From positions 1-55,268 of the IMG/VR virus record IMGVR_UViG_3300025137_000047: a stretch of 55,268 nt of DNA. One strand, written 5' to 3'. A model generated the notes under the pieces. The model ran no database searches, was not told where the DNA came from, and saw nothing but the letters and a program-made list of their open reading frames with translations. Positions 1-55,268 of this stretch are shown here, piece after piece; positions within the stretch are counted from its first letter, which is position 1, and every line of letters starts with the position of its first letter. This stretch comes from a virus. Its lineage: Duplodnaviria > Caudoviricetes. The position numbers and the translations under genes are program-made.

Positions 1-1
1 A

Positions 2-118
2 CCCAGTGGAGAGTCAACAACCTTTGTTGGTTGGAATCCTATGTGTATCCCCACGATGGATTACATAGTATGGAAACTAAAACGTCGTGAACAAATTGCA
101 AAAGGAGAAATTCATTAA
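2..118 (+). CDS. 3' end of hypothetical protein (partial, ...FVGWNPMCIPTMDYIVWKLKRREQIAKGEIH)
   Basis: Open frame from the window edge to TAA 116-118, overlapping the purM ATG (TAATG coupling). Confidence 0.65.
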   Translation, partial: PSGESTTFVGWNPMCIPTMDYIVWKLKRREQIAKGEIH

Positions 119-1047
119 TGGACTACAAAACTTCTGGAGTTGATATTATCAAAGGACGTTCCTTTGTAGAGTATCTAAAGGTATTAGCACCTAAGATTGG
201 TGGGTTCAATGGAATGATGGAGATCCCATCAGGATATGAGAAACCTGTATTAATATCTGGTGCTGATGGTGTTGGTACTAAAATGAATATCTGTAGAATT
301 GCTGATGATTACACCACTATTGGGCAAGATCTTGTTGCTATGTGCGTCAATGACGTTATATGTTCTGGCGCTAAACCATTATATTTTTTAGATTATATCT
401 CTACTAAATCACTTGATGCTAATGTCAGTGATATTGTGTATGGGATTAATGTTGGTTGTGTGGTGGCTGGTATGGAACTACTGGGTGGAGAAACCGCAGA
501 ACATTTCAGACAAAATGATTATGATCTTGCTGGGTTCTGTACTGGTATTGTAGAGAAGAATCAGATTGTAGATGGTAGTAACATCAGACCTGGTGATGTA
601 GTCATTGGTATTGAAAGCAGTGGACTTCATAGTAATGGATACACTCTTATTAATGATATGCTGTGGAGAAATTATATCTACTACAAGGAGATGCCAGAGC
701 TGTTGGTGCCAACCACCATCTATGCCCGTCTCATACAGCACCTGTTGGATGAGGTTCCTATTCTAGGCATGGCACACATTACAGGAGGAGGACTGACTGA
801 GAACCTTCCTAGGTGCCTTCCAGCAGGTCTTACAGTTGATGTTGATTGGTCTGCTTGGGAACGACCAGAACTCTTTAATAAGATTCAGAAGGCAGGAGAC
901 ATTGCTGAGGAAGAGATGAGAAATGTATTCAATTGTGGTATTGGATTCTGTTTAGTCGTACCGCAAGAGGTTGTAGATCATACTAAAACTTTGATTGCTG
1001 ACACTCCATTTGGTATGAGATCGTGGATTATTGGGGAAGTCGAATAA
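118..1047 (+). CDS. purM: Phosphoribosylaminoimidazole (AIR) synthetase
   Basis: Motifs ADGVGTK, DLVAMCVND, GGETAE, SSGLHSNG, HITGGG, FNCGIG. Confidence 0.97.
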   Translation: MDYKTSGVDIIKGRSFVEYLKVLAPKIGGFNGMMEIPSGYEKPVLISGADGVGTKMNICRIADDYTTIGQDLVAMCVNDVICSGAKPLYFLDYISTKSLDANVSDIVYGINVGCVVAGMELLGGETAEHFRQNDYDLAGFCTGIVEKNQIVDGSNIRPGDVVIGIESSGLHSNGYTLINDMLWRNYIYYKEMPELLVPTTIYARLIQHLLDEVPILGMAHITGGGLTENLPRCLPAGLTVDVDWSAWERPELFNKIQKAGDIAEEEMRNVFNCGIGFCLVVPQEVVDHTKTLIADTPFGMRSWIIGEVE

Positions 1048-1048
1048 T

Positions 1049-1249
1049 ATGACTAGTATTATTAATTATACTACTGCTTTTTGGTCAGTGGTGGTTATGA
1101 ATTGTATTCAACCTGTGAATTGGGAAGCATGTATACCAGTACATGAATGGTTGCTACCAGAAGTCGTGATAGGAATTGAATACTTTCTTGACAAAGATAT
1201 GAAGTTTCTATATAATGACGAGAGAGAACTTTTAAACAGACTCAAATGA
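1049..1249 (+). CDS. Hypothetical cyanophage protein
   Basis: ATG 1049 right after the purM stop; stop overlaps the talC start (ATGA). Confidence 0.7.
   Translation: MTSIINYTTAFWSVVVMNCIQPVNWEACIPVHEWLLPEVVIGIEYFLDKDMKFLYNDERELLNRLK
1188..1216 (+). promoter_or_regulatory. sigma70-type promoter upstream of talC
   Basis: Perfect TTGACA(1188-1193)-17 nt-TATAAT(1211-1216). Confidence 0.85.
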
Positions 1250-1890
1250 AGATTTTTCTGGATACCGCAGACACAGAACTGATTCGTAAATATAATGATA
1301 CTGGTTTGATTGATGGCATCACCACCAACCCTACTCTAATTATGAAGAGTGGTCGTAAACCTGATGATGTTTATCAAGAGATCAAGGATATGGGTATCCG
1401 AGATATCAGCATGGAAGTGATGGGTAATGCTGATGAGATGATTGCAGAAGGTCGCCGTTTATTTGAAACATTTGGGTTTCCTTGCACTGTTAAGGTTCCT
1501 ATGACTCGTGAAGGTCTTAAAGCTTGTAGCGAGTTATCATACAATAACATCCGTGTTAACGTTACTCTTATCTTTTCTGCTGCTCAAGCAATCCTTGCAG
1601 CACGAGCAGGTGCATATTATGTGTCACCTTTTGTAGGACGATTGGATGACCAATCAGTAGCAGGTCTAGAAGTTGTACGTTCTATTTCTGAACTGTATCG
1701 TATCCAGGGTGCTCCTACTCAGGTACTTTCTGCATCTATTCGTAGTGTTCAACGTGCTGTCCGTTCATGGTATAATGGTGCTAGTGTAGTAACTATGCCA
1801 CCTTCTATATTTGAACAGATGCATGATCATATCCTTACCGATATGGGAATGGCAATCTTTGAAAATGATTGGAAGGGGGTACAACAATGA
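1246..1890 (+). CDS. talC: Transaldolase, TalC/MipB family
   Basis: FLDTAD, GITTNPT, VKVP (Schiff-base Lys), NVTLIFS, YVSPFVGRLDD. Confidence 0.97.
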   Translation: MKIFLDTADTELIRKYNDTGLIDGITTNPTLIMKSGRKPDDVYQEIKDMGIRDISMEVMGNADEMIAEGRRLFETFGFPCTVKVPMTREGLKACSELSYNNIRVNVTLIFSAAQAILAARAGAYYVSPFVGRLDDQSVAGLEVVRSISELYRIQGAPTQVLSASIRSVQRAVRSWYNGASVVTMPPSIFEQMHDHILTDMGMAIFENDWKGVQQ

Positions 1891-2123
1891 ACTTTATTGT
1901 ATATTCAAAACCAGGATGCCCATATTGTGATAAGGTCGTTCAGGTACTCACACTAACTGAACAAAAGTTTGTAGAATATAAACTTGGAAGAGACTTCACC
2001 CCCGATGAATTCTTTAATGAATTCGGACATGGTACATCATTTCCCCAAATTCTAGCGGACCAAAAGAAAATTGGAGGATCTAGTGAAACAATCAAGTTCC
2101 TCAGGGAAGAAAAACTTCTCTGA
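1887..2123 (+). CDS. nrdC: Glutaredoxin (NrdC-like)
   Basis: CPYC active site, SFPQI, IGG; ATG 1887 overlaps the talC stop. Confidence 0.9.
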   Translation: MNFIVYSKPGCPYCDKVVQVLTLTEQKFVEYKLGRDFTPDEFFNEFGHGTSFPQILADQKKIGGSSETIKFLREEKLL

Positions 2124-2292
2124 CTTATCAATAAATAAAGGTGTAGAATTACTATTGGGGGATAGACCTAAACCTCAAAAAGGCAACTATATAAAGTTCG
2201 CCAAGATGGTCTCCCTCTTTGGAAGAGAGATTCATTTTAAGTTTGAGGTATCTTTACTTATTAGAAAAATATCTCTTGGAGAAAGTTTATGA
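2071..2292 (+). CDS. Hypothetical protein (start uncertain)
   Basis: ORF fills the gap; stop overlaps the next ATG. Confidence 0.55.
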   Translation: MEDLVKQSSSSGKKNFSDLSINKGVELLLGDRPKPQKGNYIKFAKMVSLFGREIHFKFEVSLLIRKISLGESL

Positions 2293-2516
2293 CTGCTGCA
2301 ACTATAACTCTGTTTTCCCTTGTCTCAGTTCAATTTCTGCTTATTGGTGGTTTGATTGGACTTATTGCAAGAGAATTATTCCAAAGGCAGGCACTCCCCT
2401 ACATTCATCCTGAAATGTTGGACGAATATGGTAATATATTACCAGATGAAATTTTAGCTGTAAGATTTGAAAATGACTACGAAACCCAAGACCACGACGA
2501 GGAAGACGACGATTAA
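2289..2516 (+). CDS. Small membrane protein, DUF2973-like
   Basis: N-terminal TM helix, then HPEMLDEYGNILPDEILAVRF and an acidic tail. Confidence 0.7.
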   Translation: MTAATITLFSLVSVQFLLIGGLIGLIARELFQRQALPYIHPEMLDEYGNILPDEILAVRFENDYETQDHDEEDDD

Positions 2517-3093
2517 GAAAGCGTCTACTCCTATACGGAAGGCAGTTCCAGCAACACTGGAACTGCCACCTAATCCCTTTACCTTTGAAGTTTTTGCTCT
2601 GGTAAATAAGCAGAAGACAAAATCAAAGAGAATAGAAGTCCTTAGAAAGTATGAGCATGATTCTCTCAAGGCACTATTCATTTGGAACTTTGATGAGAGT
2701 GTGATTTCTCTTCTCCCTCCTGGTGAAGTTCCTTACTCTAGTATGAGAGATGAACAAATTACCACAGGAACTTTGAGTACCAAGATTTCTCAGGCAGTTG
2801 GTACTATGGAATACAATCAAGATGATTCTCTGGGACTTGGTGATATGAAGAAAGGTAGAACCACTATCCGAAAGGAATTTACCAGGTTCTATAATTTCTG
2901 TAAAGGTGGTAACGACCAACTTAAGGGTCTTCGCAGAGAGACTATGTTCATTCAGATGCTTGAAGGTCTGCATCCACTTGACGCAGAGATCTTGTGCCTT
3001 GTAAAGGATAAGAATCTAGAAGACAAGTATAAGATTACTAAAGAACTTGTTTCTGAAGCATATCCAGACATTACATGGGGAGGTCGCAGTTGA
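2473..3093 (+). CDS. Conserved T4-like phage hypothetical protein
   Basis: Long ORF with RRETMFIQMLEGLHPLDAEILCLVKDK motif; ATG 2473 preferred over upstream TTG. Confidence 0.8.
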   Translation: MTTKPKTTTRKTTIKKASTPIRKAVPATLELPPNPFTFEVFALVNKQKTKSKRIEVLRKYEHDSLKALFIWNFDESVISLLPPGEVPYSSMRDEQITTGTLSTKISQAVGTMEYNQDDSLGLGDMKKGRTTIRKEFTRFYNFCKGGNDQLKGLRRETMFIQMLEGLHPLDAEILCLVKDKNLEDKYKITKELVSEAYPDITWGGRS

Positions 3094-3353
3094 GTAAAAT
3101 AAGAATCCTACAAGAGGATTGTGATATTAAATTAGCAGATGACAAATCACTCCCTAATACTTGCTTTGTTGTAGAATACTATAAGGATGATGCTAAGAAG
3201 TATGATCTAGTAATATCTACTAAGAAGGTAGATATCTTTGATCATTATTGGGACAAGTATAAGACTGGTTTTATTACCATCTATCAGTCTGCCGGTACTG
3301 CTAATCCTAAACTGTGGAATGCTCCTGGCAGTGAACCCAAGAAAAAGAAATGA
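3075..3353 (+). CDS. Hypothetical protein (start may be TTG 3090)
   Basis: ORF in the operon; DIFDHYWD...G.ANPKLW motif. Confidence 0.7.
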   Translation: MGRSQLSKIRILQEDCDIKLADDKSLPNTCFVVEYYKDDAKKYDLVISTKKVDIFDHYWDKYKTGFITIYQSAGTANPKLWNAPGSEPKKKK

Positions 3354-3532
3354 ATGACAAGAGTCTAAATGTCGATATCAATTTTGATGGTATCGAACAA
3401 GTCAAAAAGAAGTACAAGAAAATTAAAAAGTACATGAAGTCTAACCTATATCAGATTAAGGTTATAGACGGTACGGAGAAAGTAGTCTCCAACCTGATAA
3501 AGGAAAACGATAATGCAGAACTACTTGACTAA
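3350..3532 (+). CDS. Hypothetical Lys-rich protein
   Basis: ATGA overlap with the upstream ORF. Confidence 0.65.
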   Translation: MNDKSLNVDINFDGIEQVKKKYKKIKKYMKSNLYQIKVIDGTEKVVSNLIKENDNAELLD

Positions 3533-3553
3533 ATAATGTATGAGGTCTATAAT
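3525..3553 (+). promoter_or_regulatory. sigma70-type promoter with an overlapping late-promoter-like CTAAATA
   Basis: TTGACT(3525-3530)-17 nt-TATAAT(3548-3553); CTAAATA 3529-3535. Confidence 0.85.
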
Positions 3554-3561
3554 AGACCTGT

Positions 3562-3812
3562 CGTTCATCTCCTAATTTGGACTAAATTAGGACTCAATTA
3601 GGAGACGCAAGTAAGTCGCGGAACGGAGCCGTTCATCCTATGCTAGAAATACTATTCTATTCATCACTCACCTGTCAACAAGCTGATACAATCATGCTTA
3701 AGATGAAAGCAAATGAGAATATCTCAAATGCTTTTAAGGTAGAGTTGATTGAGGTCATGAAGGAATCAACACCTGAATGCTATCCATGGGACGCAAACGA
3801 CTAAAGGAACGG
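3562..3812 (+). ncRNA. Double glnA-type glutamine riboswitch-like RNA
   Basis: Two units CGTTCATC..P2..GACGCAA..GGAACG (3562-3625 and 3630-3811); lies just after a promoter and upstream of a DUF4278 gene. Confidence 0.8.
3640..3804 (+). CDS. 54-aa hypothetical protein nested in the riboswitch (MLEILFYSSLTCQQAD...ECYPWDAND)
   Basis: Translated by hand; GGAG at 3625-3628 upstream; too short for the ORF track. Confidence 0.7.
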   Translation: MLEILFYSSLTCQQADTIMLKMKANENISNAFKVELIEVMKESTPECYPWDAND

Positions 3813-3845
3813 ACCTAAAAATCCAACTACTTTAGGAGTAACAAC

Positions 3846-4013
3846 ATGAACACCCTTCAAATGGTAAAGCAGCAGATCAACAAAGTATCTGCACTTCACA
3901 ACGCACAAATTCTTCACACCTCATATCGTGGTGTTGAGTATAATACACGTTGTGTAGAAAACAAAGAGTCGCACGGTACATTCTGCTATCGTGGTCGTAC
4001 TTATACTAAGTGA
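3846..4013 (+). CDS. DUF4278-family small protein (related to GS inactivating factor IF17)
   Basis: 55 aa with two YRG motifs (SYRGVEY, CYRGRTY); strong AGGAG SD 3834-3838; downstream of glnA-type RNA. Confidence 0.85.
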   Translation: MNTLQMVKQQINKVSALHNAQILHTSYRGVEYNTRCVENKESHGTFCYRGRTYTK

Positions 4014-4031
4014 TTCATTAACTTACATTGC

Positions 4032-4060
4032 AGAGAGGATTAACTATCCTCTCTTTTTTT
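4032..4060 (+). terminator. Rho-independent terminator
   Basis: AGAGAGGAT-TAACT-ATCCTCTCT followed by a T run. Confidence 0.9.
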
Positions 4061-4191
4061 GTCTTTAAGTAACGAATTAACAATTGTTAGTAAACTAACA
4101 CAAACTAACCTAAATAATACAGAATTAAAAAATTTCCTATGATCTGAAAACTTTTTCTATATTAATGATGTAAACTCTTAAGGATTAAATC

Positions 4192-4362
4192 ATGCATAAT
4201 GTTATGTCTAGTAACCAATTAGCTGAGTGGAGGAATATTGGCCACAATTTAAATCTATACAATGACGAAATAGATTTAACAAACGACTACTTTGATTGTT
4301 TAATAGAGTGCGATGATTCTCAGTCAATATGTAAACGAATATGTAGGAGACTATTAAGTTAA
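4192..4362 (+). CDS. 56-aa four-cysteine small protein (MHNVMSSNQLAEW...DYFDCLIECDDSQSICKRICRRLLS)
   Basis: Translated by hand; AAGGA SD; followed by a terminator. Confidence 0.8.
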   Translation: MHNVMSSNQLAEWRNIGHNLNLYNDEIDLTNDYFDCLIECDDSQSICKRICRRLLS

Positions 4363-4368
4363 TATGAG

Positions 4369-4397
4369 AAGCGTGTCTTGACAGACACGCTTTTTTT
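4369..4397 (+). terminator. Rho-independent terminator
   Basis: AAGCGTGTCT-TGAC-AGACACGCTT plus T run. Confidence 0.85.
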
Positions 4398-4406
4398 GTG
4401 TAGAAT
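4378..4406 (+). promoter_or_regulatory. sigma70-type promoter embedded in the terminator
   Basis: TTGACA(4378-4383)-17 nt-TAGAAT(4401-4406). Confidence 0.8.
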
Positions 4407-4429
4407 GTATGGATACTGTAATTGAGTTT

Positions 4430-4597
4430 ATGGACAAACAAAAACTAAAACTCATTGTACGTAATTTAAAATCTCTTGTCGATGCTTTGGAGTCTGAGGT
4501 TCACTCAGATGTACAAGCATATACATATGAAAGAAATACTACACTTGTAGGTGACTACGATGAGATTTTTGAAGACGATGATGGTTATCCCGACTAA
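4430..4597 (+). CDS. Conserved cyanophage hypothetical protein
   Basis: MDKQKLKLIVRNLKSLVDALESEVHSD; ATG 4430 lies downstream of the predicted transcription start. Confidence 0.75.
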   Translation: MDKQKLKLIVRNLKSLVDALESEVHSDVQAYTYERNTTLVGDYDEIFEDDDGYPD

Positions 4598-4600
4598 ACT

Positions 4601-5236
4601 ATGAGAGTACAATTAGTAAGCGTTACTCCTGACGCAGAAAAAACTATGGCGTATATCGCTAGAGTATCCAACCCCAGTAATCAGGAGAATGATAAGTACG
4701 CTGGTCTTTTACGTTACTGTATCAAGCATAACCACTGGTCTGTGTTTGAGCAATCTACTATGACCTTGGAGATTGCGACTACCCGTGCTATTGCGGCTCA
4801 AATACTCCGCCATCGTAGTTTTACATATCAAGAGTTTTCGCAACGATATGCAGATTCATCTCTGCTTGGTAATAAGATTCCTCTACCTGAACTTCGCCGT
4901 CAGGATACAAAGAATCGTCAGAACTCAATTGATGATCTTGATCCTTTTATAACTCAGAATATGGAACTGCAAATGCAGACTCTGTTTGACTCTTCCATGG
5001 CACTGTATCAGCAAATGCTTGCATCTGGAGTTGCAAAGGAATGTGCAAGAAATGTGCTTCCACTCTGTACGCCTACTAGAATCTACATGACTGGTTCATG
5101 CCGCTCTTGGATCCACTATATTACTCTAAGGACTGCTAACGGCACCCAGAAGGAGCATATGCAAGTTGCAGAGGATGCGAAGAAAGTATTCATGGAACAG
5201 TTCCCTACTGTTTCCGAAGCCCTTGAGTGGGTATAA
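4601..5236 (+). CDS. thyX: FAD-dependent thymidylate synthase
   Basis: HWSVFE and RHRSFTYQEFSQRY ThyX motif. Confidence 0.97.
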   Translation: MRVQLVSVTPDAEKTMAYIARVSNPSNQENDKYAGLLRYCIKHNHWSVFEQSTMTLEIATTRAIAAQILRHRSFTYQEFSQRYADSSLLGNKIPLPELRRQDTKNRQNSIDDLDPFITQNMELQMQTLFDSSMALYQQMLASGVAKECARNVLPLCTPTRIYMTGSCRSWIHYITLRTANGTQKEHMQVAEDAKKVFMEQFPTVSEALEWV

Positions 5237-5262
5237 TAAATAATTCATTGAGTTTTGTAATC

Positions 5263-5511
5263 ATGGCAACATATCCAGTAGTCCATAAAGAGACTGGTGA
5301 TCAAAAAGAAGTCGTAATGAGTATCACCGAATGGTCTCAGTGGTGTATAGACAATCCTGAATGGCATAGAGACTGGAGTGATCCATCTACCTGCCCTGCT
5401 TCAGGTGAAGTCGGTGAATGGAAGGATAAACTTCGTAAGAAGAATCCTGGATGGAACGAAGTTCTAGCCAAGGTCAAAACGGTCCCAGGTGCTAACATTA
5501 GTAAGATCTAA
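5263..5511 (+). CDS. Conserved T4-like hypothetical protein
   Basis: MATYPVVHKETGDQKEV...GWNEVLAKVK; typical position between thyX and phoH. Confidence 0.8.
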   Translation: MATYPVVHKETGDQKEVVMSITEWSQWCIDNPEWHRDWSDPSTCPASGEVGEWKDKLRKKNPGWNEVLAKVKTVPGANISKI

Positions 5512-5513
5512 GT

Positions 5514-6275
5514 ATGCCAGCTAAAAAAAGAAAAGGCGGTTCCAGCGTTGGAGTCGGCAGTATGAGTTCACGACAACTGAAGAGAAAGAAACCAATCAAT
5601 TCTGATTTAATGGTTGATATCAAACCATTAACTGATAACCAAGAAAAGTTCTTTGAGGCATATAATGCAGGCAAAAATATGTTTGCTTATGGTGCAGCAG
5701 GTACAGGTAAAACTTTTGTCGCACTATACCTTGCACTTAAAGACGTATTAGATCAATTTACACCTTATGAAAAGGTGTATGTGGTTCGTTCTCTTGTTTC
5801 TACTCGCGAGATTGGATTTCTCCCTGGAGACCATGATGATAAGGCAGCACTATACCAAATTCCATATAAGAATATGGTAAAGTATATGTTTGAGATGCAG
5901 GATGAGAATGAATTTGAGATGCTTTACGGAGCACTCAAAGCACAGGAGACTATTCGCTTCTGGTCTACATCATTCATTCGTGGAACCACCATGGATAACT
6001 GCATCATCATCGTTGACGAGATGCAGAACTTGAATTTTCATGAACTTGATAGTATAATAACAAGAGTTGGTGAAAACTGTAAGATTGTTTTCTGTGGAGA
6101 CGCAGCACAGTCTGACCTTGTGAAGACCAACGAGCGTAATGGAATCCTCGATTTCATGAAGATCATCCAAGCAATGACTGACGACTTTACTTGTGTAGAG
6201 TATGACGTTAATGATATTGTTAGATCTGGATTTGTTCGTAACTACATCATGACTAAAATTGCACTCGGTATTTAA
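5514..6275 (+). CDS. phoH: PhoH-family ATPase
   Basis: GAAGTGKT Walker A, IGFLPG, IRGTT, DEMQN, GDAAQSD, DIVRSG. Confidence 0.97.
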   Translation: MPAKKRKGGSSVGVGSMSSRQLKRKKPINSDLMVDIKPLTDNQEKFFEAYNAGKNMFAYGAAGTGKTFVALYLALKDVLDQFTPYEKVYVVRSLVSTREIGFLPGDHDDKAALYQIPYKNMVKYMFEMQDENEFEMLYGALKAQETIRFWSTSFIRGTTMDNCIIIVDEMQNLNFHELDSIITRVGENCKIVFCGDAAQSDLVKTNERNGILDFMKIIQAMTDDFTCVEYDVNDIVRSGFVRNYIMTKIALGI

Positions 6276-6961
6276 TGTTTGTCCATTTAGATAATTTGAA
6301 AGGTGAGACTGATTTAACAGCAACCATGATTGATGGGACTCGTTTTTACGAAGTTCCATCAGGAAAGATGTATCCATCCATCACCTCAGTCACGAGTTTC
6401 TATAACCGTGAAGTCTTTGTTAAATGGCGAAAGCGAGTCGGTAACGACGAAGCAAATAAAATTCTTAGAGAGTCTACATTTCGTGGGACTAAGTTCCATG
6501 ATGCAGTGGAACAATATATTAAAAATGTTCCTATCAAGGACATTGATATGCTTCCCTCTACAAAGTTCCTTCTACTCTCAGCGAAGGAGAATTTGGACCG
6601 TATAAATAACATACATGTTATAGAACAGTCACTGTATAGTGACTATCTTGGTCTTGCGGGGAGAGTAGACTGCATAGCAGAGTACGACGGAGAACTAGCA
6701 GTCATCGACTTTAAGACCTCAGCCAAGATTAAACCCGAGAAATGGATTGAAAATTATTTCGTGCAAGAGACTGCCTATGCTTGCATGTATTTTGAAATGA
6801 CTGGTATCCCAGTCAAAAAACTTATTACTATTATGGTTGCAGAAAATGGAGAAAGCTTTGTCTACGAAAAAACAAACAAGGGTCACTATATTAAACTTCT
6901 CACAGAGTACATCAAAAAGTTCGTCGAATTCAAAACAGGAGAATATGGAGAATCAAGTTGA
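6275..6961 (+). CDS. PD-(D/E)XK exonuclease (exonuclease A-like)
   Basis: YPSITSV, RGTKFH, AGRVDC, IDFKTS, YFVQETAY. Confidence 0.9.
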   Translation: MFVHLDNLKGETDLTATMIDGTRFYEVPSGKMYPSITSVTSFYNREVFVKWRKRVGNDEANKILRESTFRGTKFHDAVEQYIKNVPIKDIDMLPSTKFLLLSAKENLDRINNIHVIEQSLYSDYLGLAGRVDCIAEYDGELAVIDFKTSAKIKPEKWIENYFVQETAYACMYFEMTGIPVKKLITIMVAENGESFVYEKTNKGHYIKLLTEYIKKFVEFKTGEYGESS

Positions 6962-7199
6962 TGATCTGATCAAAGAGAAGTTTATATGTCCAGCAAAATT
7001 TGCACAAGAAGTCGAGAATCTAGTCAAAACTTACAAGTTTAATTACATTGATGCTATTATTACTTTCTGTGAAGAGAACAAGATCGAGATGGAATCTGTC
7101 GGTAAACTGATTTCAAAACCACTGAAGGAAAAACTTAAGTATGACGCTACTCAACTTAACTTCCTGAAAAAGACTACGAGAGCAAAACTTCCATTATGA
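6945..7199 (+). CDS. gp33: Late promoter transcription co-activator gp33
   Basis: FAQEVE..YIDAIITFCEEN.IE.ESV.KLISKPLKEKLK; GGAG SD before ATG 6945. Confidence 0.9.
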   Translation: MENQVDDLIKEKFICPAKFAQEVENLVKTYKFNYIDAIITFCEENKIEMESVGKLISKPLKEKLKYDATQLNFLKKTTRAKLPL

Positions 7200-7384
7200 T
7201 TTCCCGTGATGATCTAATTCATTTGAAAATTCAAGCAGCAATGCGAGAACACAACATTCCTGAATCTGATTTAAAATATATTGGAGAAGGCGAAGGAACA
7301 CACTGGTATAGAGTCAATGGTAAACATTCTGTACCGGTTTATATGATTGAAGAATTTGAGCAAGTTAATGATGACACCGATTGA
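7196..7384 (+). CDS. Hypothetical protein
   Basis: ATGA overlap with gp33. Confidence 0.7.
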   Translation: MISRDDLIHLKIQAAMREHNIPESDLKYIGEGEGTHWYRVNGKHSVPVYMIEEFEQVNDDTD

Positions 7385-7961
7385 TGTATACAAAACATAT
7401 CTAGCATTCAAGAATCATTTTACAAAACAGAGTTATAGTTACTTTAAGTACTCTGGTAAATCTAGAACATCTGTTCAAGCATATAATAATCGTAAAGACC
7501 GTTACTTCTTTGAACGGATGTCTCGTAAGAAGACAGATGATGAAATTAAACAATATTTCCTAGCAAACTTTGTTGAATGTGATGATCCTGACCGACTGTG
7601 GATTGGTGAAATTATATCTGCTGGCGAAGATAACTTGAAGTCTTGGATGAAACGATCTCAGACTATGGGTTATATGTTCAAAACTGAAGTAGAAGTCTTT
7701 GTAAGCAAAGAAAACTTTCAACAATTGTTCTCTATCAAGGGACAGTCACACCCTGAAGTATTGAAGAAATATCTACAGGGTGCTTTGTCTATTGAGACTA
7801 TGGTAATATTAGATATTATCCTAGACTACGTGAAGAACTTCGACAAAAAACTTGATGATCCAGTGTGGACAACCGTAAGTCTTAAGATAAAGAAATATAA
7901 ACCTTTCCTAAATATTGATGTTGAAAGGTATAAATCCATTCTTAAAGAGCAGGTAGTATGA
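7368..7961 (+). CDS. gp59: Helicase loader gp59
   Basis: YKTYLAFKNHFT..YSYFKYSGK..RKDRYFF; synteny with gp33/gp32. Confidence 0.9.
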   Translation: MMTPIDVYKTYLAFKNHFTKQSYSYFKYSGKSRTSVQAYNNRKDRYFFERMSRKKTDDEIKQYFLANFVECDDPDRLWIGEIISAGEDNLKSWMKRSQTMGYMFKTEVEVFVSKENFQQLFSIKGQSHPEVLKKYLQGALSIETMVILDIILDYVKNFDKKLDDPVWTTVSLKIKKYKPFLNIDVERYKSILKEQVV

Positions 7962-8287
7962 GATTTTTTGACTCAGATCAAGTCCGTGGTACAGTCATGG
8001 AACTTGAGCAACTACAGCAAGAACTCACTGTTGATCTGATGCATCTCGCAGAGTATAATGTCGAAGAAAGAAGAGAACACTTGGGGCGACTTAAGACATT
8101 TCTTGAGAAACAAAAACTGTTCTTCTTTCGTGTCTCGCTGTCTGATGATCCTGATGCCTTATTAATTAAGGAGAAGGTGGTCGAAGCAGCAAAGATGTTC
8201 GGTTACTCTGATGCAGACGGCATGGATAAGTTCTTTGAGCAACTTGATAATACAATCAAAAACCTAGAAAACACACTTGACAAGTAG
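7958..8287 (+). CDS. DUF1825-like cyanophage protein
   Basis: FFDSDQVR..LEKQKLFFFRVSLSDDPDA. Confidence 0.75.
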   Translation: MRFFDSDQVRGTVMELEQLQQELTVDLMHLAEYNVEERREHLGRLKTFLEKQKLFFFRVSLSDDPDALLIKEKVVEAAKMFGYSDADGMDKFFEQLDNTIKNLENTLDK

Positions 8288-8305
8288 GGACTTATGTCCT
8301 ATAAT
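8277..8305 (+). promoter_or_regulatory. sigma70-type promoter of gene 32
   Basis: TTGACA(8277-8282)-17 nt-TATAAT(8300-8305). Confidence 0.88.
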
Positions 8306-8360
8306 AGACTTGTCGTTATCCCACGAATCCTAATTCATCCTAATCTATCCAATTAATCCT

Positions 8361-9320
8361 ATGTCTTTCGCAAATCTTAAAAAGCAATCACGCACTGGTT
8401 CCCTTACCGACAAACTGATTAAGTCTGTCGAGAAACTCAACGAAAAAGGTAACGGTGCAGACGAACGTATCTGGAAACCATCAGTTGATAAGACTGGTAA
8501 TGGTTACGCTGTCATTCGTTTCCTTCCTGAAGCAGAAGGTAATGAACTACCTTGGGCACGAGTCTACACTCACGCATTCCAAGGTCCAGGTGGATGGTTT
8601 ATCGAGAATTCTCTAACTACTTTGGGACAGAAGTGCCCCATCTCTGAGTACAACTCTACTCTTTGGAACAACGGCACTGACTCTGGTAAGGAGCAAGCAC
8701 GTAAGCAGAAGCGTAAATTGTCATATTACAGCAACATCTTTGTAGTTAATGATCCTGCTAACCCCGATAACGAAGGTAAAGTCTTCCTCTACAAGTATGG
8801 TAAGAAGATCCATGATAAGATCATGGAAGCAATGAAGCCTGAGTTTGATGACGAAGAACCTATCAATCCTTTCGACTTCTGGACTGGTGCTAACTTCAAA
8901 CTGAAGATCCGTAAGGTCGAAGGTTATCAGAACTATGATAAGTCTGAGTTTGACAAGACTAGTCCACTATTCGATGATGATGACCGTCTGGAGAAGATCT
9001 ACAATAGTCTCCATGATTTGAATGAGTTCATTGATCCTAAGAACTTCAAGGACTACGCTGCACTTGAGAAGCGTCTGCAGTATGCTCTTGGACTCAAGGG
9101 TACTCCTAAGATGCAAGATCAAGAGACTCAAGAGCAAGAAGCACAGTGGGAACGTGAGCGTCGTGGCGATTACTCTGAACCCAGTGCTGCTGGTTCTTCC
9201 TATGAAGACATGAGTGAGGGTCGCAGCAAGTCATTTAATGATCCTGATATTACACCTAGTAGCAACACAGAAGAGGAAGATGACTCCCTCAACTACTTTG
9301 CTAAACTGGTCAACTCCTGA
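8361..9320 (+). CDS. gp32: Single-stranded DNA-binding protein gp32
   Basis: DERIWKP, GNGYAVIRFLP, HAFQGPGGW, GANFKLK, NYDKSEF, acidic C-terminus. Confidence 0.97.
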   Translation: MSFANLKKQSRTGSLTDKLIKSVEKLNEKGNGADERIWKPSVDKTGNGYAVIRFLPEAEGNELPWARVYTHAFQGPGGWFIENSLTTLGQKCPISEYNSTLWNNGTDSGKEQARKQKRKLSYYSNIFVVNDPANPDNEGKVFLYKYGKKIHDKIMEAMKPEFDDEEPINPFDFWTGANFKLKIRKVEGYQNYDKSEFDKTSPLFDDDDRLEKIYNSLHDLNEFIDPKNFKDYAALEKRLQYALGLKGTPKMQDQETQEQEAQWERERRGDYSEPSAAGSSYEDMSEGRSKSFNDPDITPSSNTEEEDDSLNYFAKLVNS

Positions 9321-9328
9321 TCTTTACG

Positions 9329-9351
9329 CCCTCCGAAAGGAGGGTTTTTTT
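9329..9351 (+). terminator. Rho-independent terminator
   Basis: CCCTCC-GAAA-GGAGGG plus T7, between convergent genes. Confidence 0.92.
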
Positions 9352-10108
9352 ATACCCCAGATTCTCTTGGGTTGTATGCTGCTTTGGTTGTTCTATTGAT
9401 ATACTGAGAAGAAGTTTCATACTTCATAATGTTTCTCATATCTGAAACGAAACCACTAACAAATTCTGGTTTTAAAATACGAATGAATCTCTTACCATCA
9501 TTTATTTTTGTTTCATGTTTGTAGTTACTGACTGGACCTGCTGCCTTAACTTTTAGCAAGACCCAACTATTTCTGTATGCTTCATCATAAACGAAGTTAC
9601 CATCCTCATCTTTCTCTGTTCGTATGGCATCGTAAGTAGATTTATCTGTGGTTATAGTTTTATTGTTCAATCCTACGTATGTAAATGTAAAATCTGAATC
9701 AACTTCGATTCCTTTTTTCAGAACTGTCCTGTTAAATTGATCTCTAATTTCTGGCGTCTCATAGTGATGGGGTTCTATAAGTGCTGCTTCAGAACCATAC
9801 TTGTCCAACATATATCCATGAAGATCATTGTTACTCAATGGCCATTGATTTCTTATATTAGTAATGTTATTAGTGATTAAAATTACCCAGTCTAATTCTG
9901 GATCATCATATATTGAAGCAGCAATGGTATCGGGTCTGTCTCCTTCTTTGACCATTTTTATATCAAATGCAGTAATCGCATAATCAATATCAGTTCTAAG
10001 TTTTGCTCTCTTGAAAAAGTTCTTAACTAGAACTCTTTCATCACTTCTCTTTCTCCCTGGTAATAAGGAGACAGCAGATATATCTGGTAATTCTCTGAAA
10101 TAAGACAT
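9350..10108 (-). CDS. gp53: Baseplate wedge subunit gp53
   Basis: MSYFRELP, DRPDTIA..YDDPELDWVILITNNI (LysM-like), HHYET. Confidence 0.9.
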   Translation of the reverse strand: MSYFRELPDISAVSLLPGRKRSDERVLVKNFFKRAKLRTDIDYAITAFDIKMVKEGDRPDTIAASIYDDPELDWVILITNNITNIRNQWPLSNNDLHGYMLDKYGSEAALIEPHHYETPEIRDQFNRTVLKKGIEVDSDFTFTYVGLNNKTITTDKSTYDAIRTEKDEDGNFVYDEAYRNSWVLLKVKAAGPVSNYKHETKINDGKRFIRILKPEFVSGFVSDMRNIMKYETSSQYINRTTKAAYNPRESGV

Positions 10109-12012
10109 TAGTAACCTACCTCCGATGGTCTAATTGAATAAAGATCACCATCGGATTGTCCAAAATCATCTACATCTTTGGATAGTCTATCAGCACGTAT
10201 ATCATTTTCACTATAATCAGATGCATATACTGGTTCTAGTTCACTCATATTGACTGATAGTGTACAACTTACTGGTTGACCTTCATCATATGCTGACCAT
10301 TGACCATCTGGCGTGTAGTTGACTGATGTACCAACAACAGCAACAGGTTTAATTCTATTTACACCTTCTATAATCTGTCCCCCAGCAGTGCGATATTGAA
10401 GTCTGAATACATTTGGTGATCCTAAGTATAGACTTCTTTCGCCTGCTTTGCTTGTTATCGTCTTTGCTGCCATTCCTTGTTTGAAGAAACGAATAATTTT
10501 CTTCACTTCCCGTGCTTCGTTTTTATCTCTTGGACTCATTCTCCAATTGAATTCAAAAGTTCTCAGTGATACATTATTGAATAGTAATTCTGTATTACTA
10601 TTTGGAATAACACCGAAACCTCTAGCAAGAAGTGACTCTGGTGAAACATTGACACCCATAGCACCCAGGATCATAGAACCTATATTTGATTTCATAAGTG
10701 TAGCACCACCCGGAGTAGACGATAGTTGCTTTGCAGCTGCTATTGCTTTATTCTTGGCGTCAGTAGCACCATCGACACCCCCAGATTGTGCCATCCCAGC
10801 TGCAAGCAGAGCACCCATCTGTCCTACACCTGGATTGATCATACTACCAAGTAATCCAACACCTCCAACCAATGCTGGATTTTGCATAACACCAGAAGTG
10901 ATTGCTGCAGAAAGATTATTCATCGCATCTTTACCCCAAGAAATTTGATTGGAGTCTTGGATATCATTTGGCATAGGTAATTTAACTTGCGCCAAGAAGT
11001 GTTTCAATGGTGTTAGTCTTTGATTACCTTGAGTGAAATTTCCTATTGTACTGCCAAATATTTGATCCCTTCTTGGTGGTTGATATACGAACTGGTCAAT
11101 GGTAACGTAATCCTGTCCGCGAATATTTCCGTAATTTGCATCAAATGGATACTTAGCACTTTGAATTATATCTCCACCACCACCCTCAAACATTTGATCA
11201 AACTGTGCAATCTGCTCGGAGGTTATTGCTAAATCACCAAAGAACTCACCAATGCTTGCCAAGAAACCTTGGGCTCTATCACCAATTTCTGTAGCAAATT
11301 CTTGAACAGTATCAGTTGCTTCAGGTTCTGATGCATTTGGGTCATTATTACCTGGTTGCACTACAGTTTCGTCAACTACTGCATCCTCCTCTGCATTATG
11401 TGGTATAACTTCTATTGATTCTATAGATGAGACCGATTGTGCAGGTATAAATGCATCTATAATACCACTTTCAAAAGACTGCCTACTTAAGTATGGATCT
11501 TCTGCTGATTTGGATAATACTTTTGCTTTTACGAATGCTAGATCTTGAAATTGATTTAGTGTAACTATTTCACCATTTACAGTTGCTGTACCGATTTGCG
11601 CTAATGCTTGTGCTTCTGTAGTTGTTTCCAGTTTCCCTTGATTTGGAAGAAGATCTCCTGCCAGATTACCAAGTTGTCCCTCTCCCGTAACAGTATATGA
11701 TCTACCTTTTCCACCATATTCTCTTTCTCCATCAGCATTCACAGTAAATAATACCCAAGGACGATCAACCTTTGATTTTGATACGCCTGAAGGATTGGTT
11801 CGTGTGGGAGAACCCTGTGTCTCGATCACATTTCTTTGAACTGCAACAGCAGCATACCCACCATCTTTATTCAAACGGATTTGAACAAAATGAGACTTAC
11901 CATTAACCTTTACTCTCATTACCTGATTGTTACTACTTGAACCACCGGTATTGATTAGATTAGTTCCTCTGAGAAGAGTAGGTACTTTTGCATCTGTGTT
12001 AACTGCTGGCAT
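10108..12012 (-). CDS. gp48: Baseplate tail tube cap gp48 with long N-terminal extension
   Basis: LPMPN, ELLFNNVSLRTFEFNWRMSPR..EA..VKKIIRFFK, VNYTPDG. Confidence 0.85.
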   Translation of the reverse strand: MPAVNTDAKVPTLLRGTNLINTGGSSSNNQVMRVKVNGKSHFVQIRLNKDGGYAAVAVQRNVIETQGSPTRTNPSGVSKSKVDRPWVLFTVNADGEREYGGKGRSYTVTGEGQLGNLAGDLLPNQGKLETTTEAQALAQIGTATVNGEIVTLNQFQDLAFVKAKVLSKSAEDPYLSRQSFESGIIDAFIPAQSVSSIESIEVIPHNAEEDAVVDETVVQPGNNDPNASEPEATDTVQEFATEIGDRAQGFLASIGEFFGDLAITSEQIAQFDQMFEGGGGDIIQSAKYPFDANYGNIRGQDYVTIDQFVYQPPRRDQIFGSTIGNFTQGNQRLTPLKHFLAQVKLPMPNDIQDSNQISWGKDAMNNLSAAITSGVMQNPALVGGVGLLGSMINPGVGQMGALLAAGMAQSGGVDGATDAKNKAIAAAKQLSSTPGGATLMKSNIGSMILGAMGVNVSPESLLARGFGVIPNSNTELLFNNVSLRTFEFNWRMSPRDKNEAREVKKIIRFFKQGMAAKTITSKAGERSLYLGSPNVFRLQYRTAGGQIIEGVNRIKPVAVVGTSVNYTPDGQWSAYDEGQPVSCTLSVNMSELEPVYASDYSENDIRADRLSKDVDDFGQSDGDLYSIRPSEVGY

Positions 12013-12576
12013 TTAAATACTGTCCCACGCTGTTTCTGGACTCACAAATATTCCTGTTTTATCTACAAAATTTTCAGTCACTAATTTTGCGACATCATTA
12101 TATTCATTTCCATCAACTGGAATTGCATACATATCGCCCATGTTACCAGGAATGTAACTGTGTATAAGTTTGGAGTAACCTACTGAAAAGTCCACTTGTT
12201 TCTTATTTATCAAGGAAGCAGCAAGTTGTCCTCGGAGTGTAGGATTTAAGTAATGTAAATTGGCACCAAGGACTCTAGTGCCGGTGATTTCAATGATGTA
12301 AGCAAGGGGTCTTCTATCATAGAAAGGGTATCTATCAGGACTTTTTGCATTGTAACTAAAGAAACAGAGAGAACCTGGTCCTGTGTCACCACTATACCGT
12401 TGGAGTTCAGTGAACAGTTCATTTGCATACCAGTTGGGGTCTTTACCAGAACCTACCCGGTCCATAATTCTCCTACCAATAGTTTTAGATGCTTCTTCTT
12501 TTGCATTTATTTGTGCTTTAACTTCCTCATATGAAGGTCCACCTGCCCGTCTTCGTTTAGCACGTCTTCTTACCAT
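12013..12576 (-). CDS. gp2: DNA end protector protein gp2-like
   Basis: FFSYNAK..PFYDRRPL..GANLHYL; synteny with gp4. Confidence 0.75.
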   Translation of the reverse strand: MVRRRAKRRRAGGPSYEEVKAQINAKEEASKTIGRRIMDRVGSGKDPNWYANELFTELQRYSGDTGPGSLCFFSYNAKSPDRYPFYDRRPLAYIIEITGTRVLGANLHYLNPTLRGQLAASLINKKQVDFSVGYSKLIHSYIPGNMGDMYAIPVDGNEYNDVAKLVTENFVDKTGIFVSPETAWDSI

Positions 12577-13016
12577 TACTTGATTCCCAGATCGTCTTCA
12601 GTCATAATTTTAAATTCAAACTTACGGTCAGCACAGAACTCTCGTGCTGCTTTCCATTTTGCTTGATTGACTGCCCAAGTTACTATGGAGTTCTGCCATG
12701 CTTTAGTCTTCCTTTTTGGATTCATATTTGGTTGTGCTACTTGCTTTTTGGGTTTGATTTCAACAACCATTGTTCTTAATTTGCCTGTCTTATCTGTATA
12801 CTTAATAAAGAAGTCAGGGAAATATCTATGAACTCTTTTATCTACAGGTGAGACATATGGTATCCAAAACTCTTCCGATTGCCATTCTTTCACTGACTCA
12901 TTTAAGTCACAGTAGTTCATAAATTTCCTCTCCCATAAGGAGCGGTAGATTATATTCTTAGTATTTCCATCATACTTCTTTGGATTTGATGGAAGATACC
13001 TTCCACTATACGGCAT
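12576..13016 (-). CDS. gp4: Head completion nuclease gp4
   Basis: NPKKY, YRSLWERKFM, WQSEE, RYFPDF, VEIKP. Confidence 0.95.
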   Translation of the reverse strand: MPYSGRYLPSNPKKYDGNTKNIIYRSLWERKFMNYCDLNESVKEWQSEEFWIPYVSPVDKRVHRYFPDFFIKYTDKTGKLRTMVVEIKPKKQVAQPNMNPKRKTKAWQNSIVTWAVNQAKWKAAREFCADRKFEFKIMTEDDLGIK

Positions 13017-13040
13017 ATATAGTATATAAGTAGTTCAAAG

Positions 13041-13047
13041 TATTTAG
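13041..13047 (-). promoter_or_regulatory. Late promoter (CTAAATA) for the gp4-gp53 operon
   Basis: TATTTAG on the + strand, about 25 nt upstream of the gp4 start. Confidence 0.6.
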
Positions 13048-13791
13048 ATGGCAACATATTCGCCTGAGATTCTATACAAGAAGATAAATGATGTCCAAGA
13101 AACCTTTGGTGGTTTGTCTCAAACGTCTCAATTTATGGTGTCATTGAATCTTGGACGTTCTACTATTCGGCAGAGTGGTGTTGCTCCTTTAAATAGATAT
13201 CTCACTAGATGTGGATTGTTTAGGCAATCTAAATCTACAGAAGAGACATATGACTTCCTATGTTCTGATGCATCCTTACCAGGATCATCTTTTGATATGG
13301 CAGAGGAATCTGGTAGTCGTCAGGGAGTTCTTGAAAGGTTCCCAATGCGTAGAATCTATGCTGACTTCGATTTGACTTTTTATGTTGATAAGGAATATAA
13401 CACTATTCGTATCTTTGAAGAATGGTTGAACTGGATTGATCCACTCAGCAGAGGTAGCACAACATATGATGGTGATGAAGAAGGGCAAGCAGGATTCGAT
13501 GAGAGTAGTAGTTTCTTTAGGATGAGATACCCTAATGAGTATAAGACCAAAGTTTCTATCGTCAAATTTGAAAGAGGATTCTGGAGGAATCCAAATGAGG
13601 TAATCGAACCAGACCAACTCGAAAAGAAACTTCAAGAACAACCCATCTTAGTATACGATTTTATTGATTGTTTCCCGATGAATATTGCTGCTATTCCATT
13701 CTCATATGATGGAAGTTCAATAACACAGGTCACGGTAAACTTCAACTATGCTAGGTACACTGTTTCAAAACAGATCCCTAGAAACGATTGA
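13048..13791 (+). CDS. Tail tube-like protein (gp54/gp19-like tail tube initiator)
   Basis: LCSDASLPG, LTFYVD, FEEWLNWI, FPMNI, VTVNFNY. Confidence 0.75.
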   Translation: MATYSPEILYKKINDVQETFGGLSQTSQFMVSLNLGRSTIRQSGVAPLNRYLTRCGLFRQSKSTEETYDFLCSDASLPGSSFDMAEESGSRQGVLERFPMRRIYADFDLTFYVDKEYNTIRIFEEWLNWIDPLSRGSTTYDGDEEGQAGFDESSSFFRMRYPNEYKTKVSIVKFERGFWRNPNEVIEPDQLEKKLQEQPILVYDFIDCFPMNIAAIPFSYDGSSITQVTVNFNYARYTVSKQIPRND

Positions 13792-13801
13792 ACTACCCCC
13801 A

Positions 13802-13808
13802 CTAAATA
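13802..13808 (+). promoter_or_regulatory. Late promoter CTAAATA
   Basis: Intergenic, about 22 nt upstream of gp26. Confidence 0.65.
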
Positions 13809-13829
13809 ATTTTATCGTAATATAACATT

Positions 13830-14552
13830 ATGCCTTTACCAAAGATTTCTACCCCGACTTATGAGTTGGAATTACCGTCAACAGGAAAGAAGATTAAGTA
13901 TCGTCCATTCCTAGTTAGAGAAGAAAAGATTCTCATTCTTGCTTTAGAAAGCGAAGATGAAAAGCAGATTGCAACTGCAGTTAAAAATACATTAAAGGAT
14001 TGTATTCAGACCAGAGGTGTCAAGGTCGAGAATCTTCCCACCTTCGATATCGAATATCTGTTCTTGAATATCCGAGGTAAGTCTGTAGGTGAAGCAGTTG
14101 ATTTGATTGTCACCTGCCCTGATGATGGCGAGACAACAGTTCCTATCAAAGTTTATATTGATGAGATTGAAGTTGTCAAAGATAAGGATCATACACCAGA
14201 TATTGACTTGGATGGTAGTCTGACGCTCCGTATGAAGTATCCATCACTAGAACAGTTTGTTTCTAGTAACTTTAGTTTTGATGAAAATGATGAAGACTTA
14301 GATAAATCATTTGAAATTATTGGTTCATGTATTGATGTGATCTTCAATGCAGATGACGCATGGTCTACCTCTGATGTTACAAAGAAAGAATTAATGACAT
14401 GGATGGATGGTTTGAACTCTTCTCAATTCAAAGAAATTGAAAAGTTCTTTACTACTATGCCAAAACTTTCACATACTATTAAGGTTACTAACCCAAAAAC
14501 AAAGGTCGAAAGTGAAATCGTATTAGAAGGGTTACAAAGTTTTTTCGGTTAA
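13830..14552 (+). CDS. gp26: Baseplate hub assembly protein gp26
   Basis: MPLPKI.TPTYELELPS, YRPFLVREEK, DIEYLFLNIRGKSVGE, LEGLQSFF. Confidence 0.93.
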   Translation: MPLPKISTPTYELELPSTGKKIKYRPFLVREEKILILALESEDEKQIATAVKNTLKDCIQTRGVKVENLPTFDIEYLFLNIRGKSVGEAVDLIVTCPDDGETTVPIKVYIDEIEVVKDKDHTPDIDLDGSLTLRMKYPSLEQFVSSNFSFDENDEDLDKSFEIIGSCIDVIFNADDAWSTSDVTKKELMTWMDGLNSSQFKEIEKFFTTMPKLSHTIKVTNPKTKVESEIVLEGLQSFFG

Positions 14553-14554
14553 TT

Positions 14555-14731
14555 ATGGCACATATTGATCTTGAATCATATTACAAGGTCAATTTTTCTC
14601 TCATGCAGCATCATAAATATAGTTTAACAGAGATTGAAAATATGATGCCATGGGAGAGAGATATATATCTTGCGATGTTAAATCAATATGTTGAAGAAGA
14701 GAATTCAAGAATTCAACAACAAGGAATGTAA
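14555..14731 (+). CDS. gp51: Baseplate hub assembly catalyst gp51
   Basis: Translated by hand: YYKVNFSLMQHHKYSLTEIENMMPWERDIY; missed by the ORF track. Confidence 0.9.
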   Translation: MAHIDLESYYKVNFSLMQHHKYSLTEIENMMPWERDIYLAMLNQYVEEENSRIQQQGM

Positions 14732-16492
14732 ATGTTAAGTTCTGGAGCAAAAGCAAGAAGATTCCTCCGACCTGGAAACGCTGATGCAGTTTTTGCACGT
14801 AAGCGAGGAATGATTGCGCCTTCTCCTCTGAAAGAAAGTAAAGTTGAACCTGATAAAAAGACGAAGAGTCGTTTTGGTAAAGCAACTAGTGCTGACTTCA
14901 CAAACTTCTTTGGTAATAAAAGAACTGTAAAGGCAGTGCGTGGTGCAGTTAATGCACTTAAAGAAATTTTAGTAGAAACATTTATTGCTGCAAAAAGTTT
15001 AGGTGCAACAGTTAGAAATATTGTAAAACAATTAGGAGGACTTAATGCATCTGGTGGTGCGGGTGGTCTCCTTGGAAAACTAGGTATGGTTGGACTGGTT
15101 GCAGCAGTTGTAGCCGGTGTTGCAGCAATATTTGGTCCCAAGATAAAAGAAGTATTTGAGAGTTTTAAGAAAGGGGCAGATGCTATATTTGAAAACATCA
15201 AAGGTTTTCTAGATGGAATAGAGCAGAAGATTAAATCCATCTATAACTTTGTTGCAGACATGTATAATAATAAGTTCAAGGGTCTTCTCAGAACTTATAA
15301 TGATGCAGTCCAAGCAATTGCAGATAAAACTGGAATACCACTTCCCAAAATAAACATGGGAATGTTCAAAGATGTACCTGCATATACGGAACAATTTCCC
15401 GAAGGTCTCAATCCCTTAGCAGGTAAAACCCTGGACTCTGTGATGGGTGACGTGGGTAATATGCTCAAAGGTGGATTGGAGAATACTACAGGTGTTATGG
15501 GTGATCTATTTAATAATCTACTTGACGGTCTTGGTCTTACAGACACGGCAAATGCAATAACTGATACCCTAGGAATGGGATCACTCTTTGGAAAGAGTAG
15601 AGAATTAGGATCTGGCGGAGGTCTTAGCACTTTCTTCCCAGGAATGAAACCAAGTAGCAGTAGTTCTACTGGTGGTGGTGTGACTGACCCAACTATTTCT
15701 GGTGATGAAGAAGAATACTTAATGCGTTTAATGAATGCTGAAGCAGGCGGTGAGGGTGAACTTGGAATGGCAGCAGTTGGAAGGTCTGTTCTTAATAGAG
15801 CAGCTCTTATTCAAAGTGGGGAAGTTGGTGCTGGTCAATTCATGGCAGAGAGTGGTAGTATTAAAGATGTTATTGAAGGAACTAATCAGTATCAACCGTT
15901 TAGAGAAGGAAAACTTAAGAAAGAACTAACAGAAGAAGAAAGAGTAAGAGCAAAGAAATCTCTAGAGATAGCACGCAATCAGGCATCATTACGTGGCAAT
16001 CTAGAAGCATCTGGAATGTCTGCTGATCAGATCAATAATATTATGGCATCTACTGGATTTAGAACTCATTCTGCAAAGTATGATGGATCTCAAGATGTTA
16101 ATCCTACTAGATTAGGCGGACATCAATTTAACACTGCTGGTAATGCTAACATGCTAACACCAACAGCAAAATTCAAAGAACCATCTACTACACAACAACA
16201 GCAATATACTATTCCTACGAATGAAATTCCAAAAGAGGGAGCACCACAAGCAGAATGGGATGCATACTTTAAAAAAGTAGATAAATTAAAACCTCCTAAA
16301 AAAGGACCGAATGTATCCTTCATTTCTGTTCCAGGAGCACAACAGATCGCACAAGCACCACCACGTAGACCACAACCTCTGATGACAGGAAATGGTCCAG
16401 GAACCGAAGGTTCTGATTATAGTTTCTTCCCATCTGGAAATCCTGATCAATATGATATCTTTGGGGCACAACTTGGAGCTCAAGTCGGATAA
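14732..16492 (+). CDS. Tape-measure-like/hub-associated protein with SleB-type cell wall hydrolase domain
   Basis: Gly/Ala hydrophobic helical N-half; AEAGGEGELGMAAVGRSVLNR...QYQP...GGHQF. Confidence 0.75.
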   Translation: MLSSGAKARRFLRPGNADAVFARKRGMIAPSPLKESKVEPDKKTKSRFGKATSADFTNFFGNKRTVKAVRGAVNALKEILVETFIAAKSLGATVRNIVKQLGGLNASGGAGGLLGKLGMVGLVAAVVAGVAAIFGPKIKEVFESFKKGADAIFENIKGFLDGIEQKIKSIYNFVADMYNNKFKGLLRTYNDAVQAIADKTGIPLPKINMGMFKDVPAYTEQFPEGLNPLAGKTLDSVMGDVGNMLKGGLENTTGVMGDLFNNLLDGLGLTDTANAITDTLGMGSLFGKSRELGSGGGLSTFFPGMKPSSSSSTGGGVTDPTISGDEEEYLMRLMNAEAGGEGELGMAAVGRSVLNRAALIQSGEVGAGQFMAESGSIKDVIEGTNQYQPFREGKLKKELTEEERVRAKKSLEIARNQASLRGNLEASGMSADQINNIMASTGFRTHSAKYDGSQDVNPTRLGGHQFNTAGNANMLTPTAKFKEPSTTQQQQYTIPTNEIPKEGAPQAEWDAYFKKVDKLKPPKKGPNVSFISVPGAQQIAQAPPRRPQPLMTGNGPGTEGSDYSFFPSGNPDQYDIFGAQLGAQVG

Positions 16493-18825
16493 TGACTAAA
16501 GTAAAACTTTTTCAACAGAAACCGAAAATAGAAAAATTTAAACCTAGTCCAAGACTTAGGGCAGTAGATAACACTGATCTGGATCGTAAGGGGGAGCTTG
16601 AAAAGTTTAGAAGATGGTTAGAAGGTACTGCTAAACAGAAATCTGGTCTTCCCAAAAAGAAAGAACTTGATAAATTAAATAACGAGGTATCAAAGGGAAG
16701 AGTTAATAAGTTTGGATTGCTTGGTATACTAGGCGCACTTCCTCTTGTTGGTCCTCTTCTAGGTATTGGCGGTGGTGCTCTCGCTAGTGTTGCTACCGGC
16801 GCTATTGCTGCCATCAGTGGTGGTCTTGTAACTGCTGGTGGTCTTGCTGTTGGTGGTGGTCTTAAATTATTTGGTCTTGGTGCGGTTGCTGCTGGCGGTG
16901 GTGCAAAACTATTTGGTAAAAAAATATTTGGTGGAGGTGCAAAACCTGGAGTAACACCCCAGACACCGAAAGTATCACCAAGACCAGCATCATCACCTCC
17001 CAGGTCAAACGCAGCAGGTAATCAAGTATCCCCTGGACAAACTGCTAGAACCAATAGTAATAGGGCAACTAAACCAGGGCAGACACCTAAGGGTGTTACA
17101 CAACCCAAGAGACCTAGTGCCCGTGCAAGACTCGGATCACAGATGGAGACGGGAACTGCATTTGGTGGGAAGGGAAGTCAAGCGCAGAAGAAACTCTTCA
17201 AACTTCAGAGTAAACTCAAGAAGATGTTCTCTGGTAAGAACCCAATGCAAGGGTTTCTGTCAAAAATATTTGGAACCAAGGCAGGTCGTAAAGGAATAGG
17301 AATGTTCCTCAAGAAATTTGTCTTAAGGATTCCATTCATTGGTGCTCTGATTGATTTTGCTCTGAACGTTTTTGTATTCAAAGAAAACCCAAAGAGAGCA
17401 TTATTCAAAGCAATCGGTGCTGGTCTCGGAGCGTGGATAGGTGGTGGTGTTGGTGCTTTCTTGGGTGGTGGATTTGCAAGTTGGATAACTGCTCCAATTG
17501 GTGCGTTCCTTGGGGGAGCAGGTGGTGATGCATTTGGTTCTTGGGTGTATGATTCAATCTTTGGTAATCCTAGCGCCTCAGCATCTGCTCCCGATCCAAA
17601 AGGTGAAGGAAATATTCTGGATGAATTACTTGGTGGGGATGCAGCAGCAGGTGAACTACCTGCACCCGGTGAACCTCCCGCTCAACCATTAAGTGGTCGA
17701 GTTTCTACGACTGGTTCTGGAAATGGTCCACTCGTAGATGTGATATCCCAGAAAGCAATGACAGAGACTTATGGTGTTCCTACTGGTCCAGTTAGAACCA
17801 GAGGTAGGAGTGGTGGTCATGGCGGTGTAGACATAGGCACTGGTAGTCAAACTGGATATTATGTTGCATACAGAAGAAGTGGAACGGTCAGTCTAGTGCG
17901 GTCTCTTTCTGGGTATGGTAATACCGTTATTATTAAAATTGGTAATCTAGATTTCCTCTTTGCCCATCTAGCAAGAAAATCAGATTTGAAACCAGGACAA
18001 CCATATAATGGAGAGATTATTGGTGAGATTGGAAACACTGGTAGAACTTTTGGTGGCGGCGGTCAACACTTACACTTTGAGGTGAGACCTGCTGGAGGTG
18101 GAGGTGGGTCTGATATTAATCCAGAACCATATGTTTCTTCTCTGGTTATAGGTAGACTCGATCCAAATTCAGAACAATCTCGTGTTGGTGGAGTGGAATC
18201 GGGTGCAGAAAAACTAAATGCTGCTGGCCAGATTGAAGAAGAGAAACCCAAGTCTTTTATTGAGAAACTGACTGACATGCTACCAGAATCTGCAAAGTCG
18301 GCAATGAGTGGTGTGATTGAGTCATTTAAAATCTTTGGATATATGGCAGACAAAGAACTGATGGATAGTTTAGTTGTTAATCCAGATGGAAGTGTGAGCA
18401 AGGTATCACCTGAAGAGCAGAAGGCACGTCATGAGAAGACTCTTGAGGAATCTTTACGGGGATTCCGGGGAATCGAAATGGAAAACAGTGAGGATAGTTT
18501 AGTTGTTAATGAAGACAATACTGTGAGTAGAAATAAACCTGCTGGCGGTCTTGATACCTTTACACAAGGTATCTCCATGGACAGTATAGTTTTTCCTAAG
18601 AAAGATTTCACAGTTGAAATGCTTTCACCGGAGGCAGAGGCACTACTAAATAATTCAATTATTATGATGCAGGGGCAACCTTCTATCCAGATGATGAGCG
18701 GTGGTGGAGGAACTGATCCGATAGCAATTGCTCCAATGCCACCACAACAACCGGTTATAGTTCTTGGTGGTCATCAAGATACCTTGGCTGCAGTTAAACT
18801 GCTACAAGCACACGCATTATCATAA
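16492..18825 (+). CDS. Tape-measure-like protein with M23 peptidase domain
   Basis: Gly-rich hydrophobic segments; HGGVD, YGNTVII, FAHL, GNTG, HLHFEVR. Confidence 0.8.
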   Translation: MTKVKLFQQKPKIEKFKPSPRLRAVDNTDLDRKGELEKFRRWLEGTAKQKSGLPKKKELDKLNNEVSKGRVNKFGLLGILGALPLVGPLLGIGGGALASVATGAIAAISGGLVTAGGLAVGGGLKLFGLGAVAAGGGAKLFGKKIFGGGAKPGVTPQTPKVSPRPASSPPRSNAAGNQVSPGQTARTNSNRATKPGQTPKGVTQPKRPSARARLGSQMETGTAFGGKGSQAQKKLFKLQSKLKKMFSGKNPMQGFLSKIFGTKAGRKGIGMFLKKFVLRIPFIGALIDFALNVFVFKENPKRALFKAIGAGLGAWIGGGVGAFLGGGFASWITAPIGAFLGGAGGDAFGSWVYDSIFGNPSASASAPDPKGEGNILDELLGGDAAAGELPAPGEPPAQPLSGRVSTTGSGNGPLVDVISQKAMTETYGVPTGPVRTRGRSGGHGGVDIGTGSQTGYYVAYRRSGTVSLVRSLSGYGNTVIIKIGNLDFLFAHLARKSDLKPGQPYNGEIIGEIGNTGRTFGGGGQHLHFEVRPAGGGGGSDINPEPYVSSLVIGRLDPNSEQSRVGGVESGAEKLNAAGQIEEEKPKSFIEKLTDMLPESAKSAMSGVIESFKIFGYMADKELMDSLVVNPDGSVSKVSPEEQKARHEKTLEESLRGFRGIEMENSEDSLVVNEDNTVSRNKPAGGLDTFTQGISMDSIVFPKKDFTVEMLSPEAEALLNNSIIMMQGQPSIQMMSGGGGTDPIAIAPMPPQQPVIVLGGHQDTLAAVKLLQAHALS

Positions 18826-18829
18826 TTAA

Positions 18830-20125
18830 ATGTCAGAATTAATACAAACATATAGACCTAGGCAATTTACCATTGAATCTTTGGAAGGTAAAAAAATTGA
18901 TATTACAAATTCAATTCTATCGATAGATTACTTTGAGGATTTGTTAAGTCCAGCAATTCACATGAGTGTTTATTGTATTAACAAGTATAGTATTGTGAGT
19001 GGTCTCCCTATACGTGGTGGAGAAAAAGTAGAAGTATCTATTGAAACTGGGTCTGGCGACTTTGAATTCCTTGGTGAACAGGATTCTCTTCGTATCTATA
19101 AGGTCTCTGGACAAGAGGGAACCAAGATGGCAGAGCGATTTACTCTGCATATCACGACACAAGAGTATCTGAATAATGAAATCAGCAGATGTTTTAGAAA
19201 ATATACTGGAAAGATAAGCGAATCTGTAAAAGATGTTCTTAGAAACGACTTAAATACTACAAAATTTTTAGATGATAACATAGAAGAATCTGCAAATGCT
19301 TATAAATGGATAGGTTCTATGAGGAAACCATTTAAAGTGTTAGAATGGTTGTGCCCAAAATCATTATCAACTAGAGGAGGAGAATCGGACCCAGATCCTA
19401 ATGCATCTAAGGAAGAAAAGGCACGAGGGACAATGGGATTCTTTTTCTATGAGAATAAAGATGGATTTAATTTTAAGAGTATGGATAAATTGACTGAACT
19501 GATTGGGAGTGCAACGGAAGAGAATATATTCAAGTATAACTACACAGGTAAGGTCATTAAATCTGCTCAACTGAATAATAGAACAAAGATTATAGACTAT
19601 GCGTTTGATAGGAACATTGATCTAAGATCATCATTAAGATTTGGAATGTTTAAGAATTTTACTTTTCTGGTCAATACTGGTGATAACCAAATCACGGTTT
19701 ATAATTATGATATTAAAGAGGAGATTGGAACCAAGAAATTAGGTAAGCAGGATGGATTGCCAATTCCCCCTGACCTATCAGAGTATCCTAGCAGAATCAT
19801 TGTCAGAGCAACAGATAATGGTATAATGTCTAATGGAGGAGGAAATGAAAATTCTGGAAGAATACCAGCAGACAGGGCAAAGTCTGCTGCCAGGTATAAT
19901 TTACTGTTCACACAGTCACTAAATATTCTTATACCATGTAATGTGAACTTGAAAGTCGGGGATATTATACATTGTGAATTCTCAGAAATGGATTCTGGTA
20001 GATCTAAAGAACCAGACAAAGAAATCAGTGGACGTTATCTAATCAAAGAATTGAGGCAGCACTTCTCTTCAAGTCAAAACACAACAAGTCTCAAATTGAT
20101 AAGAGATTCATACGGACTAAACTAA
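18830..20125 (+). CDS. Baseplate hub protein (gp27-like)
   Basis: IDYFEDLLSP, LPIRGGE, FFFYENKDGFNFKS, SGRYLIKELRQHF; precedes gp5. Confidence 0.7.
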   Translation: MSELIQTYRPRQFTIESLEGKKIDITNSILSIDYFEDLLSPAIHMSVYCINKYSIVSGLPIRGGEKVEVSIETGSGDFEFLGEQDSLRIYKVSGQEGTKMAERFTLHITTQEYLNNEISRCFRKYTGKISESVKDVLRNDLNTTKFLDDNIEESANAYKWIGSMRKPFKVLEWLCPKSLSTRGGESDPDPNASKEEKARGTMGFFFYENKDGFNFKSMDKLTELIGSATEENIFKYNYTGKVIKSAQLNNRTKIIDYAFDRNIDLRSSLRFGMFKNFTFLVNTGDNQITVYNYDIKEEIGTKKLGKQDGLPIPPDLSEYPSRIIVRATDNGIMSNGGGNENSGRIPADRAKSAARYNLLFTQSLNILIPCNVNLKVGDIIHCEFSEMDSGRSKEPDKEISGRYLIKELRQHFSSSQNTTSLKLIRDSYGLN

Positions 20126-20139
20126 ACGGAGTAAATTAA

Positions 20140-20367
20140 ATGGAAAGCATCGAAAAACATATTAAAGTTGATAAATCAATTTTAGATAACTCAACTATAT
20201 CACCACAACAACGTCGTCACATTGAGGGTGAGTTGCATGAATTGGAAGAGTATGTAGAACATCATAAGTCAGAGATTGAAGCAGGTGATCATCACGATCC
20301 TACGCCGCTGGAATTGTATTGTGATGCTAACCCATCAGAACCAGAATGTTTGGTATATGAAGACTAA
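20140..20367 (+). CDS. cp12: CP12 Calvin cycle inhibitor
   Basis: C-terminal PTPLELYCDANPSEPECLVYED; GGAG SD. Confidence 0.95.
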   Translation: MESIEKHIKVDKSILDNSTISPQQRRHIEGELHELEEYVEHHKSEIEAGDHHDPTPLELYCDANPSEPECLVYED

Positions 20368-22862
20368 TGTTTGATCAGACCCTAATAAAAACTGACTTTG
20401 TTGGTAAAGATGGTTTCATCTGGTGGTTCGGTAGGATTGCTAATAAAGAGGTGTGGAAAGAAGACAATCTTGTAATGGCTGCATCTGGTAATTTTGCAAA
20501 CAGATGTAAGGTTAGAATCGTTGGATATCATCCATTTAATAATTCATTACCAGAAGAAGATTTGCCTTGGGCAACGGTGATGATGGATCCCATGACCGGT
20601 GACGGTCAAGGTGGTATGGGAGATACCATTGCTTTGGTTGGTGGTGAAACCTGTATTGGATTTTTTCTTGACGGAGAAGAGGCACAGCAACCAGTCATTA
20701 TGGGTCTCATTGGTAGACAGGGAAACACTGTTAACAGTATTAGTGAACCAGAGATAGCAAGAAATAAAAGTAATGAATTTAGGAATAGTACTGGGTATAA
20801 CGAAGATAAATCTACAAAGAAATTAAAATTAAAAACAAACAAAGTAGGAACCCAAAATTCTCCCGAAGTACAGAAAGGTTTAGTATTTGATCCAAATTCC
20901 CCTAGTTTTACACGTAACAATGCAGCAGAATTTACTACTTCTTCTGGTGATCCTGGTGTAGGGAAAATGGAGGGTGTCGTCTTTGGACGTGGCACGCGAG
21001 GTAGTGCATCTGCTGATCAACTTGAAAAGAATGCAACTCCTGTTCGGGTGAATCCAAGTAACTGTAAGAATGATGCGATAGGACAGATCACTCAAGTACT
21101 TACAGACTTCATCACACTTACAAATAGTTTAGAAAGTGCAATGGGTAAGTTCGTTGATCCTATTGCTAATAAGATCATCGATATGGATGCTGAACTCAGA
21201 AGAATTGTGAGGCAGGTTAAGGGACTTATTAAAGGTGTAATTAATAATATTAGAGATGGAATTATTGGAAAGTTAAATTTTATCTTCTCAAAATTCTTAG
21301 GTATTTTGAATATTGTGAATCCACTTGAGTTTCTTTCAGACGAGGCAGCTAGATTAGCATACCAAAAGATTCTTGATACTATTTTCTGCATCTTTGAAAA
21401 ACTTCTTGGTGACTTGGGTGACTTCTTAAAAAATATGTTCTCCCAGTTGATTGAGAATGTAGTCAATGGACCAGTTTGTGCTGCCGAGCAATTTGTTTCT
21501 GGTATGTTTGCCAAGGTATTTGAACAACTTGAAAATTTTATGGAACCAATCTTATCAGGACTCGATTGGTTGGTTGGTGGTATTGGAACAGTTTCAGAAT
21601 TCCTTGGAAAGGCATCCAACCTTGCGTCTCAAATCCTGAGTTTCATTGGTTGTGATGGTAGAAAGTGTACTACTCCATCCAAGTGGGCGTCAACATTGAG
21701 TGGTTCTATTGAAGCATCAGCAGATAATTGGGATAGACAAGTTAATAATATCAATATACTTAAGGGTGTGTCATCCGACCTCACGAGAATATCAGATGAA
21801 GCAGAAACTGATATTGGTAACTTTTTTGGATCTGATCAATTTGAAGAAACGGATTATAATGGAATGTCAATTGGATCTGTATTGAGTGCAACTGATAAAT
21901 TGACTGGGGGGAATTCAGCAGGAGCACTCAACAAAGGACTAGGTTCAATTGAAAGTGCAATCTCTACCATATCATTGTTTGGGGACAGTAGTATCTTTAA
22001 TTCTTGTACTGAAACGGTTAATAATCCAACAAAACAAAGAGATCTTATCGGTATGCCACTTGGATTTGTATTTGATAAGTGTATCACACCAGAGATTGAG
22101 ATAACTGGTGCAGGTAGTGGTGCGAGTGCAACGCCTATTGTTAATGAGTTTGGAAGAATCATTGCTACAGAGATTAAAAGTAGAGGATCTGGATACAATT
22201 CAAATACCTCGGCATCTATAATTGATAACACTAACAATGGACACAATGCAGAACTCAAGGTTCTGGTCAAGGGTGGAAGGATTAGTCAGATTGTAGTTAT
22301 AAAATCTGGTTTTGGATACTGTTCCAACGTATTACCAATCGTACCCAACCCTGTTGGAATTATTACTGCAATCTATGTTGATAAACCAGGTATTGGATAC
22401 ACGATAGGTGATAGTATAATAATTCCACTGCCAAGAGTTATAGATGACCCTCTTATTCCAGGTGTTCCTGATTCACCACTGATACCTCTACCCACAGTAA
22501 CACTTGATCCTACAGGTCCCGGAACACCCGGAACACCCGGAACTCCTACAGGTCCCGGAACACCTGGAACTCCTACAGGTCCCGGAACACCTGGAACACC
22601 TGGTGTAATACCTGATGGTCCAAATCCAGGATATGTTATTGTACCTGTACCTACACCCGGAAATGGTTCTATCGTTGATGTTAAAATACCAGTTAATATG
22701 GATGCAGAATATAATTTCATTCCAAAAATTGTAATAAATAGTAGAAATGGAGTAGGGGCAAATCTAATTCCAATTTTAACTTATAAGCAGTTGGATAATT
22801 TAGATACAACTTCTAATAGATCCGGTCTTGTAGGAATCACTAGTGTTATTGATTGTATATGA
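20367..22862 (+). CDS. gp5: Baseplate hub/central spike gp5 (N-terminal OB-fold)
   Basis: GKDGFIWWFG, RCKVRIVGYH, DLPWA, GFFLDGEEAQQPVIMG, C-terminal VIDC. Confidence 0.88.
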   Translation: MFDQTLIKTDFVGKDGFIWWFGRIANKEVWKEDNLVMAASGNFANRCKVRIVGYHPFNNSLPEEDLPWATVMMDPMTGDGQGGMGDTIALVGGETCIGFFLDGEEAQQPVIMGLIGRQGNTVNSISEPEIARNKSNEFRNSTGYNEDKSTKKLKLKTNKVGTQNSPEVQKGLVFDPNSPSFTRNNAAEFTTSSGDPGVGKMEGVVFGRGTRGSASADQLEKNATPVRVNPSNCKNDAIGQITQVLTDFITLTNSLESAMGKFVDPIANKIIDMDAELRRIVRQVKGLIKGVINNIRDGIIGKLNFIFSKFLGILNIVNPLEFLSDEAARLAYQKILDTIFCIFEKLLGDLGDFLKNMFSQLIENVVNGPVCAAEQFVSGMFAKVFEQLENFMEPILSGLDWLVGGIGTVSEFLGKASNLASQILSFIGCDGRKCTTPSKWASTLSGSIEASADNWDRQVNNINILKGVSSDLTRISDEAETDIGNFFGSDQFEETDYNGMSIGSVLSATDKLTGGNSAGALNKGLGSIESAISTISLFGDSSIFNSCTETVNNPTKQRDLIGMPLGFVFDKCITPEIEITGAGSGASATPIVNEFGRIIATEIKSRGSGYNSNTSASIIDNTNNGHNAELKVLVKGGRISQIVVIKSGFGYCSNVLPIVPNPVGIITAIYVDKPGIGYTIGDSIIIPLPRVIDDPLIPGVPDSPLIPLPTVTLDPTGPGTPGTPGTPTGPGTPGTPTGPGTPGTPGVIPDGPNPGYVIVPVPTPGNGSIVDVKIPVNMDAEYNFIPKIVINSRNGVGANLIPILTYKQLDNLDTTSNRSGLVGITSVIDCI
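22508..22603 (+). repeat. 9-nt tandem repeats encoding PTG/PGT
   Basis: Mixed cctacaggt and cc(c/t)ggaac(a/t) units. Confidence 0.9.
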
Positions 22863-23476
22863 ACTTAACAGAAGAAGAGTTTAAAAAATTAAAGAAAGAA
22901 ATAATAGATGATCTTGAGGAGGATTACTTTGTGATGCGCCGCCCTGGATTTAACATTGAATCAAATTATGTTACTCAAGCACATGGAGTTGCTGAGTTGA
23001 GTATTACTACTGATGAGAATCAAGGTGTTCAGTTTTATAAGAAAGGAAACGCCAAGATATTAGCAAATAAATCTATTGAGATGGTTGCCGGGAAGGATCA
23101 AGAATCCGAGAAGTCATTTACAATTGTCCTTGACGCAAAGACTGGAAACATACTCCTCTCAGCAAAGGATGGTGATCTCATTTTAGAAGGTGGTAATGTA
23201 AAAATCATAGCAACAGATGAAGATGGTGATGTCTATATTAATTCTCAAAAGACTTTGACTATGAATGCCCCAGAGATTAATGCTAAAGGAACTAAAGTTT
23301 CTATGACTGCCACATCAGATATGCACGTCGATGGTGGGACAGTTGAACTCTATTCCCAGACGGGTTCTACTATGTTCTCTAGTGGTCAAGATGAGTTCCA
23401 GACTCCAACTAGTATTGGAACTCTTATTAATTTCGTTGCTAATGCTAAAAAACGTCTCGGGTCTATTATTACATAA
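22859..23476 (+). CDS. gp5 C-terminal-like beta-helix protein
   Basis: Repeating beta strands (GNILLSAKDGDLILEGGNVKIIA); ATGA overlap with gp5. Confidence 0.6.
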   Translation: MNLTEEEFKKLKKEIIDDLEEDYFVMRRPGFNIESNYVTQAHGVAELSITTDENQGVQFYKKGNAKILANKSIEMVAGKDQESEKSFTIVLDAKTGNILLSAKDGDLILEGGNVKIIATDEDGDVYINSQKTLTMNAPEINAKGTKVSMTATSDMHVDGGTVELYSQTGSTMFSSGQDEFQTPTSIGTLINFVANAKKRLGSIIT

Positions 23477-23482
23477 TCTATC

Positions 23483-24436
23483 ATGTTGAAAGCTCCCAAG
23501 GTTGCGGCCGCAAAAGTTCAGATTGGTGCTTTTGATGCATCCAAACTCACAATATCACAGTTCGCTGCTAATGGTGTCCTCACTAATCCAGGTATTAGTA
23601 TTTTTGGAGAGTCACTACAGTTCGGTGTGGTGAGGGCAGGTGTAACTATTGGAATACCTCAAGCAATACCCGGAGTGACCTTACCATTCTCTTTAGAAGT
23701 CAGTGGTATTGCTCAATACTTTGGTGTTCTAAATATTTTTGGCGTCGTCAATCAGTTTGGATTGAAGACGGCGTTTGGTGGTAACATAAAGAATGGATTC
23801 TCTTTTAAAAATTCTGTTGACGCAAAGAATGCTATCAACATTGGTAATGGACCTATTATTTTTAATGGATTATTATCCGCAAATGGTGGAATCAAAACCC
23901 CTATAATTATTGCAGAAATTGTAAAGGGAACTGTATCAGTCAGCGCGCCGATTGGTAATTTTCCAATCATGAATGGTATAGCATCCGGTAATAAAGTTCT
24001 ACCATTTGATATTCCCCACTGGAAACAGAAAGGAAAAAGAATCAGACATATATGTGTAGAAGGTCCCGAAGCAGGAATTTATATCAGAGGTAGACTTAAG
24101 GATAGTAATGTGATTCAATTACCTGAATACTGGGATGGTCTGGTTGACTACGATAGTATCACTGTTCAACTACAACCTATCGGTGAAAGACATTACCATC
24201 TAAATGTAATGGAAATCGATAATGAAAAGATAGTTGTAAAGGAAGCAGACGATAAACCATTTGAATGCTTCTACCACATATGGGTAGCACGATGGATTGA
24301 TCCTAGAAACCATGATGAAAAACTTCATATTGTTTATGATGGAGAAAGTCCTGCTGAGTATCCAGGTAAATCAGAAAACTTCTTAGTTGGTGGATGGGAT
24401 TATGATCGTAGAGACACGCAATGGAGTAACGAATAA
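23483..24436 (+). CDS. Virion structural protein with C-terminal fibre chaperone-like domain
   Basis: FDIPHW..IRHICVEGPEAGIYIRGRL..LPEYWDGLVD..ITVQLQPIG. Confidence 0.65.
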   Translation: MLKAPKVAAAKVQIGAFDASKLTISQFAANGVLTNPGISIFGESLQFGVVRAGVTIGIPQAIPGVTLPFSLEVSGIAQYFGVLNIFGVVNQFGLKTAFGGNIKNGFSFKNSVDAKNAINIGNGPIIFNGLLSANGGIKTPIIIAEIVKGTVSVSAPIGNFPIMNGIASGNKVLPFDIPHWKQKGKRIRHICVEGPEAGIYIRGRLKDSNVIQLPEYWDGLVDYDSITVQLQPIGERHYHLNVMEIDNEKIVVKEADDKPFECFYHIWVARWIDPRNHDEKLHIVYDGESPAEYPGKSENFLVGGWDYDRRDTQWSNE

Positions 24437-25992
24437 TGGCTAACAGAAAAGCAGATATAATTAGAGATTTAGCAAGTCAACTTAAGCAGAGTGAGGATAC
24501 CAGAGAAGGTATTTTGAGAATGCTTGCATTGAAGGACGCTAAGATTGATCAAATTGATGAATTGATTGTCAATATTGATAAGAAGGTTCCAGATCTTATT
24601 GCTAATATTAATGCTAACGTTACTCCAATTCAGACAGCATATGATTCAAGGATTAGTAGTGGATGTAAGAGTGATTTGACCTGGGAAATCACTGAATCTG
24701 GAACTGATTTTGATGATGATGACTACACAGTATACACTGTAGTAAAAAATAACACGAGGCAGCAAACAAATTTCTATGGTCAGAAGTATTATAGAAAACC
24801 ATTGAACAGAGACTTTGGTGCAAATGTAATCACTGAAGTGAAAGGTAATGTAGATATTGGTACTGGAACTGGTATATCTACAATTGCTGTGACTAGTGCT
24901 AATGGAATTACAGGTATTGAAGTAGGAGATATTGTTACTGATAATCTAGATAGTCCAACGATTTTTAGTGTGGGTAGTCTACCGAGAATAACTGGTTTTG
25001 GAACTACATCTGTTCTTGGTATCACCACAACAGTCCAAGGCAATATTGGTGTTGGTTCAGATTTCTTTGTTGCTGTCGGTGCTGGATCAACACTTTCTGT
25101 TACAGTAGGTTCTGCAGTTTCAATGTTTAATGTCCTTCCTGAGGGTACGAGTGTGATTGCAATAGGAACAGCAATTGCTACTCTTCCATTCTATGATGAT
25201 ACTTTAGGAACTTACACAAATGCAGAGATCACCCGACCAGCATTTCAATTAAGTAACACTGCAACAACTTCTGCTACTCTTAGTATTATTCATGTTGGGG
25301 CAAACACCAATAAACCAACATTGATACTGGATAGACAAGCACAGAAAGAACTTGATGACCAATCATTCGTAATCATCAGAGATACAAAAGATATTGATAG
25401 TGATTTTGATTTTGCTAAGAGTCCCATTGACCCTGTTACGATTGGAATCGTAGGAAATCAGTTAGGAATAGGACATATATCAGAGATTGTTAATAATGGT
25501 GCTCCTCCTGGTCCTGAACAGTGGAGAGAAGTATTAGAGGAGGACGAACCTGCTATTGGTGCTGGACATGTTTTTTATTATACAGGCAATACTATTTGGC
25601 CCACTATTACTGATGATCAAGGTACAGCAACCTATGCTACATTGGGAACAACTCTAGTCTCTACTAGTAGTACTCTTACTGGTTCTGACTCAACATCTAC
25701 AGTTACTTCTATTTCACCAACAGGATTAGTCGATGGTGTTGGTGCATGTAATACTTTAGATCAGAATATTACTAACTCTGAAGCAGCACTTGTATCAGCA
25801 GTTAATGCTAACCTTGCAGAAGTCAATCGTCTTAATGATCTTTCTCAAGCACTTAGATTGTATAGAGATGAGGAAGAACTGCAAGCATATGGTATGTTGC
25901 AGGGTGCAGCGTATGAAAGAAGCAGAGAAAACAAATCAAAATCTAGATCTGGAACCTTTGACGGTCAAGACCTTACTGCTTTTGATACATAG
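24436..25992 (+). CDS. Putative virion structural protein
   Basis: Terminal coiled coils flanking a Thr/Gly-rich beta region. Confidence 0.65.
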   Translation: MANRKADIIRDLASQLKQSEDTREGILRMLALKDAKIDQIDELIVNIDKKVPDLIANINANVTPIQTAYDSRISSGCKSDLTWEITESGTDFDDDDYTVYTVVKNNTRQQTNFYGQKYYRKPLNRDFGANVITEVKGNVDIGTGTGISTIAVTSANGITGIEVGDIVTDNLDSPTIFSVGSLPRITGFGTTSVLGITTTVQGNIGVGSDFFVAVGAGSTLSVTVGSAVSMFNVLPEGTSVIAIGTAIATLPFYDDTLGTYTNAEITRPAFQLSNTATTSATLSIIHVGANTNKPTLILDRQAQKELDDQSFVIIRDTKDIDSDFDFAKSPIDPVTIGIVGNQLGIGHISEIVNNGAPPGPEQWREVLEEDEPAIGAGHVFYYTGNTIWPTITDDQGTATYATLGTTLVSTSSTLTGSDSTSTVTSISPTGLVDGVGACNTLDQNITNSEAALVSAVNANLAEVNRLNDLSQALRLYRDEEELQAYGMLQGAAYERSRENKSKSRSGTFDGQDLTAFDT

Positions 25993-25994
25993 GG

Positions 25995-26023
25995 TTGACG
26001 ACCTACCCCAAATCTGCTATAAT
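25995..26023 (+). promoter_or_regulatory. sigma70-type promoter with extended -10
   Basis: TTGACG(25995-26000)-17 nt-TATAAT(26018-26023), TG at 26015-26016. Confidence 0.85.
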
Positions 26024-26046
26024 ATACAGGTAACCAACAAGGGATC

Positions 26047-26217
26047 ATGGAAATCCAAAGAGAAGACCTCCTCTCACTCCGCCACCTTCAGGAAGACATT
26101 GCAGAACACTACTGTGATGATACTCGTGTTAGTGGAGAACTTTATTGGGAATGCGTCGAGACTCTTGCAACCATCAAACTTATGGAGTTGCGTGGGGAAG
26201 TAGTTTTTACCGACTAA
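26047..26217 (+). CDS. 56-aa hypothetical protein (MEIQREDLLSLRHLQEDIAEHYCDD...)
   Basis: Translated by hand; AAGGGA SD; first gene after the promoter. Confidence 0.75.
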   Translation: MEIQREDLLSLRHLQEDIAEHYCDDTRVSGELYWECVETLATIKLMELRGEVVFTD

Positions 26218-26381
26218 TGAAAGACTATACCTCTTTGTATTCAGAAATTCTAAAGTGCTACGACTATGAGACCAGAAACCCGTCAATCTATGGAAATGTT
26301 GTTCGCGGCGAAATGGAACTTACCCAAGGCAGCAAAGAATTGCAACCTAACAGAAAAGGAAATGAAGATTACATTCAATGA
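26217..26381 (+). CDS. Possible 54-aa ORF overlapping the next gene
   Basis: TAATG-coupled start; overlaps 26266-26442 in another frame. Confidence 0.4.
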   Translation: MKDYTSLYSEILKCYDYETRNPSIYGNVVRGEMELTQGSKELQPNRKGNEDYIQ

Positions 26382-26442
26382 GTATTGTGTTTTTCATCCT
26401 CCCACTCACGATGTGTATGGTCAATTGAAAAGTGATCTTTGA
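26266..26442 (+). CDS. 58-aa hypothetical protein (MRPETRQSMEMLFAAKWNLPKAAKNCNLT...)
   Basis: Translated by hand; HTH-like pattern; resembles a recurring cyanophage small protein (from memory). Confidence 0.7.
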   Translation: MRPETRQSMEMLFAAKWNLPKAAKNCNLTEKEMKITFNEYCVFHPPTHDVYGQLKSDL

Positions 26443-26443
26443 A

Positions 26444-26500
26444 TCATAAAAAGGTCCAAAAAAAATTCTGGTAAAAAATTCATCCCAGACCTTTTTGTGA
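26444..26500 (+). repeat. Structured intergenic element, copy 1
   Basis: AAAAAGGTC..A-tract..TCTGG..TAAAAA..CCAGACCTTTTT; similar to 46820-46884. Confidence 0.7.
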
Positions 26501-26581
26501 GTGTGGCGGAATTGGTAGACGCACCAGACTTAAAATCTGTTGAGCATTATGCTCGTGGGGGTTCAAGTCCCCCCACTCGCA
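26497..26581 (+). tRNA. trnL: tRNA-Leu (UAA), intronless, CCA not encoded
   Basis: Acceptor GTGAGTG/CACTCGC, D arm GGCGGAATTGGTAGACGC, anticodon TAA 26531-26533, long variable arm GAGCA/TGCTC, T loop TTCAAGT. Confidence 0.96.
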
Positions 26582-26583
26582 TC

Positions 26584-26624
26584 GGGGGAGTACAAAAGAT
26601 CTGCAAGTAGAAGCAGCGCCCCCC
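26584..26624 (+). ncRNA. Candidate small structured RNA after the tRNA
   Basis: GGGGG/CCCCC outer stem, CTGC/GCAG inner stem. Confidence 0.4.
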
Positions 26625-26644
26625 TTCAATAAAGTGAAATTTCT

Positions 26645-26675
26645 ATTGGAGGATTGATTACCCTCCAATTTTTTT
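26645..26675 (+). terminator. Rho-independent terminator
   Basis: ATTGGAGG...CCTCCAAT plus T run. Confidence 0.8.
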
Positions 26676-26707
26676 GTCAATAAATATTCCCAGAATAGGA
26701 TACACAA

Positions 26708-26974
26708 ATGAGGTATCATCTAGATATCAAGTATTGCTGGTTTACGAAAAAACAATTAGTATTGATGTATTTTATAAATGGTATCCCATATACATTTGAT
26801 GATGTAGACGACAGTTTTTATTTGGACCCAGAGATTGTAGAATGGGCAAATGAAAATACACAGTATGATATAGATGATCTATATAAATGGTCAAACTACT
26901 TGGTAATGGAAGAATGTCACCCACTTATTTTTGATCTGGAACTTGATAATCCAGAATTGCTACCGGTAGATTAG
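26708..26974 (+). CDS. Conserved cyanophage hypothetical protein
   Basis: LVLMYFINGIPYTFDD..YLVMEECHPLIF; AGGA SD; ATAAATA at 26680. Confidence 0.8.
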   Translation: MRYHLDIKYCWFTKKQLVLMYFINGIPYTFDDVDDSFYLDPEIVEWANENTQYDIDDLYKWSNYLVMEECHPLIFDLELDNPELLPVD

Positions 26975-26991
26975 AGACAGTTCTGTCTGTG

Positions 26992-26998
26992 ATAAATA
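26992..26998 (+). promoter_or_regulatory. Late promoter ATAAATA
   Basis: Intergenic, about 30 nt upstream of the 2371-aa gene. Confidence 0.65.
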
Positions 26999-27028
26999 AA
27001 GCAGAAGAAAAATTAGTGCGCTGATAAA

Positions 27029-30000
27029 ATGCCTCTTTCAAGATTAGAAAATTTTCTGATTAATACCGATGGTAATATTCTTTATGTAAACCCATCAGAT
27101 CTGGACGCTACGGATAGTTTTGATAATAAAGGTAACTCTTTAACTAGACCGTTTAAGACTCTACAAAGGGCACTGATTGAAGCGGCAAGATTTTCATATC
27201 AAGTTGGTCAGGATAACGACCGATTTGATAGAACTACTATTTTATTATATCCCGGCACTCACTTAGTTGATAATAGACGAGGACTACAAGTAGGTCTGAC
27301 TGGTGGTGTTGCAAAATATCGGAATCAAAATGATGTTGATGTAACTGCTAGCACTGATCTTACTCTGAATAGTGGAACAGTCTTTGATATAGAAAATGCT
27401 GGAAATGTTCTCCACAAATTAAACTCTGTTGATGGTGGTATTATTGTACCTAAGGGTACATCTATCGTTGGTCTTGACTTAAGAAAGACTAAGATCAAAC
27501 CATTGTATGTTCCTGATCCAGAAGATGTAACTATTGATAGATCTGCAATCTTCCGTATCACTGGTGGTTGTTATTTCTGGCAGTTTAGTCTTTTTGATGG
27601 TGATCGTGAAGTTTTCTTCAACAATGACTATGGTACAAAGAGAAATCCTTCGTATTCTCACCACAAACTGACCTGCTTTGAATATGCAGATGGTGTTAAT
27701 AAGAAAACTGTTACTGATTCAGAAAGAGAATACACTGACCTTCAGATGTATTACTTGAAGTTGATGAACGCATATGGTGCGAATACTGGAAACAGAAATA
27801 TCATTGACTTCCCAGCTGCTGATGACTTCCAACCCAACAGTCCAGAATTTAAAATTGTTGGTGACCTGACCGCAAATGACTTTAGTATTGTTGAACTGAG
27901 AGCAGACACATCTGGTTCACCAAAAGAAGCAACAGTTACAACTGATGTTGATCACAACCTGAGCACAGACGATGCATTCCGTATCACTGGTGTTGGTGGA
28001 TCTGCACTCTACGAAGGAAGTTATAAGGTTGCTGGTATCAACAGCACGCGCCAGTTTACGTATACTTTACCTGCTGATCCTAACCAGGATAACATTACAA
28101 TTCAAAACACTGAGAAGGTTGTTATTGAAGCAGACAATGTAACAGGTGCTTCACCGTACATATTTAATATCTCTTTGAGATCTTCCTTCGGTATGTGTGG
28201 TATGCATGCTGATGGCAGCAAGGCAACCGGATTCAAGTCAATGGTTGTAGCTCAGTTTACTGGAATCGGCCTTCAGAAAGACCCCAATGCATTCCTGATT
28301 TATGATAAGGCTAGTGGAGAGTATAAGAATAACGCTACAGCACCTGCGAGTGAAACTAGACCACTCTACATTAACCAAAACGCAGTTTATTCTCCTGCTT
28401 ATGAGAGTTTCCACGTAAAAGCATCTAATGACTCTGTGATTCAGGCAGTGTCTGTGTTTGCTATTGGTTTCGCAAACCACTTCCTTGCAGAGGATGGTGC
28501 TGACCAATCAATCACTAACTCCAACTCTAACTTTGGTGCAAAATCTCTGATCGCAAAAGGATTTAGAAAGCAATCCTTCAACAGAGATGATACTGGATAT
28601 ATCACTCACATTGTTCCACCAAAAGATCTCCAAGAACCTACAACCAATGTCAACTGGAGAGTATTAGATCCAACCAAGACTGATTCTGTTGGTATTACAT
28701 CTCATCTTTATCTTCTTGGCGAAGATGATATGCTTAACCCACCATCTAATGTTACAGATGGTTATAAAGTAGGTTGCAATTTCAACGAACTTCTGTATTT
28801 GGATGTAGTTACCGATACAACTGCTGGTATCACCTCAACATACTCTGCACCAATCCTGATGGAAGTTCCAGCAGGGACAATTGATGGACCACAAGGAAAG
28901 AAAGTATTCAATGTAAGTAGAACTGCTGGCACAAATGATATAAACACAACTGATTTTATAATTACACTCACTGCTGATCATAATTTATCAGATGGTGAGA
29001 GCATCCGTATATTCAGTGATAATGGTAGACTTCCTGATGGTATTGAACCAGAAGGAAAGTATTTTGCAATCACTATCTCAGGTTCTGGAAATGAAAGTAA
29101 GATCAAAATTGCAAGCACATTCAATAATGCTCTCAATAATGTCCCTGTAAATATTAAAAATAACAAGGGTGGATTACTCAGAATTGAGAGTAGAGTAACT
29201 GATAAGATTCCCGGAGATGCTGGACATCCTATTCAATATGATACTACTAACAATCAGTGGTTCATTACCTCTTCAAGTATAACTACAACGAATAAGATTT
29301 TTGAAGCACTTGATGATTTCACGACTGTAATTGCTGCAAATAACGCAACAACTTATGTTCAGAGAATTCCAGAGAATCGTGATCTGGTTGATAGAATCTA
29401 CAAGTTACGTTACGTAGTTCCTAGAGAATTTAAAAATGCAAAGGCACCTACGAAGAACTTTATTCTTCAAGAATCAAAAACAGTTAATGAAGATTCTACA
29501 ATCAATACTATAAAATCAAATCGTAATCCTCGTGTTATTGCAAATGTAACCAGAGCTGGTGCTACTATAACTATCACTTCACAGCAAGAGCATAACATCA
29601 ATATTGGTGATAGAGTTAATCTTAAAAATATTGTAAGTATAGGAAACACCTTAGGTAAGAATGATATATCATATAATGGTTACTTCAAAGTAGATAGTGT
29701 TCCTAGCACAATAACATTTAGAGTTTCAAATGCTCTAGTAGGTGCAGGTGATACTTACACCGATCAGATTGATGCTATCCGTACAGGTGGAGATCTTTCA
29801 AAACTTCCTGTATTTGAAAGGAATGAGTATAAGACCACGTATATTATTCAAGATGTAGAAACCATTCAAAAATACGATGATAGTATTCAAGATGGTATCT
29901 ACTATCTCACTGTATTGAGATCAGATATCTCACCAGTACAAGATGATGGTTCTACTAATCCATTCTCAGGTAGGGAATATAAGCAGGATTTCCAATCTCT

Positions 30001-33000
30001 CTATCCAGTTGTTGATAGGGACAATAACGTAGTTGATCCATCGCAATCAATTTCTGCAGCATCTAATAGTTTATTAGGTAAAGTTTCTGCTGATAATAAC
30101 CAGAATAGTATCACCAAAGAAGCTGCAATTGAATATATAAAAGATACTGGAGTTGGTATAGCAGTTACTGGAGCACTTAAGGTTTCTGGTGGTGCAAATG
30201 ACGAGATTGATTATTTCTTTGAAAGAAATCACGGTCTGTTTAGTTTGACTTCAGTCGCACAGGTGAATGCTGGTGCTGGATATGGATCTAATGGAGATAA
30301 ACTTTATAACGTAGCACTGAACCCTGGAAAGAATACTGTGTATGGTGCTGATGCAACAGCAGATGTTGTAGTTGGTGCTGGTGGATCTATCACATCACTT
30401 ACTATTGTTAATGGTGGTAGCAATTATAAGGTTGGATCTGGACTTACAGTCACTGTTGCAGGTGGTACTGCTACTAATCTTGCTGCTTACACGATCGATA
30501 GTGTTACTCAAGAGCAAGATAGTGTTATTCAATTTATTGGTATTGGAACCATAAATGATAGAAAGACAAGTGGATTTAATGGTGTATATCGTTTTAGTAA
30601 TGATTCAACTTCTCCAAATGTAATCAGAATACTAAATGGTAATCCATCTCCAGGTGTTCATACTACATCTAATGGTATCGCAGTTCTGGGTAGTAAGATG
30701 CTTAGTGCTGATACCATCGTTGGAACTGCAGCGACCACTCTAGTAGGAATTGTTACGGTAACAACTACAGCACCGTATCATGGATTAGCAGTTGGTAACA
30801 AAATTAGGATCGAACTTGAGAATTCTGATGCTGCATCAGAGACTGCTTTCAATAAAGATTTTATTGTTCAAGGAGTTACTGCTGATAATAAGTTTACAAT
30901 TAGAGTGAATCCTGGTATTAGTGCTGCTCCTGGACTGCGGGAGTCTATATTCAAGTATGCTATTGGAGCACAAGGTCAAGATACTTCACTGCAAACTGAA
31001 AAAGTTGCTGGAAGTTTACTTAACTTCCAAGACAGATATCTTTCAACTCTTAGTAATAATATTACTAACATAACAAATACTGTGTTAGTTGATGACGATG
31101 ATCCGAAGTCAATTTCCACAGGTGATTTTATTCAAATCAATGATGAAATTATGAGGGTCACTGCTGTCGCTGCACCTTCTGGTGGTAGTGTTGCTTTGAC
31201 TGTTATCAGAGGTGTGATGGGTACAACATCTACAGCACAAAGTTTGGGTTCTGTTGTCCAACAAATCAAGATCATCCCTTCTGAGGTTCGTAGATTCTCT
31301 AGCATCCGTGCTTCTGGTCACACCTTTGAGTATATTGGTTATGGTCCTGGTAACTATTCAACTGCACTTCCACAGAGAATTCAAAGAACTCTTACGAGAG
31401 AAGAAGAACTGTTATCTGTTTATTGTGAGAAGAAAGGTGGAGTCACATTCTTCTCTGGTATGAACGACCGTGGTGAGTTCTTCACATGGGATGGAAGAAT
31501 CAAACCACTTGAGAGATACATCAGTGAGGTTGGTAATGACTTCACCGGTATCTTTGATGACCTGTATGTAAGAAACACTCTGCGTGTTGGCGGTGGTCCT
31601 AACAGAAACCTGCCTTCCGAGTTTAGAGGACCAGTTAACTTTACCAATAAGATCACTAACACTGATACAGTTGATGGTATTACTGCGGTTAAACTGCAGT
31701 TACAGGGTAACGCTCAATCAAATCCATCCTTCCAGGTTGGTTCTGATGCAAATCCATCTCTGATTGTTAAGAAGTCTACTCAAAATGTTGGTATCAAGAC
31801 TGCTAATCCACAATTTGAACTGGATGTTAATGGAACAATTCGTGCTAACGTCTACGAGAACTTCAAGTTAAGTGATCTTCCTAATACCAAAACTGAGGAA
31901 ACAACCTTCGAGAGAAACCGTATCCTGAAAGTTAACAATGCAGGAACGGGTTATGATTTAGTTGATATTAATGTTCTTCCACTCTACAGACTTTCCAGTT
32001 ATGGAGTCAGTAATGATGGACTAGTCCACACTGGAATTGGTGCTACTGTAGGTGGCAAACTGCAAATTACTGGAGTCAGTACTTCTACATTCTCAACTGG
32101 ACAGAAAGTTAAGTTGTTCGGTGTCGGACTTTCTACTTCTCCCGTGACGGTTGGACCTTACACAACTATTCCAGGATTCACCAAGATTGGATCAAGTGCT
32201 ACTAATAGAAGGTATCGTTACTGGTCTGCTCAGTTCAATCTGAGAACTGGTGATGTTGGTATTGGTACGCAACTCAGTCCAAAGGCAGGTGTCGGTCATA
32301 CTAGTATTGATAACTTCAATGATCTGGAACATATTACACTCACACTGAATAGAACTAATGGAATTTCTAATGGTATCCTGATCTACCGTCAAGAATCTGC
32401 TGATGGTGATGCTGCTGATATCAATGACGCAAAGTTAGTTGCTATTCTTGGACCTAAAGAACTTGGATCTAATACAAGCGGCATTAATTATAAGGACTTC
32501 GGTGTTTATGATCAGACTGCCTGGAGTCAGAACACTGTTAAGAACGAGTATGATGAAGATCAAATTCACTTCCCTGCCATCGGAACAGAAGGTAAGAGAA
32601 GGGGATGGTCAATAGACGAGATTGTATCCATTGGTAATAGTAGCATCACAGTCAACAGAGCATATGATTTCAATAATGCTGTTGGATTTGGAACTACCAC
32701 CTCTCTGAAAGTCGTTCACGAGAATACTTATGCACTTACTCAAGCAATGGATGATATTGTCGCAAGAGGTGGTAGTTACCTTGAACTTCCAAGCGGAACA
32801 TTCCTTGCAGAGAAACTTATCGTTCCATCCAATTTCACTATTACTGGTGTAGGAAAGAATTCAGTTCTGAAACAACAGTACTTTGCGAATGATGAAACTG
32901 ATGGAGCAGGAAATGCTCTTCAAAATGATAATATATTCATCGGTATTACTGCGGGCATCTCTAAAGATATTACATTTAGTGATTTTACAATTGATGGTAA

Positions 33001-34144
33001 CAATACTAATCAGTATAGATTCCCTGATACAGCAAACGATGATTCTTATATGGTATATCTGAAAGGATTAATATCTGGACTCATAAGGGGCATTGAACTT
33101 CGTAATAGTTCAATGCATGGTATGACTATTAAGGATAGCACCAGAGTATCCATTGAAAACTCAACATTCGTTGATGGTTCAATGACTGATAGATATCCAT
33201 ACGAACCACTTAATGCATCAGAGACTACAAGTCTTAGAATCAATGACTGTCTCTTTGAGAACTATCCTGGTGCTGTTGATGTATCTGCTTCTTCTGTAGT
33301 TGTTGTTGGTGGTAATATCATTCGCAACTGTGGTCGCGGACTCAAGACATTCGCAACTGGTAAGATCACAACCACTGATAATATTATACTCGGACCTGCT
33401 GATGAGTTCATTCCATCACCAGATATCTTTGATAGTGACTTCAACGGTATCAATGTTACAGTTGATACATCTTCAGACTTCTTTGGTCCTGTGCTTCAGT
33501 ATATTGAAGATGGAGAACCCAAGGACATTAGTTCCAGTAAGGTCACCATCACTGCTGGTATCGGAACTATGATCGGTACAGGTTCTACCCTAACAGGTGA
33601 ATCACTCGGAACGAAGTTCCTTGACTTTGAAATTCATACAGATGATCAAGAACCTGGTCTTCAAGGTAGAGAGCAAGGTTATATCCAAACCAAGTTGGTT
33701 CAGTCTCAAGCCGCAACACTTGCTAATGTCTCAAATAAACAGCTTGGATATAGTATTGTTGGTGTTGAATTCCAAGACATACCAGTTGGTATGAGTACTA
33801 ATATTGGTATTCAAACAGGTGCTTGGTATAAGAGTGGTATCAGTACTGTTGGAGCTGGTACAACTGAGTACAGAGTTACACTTTCTGATGCAGATCACTT
33901 TGCTAAAATTGCTGTTGGAGACATTGTTAAACTAGTGAGTCACCAGGTATCACCAAGTCTTTCCTCTAAGACTCTTACCGTTCAACAGAAGCAAAGTATC
34001 AGTGCTGATGAAAAACAACTTAGATTAGTTGGATTTACAACCACCTCAGTAACTAATGGTGGAGAAATACCAGGTACGGTGAATGGATATATAAGTATAA
34101 GGAAGCAATTCGTAATCGCCAAAGGAAGAGTCGGAGTAATCTAA
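27029..34144 (+). CDS. Very large virion structural/fibre protein with C-terminal right-handed beta-helix
   Basis: 2371 aa; repeated TxTTxxxHxL modules; pectate-lyase-like region (SDFTIDGNNTNQ, IENSTF, GGNIIRNCG). Confidence 0.8.
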   Translation: MPLSRLENFLINTDGNILYVNPSDLDATDSFDNKGNSLTRPFKTLQRALIEAARFSYQVGQDNDRFDRTTILLYPGTHLVDNRRGLQVGLTGGVAKYRNQNDVDVTASTDLTLNSGTVFDIENAGNVLHKLNSVDGGIIVPKGTSIVGLDLRKTKIKPLYVPDPEDVTIDRSAIFRITGGCYFWQFSLFDGDREVFFNNDYGTKRNPSYSHHKLTCFEYADGVNKKTVTDSEREYTDLQMYYLKLMNAYGANTGNRNIIDFPAADDFQPNSPEFKIVGDLTANDFSIVELRADTSGSPKEATVTTDVDHNLSTDDAFRITGVGGSALYEGSYKVAGINSTRQFTYTLPADPNQDNITIQNTEKVVIEADNVTGASPYIFNISLRSSFGMCGMHADGSKATGFKSMVVAQFTGIGLQKDPNAFLIYDKASGEYKNNATAPASETRPLYINQNAVYSPAYESFHVKASNDSVIQAVSVFAIGFANHFLAEDGADQSITNSNSNFGAKSLIAKGFRKQSFNRDDTGYITHIVPPKDLQEPTTNVNWRVLDPTKTDSVGITSHLYLLGEDDMLNPPSNVTDGYKVGCNFNELLYLDVVTDTTAGITSTYSAPILMEVPAGTIDGPQGKKVFNVSRTAGTNDINTTDFIITLTADHNLSDGESIRIFSDNGRLPDGIEPEGKYFAITISGSGNESKIKIASTFNNALNNVPVNIKNNKGGLLRIESRVTDKIPGDAGHPIQYDTTNNQWFITSSSITTTNKIFEALDDFTTVIAANNATTYVQRIPENRDLVDRIYKLRYVVPREFKNAKAPTKNFILQESKTVNEDSTINTIKSNRNPRVIANVTRAGATITITSQQEHNINIGDRVNLKNIVSIGNTLGKNDISYNGYFKVDSVPSTITFRVSNALVGAGDTYTDQIDAIRTGGDLSKLPVFERNEYKTTYIIQDVETIQKYDDSIQDGIYYLTVLRSDISPVQDDGSTNPFSGREYKQDFQSLYPVVDRDNNVVDPSQSISAASNSLLGKVSADNNQNSITKEAAIEYIKDTGVGIAVTGALKVSGGANDEIDYFFERNHGLFSLTSVAQVNAGAGYGSNGDKLYNVALNPGKNTVYGADATADVVVGAGGSITSLTIVNGGSNYKVGSGLTVTVAGGTATNLAAYTIDSVTQEQDSVIQFIGIGTINDRKTSGFNGVYRFSNDSTSPNVIRILNGNPSPGVHTTSNGIAVLGSKMLSADTIVGTAATTLVGIVTVTTTAPYHGLAVGNKIRIELENSDAASETAFNKDFIVQGVTADNKFTIRVNPGISAAPGLRESIFKYAIGAQGQDTSLQTEKVAGSLLNFQDRYLSTLSNNITNITNTVLVDDDDPKSISTGDFIQINDEIMRVTAVAAPSGGSVALTVIRGVMGTTSTAQSLGSVVQQIKIIPSEVRRFSSIRASGHTFEYIGYGPGNYSTALPQRIQRTLTREEELLSVYCEKKGGVTFFSGMNDRGEFFTWDGRIKPLERYISEVGNDFTGIFDDLYVRNTLRVGGGPNRNLPSEFRGPVNFTNKITNTDTVDGITAVKLQLQGNAQSNPSFQVGSDANPSLIVKKSTQNVGIKTANPQFELDVNGTIRANVYENFKLSDLPNTKTEETTFERNRILKVNNAGTGYDLVDINVLPLYRLSSYGVSNDGLVHTGIGATVGGKLQITGVSTSTFSTGQKVKLFGVGLSTSPVTVGPYTTIPGFTKIGSSATNRRYRYWSAQFNLRTGDVGIGTQLSPKAGVGHTSIDNFNDLEHITLTLNRTNGISNGILIYRQESADGDAADINDAKLVAILGPKELGSNTSGINYKDFGVYDQTAWSQNTVKNEYDEDQIHFPAIGTEGKRRGWSIDEIVSIGNSSITVNRAYDFNNAVGFGTTTSLKVVHENTYALTQAMDDIVARGGSYLELPSGTFLAEKLIVPSNFTITGVGKNSVLKQQYFANDETDGAGNALQNDNIFIGITAGISKDITFSDFTIDGNNTNQYRFPDTANDDSYMVYLKGLISGLIRGIELRNSSMHGMTIKDSTRVSIENSTFVDGSMTDRYPYEPLNASETTSLRINDCLFENYPGAVDVSASSVVVVGGNIIRNCGRGLKTFATGKITTTDNIILGPADEFIPSPDIFDSDFNGINVTVDTSSDFFGPVLQYIEDGEPKDISSSKVTITAGIGTMIGTGSTLTGESLGTKFLDFEIHTDDQEPGLQGREQGYIQTKLVQSQAATLANVSNKQLGYSIVGVEFQDIPVGMSTNIGIQTGAWYKSGISTVGAGTTEYRVTLSDADHFAKIAVGDIVKLVSHQVSPSLSSKTLTVQQKQSISADEKQLRLVGFTTTSVTNGGEIPGTVNGYISIRKQFVIAKGRVGVI

Positions 34145-34147
34145 TCC

Positions 34148-37100
34148 ATGCCAGACAATACAAACGTAAATGCTAATTCAGCGGTAACCGTTGTAGGTAG
34201 AACCGCTCCGGTCCCTCCTGGTCAACAAAAATCAGATAAATCTATCCCTGTTGTTATAGCAAGTGACCAGTCAACTATTCCTGTTGCTGAACAAAATAAG
34301 ATTCAGTCGGAAGTTGCACTATCACTTCTGGGTATTCCTAGATCTGAGGTTGCTCTTGGTATCTTTGCTGATGTTAACACCTATGATGTCAACCCTACGG
34401 AATGGACAGCAACACCAGAACAGTTTGCTACTGTAGGTTCAACAGGATACACTGGGATTGGAACATTTGGTTGGGGTTTAACTCATGTTCCTGAGGAATC
34501 TGGAGCATTGGTTGAGGCACCACCTAATAAGTCTGCTATTTTAACATCCAAGAGATTCTTTAGATATCAACCTGGTCGTGTATCTTCTGCTACGTTTGGT
34601 GTTAAGACCACACTTCTGGATACTAATGGTATTGATGTCTTTAACCCGGCAGTTCGTAAGTATGGTATCTTTGATAATTACGATGGATACTATTGGGAGA
34701 CGAGAAATAATGGAACCGGAGATAACTTCAGTGTCGTAAGAAGATCACAAGCAAATACTTTTGTTAATCCTGTTACATTTGGTAGTGCATCAGGTGAACA
34801 AACACAGGATTATGGTGTAACAAATCCATACGATCCTCTGGAAGCAAGAGCATCTGAATCTGTTGGTGCTGGTGCTACTTCTGTACCTACCGGATATACT
34901 AACCGTAAATTGGGTGATCTGGTTATCCTTCGTGATAACTTGATAATGACACACGCTGGTGTCTATGATGAGTCATTATTACAACCAAAGCATGAAGTAG
35001 GAATTTCATCAGTATATGATGCTAATGTAATTAGCATGGTTGGTCTTGCCAACTCAATTACAAACGCAGTATATAATATCGGGACCGGTTTGATGACAAT
35101 CACAACCGGGAATGAGCACGGATATAAGAATGGTAAGTTCATTACCTTGACTGGTATCGCAATGACCTGTCAGTATAGTGCATCACCAAAGTATTATCCA
35201 CAAAGAACAACTGGATATAATGTTGTAAGAGTTGATGGAGCAAATCAATTCACAGTTAATGTTGGTGTCTCAACCGTTCAGACATTCTATGCACCTAGTA
35301 GTGGTGCATATGTTGTTGGTCTTTCAACTGGTCAGTATGTTTCTTATGATAAAGGTTCCAATGGATCTGCAATTGCTGGACTGACTGATGAGAAGATTTA
35401 CAAAATTGGTGCAGTTGGTGTTAACACTATCACCGGTATCAGTACTGCTTCACTTATAGACTTAAACGGCAATGCTGTATCCGGACTGACTAATGGTACA
35501 GGTCTTACATCACATAAGATTTGTACTCCAGTTCCATTTGTCCAACCAATTGCTAATAATTTAGTTAGCGGAAAGAATAAGTATAGTACTGTAGAAGCAA
35601 CTGGTATGTTCCCATATCAGTATACTAATGCTGATAGTACTAATGAGGGATATATTAAGACTGATCGTCCAGTAGGAGAGTCATCAACTCTCAAACAGGA
35701 GATTGATAATGTTAACGATTACTACAATAAGTGGGTTAACCAGAACGTTGATATCCAATATTGGGGTGTCTATGAATATCGTGTCCCTAGAACTAGATTT
35801 AGTGGTGACCGATTAGATAACGAAACAAAGAATTTAATTTTCAGTGATAGTGTTGCATCTAATAGACCTGGTGATCCTGTCCTAGATGCAAATACTGGAG
35901 AAATACTAACTGATATTAGTATCTGGGACCTTGAATTCGACAAGGTTACCATGTACAAGGTTGAGTTCTCATGGTATGGTGCTGTTGGTGCTCTGTTCCT
36001 CGCGTATGTGCCTGTAAGCAATGGAGAAGCACGTTGGGTTAGAGTTCATCATCTCCGGGCATCAAACCAGTTGAAGGTCTCCTCACTGGGCAATGCGACC
36101 CTTCCCATTACGTATATGGTTTATGGTGGAGGTAACGAAAATAGATATGGTTATACTAATACTCTAAGAAAAAACTCAGCGTTTGGATATGGATCTGCAT
36201 CAGAACATATTGTTAAGTATGGTGCCTCATACTACATTGATGGTGGTGATCGTGGAACCGTCAAACTATTCAGTCACGGAACCCCACAAGAAGAAGAAGT
36301 ATATGGATTGAAGAGAAAGTTCACAGTTGGAAGTGGAACCACACAAGCAAATGTTTCTCAAGCAACTGTTGTTGCAGATCCATATATCGGTGCTGGTTCC
36401 ACATCAGGTTTATCTACTGCTTATTACATTGGCGCTAAGATTATTACATCTGATCCACTGGACCAGAATATTGAAATCACGTATGTAAATACCACCAACA
36501 GTAGGTTGCATCTCAACTCTCCTTTGAATTCTACTAGTCATCCAAATGGTATTACTATTATTCCTAACCGTGTAACACCACTGGTTGGTATCAAGTGTAG
36601 AGACTTTATCCAAAGCAGCACAGGTAGAAATGTAAGAAATAGAACTCAGGTATATCCTACTAGACTTTCTACTGGTTCTGATGCTGTTATTAAGGTTGAT
36701 CTTCTGAAGACACCAATCTTCCAGACAAACTCTGTAATAGTAAAACCATCTTTATCACTTCCAATATTAAGTTCTGAGATTAACATTGGTAAGAGAGGTA
36801 AACCAACTCCTGTTGCAGTTCCCCTCAACACATATACTGGAGCACATACATTTGTTCCTAGTAGCAGCGACCTTGCAAACGCAATTGCCTCGTTGAATAC
36901 TAGCACTAAGTATGCAATCACAGCAGTCGCATATAATTCAGCAACTGGTACTATCACTGCAACTACAGGTTCTGCTCACGGATTAAGTGCTGGAACTGAA
37001 ATCAGAATCAGGAAAGAATCATTAGCATTCACTTGTTCCCTGGACAACAACACTGCTGTTAAGGTGTATCCTCGCACCACTGACCCAATCTTTGATGGTA

Positions 37101-37810
37101 ATGCACCTGGAGGAACACCTTTTGGCGGAGCAATCTCTGGTGATTACAGCAGACCAGTCACACTTCGCAGTGGAACAAGTGGAAGTACATTAGTATTCAG
37201 TGTTACTACTGATGCAAGTTCAGGATCTGTTCCTTCTTCTGCTGAATACATCAGAGACATTGGTGGTGGTGCTTATGGATACTTCAGAGGACGTTTTGAA
37301 ACTGATGCTACCGGTAAACCAATCTCGGTTCTTGGTTATCTAGAGAACAGAGGAAAGGATAGAACCAAGAATATTGATACTGATGACTACTACTTCTATG
37401 CACTGAATGCAAATTCTGATTCTATTGTTCTGAACGCTACAGAACCATTCATCAGAGAAGAAGATGCAGACCCAGAAGGAAATGCAACTGCTACTGAACC
37501 TGCATCATTTACACTTGCTCAACTGTCTTCCATTAAGGTTGCTCCGCAACTTAGGTCACCGATACCGAAAACTGGAACGATTGTAGCGAGTCTATACATT
37601 CCTGCATCGGGTGAGAACTATGATCTATCACCATACTTTGACTACAATAAAGAGTATCTTTCATTCCCCCTAACTAATGTTGTAGACAGTCTGTATCTGT
37701 GTGGTTCTACTCAGAAGAATTATTTGGCGGACAATGTATTCTCTCCATCAGCAACTACACCTACGGCAAGAGCAAATGTATCAGCAAGTCTTACTTGGGA
37801 GGAGCAGTGA
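34148..37810 (+). CDS. Large virion structural protein (paralog A)
   Basis: 1220 aa; SKRFFRYQPGR, MYKVEFSWYGAVGA, KYGASYYIDGGD. Confidence 0.75.
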   Translation: MPDNTNVNANSAVTVVGRTAPVPPGQQKSDKSIPVVIASDQSTIPVAEQNKIQSEVALSLLGIPRSEVALGIFADVNTYDVNPTEWTATPEQFATVGSTGYTGIGTFGWGLTHVPEESGALVEAPPNKSAILTSKRFFRYQPGRVSSATFGVKTTLLDTNGIDVFNPAVRKYGIFDNYDGYYWETRNNGTGDNFSVVRRSQANTFVNPVTFGSASGEQTQDYGVTNPYDPLEARASESVGAGATSVPTGYTNRKLGDLVILRDNLIMTHAGVYDESLLQPKHEVGISSVYDANVISMVGLANSITNAVYNIGTGLMTITTGNEHGYKNGKFITLTGIAMTCQYSASPKYYPQRTTGYNVVRVDGANQFTVNVGVSTVQTFYAPSSGAYVVGLSTGQYVSYDKGSNGSAIAGLTDEKIYKIGAVGVNTITGISTASLIDLNGNAVSGLTNGTGLTSHKICTPVPFVQPIANNLVSGKNKYSTVEATGMFPYQYTNADSTNEGYIKTDRPVGESSTLKQEIDNVNDYYNKWVNQNVDIQYWGVYEYRVPRTRFSGDRLDNETKNLIFSDSVASNRPGDPVLDANTGEILTDISIWDLEFDKVTMYKVEFSWYGAVGALFLAYVPVSNGEARWVRVHHLRASNQLKVSSLGNATLPITYMVYGGGNENRYGYTNTLRKNSAFGYGSASEHIVKYGASYYIDGGDRGTVKLFSHGTPQEEEVYGLKRKFTVGSGTTQANVSQATVVADPYIGAGSTSGLSTAYYIGAKIITSDPLDQNIEITYVNTTNSRLHLNSPLNSTSHPNGITIIPNRVTPLVGIKCRDFIQSSTGRNVRNRTQVYPTRLSTGSDAVIKVDLLKTPIFQTNSVIVKPSLSLPILSSEINIGKRGKPTPVAVPLNTYTGAHTFVPSSSDLANAIASLNTSTKYAITAVAYNSATGTITATTGSAHGLSAGTEIRIRKESLAFTCSLDNNTAVKVYPRTTDPIFDGNAPGGTPFGGAISGDYSRPVTLRSGTSGSTLVFSVTTDASSGSVPSSAEYIRDIGGGAYGYFRGRFETDATGKPISVLGYLENRGKDRTKNIDTDDYYFYALNANSDSIVLNATEPFIREEDADPEGNATATEPASFTLAQLSSIKVAPQLRSPIPKTGTIVASLYIPASGENYDLSPYFDYNKEYLSFPLTNVVDSLYLCGSTQKNYLADNVFSPSATTPTARANVSASLTWEEQ

Positions 37811-37813
37811 TCG

Positions 37814-40800
37814 ATGGCAAATGGGGGAAAGGATATAAGACTGGGCGATGACAAACGTCCAGTCAGCGTTATACCTAATAACGAAGATTTTCTATACAAT
37901 ATAGCAAACGGAGAAATATTAAAAGACGAGTTTGGAAACCCTCTGGTTACAGAGGCTGATCAGTTTTTTGCTTTAGATACTACGGCAGAAAGATCTACAT
38001 CTATTGTATTTCCAAAAGAAACAGCAAGTGCATTTGGTAGATTAATTTTTAATTCTGTTGGAACATTTTCAACAGTTACATATAATACGAACTTTGATGT
38101 TCGTATCAATGCTGCAAGTGTATTACAGCATGGTGGATCTGCTGTTGGTTTTGGAACAACTGTTGCTCTCGCCACTGGTAGTTCTCTTAATGGTAATTTT
38201 GTAGATGTTGGTCTGGGTGTATCTGATATACAGTTTACACAATTTCCTTTCCTTGATGTTAAGACAAAGACCGATCAGGGTTCAGACGAAAGAAATAAAT
38301 TATATTTTCTTGATGATATTCTCAACAATAAAGTTGCAGTCAATGATAAAGTAGAGGGTGTTGGTATTCCAGATGGAACTTTTGTATCAAAAGTTTTTCC
38401 ATCTTATATGCAGTTGTCAAACAATGTTGACGCTAGTATTTTGTCTGGTATTACAACCAATACGATAGGGATTAGGAAAGCAACTCTTCAACTTCAAAAA
38501 TCAGATAATGTTTTTAGGATTGAGGAGCAATTCCAAGAAACTAGTGAAGTAAGTTCATCTCTGCTTGGTATTCCCCGTGCAGAAACTCAATTAAGTTTAT
38601 TCTCTAATGTATCATCATATGGTTTGAACAATGATGAGTTTGAATTCTTTACTTTCAATAGTGGAAATAGTTTTGCGAGTTGGGATACAAGATCAAATGC
38701 AATTTATGGTAACAGATATAATGCTAGCAGAAGTGAAGAAGTACAAGAATCTGCAATTAAATTAGAAGCATTTCCAGTACCATACTCATATCCATTCAAT
38801 GCTTCATTTGATGATATTGGATTTTATAATCCGACTTTATTTGGATTTTATTTGAAGTTTATTCAATTGGGAAACAGACTATACAATTACTATAATACTG
38901 GATCGGGAGCATCTCAAGGTTATCCTAGTGATTGGAAGAACAAATTTCTTGATCCAGCAAAAGTATATGTTTCAAATAGTGATGTTATATATGCAATAGG
39001 TATTAGTGATTCATTTGCAGCAATTGACACCTGGACTGATACTTGGAGAGATATCTCTGCCGGTGTTCTTGTAGATGCAGTAAGCCCAAGTGTTACATTT
39101 AACTTTGGTAAAATTAATGCATTGGGTCTAATAGGAGCACCATATACTTCTACTACTACTCGTCCTGGATACAGTGGTGGATCTAAAAAATATTCCTATC
39201 TCCAATCAAGAAGAGTATTCAGATATCAACCTGGTCGTATCAGTGGATTTACTTTTGGTTTAAGAGCGTCTGTCGAACCACAACCAGGTGCTGTGATGGA
39301 GTGGGGTATCAAGAACCCAACAGACCAATACATATTTAAAATTAACACAGGCAATCTTTCTATTATTCGTAGAAGCACGATACCTCTTCCTGAATCTGCA
39401 TTAAAAAGAAGTGGATTGACTAACTTAGATCAAAAATTTGAACCTACTGGTGATCCATATAATGGTAAGTCATATCACACTATTGAAGTTCCTTCTGATA
39501 AATTTAATCACGATCAATTGAATGGTAACGGACCATCAGGATATAATATTCAACCTGAACGTGTTACTATGTACAAGATTGAGTTCGGTTGGTATGGTGC
39601 TATTGGTGCTAGATTCTACGCTTATATTCCTGCTGGTGTTGGTGAAGCACGATGGGTAAAGATTCATACATTTGTGATTGAAAACTCAGTTGGTTCTCCT
39701 TGTTTAGAAGACTCATTCTTCAGATTAACTTATTCAATAGACATAACCAATACAGAACTTCTTAAAGAACCGGTATTCCTTTATAAGTATGGTGCTTCGT
39801 ACTATATTGATGGTGGTGATGAAGGAACTACTCGGATATTCTCTGCCAGTTCCAAAATAAAAGCAATTAATAGTATTTCATCCAGATCTTTACTTGGAAT
39901 CACACCAAAAAACTTCATACTGAATAGTGTTGGAATAGAAATTAAAAACAAAAAATTAATCATTCCAACCACTCTGAATATCACCAGTGATTCTTTAGCA
40001 AAAGTTGAGGTTGCAAAGTGTAGAGCATGTCCTGGATTTGCACATGTATATACTCCTGGTATCGCTGCAACTACTACTGGTCCAGAGGTTCAAGTTAGAT
40101 TGACAGGTCAAAATACTCTTACAGCAGTTAATGATACTTACTTCCAATCATCTGATCTAAATTCAAAGATTATTACTCCAAGTATTTGGAATGCATACAT
40201 TACTGAACTTGAAGATGATACTCCTGTGGGAAGTGGAAAATCATTTACAACTGCAACCATCAAAGGTTATTCAGGTTCCGATGGGTATCCAACGTTATCA
40301 ACTTTGAATTATGATGTTCTTGTGAAGGATAATGTTTTAGGAATTACAACTACTTTAGCATCTGGTCCTACAGTTCCAAACTATCCACATCCAGTTCGTT
40401 TGAGCAGTCAGGATAATCATTATGTTGCTAGTAATTTTAAGTTTACTGGAAATAAGATTGAATTTCAATACTTAAATCCCGATACTAAAGATTTATATTC
40501 ACATTATGCAGACTTTACACTTGGTATAACGAATTATGAACCCGTAATAAATGGCAATGAATTATCGGGATTCAATAAACCCGGAGTAGGAACAACAACT
40601 ATTCTAAAAACAAAGGGTGTAAATCCAGAAGTTGTCTTTATGGAGCACACTCACTCTCGGGTTTCTAGAGATGAAATTGGTGTTAGACAAGGTGAAGTCT
40701 TTGACGGTGGAATCTTTAGACCAATTAGAGGTGGTATTGATTCAAGAATTCCTAGACCATCGGGTAATGATAGTGGAACATGTTCTAGGGTAGTTGTTGA

Positions 40801-41590
40801 AGTTCTTGATTCAACTCCGATCAGTGCTTTGAATGAAGTTAACTTTTTACCACCAAATGGAACCAATCCTGATCCTCTAGGGAGAATTTACTTATTAAAA
40901 CCAGGATTATTCCCCACAGGTATTAATTTTGATGGTGGTCAAGTTAAGTTATCAGACTCTGCATCAGCATCATCAGCAAAATATATTGGAGAGGTTCAAT
41001 CATATAGTGATGCTGATGGAAGTATATTCAGTTTCGTTCAGATTAGTGAGACTCTCTCCAATCCATCCTCCGATTTCTCTGTTGAAATTAGGCCAATTAA
41101 AATTACAGCAACTGGTAATCCAATCAGACAGAAACTGTTTAACTTTGATCCATTCCCATTATATTTCTTTGCTAAATTGGGCGATAATGCTACAGTTAAT
41201 AACATTTCAATCAAAGAAACATCAGGTGGATTTCATAGAACAATCTCGCCTAAGTTCTTTGCATTCGGTGAAAACACTGCGATCACTAATGCTGGTGGAC
41301 AAGCAGACGTAACTGGAGCACCACCAACCAACTTTACTGAGGTCACTAGATTATCATCTGCTCTAATTGATGTTCAAAATGAGCAGAACTTGAGACCAAC
41401 TACAATTATAGATACATTATTCATTGGTGAAGATCAGACTCTTGAAGTTGATATGTCTAAAATCTTTGGACAAGATCGTAATGTAATTACACCAGACAAT
41501 AATAACATCGAATCAACATTTTTGGTTGCTAAGAAAATTTCTGCTGGTAGTGGAGAGATTGAAGCAACATTGAACTACAAAGAACAATAA
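37814..41590 (+). CDS. Large virion structural protein (paralog B)
   Basis: 1258 aa; SRRVFRYQPGR, MYKIEFGWYGAIGA, KYGASYYIDGGD. Confidence 0.75.
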   Translation: MANGGKDIRLGDDKRPVSVIPNNEDFLYNIANGEILKDEFGNPLVTEADQFFALDTTAERSTSIVFPKETASAFGRLIFNSVGTFSTVTYNTNFDVRINAASVLQHGGSAVGFGTTVALATGSSLNGNFVDVGLGVSDIQFTQFPFLDVKTKTDQGSDERNKLYFLDDILNNKVAVNDKVEGVGIPDGTFVSKVFPSYMQLSNNVDASILSGITTNTIGIRKATLQLQKSDNVFRIEEQFQETSEVSSSLLGIPRAETQLSLFSNVSSYGLNNDEFEFFTFNSGNSFASWDTRSNAIYGNRYNASRSEEVQESAIKLEAFPVPYSYPFNASFDDIGFYNPTLFGFYLKFIQLGNRLYNYYNTGSGASQGYPSDWKNKFLDPAKVYVSNSDVIYAIGISDSFAAIDTWTDTWRDISAGVLVDAVSPSVTFNFGKINALGLIGAPYTSTTTRPGYSGGSKKYSYLQSRRVFRYQPGRISGFTFGLRASVEPQPGAVMEWGIKNPTDQYIFKINTGNLSIIRRSTIPLPESALKRSGLTNLDQKFEPTGDPYNGKSYHTIEVPSDKFNHDQLNGNGPSGYNIQPERVTMYKIEFGWYGAIGARFYAYIPAGVGEARWVKIHTFVIENSVGSPCLEDSFFRLTYSIDITNTELLKEPVFLYKYGASYYIDGGDEGTTRIFSASSKIKAINSISSRSLLGITPKNFILNSVGIEIKNKKLIIPTTLNITSDSLAKVEVAKCRACPGFAHVYTPGIAATTTGPEVQVRLTGQNTLTAVNDTYFQSSDLNSKIITPSIWNAYITELEDDTPVGSGKSFTTATIKGYSGSDGYPTLSTLNYDVLVKDNVLGITTTLASGPTVPNYPHPVRLSSQDNHYVASNFKFTGNKIEFQYLNPDTKDLYSHYADFTLGITNYEPVINGNELSGFNKPGVGTTTILKTKGVNPEVVFMEHTHSRVSRDEIGVRQGEVFDGGIFRPIRGGIDSRIPRPSGNDSGTCSRVVVEVLDSTPISALNEVNFLPPNGTNPDPLGRIYLLKPGLFPTGINFDGGQVKLSDSASASSAKYIGEVQSYSDADGSIFSFVQISETLSNPSSDFSVEIRPIKITATGNPIRQKLFNFDPFPLYFFAKLGDNATVNNISIKETSGGFHRTISPKFFAFGENTAITNAGGQADVTGAPPTNFTEVTRLSSALIDVQNEQNLRPTTIIDTLFIGEDQTLEVDMSKIFGQDRNVITPDNNNIESTFLVAKKISAGSGEIEATLNYKEQ

Positions 41591-41615
41591 TAAATAAAAG
41601 AAAACTTAGGTTATA

Positions 41616-42119
41616 ATGGCAGACCGTAGACCCCTCATAATTAATGCTAGTGCAAATCAGATTCAGGAGTTCACTGACTCTGACAGTTTGGTGCTGTCTG
41701 GTCAATCATTGAAGTTTCTTTCGCCACTGATTGAAAGAGTAAAAATTTTACCTGATGTATTAAGTGCTTCCATATACACACATAATCTCATCACTGATGG
41801 AAATTTGCTTATGGTGACTGGAGCACCAAGTGCTCCTTTTGCAATCAATCTAACTGGTTCTACAGGCGTTGATATCGATGATGTAATGGATGTTGGAAAC
41901 TCACTAGCATTTTCAATGTTCATTAATGCAGGGGTACATTTCCTGTATACTTTTACAATTGATGGGAGTGCAAATTTATTGAACAATATATACTGGCAGG
42001 GTGGTGCGGATCCTCAAACCAGAGCAGGTACTGGATATGATAATTATTCTTTTACACTTATAAAGACTGGAACAAATGCATTTCAAATATTCGGTGCTCT
42101 AGCTAATCATGCTCAGTAA
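41616..42119 (+). CDS. Putative tail fibre-associated protein
   Basis: WQGGADP..GYDNYSFTLIKTGTNAF C-terminal fibre-type motif; ATAAATA at 41590. Confidence 0.65.
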   Translation: MADRRPLIINASANQIQEFTDSDSLVLSGQSLKFLSPLIERVKILPDVLSASIYTHNLITDGNLLMVTGAPSAPFAINLTGSTGVDIDDVMDVGNSLAFSMFINAGVHFLYTFTIDGSANLLNNIYWQGGADPQTRAGTGYDNYSFTLIKTGTNAFQIFGALANHAQ

Positions 42120-43017
42120 TTTTCACGTAAAGCAACAACCCACTGCGGGTTCTACTGGTCTTGGCGGTGGAGTTTCTTCACTTTCAAGTGGAACTATATG
42201 GCAACCTCGTGCAGATTCTAATGCTCAGTATTTGAAAGTTGCATACAGTGGTTTATCAGAGCACGGTTATAGAAATGTTGCATCTCTCATCAACAAAACT
42301 GGTACTTCAAGTCCAGTATTCATCCCCCGAGGAGCAAATAAACCAATTTTCAATCACACAGTCAAAAAGTGGTCACACTATGATAGTTCATTAGAGTTGG
42401 GTGTTAGAACTGGTGGTAACTCTGGTTGGTTTGCTTCTGAAGACCCAACTTCAGCATCAGTAAGAGACGTTCAAGCATTTGGAAGTGCTAACTATACACT
42501 TGAGACTTGGGTGTATATTCCAACGTTTGCAACATCTGTAAACCCAAGTTCTGATGACCCAACACTTGCTTTATTTTTCCATACCGATGATGTTGATAAA
42601 GGTTTTAAAGTACTAATCACTGGTACTAATTTTTCTAATAGTCCAGATTATGGACTTTACTTCACTGCACCCCCAGCAGGAACTTGCACTGCTCATACTT
42701 CATCAAATGTTTTTTCTGTAAATACCTGGCATCATATAGCTGTGGTCAGAAATGGGAATGGAGATAGTAATCTTAAATTATACATTGATGGAGTCAATAG
42801 GACTGCAGTTTATGCTGGAACACCGGGTGTGAATCAAACTTGGGATTATACTGGACCACTTTTCTGTACTGCACCACAAGATGCCAATTCAGGTATTGGA
42901 AATCTAAATGCATGGAATACAACAAAATTCCAAGACTATAGAATCTATCAAGGTGTTGCAAAATATACATCTAATTTTAGTAGCAGTCTGCCCGACTCAA
43001 TGTTTGTTAAGAACTAA
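42109..43017 (+). CDS. Concanavalin A/LamG-like lectin domain protein
   Basis: YTLETWVY, NTWHHIAVVR, LKLYIDG, QDYRIYQGVAKYTSNF. Confidence 0.85.
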   Translation: MLSNFHVKQQPTAGSTGLGGGVSSLSSGTIWQPRADSNAQYLKVAYSGLSEHGYRNVASLINKTGTSSPVFIPRGANKPIFNHTVKKWSHYDSSLELGVRTGGNSGWFASEDPTSASVRDVQAFGSANYTLETWVYIPTFATSVNPSSDDPTLALFFHTDDVDKGFKVLITGTNFSNSPDYGLYFTAPPAGTCTAHTSSNVFSVNTWHHIAVVRNGNGDSNLKLYIDGVNRTAVYAGTPGVNQTWDYTGPLFCTAPQDANSGIGNLNAWNTTKFQDYRIYQGVAKYTSNFSSSLPDSMFVKN

Positions 43018-43038
43018 ATAGCACTATAAGGATTAGAT

Positions 43039-45555
43039 ATGGCACTTAAGAATCCAAAATTATTTGGTCTCGATGTTAATAGGGTATTTGCTGACGTTAG
43101 AGATAAATTTATAGCTCTAAACAACATCAATTTACCTCCAAATGATCTTGAAATTATTTTTGGATCAGCAGCTGCTGGTGCTCAACTATCAGACTGGCGT
43201 AGTTTTTCAAGATTAACTGAACCTTTACATGAAACTTTAGATAGATTCAGTAGAGATAGTTCAGTTTTTAGTTCATTAGTATCAGCTAGAGCAGGAACAG
43301 AGAGTTCATTATTTGGTAATTTAAAGATTAATGGTGCTCTAAGTGGAAGTGCAATACGATATCGTTACATGGATGGAATCGGTAGCGGAGCATCAGTTAA
43401 GTTTGCAGATATATCAACGTCAAGAATTAGTGCTTGGAGTTCTTCTGATCCCAGAGCAACCAACCCAGACCCTATTATTCAGGGGAGGGCAAAGATTTCT
43501 TATGGTGCAAGAATTAAAATTGTAAGTGGTGGAGAATTAGAATTTGGAACACAAGAAACTGCATCACCTGCAGTAACTGGTCCAAGATTACAGACATCTA
43601 TTGTCCCACAAATAAAAGAGTTTGAATCAGAGTTTCCTACACATGAAATTCAGGCAACTCTTAATAATACCACCATCAATTTCTATGCTATGAAGGGTAT
43701 CCCTGTTGTATTCAAGGGATTCTTTAGAAGTTTAGATGCAACTATTGAATTGACGCAGTTGATTAATAACACCGCTGCAAGTTGGAAGATTGTCGAGACA
43801 GGAAATGTAAATGCATATTCAAATTATGCAAATATAGGTGCTATTTCATCATCAATATCTTATAGATCTTCTGTCTCTAGAGAAAGATTTATACAATTCT
43901 ATTATAACCCAGACAATATTAAGAAAATAATATTATCTTCAGCAAACATCAGTGAGTTACCATCAGTCAAGTTTGCTAATGCGGATTACATAGATTTCTC
44001 CTATAATAATTTAAGAAATTTTCCAGACTTAAATTTTGTTGCACCAAATGTTTCAACATTACTATTGAGAAGAAACCCATTCTATTTGAGCGAGACTGAA
44101 AGTGAAAGAAGGTTACAGAACACTTCCTATAATGGGACTAGTCAGACAACTGGAACTGTTTTAGATAAAATTCCAACTACACTTACTCAGATTTACCTTG
44201 AGGGAACATTCAGTGGTTCAATCACACAAAATATATTTGCGAATAGATTCCCACAGTTAATTGTATTTGATATTGGTAGAGGTGGTGGAGTGGCGTTCCA
44301 TCCTGACTCTGTAGGCAGTAGTGTACTTCCTAATGTCCCTAACAGCGTTGAGTCTTATAATACTCAATCAAATGATTTTAGATCAATTGATACATCTGCA
44401 TCAGGAACTGGTAATACATTTAACGTCACTCAATTAACAAATCTAACCACTCTCAATCTTAGTGGTAACTATTACTTATCTGGTGCTTTTGCTATTGCAA
44501 TAAACAATGTTGTAATTAAGTCAATTAATATAAGTGGTACGGGACTGTCATTCCCAACTGGAGTTCAAGGAAAATCTTCACTAGAAACATTCAATGGATC
44601 ATATGGTAGAGGTCTTGGACCACTGGTTGACTTGCCGAACAATAAAACTTATGTGTTTGATAATTGTGTTAATCTGACAACCTTAAATCTGTATGCTGCT
44701 AGTGGTATAGTTGGAAGTAGATTTCCAGTATTCACAAACCCTAGTCTAACTTCTCTAGATCTGAGATACACTAACATCAAAGGTGGAGCACCAAATGGTG
44801 ATGAAACTTATGTAATTCCAAGAAATACTTTCCAGTATGCAACCAAACTGAGTACTCTTTCTATCGATTCCGGCAGTCTATTAACTGCTCCTATTGATTT
44901 CAATGCTCTCTCAGATTTAGTAAATCTTTCTTCTTTCTGGTATCGTTCTTATGGTAGAACTACTGGTGGTATTCCAAATTTCCAAAGTAACCCAAACTTA
45001 ACAAGCATTTATATACCAAATAATGCATTTGAAGGATCACCACCAAATCTAACTGCTAGTCCAAAAATTAGTTCTGCAAATTTTAGTAACAATAATCTTA
45101 ATGGTATAATACCAACTTATCAAAATTTACCAAGTCTAACACAGTTGCAGTTTCAAAGTAATCAATTAATAGATATTGGAGAATTTAATAATCTGCCGCA
45201 ATTAACTGATCTTTATATACAAGACAATTTAATCGGTCAAATAGGAAATGCAAAAATACCAGACTTATCTGATTGTCCAAAGTTACGATATTTTACAGCA
45301 TACAATAACCAATTTAAATACTATACACTCGGATCATTTACAAATTTATATTTAATCAGAGTTATTGATTTGTCTGATAATCCTCTGACTGAACAGTCAA
45401 TGGAGCAAATATTTGAAGATCTATATACAAATTGGCAGTCTGTAAACCGTGGAGGTGTTACCATCAATCTCCGTGGTTGTGGACCCCAAAGTGAACTTGC
45501 TTTAGAATTTGTTGTTATTTTAAGATCCAAAGGTTGGTCAATTAGCATAGATTAA
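43039..45555 (+). CDS. Leucine-rich repeat protein
   Basis: Many LxxLxLxxNxL repeats (LTTLNLSGNY, LTSLDLRYTNI, LTQLQFQSNQL, LTDLYIQDNLI, IDLSDNPL); CTAAATA at 43014. Confidence 0.88.
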   Translation: MALKNPKLFGLDVNRVFADVRDKFIALNNINLPPNDLEIIFGSAAAGAQLSDWRSFSRLTEPLHETLDRFSRDSSVFSSLVSARAGTESSLFGNLKINGALSGSAIRYRYMDGIGSGASVKFADISTSRISAWSSSDPRATNPDPIIQGRAKISYGARIKIVSGGELEFGTQETASPAVTGPRLQTSIVPQIKEFESEFPTHEIQATLNNTTINFYAMKGIPVVFKGFFRSLDATIELTQLINNTAASWKIVETGNVNAYSNYANIGAISSSISYRSSVSRERFIQFYYNPDNIKKIILSSANISELPSVKFANADYIDFSYNNLRNFPDLNFVAPNVSTLLLRRNPFYLSETESERRLQNTSYNGTSQTTGTVLDKIPTTLTQIYLEGTFSGSITQNIFANRFPQLIVFDIGRGGGVAFHPDSVGSSVLPNVPNSVESYNTQSNDFRSIDTSASGTGNTFNVTQLTNLTTLNLSGNYYLSGAFAIAINNVVIKSINISGTGLSFPTGVQGKSSLETFNGSYGRGLGPLVDLPNNKTYVFDNCVNLTTLNLYAASGIVGSRFPVFTNPSLTSLDLRYTNIKGGAPNGDETYVIPRNTFQYATKLSTLSIDSGSLLTAPIDFNALSDLVNLSSFWYRSYGRTTGGIPNFQSNPNLTSIYIPNNAFEGSPPNLTASPKISSANFSNNNLNGIIPTYQNLPSLTQLQFQSNQLIDIGEFNNLPQLTDLYIQDNLIGQIGNAKIPDLSDCPKLRYFTAYNNQFKYYTLGSFTNLYLIRVIDLSDNPLTEQSMEQIFEDLYTNWQSVNRGGVTINLRGCGPQSELALEFVVILRSKGWSISID

Positions 45556-45561
45556 AGTACA

Positions 45562-46809
45562 ATGGCAATAGCAAATCAAGGTTATAGACAAGATCTAAAT
45601 TTTTTAGAACATGCAAATGATACACTTGCTCTGAGTAATTTGGGTGGAGTTGGACTTGCCCAAGACTTAAGAATTATTCAGAATAATCTGAGGAATACTT
45701 CTCGTCTTCCATTTAATTCTTTCAATAAAACTACAGACGAGTTTATTTTTACCACTGATAAGGTTATTGGTGTATCTGCGATCAGTTCTATACCCGATAC
45801 TGGTTTATCAAATACCAGTTTAATTACAGTAGAACTAACAACTCCATATCATACTTACCCTGGAGGATTAGTCACAGTTGCTGGCGTTACTGGAACAGGT
45901 TCAACAATTTTCAATGGTAGTTATCCTTCTATTTTGATAGGGGCAGGGGGCACCAATGTTTCATATAGAAAACCCAACTGTGTATACACTGGTTCTGGAG
46001 ACAATGTTTCAAGTTCTACGGTAACATATGCATCAAATACAGACAATGTATACACAAATGATGATGTTGTTACTGTAAGTCAATCTGTAGATGTAGGTTC
46101 AACAACATTAACTGTTGGAACTAAGTACTTTGTTTGTGATTCTGATGGTTTGAGTAAATTTAAATTATCTTCTACTCCTAGTGTTAGTGGTATAAGTACA
46201 GTTAATATTGATGTTGATCCTATTGAGTCTCTTGATCTTGCATCAAGTCATTTTAACTTCATCAAAGATGAACCAGTAACGAGACTAAATTTAGAGAACT
46301 TTATAAGACCAGAGATCCAAGATAAATCCACTTTTGGTTCATATTTAAATACTTCAATCAATGGTGTATTTGATTCCACACAAACCAAAATAGAAAATTC
46401 AAATTATTTTATCACTAAGAAGTACAAGGGAGCAAATAGCACAACTGTAGATACAGAAATCAAGTTTGAAGGGACCGTAAATTTATTTGACCCTGGTAAT
46501 TTTAACAGTAATAATAATAATGTTAATTCTACGACTGCGATTTCTCCAGGTATTTTCATCGGTGGAACTCGTGCATTCTCTGCTGATAATAATCCTTGGA
46601 CTGTTGCTGGAGATTTCCTTGAAACCAATGCTGATGAAGTTACAATAGGAGAACTTTTATTCGGTGATGAAATTAAGATTGATGGAATAACTGTTAATGC
46701 AACATCATTTAGTGATATAGATAATGATGTTACGGCAGAAACATTTACCCATAAGGTTCCAATCGTAGTCAATGGCGAGACATACTATTTGTTAATGACT
46801 CCAAACTAA
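45562..46809 (+). CDS. Putative virion structural protein
   Basis: Thr/Ser-rich beta protein; C-terminal FTHKVPIVVNGETYYLLM. Confidence 0.7.
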   Translation: MAIANQGYRQDLNFLEHANDTLALSNLGGVGLAQDLRIIQNNLRNTSRLPFNSFNKTTDEFIFTTDKVIGVSAISSIPDTGLSNTSLITVELTTPYHTYPGGLVTVAGVTGTGSTIFNGSYPSILIGAGGTNVSYRKPNCVYTGSGDNVSSSTVTYASNTDNVYTNDDVVTVSQSVDVGSTTLTVGTKYFVCDSDGLSKFKLSSTPSVSGISTVNIDVDPIESLDLASSHFNFIKDEPVTRLNLENFIRPEIQDKSTFGSYLNTSINGVFDSTQTKIENSNYFITKKYKGANSTTVDTEIKFEGTVNLFDPGNFNSNNNNVNSTTAISPGIFIGGTRAFSADNNPWTVAGDFLETNADEVTIGELLFGDEIKIDGITVNATSFSDIDNDVTAETFTHKVPIVVNGETYYLLMTPN

Positions 46810-46819
46810 AATCAACTTT

Positions 46820-46884
46820 TAATTCCAAAAAAGGTCGGAAAAAATCTCTGGGTAAAAATCAACTCAGAACCTTTTTTGGAATTA
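46820..46884. repeat. Structured intergenic element, copy 2 (possible bidirectional terminator)
   Basis: 16-bp inverted repeat TAATTCCAAAAAAGGT/ACCTTTTTTGGAATTA with inner stem TCTGGGT/ACTCAGA, between convergent genes. Confidence 0.75.
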
Positions 46885-49548
46885 TCGACATAATACATCA
46901 TATACAACTCCATCACCACATTTTAACTGAATATTTGTAGATGAAGTATTAGTTGATCCTGGTGTAAGTGCGGTAATATTACTTGTATTGACTGTTGCCG
47001 TAAGATTATCAAATATAAGATTTCCACCCTTAATCCTTAAACTGTCTGCACCACCGGAAATGGTCTCTAATCCCTCTTCTGTTGGATTGAATGGTGGTGA
47101 AGTATCTGTTGGGGGGCAGCAGAGTGATTTGTCTTCAGTAGAACTAGTAGCAGTGAAATTGGAACCAGCAACAATATTTTTTTGTGCTACTGAGGAGAGT
47201 GTAATTGTATTTCCAGAAACTGATGTAATTGTGGTATTATCAGCAAATGGGAATCCTTGAATTGTTGTATTTGTTAAGTTATTGGTATCAGAAACTGTAA
47301 GTACATTAGAACCTGCAACTGCTGCTTCCGTAACAAGCACACATCTAGTTTCATTTGCTGGACAGAATGCAGCCAGTGCTGTATCAATCAGACCTCTAGA
47401 TTCGTAAAAATAAACCCTTCTAGTAGAAAAACTATTTACACTATTATTTCGTGTAAGTCTCCAAGCTATACCTGCAGGATTCTGATTCCAATTATCGAAT
47501 CCCGGCAACGATGTATTACTAATACTAGCAACTATTGTATGAGTTCCGGCAGTAACATTTGATATAGTAGTTGTTTGACTTGTTTGATATGGTCTATAAC
47601 TTGGTGTTGCTTGTGGTATTGTGGCAACAGTAGTACCATCAAAAGTTATAGTTCCAACATCGTCTCCAGAATGTTCTAAAGTGTAATCACCAGGAGATTT
47701 AATATTCAATGTATATGTTGTTGAATATGTTTGTCCTGTTGTTTCGACATTTCCTGGTTCATACCATACACCATAAGTTCTCAAAAATGTTCCCCATTCA
47801 GTTCCCTGTGTTGCATTAGAAAATACTGAATCTGAAAGAGTGAAATTATTACTATTGGGTCCTCTTGAATCAAATGTTTCGGCAGGAGTAATAAGTACTT
47901 GACTGGATGAACCAGTAGTAGTAATTCCGGTATATGCTTCAGAATTATTCCAAATTGCAATTTGCTTACTCTTTAATCCAACAGTATTTCCAGAAGTAAT
48001 GGTCATAGTTCCACTACTACTACTTGCTGTGACTCTTTTCACAAAACCACGATGATCTACAAATCTAAGTCTAACACCAGAACCAGAACCTGTTGTTACG
48101 GTATCAATTACGATGAATGAATTGGTAATAATCTGAACAACACGAACTGGTGTGTTTGCGTTACCTGTTAATCCAGTCGTTGCAGCAAATACATAGTTAC
48201 CAACTTCAACGTTTGTTGTATCACCTATTGATAAAATTTTAGTGCCTGCACTCCAAGATACACTTTCCACTGTTTTTCTTTCAATTTGAGATAATGATTC
48301 TTTAGGTATATACTTAATATCAACTTTTTTGTTTGTTAATACTTTTACATAGTCTGTTGAAGTCAATCCACCGATTCTTTCCCCACCATCTTCTTTATTA
48401 CCACCAAGCAGTATAGATTCCTCTAAAAACTTATTAATATTACCTTTTACTACTTCACTAAAATCATAATCTAAAGAATAAAGATTATTATAGCGTAGGG
48501 GTATTCCGTTTGATCCCGGTTGGGTGAATCCGAAATTAATTGATCTAAGAACTCCTCTAAGACTTGTTGTATCAGGAGGCGCAAAAACTCTAAATCTGAC
48601 TCTATATTTTCTAGACCTTTCCAGTATATACGTTGAATAACTTATAGTTGAACCTTCTCCTAGAGTTCTTCCAAATGATACATTAGTAGTCCCTGATGTA
48701 TTAATAGAATTACCATCTGCATTTTCAAGTGTAATCGCACCTGTAGATCTACTAACATCAGTTACCTTGGATCCTAATACGATTCTATTATTTGATGATG
48801 CAGTCACTGTCATGCCAGTTCCAACATTAACTACGTTTGCAACTGGAATTGTAACTGTATTACTTCCTGAAGTAGTACTGCCAGAAATTGTTGTGGTTAA
48901 ACCAATTCTAGCATATTCAGTGTATGTGCCGACACCAGAAGTATATCCTTCTGTTTCAAAATCAATAGTGAATGCTAAAGTGCTGCTTACATTAAAACTA
49001 TATACACCGGTTCGTGTTGGAACGAAGAAACCTTCCCATTGCACTCCACCAGCAGCACTTACTGATTGTGGGTGAATTTTTCCAGTATAATCAAACTGTC
49101 CCGATTCCCAGAATGTATCACTTGGTATTGCTCCACCATTTGCAGTTGTAATTCCAGTAAAAACGTCATCTGTATCTTCAACTTCGTCTTGGTTAAAATA
49201 TTTTGCAGTAAGACCATTACCACCATTTAATCTTGGTTCTCCAGAAGTAACCCTAAAGGTATCTAAACGGTTCTGATATGTAATTGCAGGAGTAATAGCA
49301 TTAATACTACCATCGGGACTAGTTTGTTTTACCGAACTTCCAATGAAACTTTGATATTCACCAGCAGTTAATCCAGTCGTAAAGATGGTGCGGAGTGGTT
49401 CTATGTCTTCTGATATGAAAGTACCATCAGTAGTATCTACAAGGGTATCTAAAAGATTATTCAACGCTTGCTTACTATCTGAAAGATCTCCGAAGTTCTT
49501 ATCTCTCCTCAGACCAGTTCTCTTATAGATTTTTCTTGAAGATGCCAT
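46882..49548 (-). CDS. PA14-domain virion protein
   Basis: GNGLTAKYF..GVQWEGFFVPTRTGVYSF; second PA14-like region GDYTLEHSGDDVGTITFDG. Confidence 0.8.
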   Translation of the reverse strand: MASSRKIYKRTGLRRDKNFGDLSDSKQALNNLLDTLVDTTDGTFISEDIEPLRTIFTTGLTAGEYQSFIGSSVKQTSPDGSINAITPAITYQNRLDTFRVTSGEPRLNGGNGLTAKYFNQDEVEDTDDVFTGITTANGGAIPSDTFWESGQFDYTGKIHPQSVSAAGGVQWEGFFVPTRTGVYSFNVSSTLAFTIDFETEGYTSGVGTYTEYARIGLTTTISGSTTSGSNTVTIPVANVVNVGTGMTVTASSNNRIVLGSKVTDVSRSTGAITLENADGNSINTSGTTNVSFGRTLGEGSTISYSTYILERSRKYRVRFRVFAPPDTTSLRGVLRSINFGFTQPGSNGIPLRYNNLYSLDYDFSEVVKGNINKFLEESILLGGNKEDGGERIGGLTSTDYVKVLTNKKVDIKYIPKESLSQIERKTVESVSWSAGTKILSIGDTTNVEVGNYVFAATTGLTGNANTPVRVVQIITNSFIVIDTVTTGSGSGVRLRFVDHRGFVKRVTASSSSGTMTITSGNTVGLKSKQIAIWNNSEAYTGITTTGSSSQVLITPAETFDSRGPNSNNFTLSDSVFSNATQGTEWGTFLRTYGVWYEPGNVETTGQTYSTTYTLNIKSPGDYTLEHSGDDVGTITFDGTTVATIPQATPSYRPYQTSQTTTISNVTAGTHTIVASISNTSLPGFDNWNQNPAGIAWRLTRNNSVNSFSTRRVYFYESRGLIDTALAAFCPANETRCVLVTEAAVAGSNVLTVSDTNNLTNTTIQGFPFADNTTITSVSGNTITLSSVAQKNIVAGSNFTATSSTEDKSLCCPPTDTSPPFNPTEEGLETISGGADSLRIKGGNLIFDNLTATVNTSNITALTPGSTNTSSTNIQLKCGDGVVYDVLCR

Positions 49549-49564
49549 CTTTGACTTTTTCTAG

Positions 49565-49584
49565 TATTTAGTGTAAAATAAATA
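49565..49584. promoter_or_regulatory. Back-to-back divergent late promoters
   Basis: CTAAATA on - (49565-49571) and ATAAATA on + (49578-49584). Confidence 0.7.
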
Positions 49585-49608
49585 AGTCACCTACACTATT
49601 TAAGATTT

Positions 49609-49779
49609 ATGGACCCAGATAAGATGCTCGAAGAACTACAAACAAAAGAAACAGAGATCAGAGCAGAATTAATTGACCTAGAAAAACAGTTCAATGTAAA
49701 GAAAGAACAATACCTCAAAATCCAAGGTGCATTAGAAGCATTATCACTGGTTGGAGATAACAACCAAGAAGAAGGATAA
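49609..49779 (+). CDS. 56-aa coiled-coil protein (MDPDKMLEEL...KIQGALEAL)
   Basis: Translated by hand; lies between a late promoter and a terminator-like palindrome. Confidence 0.75.
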   Translation: MDPDKMLEELQTKETEIRAELIDLEKQFNVKKEQYLKIQGALEALSLVGDNNQEEG

Positions 49780-49781
49780 AT

Positions 49782-49811
49782 AAAAGGAGACTTATATAAG
49801 TCTCCTTTTTT
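49782..49811 (+). terminator. Terminator-like perfect 28-bp palindrome
   Basis: AAAAGGAGACTTAT/ATAAGTCTCCTTTT followed by TT. Confidence 0.75.
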
Positions 49812-49832
49812 GGTATATACCGAGACGAATAA

Positions 49833-51707
49833 ATGGCAACACCTTTTAGGTTAAAGAGGTCTTCTGTAACTGGGAAACGTCCCGAAGTTTTACAGAAAGG
49901 CGAATTAGCAATCAATTTTTTTGATGGTCACCTGTTTGCAGAAAGAGATACAGGTGGAGTTGGAATTGGAACCACCATCACGCTTTTAACTCCTTGGAAG
50001 GAGTCATTTGGTGGGGGAGCAATACAATATGTGGGAGTTGTAACAGCAACTAATTTTCATGGAGAAGGTGGTAATTTAACTCTCGGTACTCCAACGTCTG
50101 GTAGTTTTAGAGGAGGAGCATATACACCAGCAGCAAGTCATAAAATTGATGACTCGGTAGACGAACTTAACTATATTTTAGGAAAACTTGTTCCAGCACA
50201 ACCAGATAATATTGGTGGTGTTTCATTATCTTTGACTGGAACAGCAGGAAACGGCAGACTTTGTGCTGGATTCACACCAACTAATAATAGTGGTGCTTCT
50301 GCTCCAGTAGCAGGAACTCAATATACGAGAAATACTGATAGCACGATTACAACTAATTACATCACTCAATACGGTCCTGGTGACTCTGGAACAGTTACCG
50401 GTTTCGTTAATGCAGTTGGAGTCGGAACAACAACACTCAATATCTCATTCGGACTTTATGCAGTCAAGTCTGATAATGGAACATACGATGCATTGCAAAT
50501 TGCAAATGATAAGGATGCAGCAGATTCTTCAAGAAATGTTGGAATTTCTTCACTATTCTATGAAGTCTATGATGCAAGACTCATTAATGCTGCATCACCT
50601 GATGGATATAATAAAGCACATATTAATCAAGGGTCGAACAATACAGCAAATGTCTTCTGGTATGAAGATCCAAGCACGGTTGCAGCACCAGTAATTTCAT
50701 TCAGTGGAGTCACTGCACCTAGTAGTCCAACTCTTAGTTATTCATCTGGTGTCGCACATTACACACAAGCAGCAGCAAATAACTTTACCTATACAATGAC
50801 GGTCACCAATGCGACTGGTGATATGTATAGTGATCATACTTTTGTAACATCAGACGGTCAAACATCTGGTTTTGCAAATCCTGGAAACAAGACATACACC
50901 AACTTCGGTGGAGCAAACCCACCAGTCAGAAACTTTGGTGTTGGAAGTGGTGTTGACTGTGTAATCACAAATACAGTTAGAGATTTACACCTCACACTCA
51001 CATCTGATCACTTCTCAAGATACGATTCCTCTACTCCTTATGGTTCACATAACAACCAAAGAATAAGTTATAGCACAAATCTCAATATCATGGGCACCAC
51101 TGCCCGAACCGATAAGATTGATGAAGATAATATTTTAATTACTTCACTCGGTACTGGGTCTGGTAATGCCGATAGGGTCAATGCAGGAGCGACTGGAGAC
51201 AACCCAACTGCAATCTACACTGCCTGGAACGCAAACTCTGCTGTTGCCGCATATGAAGCGGTTGTGAGAGGAGCAGTGTTAAGACATGATCAAACCAATT
51301 ATTCAACTGGTTATCTTCCTGCTGGTCCTAATTATTCCTCTGGTAGAAGTGGAGCACAATATTTTCAGATGGAACTGATTCGTTCTAATGTTTCTGAGTT
51401 TAATATTGCAGTGACTGGTTCTTATGGCGGATGTTGGATCTGCTTACCTGATAATTCAGCATGGACTTCATCATTATCAGGTACAAATGGTTGGGCGAGT
51501 ATGTTCGCAGCATATCGTGGGTCTGGTGTTCCAACATCAGCAGAACCTGGATGTGCCTCTGGTGGAAATATGAGTGGTTCTAGCGGAACATTTACTTCTG
51601 TATTCGGAACTGAATCATCGTCAAACGATAGCAACAATAGAATTCTAATCAGATGGCGATTAGACAATGGTGATTCTATCACCGCTATGTCATTCTCCGC
51701 AACTTAA
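49833..51707 (+). CDS. Tail fibre-like structural protein
   Basis: N-terminal RLKRSSVTGKRP..GELAINFFDG fibre motif; Gly/Ser/Thr-rich. Confidence 0.75.
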   Translation: MATPFRLKRSSVTGKRPEVLQKGELAINFFDGHLFAERDTGGVGIGTTITLLTPWKESFGGGAIQYVGVVTATNFHGEGGNLTLGTPTSGSFRGGAYTPAASHKIDDSVDELNYILGKLVPAQPDNIGGVSLSLTGTAGNGRLCAGFTPTNNSGASAPVAGTQYTRNTDSTITTNYITQYGPGDSGTVTGFVNAVGVGTTTLNISFGLYAVKSDNGTYDALQIANDKDAADSSRNVGISSLFYEVYDARLINAASPDGYNKAHINQGSNNTANVFWYEDPSTVAAPVISFSGVTAPSSPTLSYSSGVAHYTQAAANNFTYTMTVTNATGDMYSDHTFVTSDGQTSGFANPGNKTYTNFGGANPPVRNFGVGSGVDCVITNTVRDLHLTLTSDHFSRYDSSTPYGSHNNQRISYSTNLNIMGTTARTDKIDEDNILITSLGTGSGNADRVNAGATGDNPTAIYTAWNANSAVAAYEAVVRGAVLRHDQTNYSTGYLPAGPNYSSGRSGAQYFQMELIRSNVSEFNIAVTGSYGGCWICLPDNSAWTSSLSGTNGWASMFAAYRGSGVPTSAEPGCASGGNMSGSSGTFTSVFGTESSSNDSNNRILIRWRLDNGDSITAMSFSAT

Positions 51708-51724
51708 TAAGAGAGGTATAAACA

Positions 51725-54424
51725 GTGGCAGCATCACAAGAACAAAAGGTAGACTTTCTCTTAAAGAAAATTGGATACGTAGCATCCAAGACTGGTATTG
51801 CGGAAGATGAAAGTAGTCTCACAGGCACCAAAAAGGCACCATTCGGTGAAGCAATTCCTTCACCATTGGTTGTTCCCGCAACGAACATATGGTCAGATAG
51901 TTCTCTGATTCCAGCAACACCACCTGGTTCAACAGGTGCTACTGTTCAGGTATATCTGGCAGGAACTTCTGGTCATAGAATGACTGCTGATAGTACGATT
52001 TCTGGTAACAGAACGTTCATAGCATATTCAACGTATAACAATACATCAACTGCAATCCTTGGAAATTGGATTGACACATCCTTCGGTGCAGATTATATTG
52101 TCAAAGTATATAAAGGAGATCCAAATTCTGGTGGTGTTCAATTATCTGCTGCTGGTTCTGGTTCCAATGATACTTGGTTCTTTGATTATTCTTCTGGTGT
52201 TCTGAACTTTAATGGAACTTCTGTTCCTTCTGGTGTTACTTCAAGCAATATCTACATTGTTGGATACAGATATGTTGGCGGAACTGGTGTTTCTCCGGTT
52301 GCTGGTTTTGGAACATTCTCCTCATTGAATGTATCTGGTATTTCCACATTTGCTGGTCTTTTAGATGCTAATGGTGGTGTTACTGCTAATACTTTAATCG
52401 TAGAAGATCTCACCAATAACCGTGTTGTTATTGCCGGTGCTGGTGGAGAACTTGAAGACAGTGCAAATCTTACCTTTGATGGTACTACATTAACAGTTGT
52501 TGGAGTAGCGACTGTAGGTAATGTAAAAATCGATGCTAATGAGGTCCATACAACTTCAGGTAACCTAACACTTGATTCTGCTGGTGGTACTGTTACTATT
52601 GATGATGATTTAAGGGTTGTTGGTCTTCTGACTGCGGCAAATGCATATATTGTTGGAAACCTTACAGTTGAAGGGACGACCACAACCTTAAATACTAATC
52701 TGACTGAGGTTGATAAACTAGAAGTAGGTGCGAATAATACAACTGTTGGTGTTGCTATCACACAGAGTGGTACAGGAGATATTCTGAACCTGTATGATGG
52801 TTCTACTGAGGTATTCAGTGTACAAGATGGCGGAAGAATTGTTGCGACAGCAACTAATAATGTAATCCCCTTCCTTTATGCTAATTACTCCAATCTTCCA
52901 TCGGCATCAACCTATCATGGTGCATTTGCTCATGTTCATTCAACTGGGTCTGCATACTATGCTCACGCTGGTGCCTGGTATGAATTAATAAGAAGAGAAT
53001 CTACCGGAGTTGTAGGAACAGGAACTGAAAGATATAATATTGGTTTCATTGATTCAACTAACCTAGATATCTCTGGTGTATCTACATTTGCGGGTCTTAC
53101 TGATTTCAATGGAAACATCGATGTTGATGGTTATACCGAACTTGATGATTTAAATGTTGCTGGTGTTTCTACCTTCGCAGGTCTTGCTGATTTCAATGGG
53201 AATATTGATGTAAATGGTTACACTGAACTTGATGACTTAAATGTCACAGGAGTCTCTACCTTTGCTGGACTGGTTGATATCAATGCTGGTGGTCAAGCAA
53301 ACACATTCAAGGTTGAGGATTTAACTTCTGGACGTGTTGTTCTTGCTGGAACTGGTGGTGAATTAGAAGATAGTGGAAATCTATTATTTGATGGGACTAC
53401 TCTCACTGTAAGTGGAGTTACTATTAGTGCCGGTGGAACAGCTACATCAATGGGCGCAGACATTGTAACTCGTCATTTTAAAGCAACTGGTATTTCTACA
53501 TTTGTAGGTAATATTGATGCTAATGGTAACTTAGATGTAGATGGTCAAACAGATCTTGATGTTTTAAACGTAGCAGAATTAGCAACTTTCTCTGGTAATA
53601 TTGATGCTAATGGTAACTTAGATGTAGATGGTCAAACAGATCTTGACGTTCTTAATGTTGCTGAAGCTGCTACGTTTAGTAACACCGTATATCTTAATGG
53701 AACTGTAAGTGCTGCAAGTTCTACTGGTGCTGCTGGTCAGGTTCTACAATCAACCGGTATTGGTGTTACTTGGGTATCTACTCCAGCAACTAGAACAAGT
53801 CAAATATTCACTGCGGCAGAAGATCAAACTACGTTTAGTTTCAATTATACTGTTGGTCTCCTTGACGTATTCTATAATGGTGTTAAACTTGCATCTACTG
53901 AATTCACAGCAAGTAATGGAACAAGTATAGTTCTTGCCGATGTTACATACGCAGGAGACCTTGTTGAATTCATAAGTTATAATAGTATTACTGCTGGTAG
54001 CGGTGGTGGTGGTGGTGGTGGAGCATCATCACTCAATGATCTTTCAAATGTAACTATCACAGGTACTCCTGCTCTTGGAGAAATCCTACAGCATAATGGA
54101 ACAAAATTTGTTAATGACTTTACTACATCACAGACGACTACTGCAACAACGCAGTTTGCTCTGTTGAGTCTTGACCTTTCAGTATATCGTTCTGTTGAGT
54201 ATCAGATTCAGGTTACAGAGGGTTCCAAGTATCATACGACAAAGATTCTTGCAATTCATAATGGAACTGCTGCGGTTTCTAATGAGTATGGTACATTAAA
54301 TATCGGTGCATCAACTGCAACATTTGATGTAGATATTAATGGTAGTAACCTAAGATTGTTAGCAACACCAGCAAGTTCTAACTCCACAGTATTCAAAGTT
54401 AAGTTTACAGGCATCAAGGTCTGA
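51725..54424 (+). CDS. Tail fibre protein with repeats
   Basis: GTG start with GAGG SD; GVSTF repeats; 29-aa tandem repeats; YRSVEYQIQ C-terminal domain. Confidence 0.85.
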   Translation: MAASQEQKVDFLLKKIGYVASKTGIAEDESSLTGTKKAPFGEAIPSPLVVPATNIWSDSSLIPATPPGSTGATVQVYLAGTSGHRMTADSTISGNRTFIAYSTYNNTSTAILGNWIDTSFGADYIVKVYKGDPNSGGVQLSAAGSGSNDTWFFDYSSGVLNFNGTSVPSGVTSSNIYIVGYRYVGGTGVSPVAGFGTFSSLNVSGISTFAGLLDANGGVTANTLIVEDLTNNRVVIAGAGGELEDSANLTFDGTTLTVVGVATVGNVKIDANEVHTTSGNLTLDSAGGTVTIDDDLRVVGLLTAANAYIVGNLTVEGTTTTLNTNLTEVDKLEVGANNTTVGVAITQSGTGDILNLYDGSTEVFSVQDGGRIVATATNNVIPFLYANYSNLPSASTYHGAFAHVHSTGSAYYAHAGAWYELIRRESTGVVGTGTERYNIGFIDSTNLDISGVSTFAGLTDFNGNIDVDGYTELDDLNVAGVSTFAGLADFNGNIDVNGYTELDDLNVTGVSTFAGLVDINAGGQANTFKVEDLTSGRVVLAGTGGELEDSGNLLFDGTTLTVSGVTISAGGTATSMGADIVTRHFKATGISTFVGNIDANGNLDVDGQTDLDVLNVAELATFSGNIDANGNLDVDGQTDLDVLNVAEAATFSNTVYLNGTVSAASSTGAAGQVLQSTGIGVTWVSTPATRTSQIFTAAEDQTTFSFNYTVGLLDVFYNGVKLASTEFTASNGTSIVLADVTYAGDLVEFISYNSITAGSGGGGGGGASSLNDLSNVTITGTPALGEILQHNGTKFVNDFTTSQTTTATTQFALLSLDLSVYRSVEYQIQVTEGSKYHTTKILAIHNGTAAVSNEYGTLNIGASTATFDVDINGSNLRLLATPASSNSTVFKVKFTGIKV
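53072..53680 (+). repeat. 87-nt (29-aa) tandem coding repeats
   Basis: GVSTFAGLxDFNGNIDVxGYTELDDLNV x2+ and GNIDANGNLDVDGQTDLDVLNVAExATFS x2; 53 identical nt at 53507-53559 and 53594-53646. Confidence 0.9.
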
Positions 54425-54457
54425 TAAATACCTAAAACCCTAGGGGATAGTGAACCT

Positions 54458-55268
54458 GTGGCAAATCAGAATTTTAAGGTCAAAAAGGGTCTTGAGGTAG
54501 GAACTGGCGTAACTATTTCAGACGGTAATATTAATATTAGTGGAATTATTACTGCTCAATTTAAAGGTGATGGTTCAGCATTAACTGGTGTTACTGCTGC
54601 GGGTTCCGGTGTTGTTGTTCAAGAAGAAGGAAGTAATATTGGAACAGCATCAACCATCAACTTTATTGGTTCTAATGTAACTGCTGCTTTGAGTGGTGGT
54701 ATTGCAAATGTTACTGTTAGTGGTGGATCTGATGGTCTTTCTAATGTTGTAGAAGACACCACACCACAACTTGGTGGTAATTTAGATCTTAATAGTAAAG
54801 ATATTACGGGGGCGGGAAATATTTCAATCACTGGTGGATTCAACGCCACAGGTGTATCTACATTTCAAGAAAATGTTGTATTCCAAACTTCTGCTTCTTT
54901 TGGTGATAATGATAAGATTAATGTAGGTACTGGTAATGACTTACAAATCTTCCACGATGGAACAAGTAATATAATTAGTGATGCTGTAGGTGTTGGTATT
55001 AGTCTTGTTGGTAACACTAAAGTAGTTGGAGTTCTTACTGCTACTGGTGTAAGCATCACTGATAATCTGAATGTTGCTGGTGTCTCTACATTCCAGAATA
55101 ACGTTCATCTTTTAGATGATGATGAACTACGTCTTGGTAATGGTAATGATTTAAGAATATATCACGCTGGTTTTAATAGAATTATAAGTACGGGGGTATT
55201 AACTATTGATTCAGATGATGATATTAACTTAGACATTGGCACAGACGTTGGCGATACTGTAAACATTA
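54458..55268 (+). CDS. Tail fibre protein, 5' part (runs off the window)
   Basis: GTG start: MANQNFKVKKGLEVG..FKGDGSALTG..EDTTPQLGGNLDLNS..GVSTF..NDLQIFHDG; ATAAATA at 54424. Confidence 0.85.
   Translation, partial: MANQNFKVKKGLEVGTGVTISDGNINISGIITAQFKGDGSALTGVTAAGSGVVVQEEGSNIGTASTINFIGSNVTAALSGGIANVTVSGGSDGLSNVVEDTTPQLGGNLDLNSKDITGAGNISITGGFNATGVSTFQENVVFQTSASFGDNDKINVGTGNDLQIFHDGTSNIISDAVGVGISLVGNTKVVGVLTATGVSITDNLNVAGVSTFQNNVHLLDDDELRLGNGNDLRIYHAGFNRIISTGVLTIDSDDDINLDIGTDVGDTVNI

Follow-up and report, generated by a model that had tools for sequence, protein, structure and literature searches.

Riboswitches are thought to be rare in phages. In a 2017 survey, cyanophage genomes yielded just two glutamine aptamers (PMC5473149, partial text). 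Cellular glutamine riboswitches are associated with DUF4278/IF17 genes (PMC6212724, partial text). For the glutamine-I class (glnA-type, RF01739) there is a crystal structure, 5DDP (cited in PMC6698751, partial text), and the ligand contacts given for the glutamine riboswitch are C1:G40, G2:C39 with G18, and C19:G41 (PMC6698751, partial text). In glutamine-II (the Downstream-peptide motif, RF01704) the long-range pair has C:G polarity (PMC6698751, partial text), and this class is associated with short DUF4278 proteins in marine picocyanobacteria (PMC6212724, partial text). Doublets of glutamine aptamers have been described as independent neighbours that act pseudo-cooperatively (PMC9481103, partial text).

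Here we describe a glutamine-riboswitch-like RNA of a marine cyanophage, at positions 3562-3812 on the plus strand of a 55,268-nt stretch of viral DNA (IMG/VR record IMGVR_UViG_3300025137_000047), which we refer to as the window. A preliminary description had presented it as two adjacent, self-contained aptamers, the second with a protein gene in its P2 loop. We consider it probable that the element is instead a single composite glutamine riboswitch and not two neighbours. Its outer part is likely a three-way junction of the glutamine-I type, with a P3 that leads into a second junction, a circularly permuted repeat of the core, and in the arrangement we favour the two junctions share P3, with their 3′ strands exchanged.

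The element and its relatives in cyanophages

All motif coordinates of the preliminary description were borne out in the window: CGTTC at 3562-66, AGTCG at 3614-18, GAACG at 3621-25, GGAG at 3625-28, a second CGTTC at 3630-34, CGCAAA at 3792-97, CGACT at 3798-3802, AAAG at 3803-06, and a last GAACG at 3807-11, with TCCTATG (3636-42) complementary to CATGGGA (3785-91). The P2 of unit 1 is TCTCCTAATT (3568-77) with AATTAGGAGA (3596-3605), followed by CGCAAGTA (3606-13). The features that we distinguish are given in Table 1. In the window the P2a stem reaches 10 bp (3568-77 / 3596-3605), and P2b extends through the AUG of the embedded gene, ORF-B (3640-42 with 3785-87).

Table 1. Features of the composite element and its transcription unit (window coordinates)
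Feature	Position	Strand	Remarks
Sigma-70-like promoter	3525..3553	+	TTGACT 3525-30, 17-nt spacer, TATAAT 3548-53; 11/12 consensus
Outer P1, 5′ strand CGUUC	3562..3566	+	pairs with 3807-3811; 167/167 paired
P2a hairpin, outer junction	3568..3605	+	conserved 4-bp base 3568-71 / 3602-05
Junction CGCAAGUA	3606..3613	+	G, C, then AAGUA, 5′ half of predicted E-loop
P3, 5′ strand AGUCG	3614..3618	+	pairs with 3798-3802
Inner hairpin P1′	3621..3634	+	GAACG 3621-25 with CGUUC 3630-34; in MFE and centroid
P2b, 5′ strand UCCU	3636..3639	+	pairs with GGGA 3788-91
Nested gene ORF-B	3640..3804	+	54 codons, 54 aa; phrog_504; in P2b (inner P2) loop
P2b, 3′ strand GGGA (3788-91), and inner junction CGCAAA (3792-97)	3788..3797	+	covariation
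P3, 3′ strand CGACU	3798..3802	+	covariation; Rfam alignment
Anti-SD CUAAAG	3801..3806	+	last two P3 bases and AAAG (3′ half of predicted E-loop)
Outer P1, 3′ strand GAACG (3807-11), and G3812	3807..3812	+	covariation; RF01739 alignment
Small spacer hairpin GGA...UCC	3811..3824	+	begins at P1 end
Anti-SD partner CUUUAG (3830-35)	3830..3838	+	overlaps Shine-Dalgarno AGGAG (3834-38) of DUF4278 gene
DUF4278 / IF17-like gene	3846..4013	+	55 aa; phrog_545, 1.8e-34
Intrinsic terminator	4032..4061	+	9-bp stem and T run; 1 found vs 0.3 expected in shuffles

By blastn, related DNA occurs in 369-426 Synechococcus and Prochlorococcus phage records, and relatives of ORF-B are encoded on 296 viral contigs. 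The whole motif set is present in the same order in 199 of the 205 sources examined, far more often than chance would give; these represent 167 distinct elements. Four architectures are seen among these: ORF-B only, as in the window (133 elements), ORFs in both loops (24), an ORF in the P2a loop only (two), and no ORF (eight). The ORF in the P2a loop (ORF-A; 26 of 167 homologues) has 65-68 codons. Since the architectures carry from zero to two ORFs, the peripheral loops appear to be insertion-tolerant sites, as the nested fold predicts. Distant paralogy between the two embedded ORF families is probable (hhalign probability 75.5%, E 2.4e-5).

A pattern scan of genome contigs gave at least 120 matches, dominated by chance, the pattern having only 16 fixed bases. 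Among the matches listed, six loci (L239, L262, L278, L296, L299, and L322) passed motif checks of the upstream 5′ strand, the second 5′ strand, and the 3′ half; for L262 and L296 this holds for two of these checks. The sequences of the six resemble the phage elements; L239 is a contig of 193,981 bp.

Pairing of the repeated strands

Two CGUUC and two GAACG strands are present in each element. Across the 167 distinct homologues they pair crosswise, the outermost two (3562-66 and 3807-11) with each other and the two middle ones as an inner hairpin, and at the variable P1 position this pairing holds in 167 of 167. The variable inner pair of outer P1 is C-G in 165 elements and U-A in two; that of P1′ is C-G in 153 and G-C in 14 (13 of the 113 rows of A1, an alignment of 113 distinct ORF-bearing elements). 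If each unit were to close its own P1, 14 of 167 elements would have a mismatch in each unit at the one P1 position that varies, C.C and U.C in one and G.G and G.A in the other, with no compensatory change; in A1 such side-by-side pairing is broken in 13 of 113 rows versus none for the crosswise pairing. In two loci (L088 and L164), where the strands read CGUUU, CAACG, CGUUG, and AAACG, pairing is perfect only crosswise.

The remaining helices covary as well. Each of the five pairs of P3 is formed in 167 of 167 elements, with changes from G-C to A-U at pairs 2 and 5 (in three and five elements) and with G.U intermediates, so that AGTCG and CGACT, taken for junction bases in the preliminary description, have to be read as the two strands of a helix. 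The four pairs of P2b are likewise formed in 167 of 167, with up to five pair types (among them UCCC/GGGA, UCCU/AGGA, CCCC/GGGG, UCUA/UAGA, and GAUU/AAUC). At the base of P2a all four pairs show two-sided changes in A1, a count that is biased since the P2a 5′ strand was picked as the best-pairing candidate. In the formal count on A1, in which six rows misaligned at the 5′ end were entered as gaps, 99.0% of cells are paired, compared with 95.3% when shuffled; these cells are not independent events, since the sequences are related. Ten pairs are changed on both sides, a number reached in none of 500 shuffles, and slid controls are 31%-55% paired. Outer P1, P3, P1′, and P2b are 100% paired in A1, with compensatory changes spanning 150-190 nt. 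Covariation among the homologues thus shows the helices of the nested fold.

The unpaired core varies little: the inner junction is CGCAAA in 119 elements, CGCACA in 45, CGAAAA in two, and CGCAUA in one, and the 3′ bases of the outer junction are GAAG in 115 and AAAG in 52 (n = 167), an invariance that is partly by construction since the DNA pattern and regular expressions fix many core bases.

Folding energies for the window lie close together (nested, -73.1; side by side, -72.6; MFE, -76.1 kcal/mol), and ViennaRNA alone, applied to the window, predicts neither P3 nor outer P1. The near-equality of the first two values is one reason to consider that the locus holds two self-contained aptamers side by side, unit 1 (3562-3625) and unit 2 (3630-3811), each with its own P1 and each binding glutamine independently. 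In 153 of 167 elements the repeated strands do not differ, so that both topologies fit, and unit 1 of the window has weak Rfam matches, as described below. Earlier work also treats such units singly: Weinberg et al. (2010) aligned them as separate rows of ~44-57 nt (glnA.sto; PMC2864571), and Sherlock et al. (2022) count 157 doublets, which they regard as tandems acting pseudo-cooperatively (PMC9481103, partial text). We nevertheless regard independent units as quite improbable. The 14 of 167 elements mismatched in each unit show no compensation where the crosswise pairs are formed in 167 of 167, the covarying AGUCG/CGACU pairing would be left unexplained, and unit 1 has no 3′ half and unit 2 no 5′ half of an E-loop, the two together making a complete glutamine-I consensus when joined through P3.

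The two folds could also succeed one another. Unit 1 would fold side by side on the nascent RNA, leaving the ORF-B start free, and the nested fold would form later, both states being functional. The first 5′ strand, P2a, and the first 3′ strand are synthesised ~190 nt ahead of the final 3′ strand, unit 1 alone resembles an aptamer lacking P3, and the similar energies of the two folds and the compatibility of 153 of 167 elements with both would suit such a sequence of events. Yet the hairpin 3621-25 / 3630-34 would form once made and compete with a side-by-side P1, and in 14 of 167 elements selection has not maintained the inner pair of the helices that the side-by-side fold needs; we think this reading unlikely.

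A quite different proposal, in which the half-sites are mainly boundaries of recombination or cassettes that shuffle small genes, would make the pairing across the ORF functionless, only the compact ORF-less form working and ORF insertion being inactivating. It would fit the four architectures with zero, one, or two embedded ORFs, and the probable distant paralogy of the ORF families fits duplication of a module of half-site, ORF, and half-site. All 113 ORF-bearing rows of A1, however, keep outer P1, P3, P1′, and P2b fully paired and with compensatory changes, and the core bases and the anti-SD covariation described below are also kept in ORF-bearing elements. Decayed relics would not show this, and we therefore judge the proposal very improbable. 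We return below to the composite, nested element.

Relationship to described glutamine riboswitches

At gathering thresholds, Rfam reports only a tRNA in the window and nothing at 3562-3812. In a permissive scan of 3450-4100, unit 1 (3560-3629) matches glutamine-I with 21.9 bits (threshold 35) and glutamine-II with 16.4 bits (threshold 33), and unit 2 has no match to the glutamine models. Matches to SIB_RNA (25.1 bits), L20 leader, and snoZ39 near the terminator were far below threshold and were taken as chance.

A search with the Rfam glutamine models, which the preliminary description had proposed as a check, thus leaves the window element below threshold but recovers some of its relatives: six of the 10 ORF-less homologues found in nature are aligned by RF01739 as a single aptamer, at 38.4-43.6 bits (threshold 35). 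In these six alignments P1 consists of the first 5′ and the last 3′ strand, P3 of AGU...ACU, and P3 contains an insertion of 38-48 nt. The window element is missed presumably because its P3 insert of ~180 nt exceeds the span of the model. In the other four ORF-less loci, two of which carry a P2a ORF, glutamine-I aligns only unit 2, below threshold. Single units do reach or approach the thresholds in ORF-less loci, as independent aptamers would (glutamine-I on unit 2 alone, 24.9-34.1 bits against a threshold of 35; glutamine-II on single units, 35.7 bits in L136 and 34.0 bits in L118 against a threshold of 33); we attribute the glutamine-II passes to the shared core.

The outer junction follows the glutamine-I order, CGUUC-A-P2-CGxAAGUA-P3-GAAG-GAACG, in the 5′ leader of a DUF4278/IF17-type gene, glutamine-I RNAs being expected before genes of this type or of nitrogen metabolism. 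A P1 of CGUUC and GAACG encloses the whole aptamer. P2 begins directly after CGUUC-A and is followed in glutamine-I by ACG(G/C)AAGUA; here P2a is followed by CGCAAGUA, which aligns to the RF01739 consensus CGGAAGUA. P3 is flanked by AAGUA and GAAG or AAAG, and from the sequence an E-loop of AAGUA and AAAG is predicted in the outer junction. In contrast to glutamine-I, where P3 is a local hairpin, P3 of the phage element is long-range and encloses the whole second junction and a gene. The long-range pair would be C...G (CGC...GAACGG) rather than the G...C of glutamine-I, the host is a phage, and the window element is invisible to the Rfam model.

In the polarity of that pair the element would resemble glutamine-II, with which it shares the core CGUUCA-hairpin-CGCA...GGAACGG. 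Unlike glutamine-II, however, it has an E-loop sequence and P3, has no P2 that encloses GGAACG, and has a nested CGUUC/GAACG helix: covariation supports a fully nested structure, not a pseudoknot of CGUUC with GGAACG in a downstream P2 loop.

Like the tandem doublets (PMC2864571; PMC9481103, partial text), the element places two core copies within ~100 nt upstream of one gene, and the doublets in those catalogues probably represent its ORF-less form. The phage element differs from the doublets as catalogued in its strand exchange, its shared P3, and the genes inside its loops. The terms "nested," "interleaved," and "phage" are absent from the available part of PMC9481103; Ames and Breaker (2011) may say more. 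Neither the nested fold nor embedded genes were found described in the literature on glutamine riboswitches (cyanophage, tandem, and DUF4278), as far as the available text of those papers goes.

Both junctions have the bases that correspond to the published ligand contacts, although the inner one is without an AAGUA/GAA E-loop. By analogy with the published contacts (PMC6698751, partial text), the G and C of CGCAAGUA would contribute to the triple at the ligand site and to the long-range pair, G3812 being the candidate partner of C3608 in the latter. G3626 is a candidate partner in a long-range pair, and the two elements with the CGAAAA variant (of 167) would lose the long-range C-G pair. Glutamine may be bound at one or both junctions.

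Genes within and behind the element, and the proposed switch

The claim that an intact 54-codon ORF occupies the P2 loop was confirmed. ORF-B matches phrog_504 (6.6e-29) and is under purifying selection, with a median dN/dS of 0.18 (49 sequences, 942 pairs) and, in a second set, 0.27 (53 sequences, 839 pairs); this coding constraint across homologues shows it to be a real gene. Structure prediction gives only a two-helix hairpin, and two Cys residues are conserved.

Gene and aptamer overlap at both ends of ORF-B. Pairing across the ORF is conserved through a closing helix with compensatory changes in which 167 of 167 elements are paired; of the helix TCCTATG/CATGGGA, it is the 4 bp UCCY/RGGA directly before the AUG that are conserved, and the AUG, which abuts the P2b 5′ strand, takes part in an AUG/CAU extension (at least three extra pairs) in only 64 of 157 ORF-bearing elements. 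Nucleotides of the aptamer core encode the C-terminal D-A-N-D and the stop codon, in agreement with the preliminary description. The stop consists of the last P3 base and two junction bases in 143 of 157 ORF-bearing elements, and in the window this UAA (3802-04) lies inside the anti-SD CUAAAG. The linker GGAG (3625-28), in the loop of P1′ (closed by a 4-nt loop), had been proposed as the ribosome-binding site of the ORF and behaves like its Shine-Dalgarno sequence, being present in 141 of 157 ORF-bearing elements (absent in 16) versus none of 10 ORF-less elements.

ORFs within structured RNAs are familiar from group I and II introns, in which homing endonuclease and maturase ORFs sit in peripheral loops. 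Such ORFs are tolerated because a closing helix restores the RNA fold, and translation and folding compete. Here the host RNA is not a ribozyme but a small metabolite sensor, ORF-B is not a mobility gene, and, unlike those of intron ORFs, its start and stop codons share nucleotides with the core and the regulatory segments. A full-text literature search for an open reading frame embedded within a riboswitch aptamer found no paper.

That the RNA is of glutamine-riboswitch type and precedes a DUF4278 gene is supported, the product of ORF 3846-4013 scoring 22.9 bits against DUF4278 (PF14105), just under the Pfam cut-off of 25.3. Between CUAAAG (3801-06) and CUUUAG (3830-35), all six positions are paired in 146 of 154 distinct 3′ regions. 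At the pair that varies, A-U occurs in 46, G-C in 72, G.U in 33, and A-C in none (Fisher, 1.5e-17), covariation that shows an anti-SD helix, which the preliminary description did not include. The MFE structure of the window contains exactly this helix (3801-06 / 3830-35), and the nested fold costs 3.0 kcal/mol more. The homologues have equivalent spacer hairpins with differing stems. A conserved anti-SD sought in P2a was found only in the lineage of the window, and a pairing of hairpin-loop UAAAA to UUUA did not hold across spacer types.

Promoter and terminator bracket a transcription unit of ~500 nt, which the terminator would close and for which a transcript start is expected a few bases upstream of 3562. 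The promoter scan is weak alone (three promoter-like sites in the region vs 3.3 expected in shuffles); the same TTGACT...TATAAT stands just upstream of the element in many homologues. Contigs from four of four RNA-library runs cover ~3609-4015, and individual contigs run from ORF-B through to the DUF4278 gene, but such contigs are blind to transcript ends and may be of DNA origin, and the missing cover at 3450-3587 is meaningless.

In the working that we propose, CUAAAG would pair with CUUUAG when glutamine is lacking and so mask the ribosome-binding site of the DUF4278 gene. Glutamine would stabilise P3, the E-loop, and P1, sequestering CUAAAG and turning the gene on. This ON direction is suggested by analogy, having been shown for cyanobacterial glutamine riboswitches (PMC6212724, partial text). 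Translation of ORF-B would require open junctions, a state most plausibly found on the nascent transcript. On reaching the stop codon of ORF-B, a ribosome would have to melt P2b, P3, and the anti-SD helix, so that ORF-B translation and aptamer folding would exclude each other, and from this we infer, as the preliminary description had, a mutually exclusive switch, which seems reasonable. Termination at ORF-B could itself unmask the downstream gene, which suggests that translation of the embedded gene can override the glutamine ON switch. Against this working model, the logic of glutamine control is puzzling if ORF-B termination also unmasks the downstream Shine-Dalgarno sequence.

More tentatively, cyanomyophages may have built a small operon around a two-site, strand-swapped glutamine sensor, with up to two genes for small Cys-pair proteins in the aptamer loops and DUF4278 behind. 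Ribosome traffic would be a second, unfolding input, folding would shut the embedded genes and open the downstream one, and the two junctions, since they share P3, would bind glutamine cooperatively. With a shared helix and swapped strands, "tandem" glutamine riboswitches would be physically coupled and not independent.

Related DNA occurs in hundreds of cyanophage records and viral contigs, compared with the two aptamers surveyed before, and standard models miss the element, presumably because genes sit inside it. The phages that carry it are among the most abundant viruses of the ocean. Genes in aptamer loops would offer a natural system in which translation and ligand-dependent folding meet on one molecule, and the element would tie an IF17-like protein and small phage proteins to host glutamine, which reads out nitrogen status. 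If our reading is true, the element would be the first riboswitch in nature in which one aptamer lies within another and protein genes lie in the aptamer loops, and it would show how phages read the nitrogen status of their hosts.

Two junctions about a common helix

The four CGUUC/GAACG strands of the element can be paired in two ways. The preliminary description placed two glutamine aptamers side by side, unit 1 and unit 2 each closing its own P1. In the nested fold, the outer P1 instead joins the first 5′ strand to the last 3′ strand, and an inner hairpin, P1′, joins the first 3′ strand to the second 5′ strand. The Rfam glutamine-I consensus (RF01739) reads CGUUCA-P2-CGGAAGUA-[P3]-GAAGGAACG; unit 1 supplies CGUUCA-P2-CGCAAGUA-AGUCG and unit 2 supplies CGACU-(G/A)AAG-GAACG, and the complementary AGUCG and CGACU form P3 in the nested reading.

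The window is T4-like cyanomyophage DNA. By blastn, 3350-4100 matches 426 phage records and 3540-3850 matches 369, all of them phages of Synechococcus or Prochlorococcus, or named "Cyanophage" or marine. Relatives of ORF-B, the gene in the P2b loop, are encoded on 296 viral contigs in a protein-guided scan; we took 80 of these, at least 120 further sources matching a DNA pattern built on the 3′ core of unit 1, and four divergent named phages, which represent four genera of Kyanoviridae. Of the 205 sources, 199 yielded every motif of the series to an anchored parse, which failed in two without upstream sequence and in four lacking the core or cut; the outcome was a set of 167 distinct elements. 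Many core bases are fixed by the DNA pattern and regular expressions, so that only free positions are informative, and the choice between the readings rests on these. Counts for P2a are biased, its 5′ strand being the best-pairing candidate by choice. At least six complete copies lie on MAG-binned contigs (L239, L262, L278, L296, L299, L322); one such contig is labelled Verrucomicrobiales and one, of 193,981 bp, is in a Synechococcus MAG. Since their context is phage-like, these are probably mis-binned cyanophage contigs.

Paired crosswise, all 167 elements are intact: the variable pair is C-G in 165 and U-A in two for the outer P1, and C-G in 153 and G-C in 14 for P1′. Paired side by side, 14 of the 167 are mismatched in unit 1 (12 C.C, two U.C) and 14 in unit 2 (12 G.G, two G.A). 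Two loci, L088 and L164, with strands CGUUU, CAACG, CGUUG, and AAACG, pair perfectly only crosswise. All five P3 pairs are formed in every element, with exchanges at pair 2 (G-C 162, A-U three, G.U two) and pair 5 (G-C 162, A-U five) and G.U wobbles at pairs 1 and 3. The four pairs of P2b, which closes over the ORF, are likewise formed in 167/167, in types that include UCCC/GGGA, UCCU/AGGA, CCCC/GGGG, UCUA/UAGA, and GAUU/AAUC. For alignment A1 we used MAFFT on 113 distinct elements that carry the ORF (six 5′-shifted rows counted as gaps). On it the nested structure pairs 99.0% of cells, against 95.3% in shuffles and 31-55% in slid controls, with changes on both sides at 10 pairs (a number that none of 500 shuffles reached). 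With side-by-side pairing, each P1 loses its inner pair in 13 of the 113 rows, and compensatory changes are absent.

Ten natural homologues carry a short hairpin in P2b instead of the ORF, and on these we ran the Rfam comparison that the preliminary description had proposed for an ORF-deleted element. In six, RF01739 exceeds its threshold (38.4-43.6 bits) and spans the element over its full 87-97 nt as a single aptamer, in which P1 comprises the first 5′ and last 3′ strands and P3 is AGU...ACU with a 38-48-nt insertion. The other four give only sub-threshold unit-2 alignments (24.9-34.1 bits); in two of them the outer aptamer is beyond the model's reach because an ORF occupies P2a. The side-by-side reading gains from the glutamine-II model, which passes on single units of two ORF-less loci (35.7 and 34.0 bits), hits that we attribute to the shared core. 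The length of a 99-nt "glnA" match of 44.0 bits in a published cyanophage annotation (PMC9964418, Table 4) fits the compact double form.

In the nested fold both junctions read CGUUC-A-P2-ACGCAA..-P3 strand ... P3 strand-..G-GAACG-G and are pseudo-symmetric about P3; E-loop halves occur in the outer junction only. Both contain equivalents of the glutamine-contact bases described in PMC6698751 (C1:G40, G2:C39 with the G of ACG, and a long-range C:G pair). C5:G36, not highly conserved according to those authors (PMC6698751), is the pair that varies among phage elements.

Features of the element and its transcription unit (window coordinates)
Feature	Position	Strand	Remarks
Sigma-70-like promoter	TTGACT 3525-3530, TATAAT 3548-3553	+	17 nt between; ends 8 bases 5′ of first CGTTC
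Outer P1	3562-3566 with 3807-3811	+	
P2a	3568-3605	+	outer junction
CGCAAGUA	3606-3613	+	outer junction strand
P3	3614-3618 with 3798-3802	+	shared by both junctions
AAAG	3803-3806	+	outer junction
CG	3619-3620	+	inner junction
P1′	3621-3625 with 3630-3634	+	inner junction; loop 3626-3629
A3635	3635	+	inner junction
P2b	3636-3639 with 3788-3791	+	inner junction
CGCAAA	3792-3797	+	inner junction
ORF-B	3640-3804		54 codons; stop 3802-3804
Anti-SD, CU(A/G)AAG	3801-3806		P3 end and junction
CUU(U/C)AG	3830-3835		complementary to anti-SD
DUF4278 ORF	3846-4013	+	AGGAG 3834-3838; Pfam DUF4278 22.9 bits (cut-off 25.3), phrog_545 1.8e-34
Intrinsic terminator	4032-4054	+	3′ of DUF4278 gene

Genes embedded in the aptamer loops

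The motifs named in the preliminary description all lie where it placed them, and its 54-codon ORF stands. The AUG comes immediately after the 4-nt P2b 5′ strand in 143 of the 157 elements with this ORF, and in these the stop (UAA or UGA) consists of the last P3 base and two junction bases. The RNA core therefore dictates the C-terminal D-A-(N/H)-D, as had been noted for the window. Five elements have their stop at the 3′ strand of P2b. GGAG, proposed as the Shine-Dalgarno (SD) sequence, is found in the P1′ loop of 141/157 ORF-bearing but 0/10 ORF-less elements, which fits that role. Interior codons show the coding constraint expected of a gene, with median dN/dS of 0.18 in the 54-codon set (49 sequences, 942 pairs) and 0.27 in the 53-codon set (53 sequences, 839 pairs). 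The protein is a member of phrog_504, without a match in a Pfam search, and has two conserved Cys; AlphaFold2 on 39 sequences predicts helices at 12-24 and 30-43 (mean pLDDT 80), with low confidence in the RNA-dictated tail.

The window type, with a short P2a and the ORF in P2b, accounts for 133 distinct elements; 24 have ORFs in both loops, eight in neither, and two in P2a only. The P2a gene, ORF-A (26/167; 65-68 codons; phrog_6471; pattern MLxLLLAxTLAHH...SC...EC), lies ∼200 nt upstream of the CGCAAGTA core in loci including L091, L096, L099, L104, L113, L115, and L144. It begins directly after the P2a 5′ strand, and its stop shares bases with the 3′ strand; the sequence of the two strands covaries with the stop codon used (e.g. 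UCUU/AAGA with UAA, UCUC/GAGA with UGA). Because the ORF-A and ORF-B profiles align Cys to Cys over 38 columns (hhalign probability 75.5%, E 2.4e-5), the two may be old paralogues. L156 is a triplet, with an additional stand-alone glutamine-I aptamer (35.1 bits; unit at 95-146) before the nested pair, and in L170 the P1′ loop is enlarged by a 64-nt insert.

Transcription unit and expression platform

With a promoter before it and a terminator after, the element heads a self-contained ∼500-nt unit. At gathering thresholds Rfam gives no match at the element; in a permissive scan unit 1 scores 21.9 bits with glutamine-I (threshold 35) and 16.4 with glutamine-II (threshold 33), and unit 2 has no match. 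The sole match at gathering threshold in the window is a tRNA gene with a long variable arm (26497-26581, 55.8 bits). A SIB_RNA match over the terminator region (3958-4090, minus strand; 25.1 bits, threshold 56) was taken as chance. Contigs from all four marine RNA libraries cover ∼3609-4015, some bridging ORF-B into the DUF4278 gene, which is compatible with, but no proof of, co-transcription. One metatranscriptome contig (run X16) fuses 3627 to 3787, skipping 159 bases; its most likely source is a relative lacking the ORF, not a processed form of the window RNA.

The complement of the anti-SD extends into the AGGAG that precedes the DUF4278 gene, and the helix is paired at 6/6 positions in 146 of 154 distinct 3′ regions. 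Its variable pair is A-U in 46, G-C in 72, G.U in 33, and A-C in none (in the remaining three the SD site was wrongly picked; Fisher 1.5e-17, uncorrected for relatedness). Precisely this helix appears in the minimum free energy fold of the window, where it encloses a small hairpin (3811-3824). Forcing the nested aptamer gives −73.1 against −76.1 kcal/mol, a predicted cost of 3.0 kcal/mol for which ligand and tertiary contacts might plausibly compensate. The helix and the outer aptamer are mutually exclusive, since the former draws on two bases of P3 and on the E-loop strand. Judged by sequence, the element is laid out like a translational ON switch; glutamine riboswitches of Prochlorococcus and of Synechocystis gifB have been shown to work in this direction (PMC6212724). 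The ORF-B stop falls mid-anti-SD, and both variants, UAA and UGA, are stops.

In the window lineage, the extended P2a 5′ strand CUCCUAA (3570-3576) perfectly complements the DUF4278 ribosome-binding UUAGGAG (3832-3838), which the P2a 3′ strand mimics; this is a possible additional, lineage-specific layer of control, not a general one. L154 and L155 have a similar P2a. Other loci, including L074, L082, L083, L084, L088, L091, L160, and L200, have a longer spacer between GGAACGG and the DUF4278 start, holding a conserved AACGGAUCC-short hairpin-GAGAAGGUUAA that the window lacks.

Novelty and proposed working

In the parts of these sources available to us, a 2017 survey of cyanophage genomes lists just two glutamine aptamers (PMC5473149), such units stand as separate rows in the supplementary alignment of Weinberg et al., and a 2022 review treats 157 doublets and four triplets as pseudo-cooperative systems, the words nested, interleaved, and phage being absent (PMC9481103). 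Our full-text literature search found no description of the nested fold or of genes inside an aptamer; Ames and Breaker (2011), outside its reach, may bear on the topology. On the present comparisons we class the outer junction with the glutamine-I riboswitches and regard the complete element as a putative new architectural variant.

With glutamine present, both junctions would fold, locking the ORF-B start (abutting or within P2b) and its GGAG, while P3 and the E-loop would hold the anti-SD and the DUF4278 gene would be translated; with glutamine absent, the anti-SD would mask that gene. The inner junction may bind a second glutamine, and the common P3 may couple the two sites cooperatively. 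ORF-B would probably be translated mainly on nascent RNA, ahead of synthesis of the 3′ strands. A ribosome at the ORF-B stop would have to melt P2b, P3, and the anti-SD helix, and the downstream gene may therefore be transiently unmasked.

Follow-up and report, generated by a model that had tools for sequence, protein, structure and literature searches.

Conserved letters of glutamine-binding aptamers occur twice in one leader of a marine phage genome, and the question raised by this locus is how the two copies are wired together. The leader lies at positions 3562-3812 of the window, by which we mean the whole 55,268-nt stretch of DNA that was analysed (IMG/VR record IMGVR_UViG_3300025137_000047). 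The window comes from a T4-like marine cyanophage. Its region 3540-4020 matches 423 phage records, nearly all from Synechococcus or Prochlorococcus myoviruses, and both small open reading frames of the region, ORF1 and ORF2, are labelled as hypothetical proteins in the matching records. At the gathering threshold, Rfam gives no match at the 3562-3812 element. The sole match in the window at that threshold, at 26497-26581 (55.8 bits), is to a tRNA whose variable arm is long. From the patterns of conservation described below, this element is probably one RNA with two glutamine-aptamer cores at opposite ends of a shared 5-bp helix.

The features of the locus are collected in Table 1. All of the motifs named in a preliminary description of the window are found where it placed them, and AGTCG (3614-3618) is, as it stated, the exact reverse complement of CGACT (3798-3802). 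It also observed that neither unit has a P3 hairpin of its own, which agrees with the spacing of the motifs: 6 nt separate AGTA from GGAACG in the first unit, and 5 nt separate CGCAAA from AAAGGAACG in the second. The stretch GAACG-GAGC-CGTTC (3621-3634) is able to form a local 5-bp hairpin, another of its proposals. For a given 5-mer, roughly 0.2 complements are expected by chance at a distance of about 180 nt, which is not significant within one sequence. Because such a match is not beyond chance, the significance of the P3 helix rests on homologues.

Table 1. Sequence and structure features of the nested element and its transcription unit (window positions)
Feature	Position	Strand	Remark
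Promoter, sigma-70 type, TTGACT-17-TATAAT	3525-3553	+	11 of 12 consensus matches
CGTTC, first copy; outer P1, 5' strand (CGUUC)	3562-3566	+	Read from window; pairs with 3807-3811 (flip loci, L668 alignment, CGG-clade pairs)
P2a hairpin of outer aptamer	3568-3605	+	10 bp, 3568-3577 with 3596-3605; predicted fold
Outer linker CGC (3606-3608), A3609, E-loop 5' strand AGUA (3610-3613)	3606-3613	+	Conservation; roles from the accessible part of PMC6698751
AGTA	3610-3613	+	Read from window
AGTCG, then C3619; shared P3, 5' strand (AGUCG)	3614-3618	+	Read from window; covariation
GGAACG	3620-3625	+	Read from window
Inner P1' hairpin	3620-3634	+	GGAACG (pairs from 3621-3625), loop GAGC 3626-3629, CGUUC 3630-3634
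GAGC	3626-3629	+	Read from window
CGTTC, second copy	3630-3634	+	Read from window
P2', 5' strand UCCUAUG	3636-3642	+	Pairs with 3785-3791; holds ORF1 start codon 3640-3642
ORF1, 54 codons	3640-3804	+	phrog_504 (E 6.6e-29); wholly within P2'/P3
P2', 3' strand (3785-3791), inner linker CGC (3792-3794), AAA (3795-3797)	3785-3797	+	Inside last ORF1 codons
CGACT; shared P3, 3' strand (CGACU)	3798-3802	+	Read from window; overlaps last ORF1 sense codon and first stop-codon base; covariation
OFF-state helix, CUAAAG (3801-3806) with CUUUAG (3830-3835)	3801-3838	+	Minimum-free-energy fold; encloses hairpin 3811-3813/3821-3823
AAAGGAACG	3803-3811	+	Read from window
E-loop 3' strand AAA (3803-3805), outer P1 3' strand GGAACG (3806-3811), G3812	3803-3812	+	
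ORF2 Shine-Dalgarno AGGAG	3834-3838	+	Overlaps OFF-state helix
ORF2, 55 codons	3846-4013	+	phrog_545 (E 1.8e-34); profile match
Intrinsic-terminator-like hairpin, then T run	4032-4054	+	Sequence

Homologues were gathered with the ORF1 protein as query (at least 80 loci) and with a pattern of the motifs (at least 120 loci). Further loci came from patterns requiring a substitution in the putative helix on its 5' side, and a second clade was gathered with the linker CGG replacing CGC. After removal of chance matches, the marine clade comprises at least 230 real loci. Both halves of the element are present in 224 of these, and 183, including the window, are distinct. Adding 103 loci of the CGG clade yields 286 distinct nested loci for counts of the long-range pairs. 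A 68-sequence alignment was enriched for variants, and because its sequences are related, cell counts taken from it overstate the number of independent events. Among the matches listed for a scan of position-4 variants there were chance matches and no real locus. Two of the 120 loci among the matches listed for a scan of cellular genome contigs are real (L538 and L582) and the rest are chance, a result that says nothing on the layout in cellular genomes. Within the CGG-linker clade (L628-L745), where GGAACG is followed by C, 51 distinct loci are compact nested doubles of about 110 nt (for example, L629, L631, L668 and L697) that hold no gene and reside upstream of small proteins with YRGV repeats.

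The two strands of the proposed P3 helix remain complementary in homologues and covary. All five pairs are kept in 181 of the 183 distinct marine loci, with a single C.A in the remaining two. Eleven haplotypes occur among these loci. Some single changes produce G.U pairs, and the double changes include AATCG/CGATT (14), AATCT/AGATT (2), ATTCG/CGAAT, AGTCA/TGACT and AGTTG/CAACT. When loci were selected solely for a change in the 5' strand (position 2 not G), a complementary 3' base was found in all 26 real loci that include the 3' half (25 A-U and one U-A). In the variant-enriched alignment, 99.4% of P3 cells are paired and three of the five pairs vary on both sides, compared with 27-52% of cells paired in controls where the partner is slid by one to three columns. 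For the whole 15-pair structure, none of 500 shuffles of this alignment matches the observed values.

These comparative data confirm AGTCG/CGACT as a real long-range helix across homologues. The position of CGACT within the last codons of ORF1 could suggest that it is kept for the end of this gene, that AGTCG is kept for an unrelated reason, and that their complementarity is an accident of the kind that one 5-mer match at such a distance permits. This explanation has next to no probability, given that 26 of 26 changes are complementary, G-C to U-A transversions included, and that compact relatives without an internal ORF keep the same helix.

Some relatives (for example, L158, L538, L629 and L631) belong to a class with a 9-nt P3, in which each strand carries three extra bases and position 8 covaries as G-C, U-A or A-U. 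GCCGAC is found on both strands of this class, giving the helix a near two-fold symmetry. It also contains two conserved C.A/A.C mismatches, one equidistant from each junction, which may be sites of tertiary contact.

How the P1 strands are connected is a separate matter. Both CGUUC strands are identical, as are both GGAACG strands, and the P1 strands are invariant in most loci. Most sequences are therefore uninformative, and the wiring rests on a minority of informative relatives. Two arrangements can be compared. In the first, outer P1 (3562-66/3807-11), the shared P3 and an inner permuted junction make up the pseudoknot-free fold that the preliminary description had suggested. In the second, two aptamers lie side by side, each with a local P1 (3562-66/3621-25 and 3630-34/3807-11), and AGUCG/CGACU is a pseudoknot between them, which corresponds to an 'interlocked' pair or to the published 'tandem' layout. 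Rfam alignments of the window and several relatives take the latter form, with scores of 21.9-37.9 bits, and the predicted energy of the fold without P3 is -72.6 kcal/mol versus -73.1 kcal/mol for the nested fold. A local P1 can also form first in transcription, and the side-by-side fold may exist as an intermediate.

Three independent kinds of evidence from homologues distinguish these arrangements. Four loci (L048, L060, L061 and L065) read GCAACG...CGTTG in the center of the element, while neither the first CGTTC nor the final GGAACG is altered. The pair at 3621-3634 is accordingly C-G in 4 and G-C in 179 of the 183 distinct loci. This flip within the hairpin disfavours local wiring because local P1 helices would acquire C.C and G.G mismatches. 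The second kind of evidence derives from a conserved long-range pair between the last base of the linker and the base after GGAACG, which the accessible part of PMC6698751 describes in a type-II riboswitch crystal structure and ascribes to both classes. In the nested arrangement the outer pair of this type is C:G in 183/183 marine loci and G:C in 103/103 loci of the CGG clade. The inner pair is C:G in 182/183 marine loci and, in the CGG clade, C:G in 92/103 and G:C in 2/103. Over both clades, 276 of 286 loci keep the inner pair, two of them with a double change, and 10 break it.

The base after the distal GGAACG is C in all 103 loci of the CGG clade, and in 92 the inner linker CGC is opposite a G that follows the inner GGAACG. 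Nested wiring satisfies both long-range pairs in 94 of these loci and side-by-side wiring in 2. If each aptamer closed its own P1 with the nearest GGAACG, mismatches would occur in 4/183 marine and 101/103 CGG-clade loci. As the third kind of evidence, RF01739 aligns the compact relative L668 in the nested form, with outer P1, P2 and AGU...ACU as a P3 that carries a 48-nt insert, and scores it at 46.8 bits (cut-off 35). Side-by-side wiring would also leave the sole AGUA and the sole GAA strands in different aptamers. Taken with the mismatches in the four flipped loci and the long-range pair counts, this makes side-by-side aptamers a very improbable account of the element. The homologues thus support nested, pseudoknot-free wiring. 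The earlier proposal of an 'interlocked or circularly permuted pair' survives in its second half, and its first half conflicts with the flipped hairpins and with the long-range pairs of the CGG clade. On comparative grounds, we regard the four helices, the two long-range pairs and the nested arrangement as shown.

Judged from its conserved letters, the outer unit belongs to the canonical type-I (glnA) aptamers and is built on a three-way junction. P1 closes this junction with invariant strands and shows no covariation itself, and CGTTCA is present upstream in every real locus that has enough upstream sequence. P2a, which follows CGUUCA directly, has many different stem sequences among homologues. 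Among 77 distinct loci with a short-type P2a, 59 have Watson-Crick matches at each of the first four pairs. The bases of the predicted long-range pair C3608:G3812 are retained without exception, with CGCA in 183/183 marine loci and G after the distal GGAACG in 183/183. The E-loop 3' strand is GAA in 135 of the 183 loci, AAA in 47, as in the window, and GAAA in one. The P3 helix of this core is not capped by a loop and opens into the inner core. Pocket nucleotides known from the accessible part of PMC6698751 are retained, which suggests L-glutamine as the putative ligand of this RNA.

At a relaxed threshold, RF01739 matches the window from 3560 to 3629 with 21.9 bits (cut-off 35) and takes the nearest GGAACG as P1. 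Single cyanophage aptamers with an ordinary P3 hairpin and the same junction letters obtain 42.7-51.4 bits from this model. The long insert in P3 is the likely cause of the low score. The P2a of the window (38 nt, with a small internal hairpin) also far exceeds the stems of 10-25 nt that most relatives have and lowers the score further.

The strands of the inner junction are encountered in the order P3 strand, C, GGAACG, short loop, CGUUCA, P2', CGC, AAA, P3 strand. Relative to the outer core this order is rotated, P1 being closed and P3 open, and on that ground the inner core is a circular permutation of the outer one in which every core nucleotide is retained and the E-loop is missing. One C and AAA replace the E-loop strands GAA and AGUA. 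The inner core keeps the pocket nucleotides C1:G40, G2:C39, linker G18/C19 and G41 of the accessible part of PMC6698751, and the sole inner P1' pair seen to vary is one that this source lists as not highly conserved. A long-range pair is predicted between C3794 and G3626. The loop of 3-4 nt has to close P1' and also supply G3626 for this tertiary pair, a steric demand that weighs against it. In the marine clade, all ten forms of the P1' loop start with G, including two with insertions.

This pattern of conservation is consistent with two pockets and cooperative binding. It is also possible, if somewhat doubtful, that the outer canonical core is the only one to bind glutamine and that the inner one is a relic of a duplicated aptamer, retained to provide P3 with a structured cap and ORF1 with its initiation region, with one pocket and no cooperativity. 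In favour of a relic, the inner unit lacks an E-loop and shows some damage: its long-range pair is broken in 10/286 loci, GGAG is missing from the P1' loop in four, and insertions of 64 and 99 nt separate GGAACG-GAG from CGTTC in L153 and L194. Against a relic, C1', G2', U3', the CGC linker and the G that follows GGAACG are nearly invariant, even at synonymous sites of ORF1, and the inner long-range pair has a double change to G:C in two loci. It also speaks against a relic that the type-II riboswitch, according to the accessible part of PMC6698751, binds glutamine with neither an E-loop nor P3. Apart from its insertion, L194 has the unusual long P2a of the window.

The inner core encloses a protein-coding gene. 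In 216 of 221 loci, ORF1 is uninterrupted and has its end at the P3 3' strand, and its variation in length is in-frame. Entropies at codon positions 1, 2 and 3 are 0.82, 0.56 and 1.10, the third position being the most variable. By these measures, ORF1 is a real gene. GGAG at 3625-3628 is likely to be its Shine-Dalgarno sequence. P2' covaries among homologues (UCCC/GGGA, UCCU/AGGA, CCCC/GGGG and UCUAUG/CAUAGA). Third-position entropy drops from 1.10 in the body of ORF1 to 0.35 in the last seven codons. All 68 aligned sequences share the same letters at the equivalents of window positions 3790, 3792, 3793 and 3795, and the ORF1-end letters that contribute to P2', the linker or P3 are either invariant or covarying. 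The last codons of ORF1 are therefore constrained by RNA structure as well as by protein sequence. Because GGAG (3625-28), AUG (3640-42) and the stop codon (3802-04) all sit in pairs of the inner core or P3, sensor folding and ORF1 translation would be mutually exclusive.

The second gene appears to be the regulated target. ORF2 resembles Pfam family DUF4278 (PF14105; 22.9 bits, E 1.2e-4), with a score below the gathering value of 25.3. Ahead of it, an anti-Shine-Dalgarno helix competes for the region of the P3 3' strand. In homologues, 93% of the cells of this helix are paired, and 3803-3833 covaries (29 GC, 18 GU and 17 AU pairs). The OFF-state fold that contains it is the predicted minimum at -76.1 kcal/mol. 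The nested fold, at -73.1 kcal/mol, is 3.0 kcal/mol higher when tertiary and ligand energies are left uncounted.

The accessible part of PMC6212724 reports that the cyanobacterial glnA aptamer mostly precedes DUF4278/IF17 genes and postulates that glutamine melts an inhibitory duplex, thereby permitting initiation. By analogy, glutamine would stabilize the outer P1, P3 and E-loop and withdraw 3801-3806 from the anti-Shine-Dalgarno helix. The freed Shine-Dalgarno sequence would then turn on translation of the DUF4278-like ORF2, giving ON-switch control in the same direction as in the Synechocystis gifB leader. The inner core might also bind glutamine, and folding of the two cores would be coupled since both need the same P3. 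Because the ribosome binding site, start codon and stop codon of ORF1 all belong to the sensor, the arrangement could act as a toggle. When glutamine is low or ribosomes are translating ORF1, the sensor would be open, ORF1 would be made and ORF2 would be silent. When glutamine is high, the sensor would close, ORF1 initiation would be off and the IF17-like ORF2 would be made. This complete scheme, with both cores binding glutamine, cooperativity through the shared P3 and a glutamine toggle between ORF1 and ORF2, is put forward as a tentative proposal that could well be wrong.

The unit is bracketed by a promoter (3525-3553) and a terminator-like hairpin (4032-4054). Transcription is predicted to start a few nucleotides upstream of the outer P1 5' strand, and the hairpin is likely to be the 3' end of the unit. 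In many homologues the same TATAAT, within a small palindrome, precedes the first CGTTC. Relatives of the ORF1-ORF2 region are found in contigs of four marine RNA libraries (for example, at 3645-3995), where DNA carry-over is possible. Such contigs contain relatives across 3604-4015, and transcript starts, ends and strand are not readable from them. Their cover of both genes hints weakly at co-transcription. The absence of cover at 3500-3603 is uninformative because P2a is variable. One contig (run X3) fuses 3627 to 3787 without ORF1. It may represent a marine relative that has no enclosed gene, or an artefact of aligning motifs that are repeated. In ORF0-type loci such as L090 (see below), a GTA-N8-TAC motif resembling an NtcA box (for example, GTATCACATGTTAC) lies about 20-35 nt upstream of the -35 element. 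No box of this type was seen by eye at the corresponding place in the window, and the idea was dropped.

Several known RNAs share features with this element. Group I introns house ORFs in their peripheral loops, and the position of ORF1 is similar in that a protein gene occupies a peripheral loop of a structured RNA. The tandem glycine riboswitch has two like aptamers in series that serve one expression platform and are coupled in folding through tertiary contacts. In the cyanophage element, by comparison, the cores are joined by a shared Watson-Crick helix.

The closest counterpart is the glutamine-I riboswitch (RF01739), represented in the accessible part of PMC6212724 by the Synechocystis gifB/IF17 leader and among cyanophages by the single aptamers L391, L399, L402 and L435. 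It has the same P1 (CGUUC/GAACG), P2 and linker CG(G/C)A, an E-loop of AGUA and GAA that flanks P3, and a long-range pair to the nucleotide just 3' of P1. Like the element here, it lies upstream of a DUF4278-like gene, with an inhibitory helix at the ribosome binding site that glutamine is expected to release. Unlike glutamine-I, the P3 described here spans about 180 nt, leads to a second core in place of a loop and has a protein gene inside, and the window falls under the Rfam cut-off (21.9 versus 35 bits).

Tandem glnA RNAs have been noted since 2010 (Weinberg 2010, PMC2864571), and Sherlock et al. 2022 (PMC9481103) counted 157 doublets and 4 triplets, which they called pseudo-cooperative. 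These leaders also contain two glutamine-aptamer cores. In the accessible parts of both papers they are described as separate units in series, unlike the nested cores here, which have one P3 and one E-loop; the single expression platform for ORF2 is a further difference from the published tandem riboswitches. Rfam reads the compact relatives L629, L631 and L697 as two adjacent matches, and these relatives are probably among the published doublets. For this reason, the published set probably includes the nested layout, and some 'tandem' glutamine riboswitches may really be nested.

Glutamine-II RNAs (the Downstream-peptide motif, RF01704) have the same pocket nucleotides and a CGC linker with a C:G long-range pair. 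Their pocket needs neither E-loop nor P3, which makes an inner pocket without an E-loop plausible (accessible part of PMC6698751). Their pseudoknot, formed by the 5' CGUUC with GGAACG in the loop of a second hairpin, has no equivalent in the window, which scores 16.4 bits on RF01704 against a cut-off of 33. Natural circular permutations listed in the accessible part of a 2023 article (PMC10085705) are those of hammerhead and twister ribozymes, 5S rRNA and group II introns, with no riboswitch aptamer named there. The inner core resembles these RNAs in having the helices and junction strands of the outer core in a rotated 5'-to-3' order. Unlike the listed examples, the permuted core sits within an unpermuted twin. 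A literature search on nested, permuted or phage glutamine riboswitches found no shared P3, permuted core or enclosed gene; Ames & Breaker 2011, Ren et al. 2015 and supplements lay outside its scope.

If both cores bind glutamine and fold cooperatively through the shared P3, the element would be a natural sensor with two sites, and its inner core would be the first riboswitch aptamer with a natural circular permutation. Riboswitches would then enter the short list of naturally circularly permuted RNAs. Models of dose response would need revision if the common doublet is a nested pair with one P3 and one E-loop. Annotation in the style of Rfam overlooks or misdraws hundreds of phage examples. 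Whole protein genes in sensor stems would link translation to metabolite sensing in a direct physical manner, and sensors of this kind could provide a handle on how cyanophages read the nitrogen status of their hosts. The compact natural forms of about 110 nt (types L631 and L668) offer constructs that are ready for ITC or structural work.

Some relatives enclose a second gene. In 39 distinct loci (L090, L095, L098, L106, L107, L133, L158 and others), P2a is not a hairpin and instead forms a long-range stem around ORF0, a reading frame of 65-68 codons (phrog_6471) that would be controlled by similar toggle logic. ORF0 and ORF1 were considered as paralogues, and this idea was dropped when BLASTP found no similarity between them. 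The stem around ORF0 covaries, with the letters of the stop codon changing in step with the strand adjacent to the start codon (UCUUAUG/CAUAAGA, UCUCAUG/CAUGAGA and UCCUAUG/CAUAGGA).
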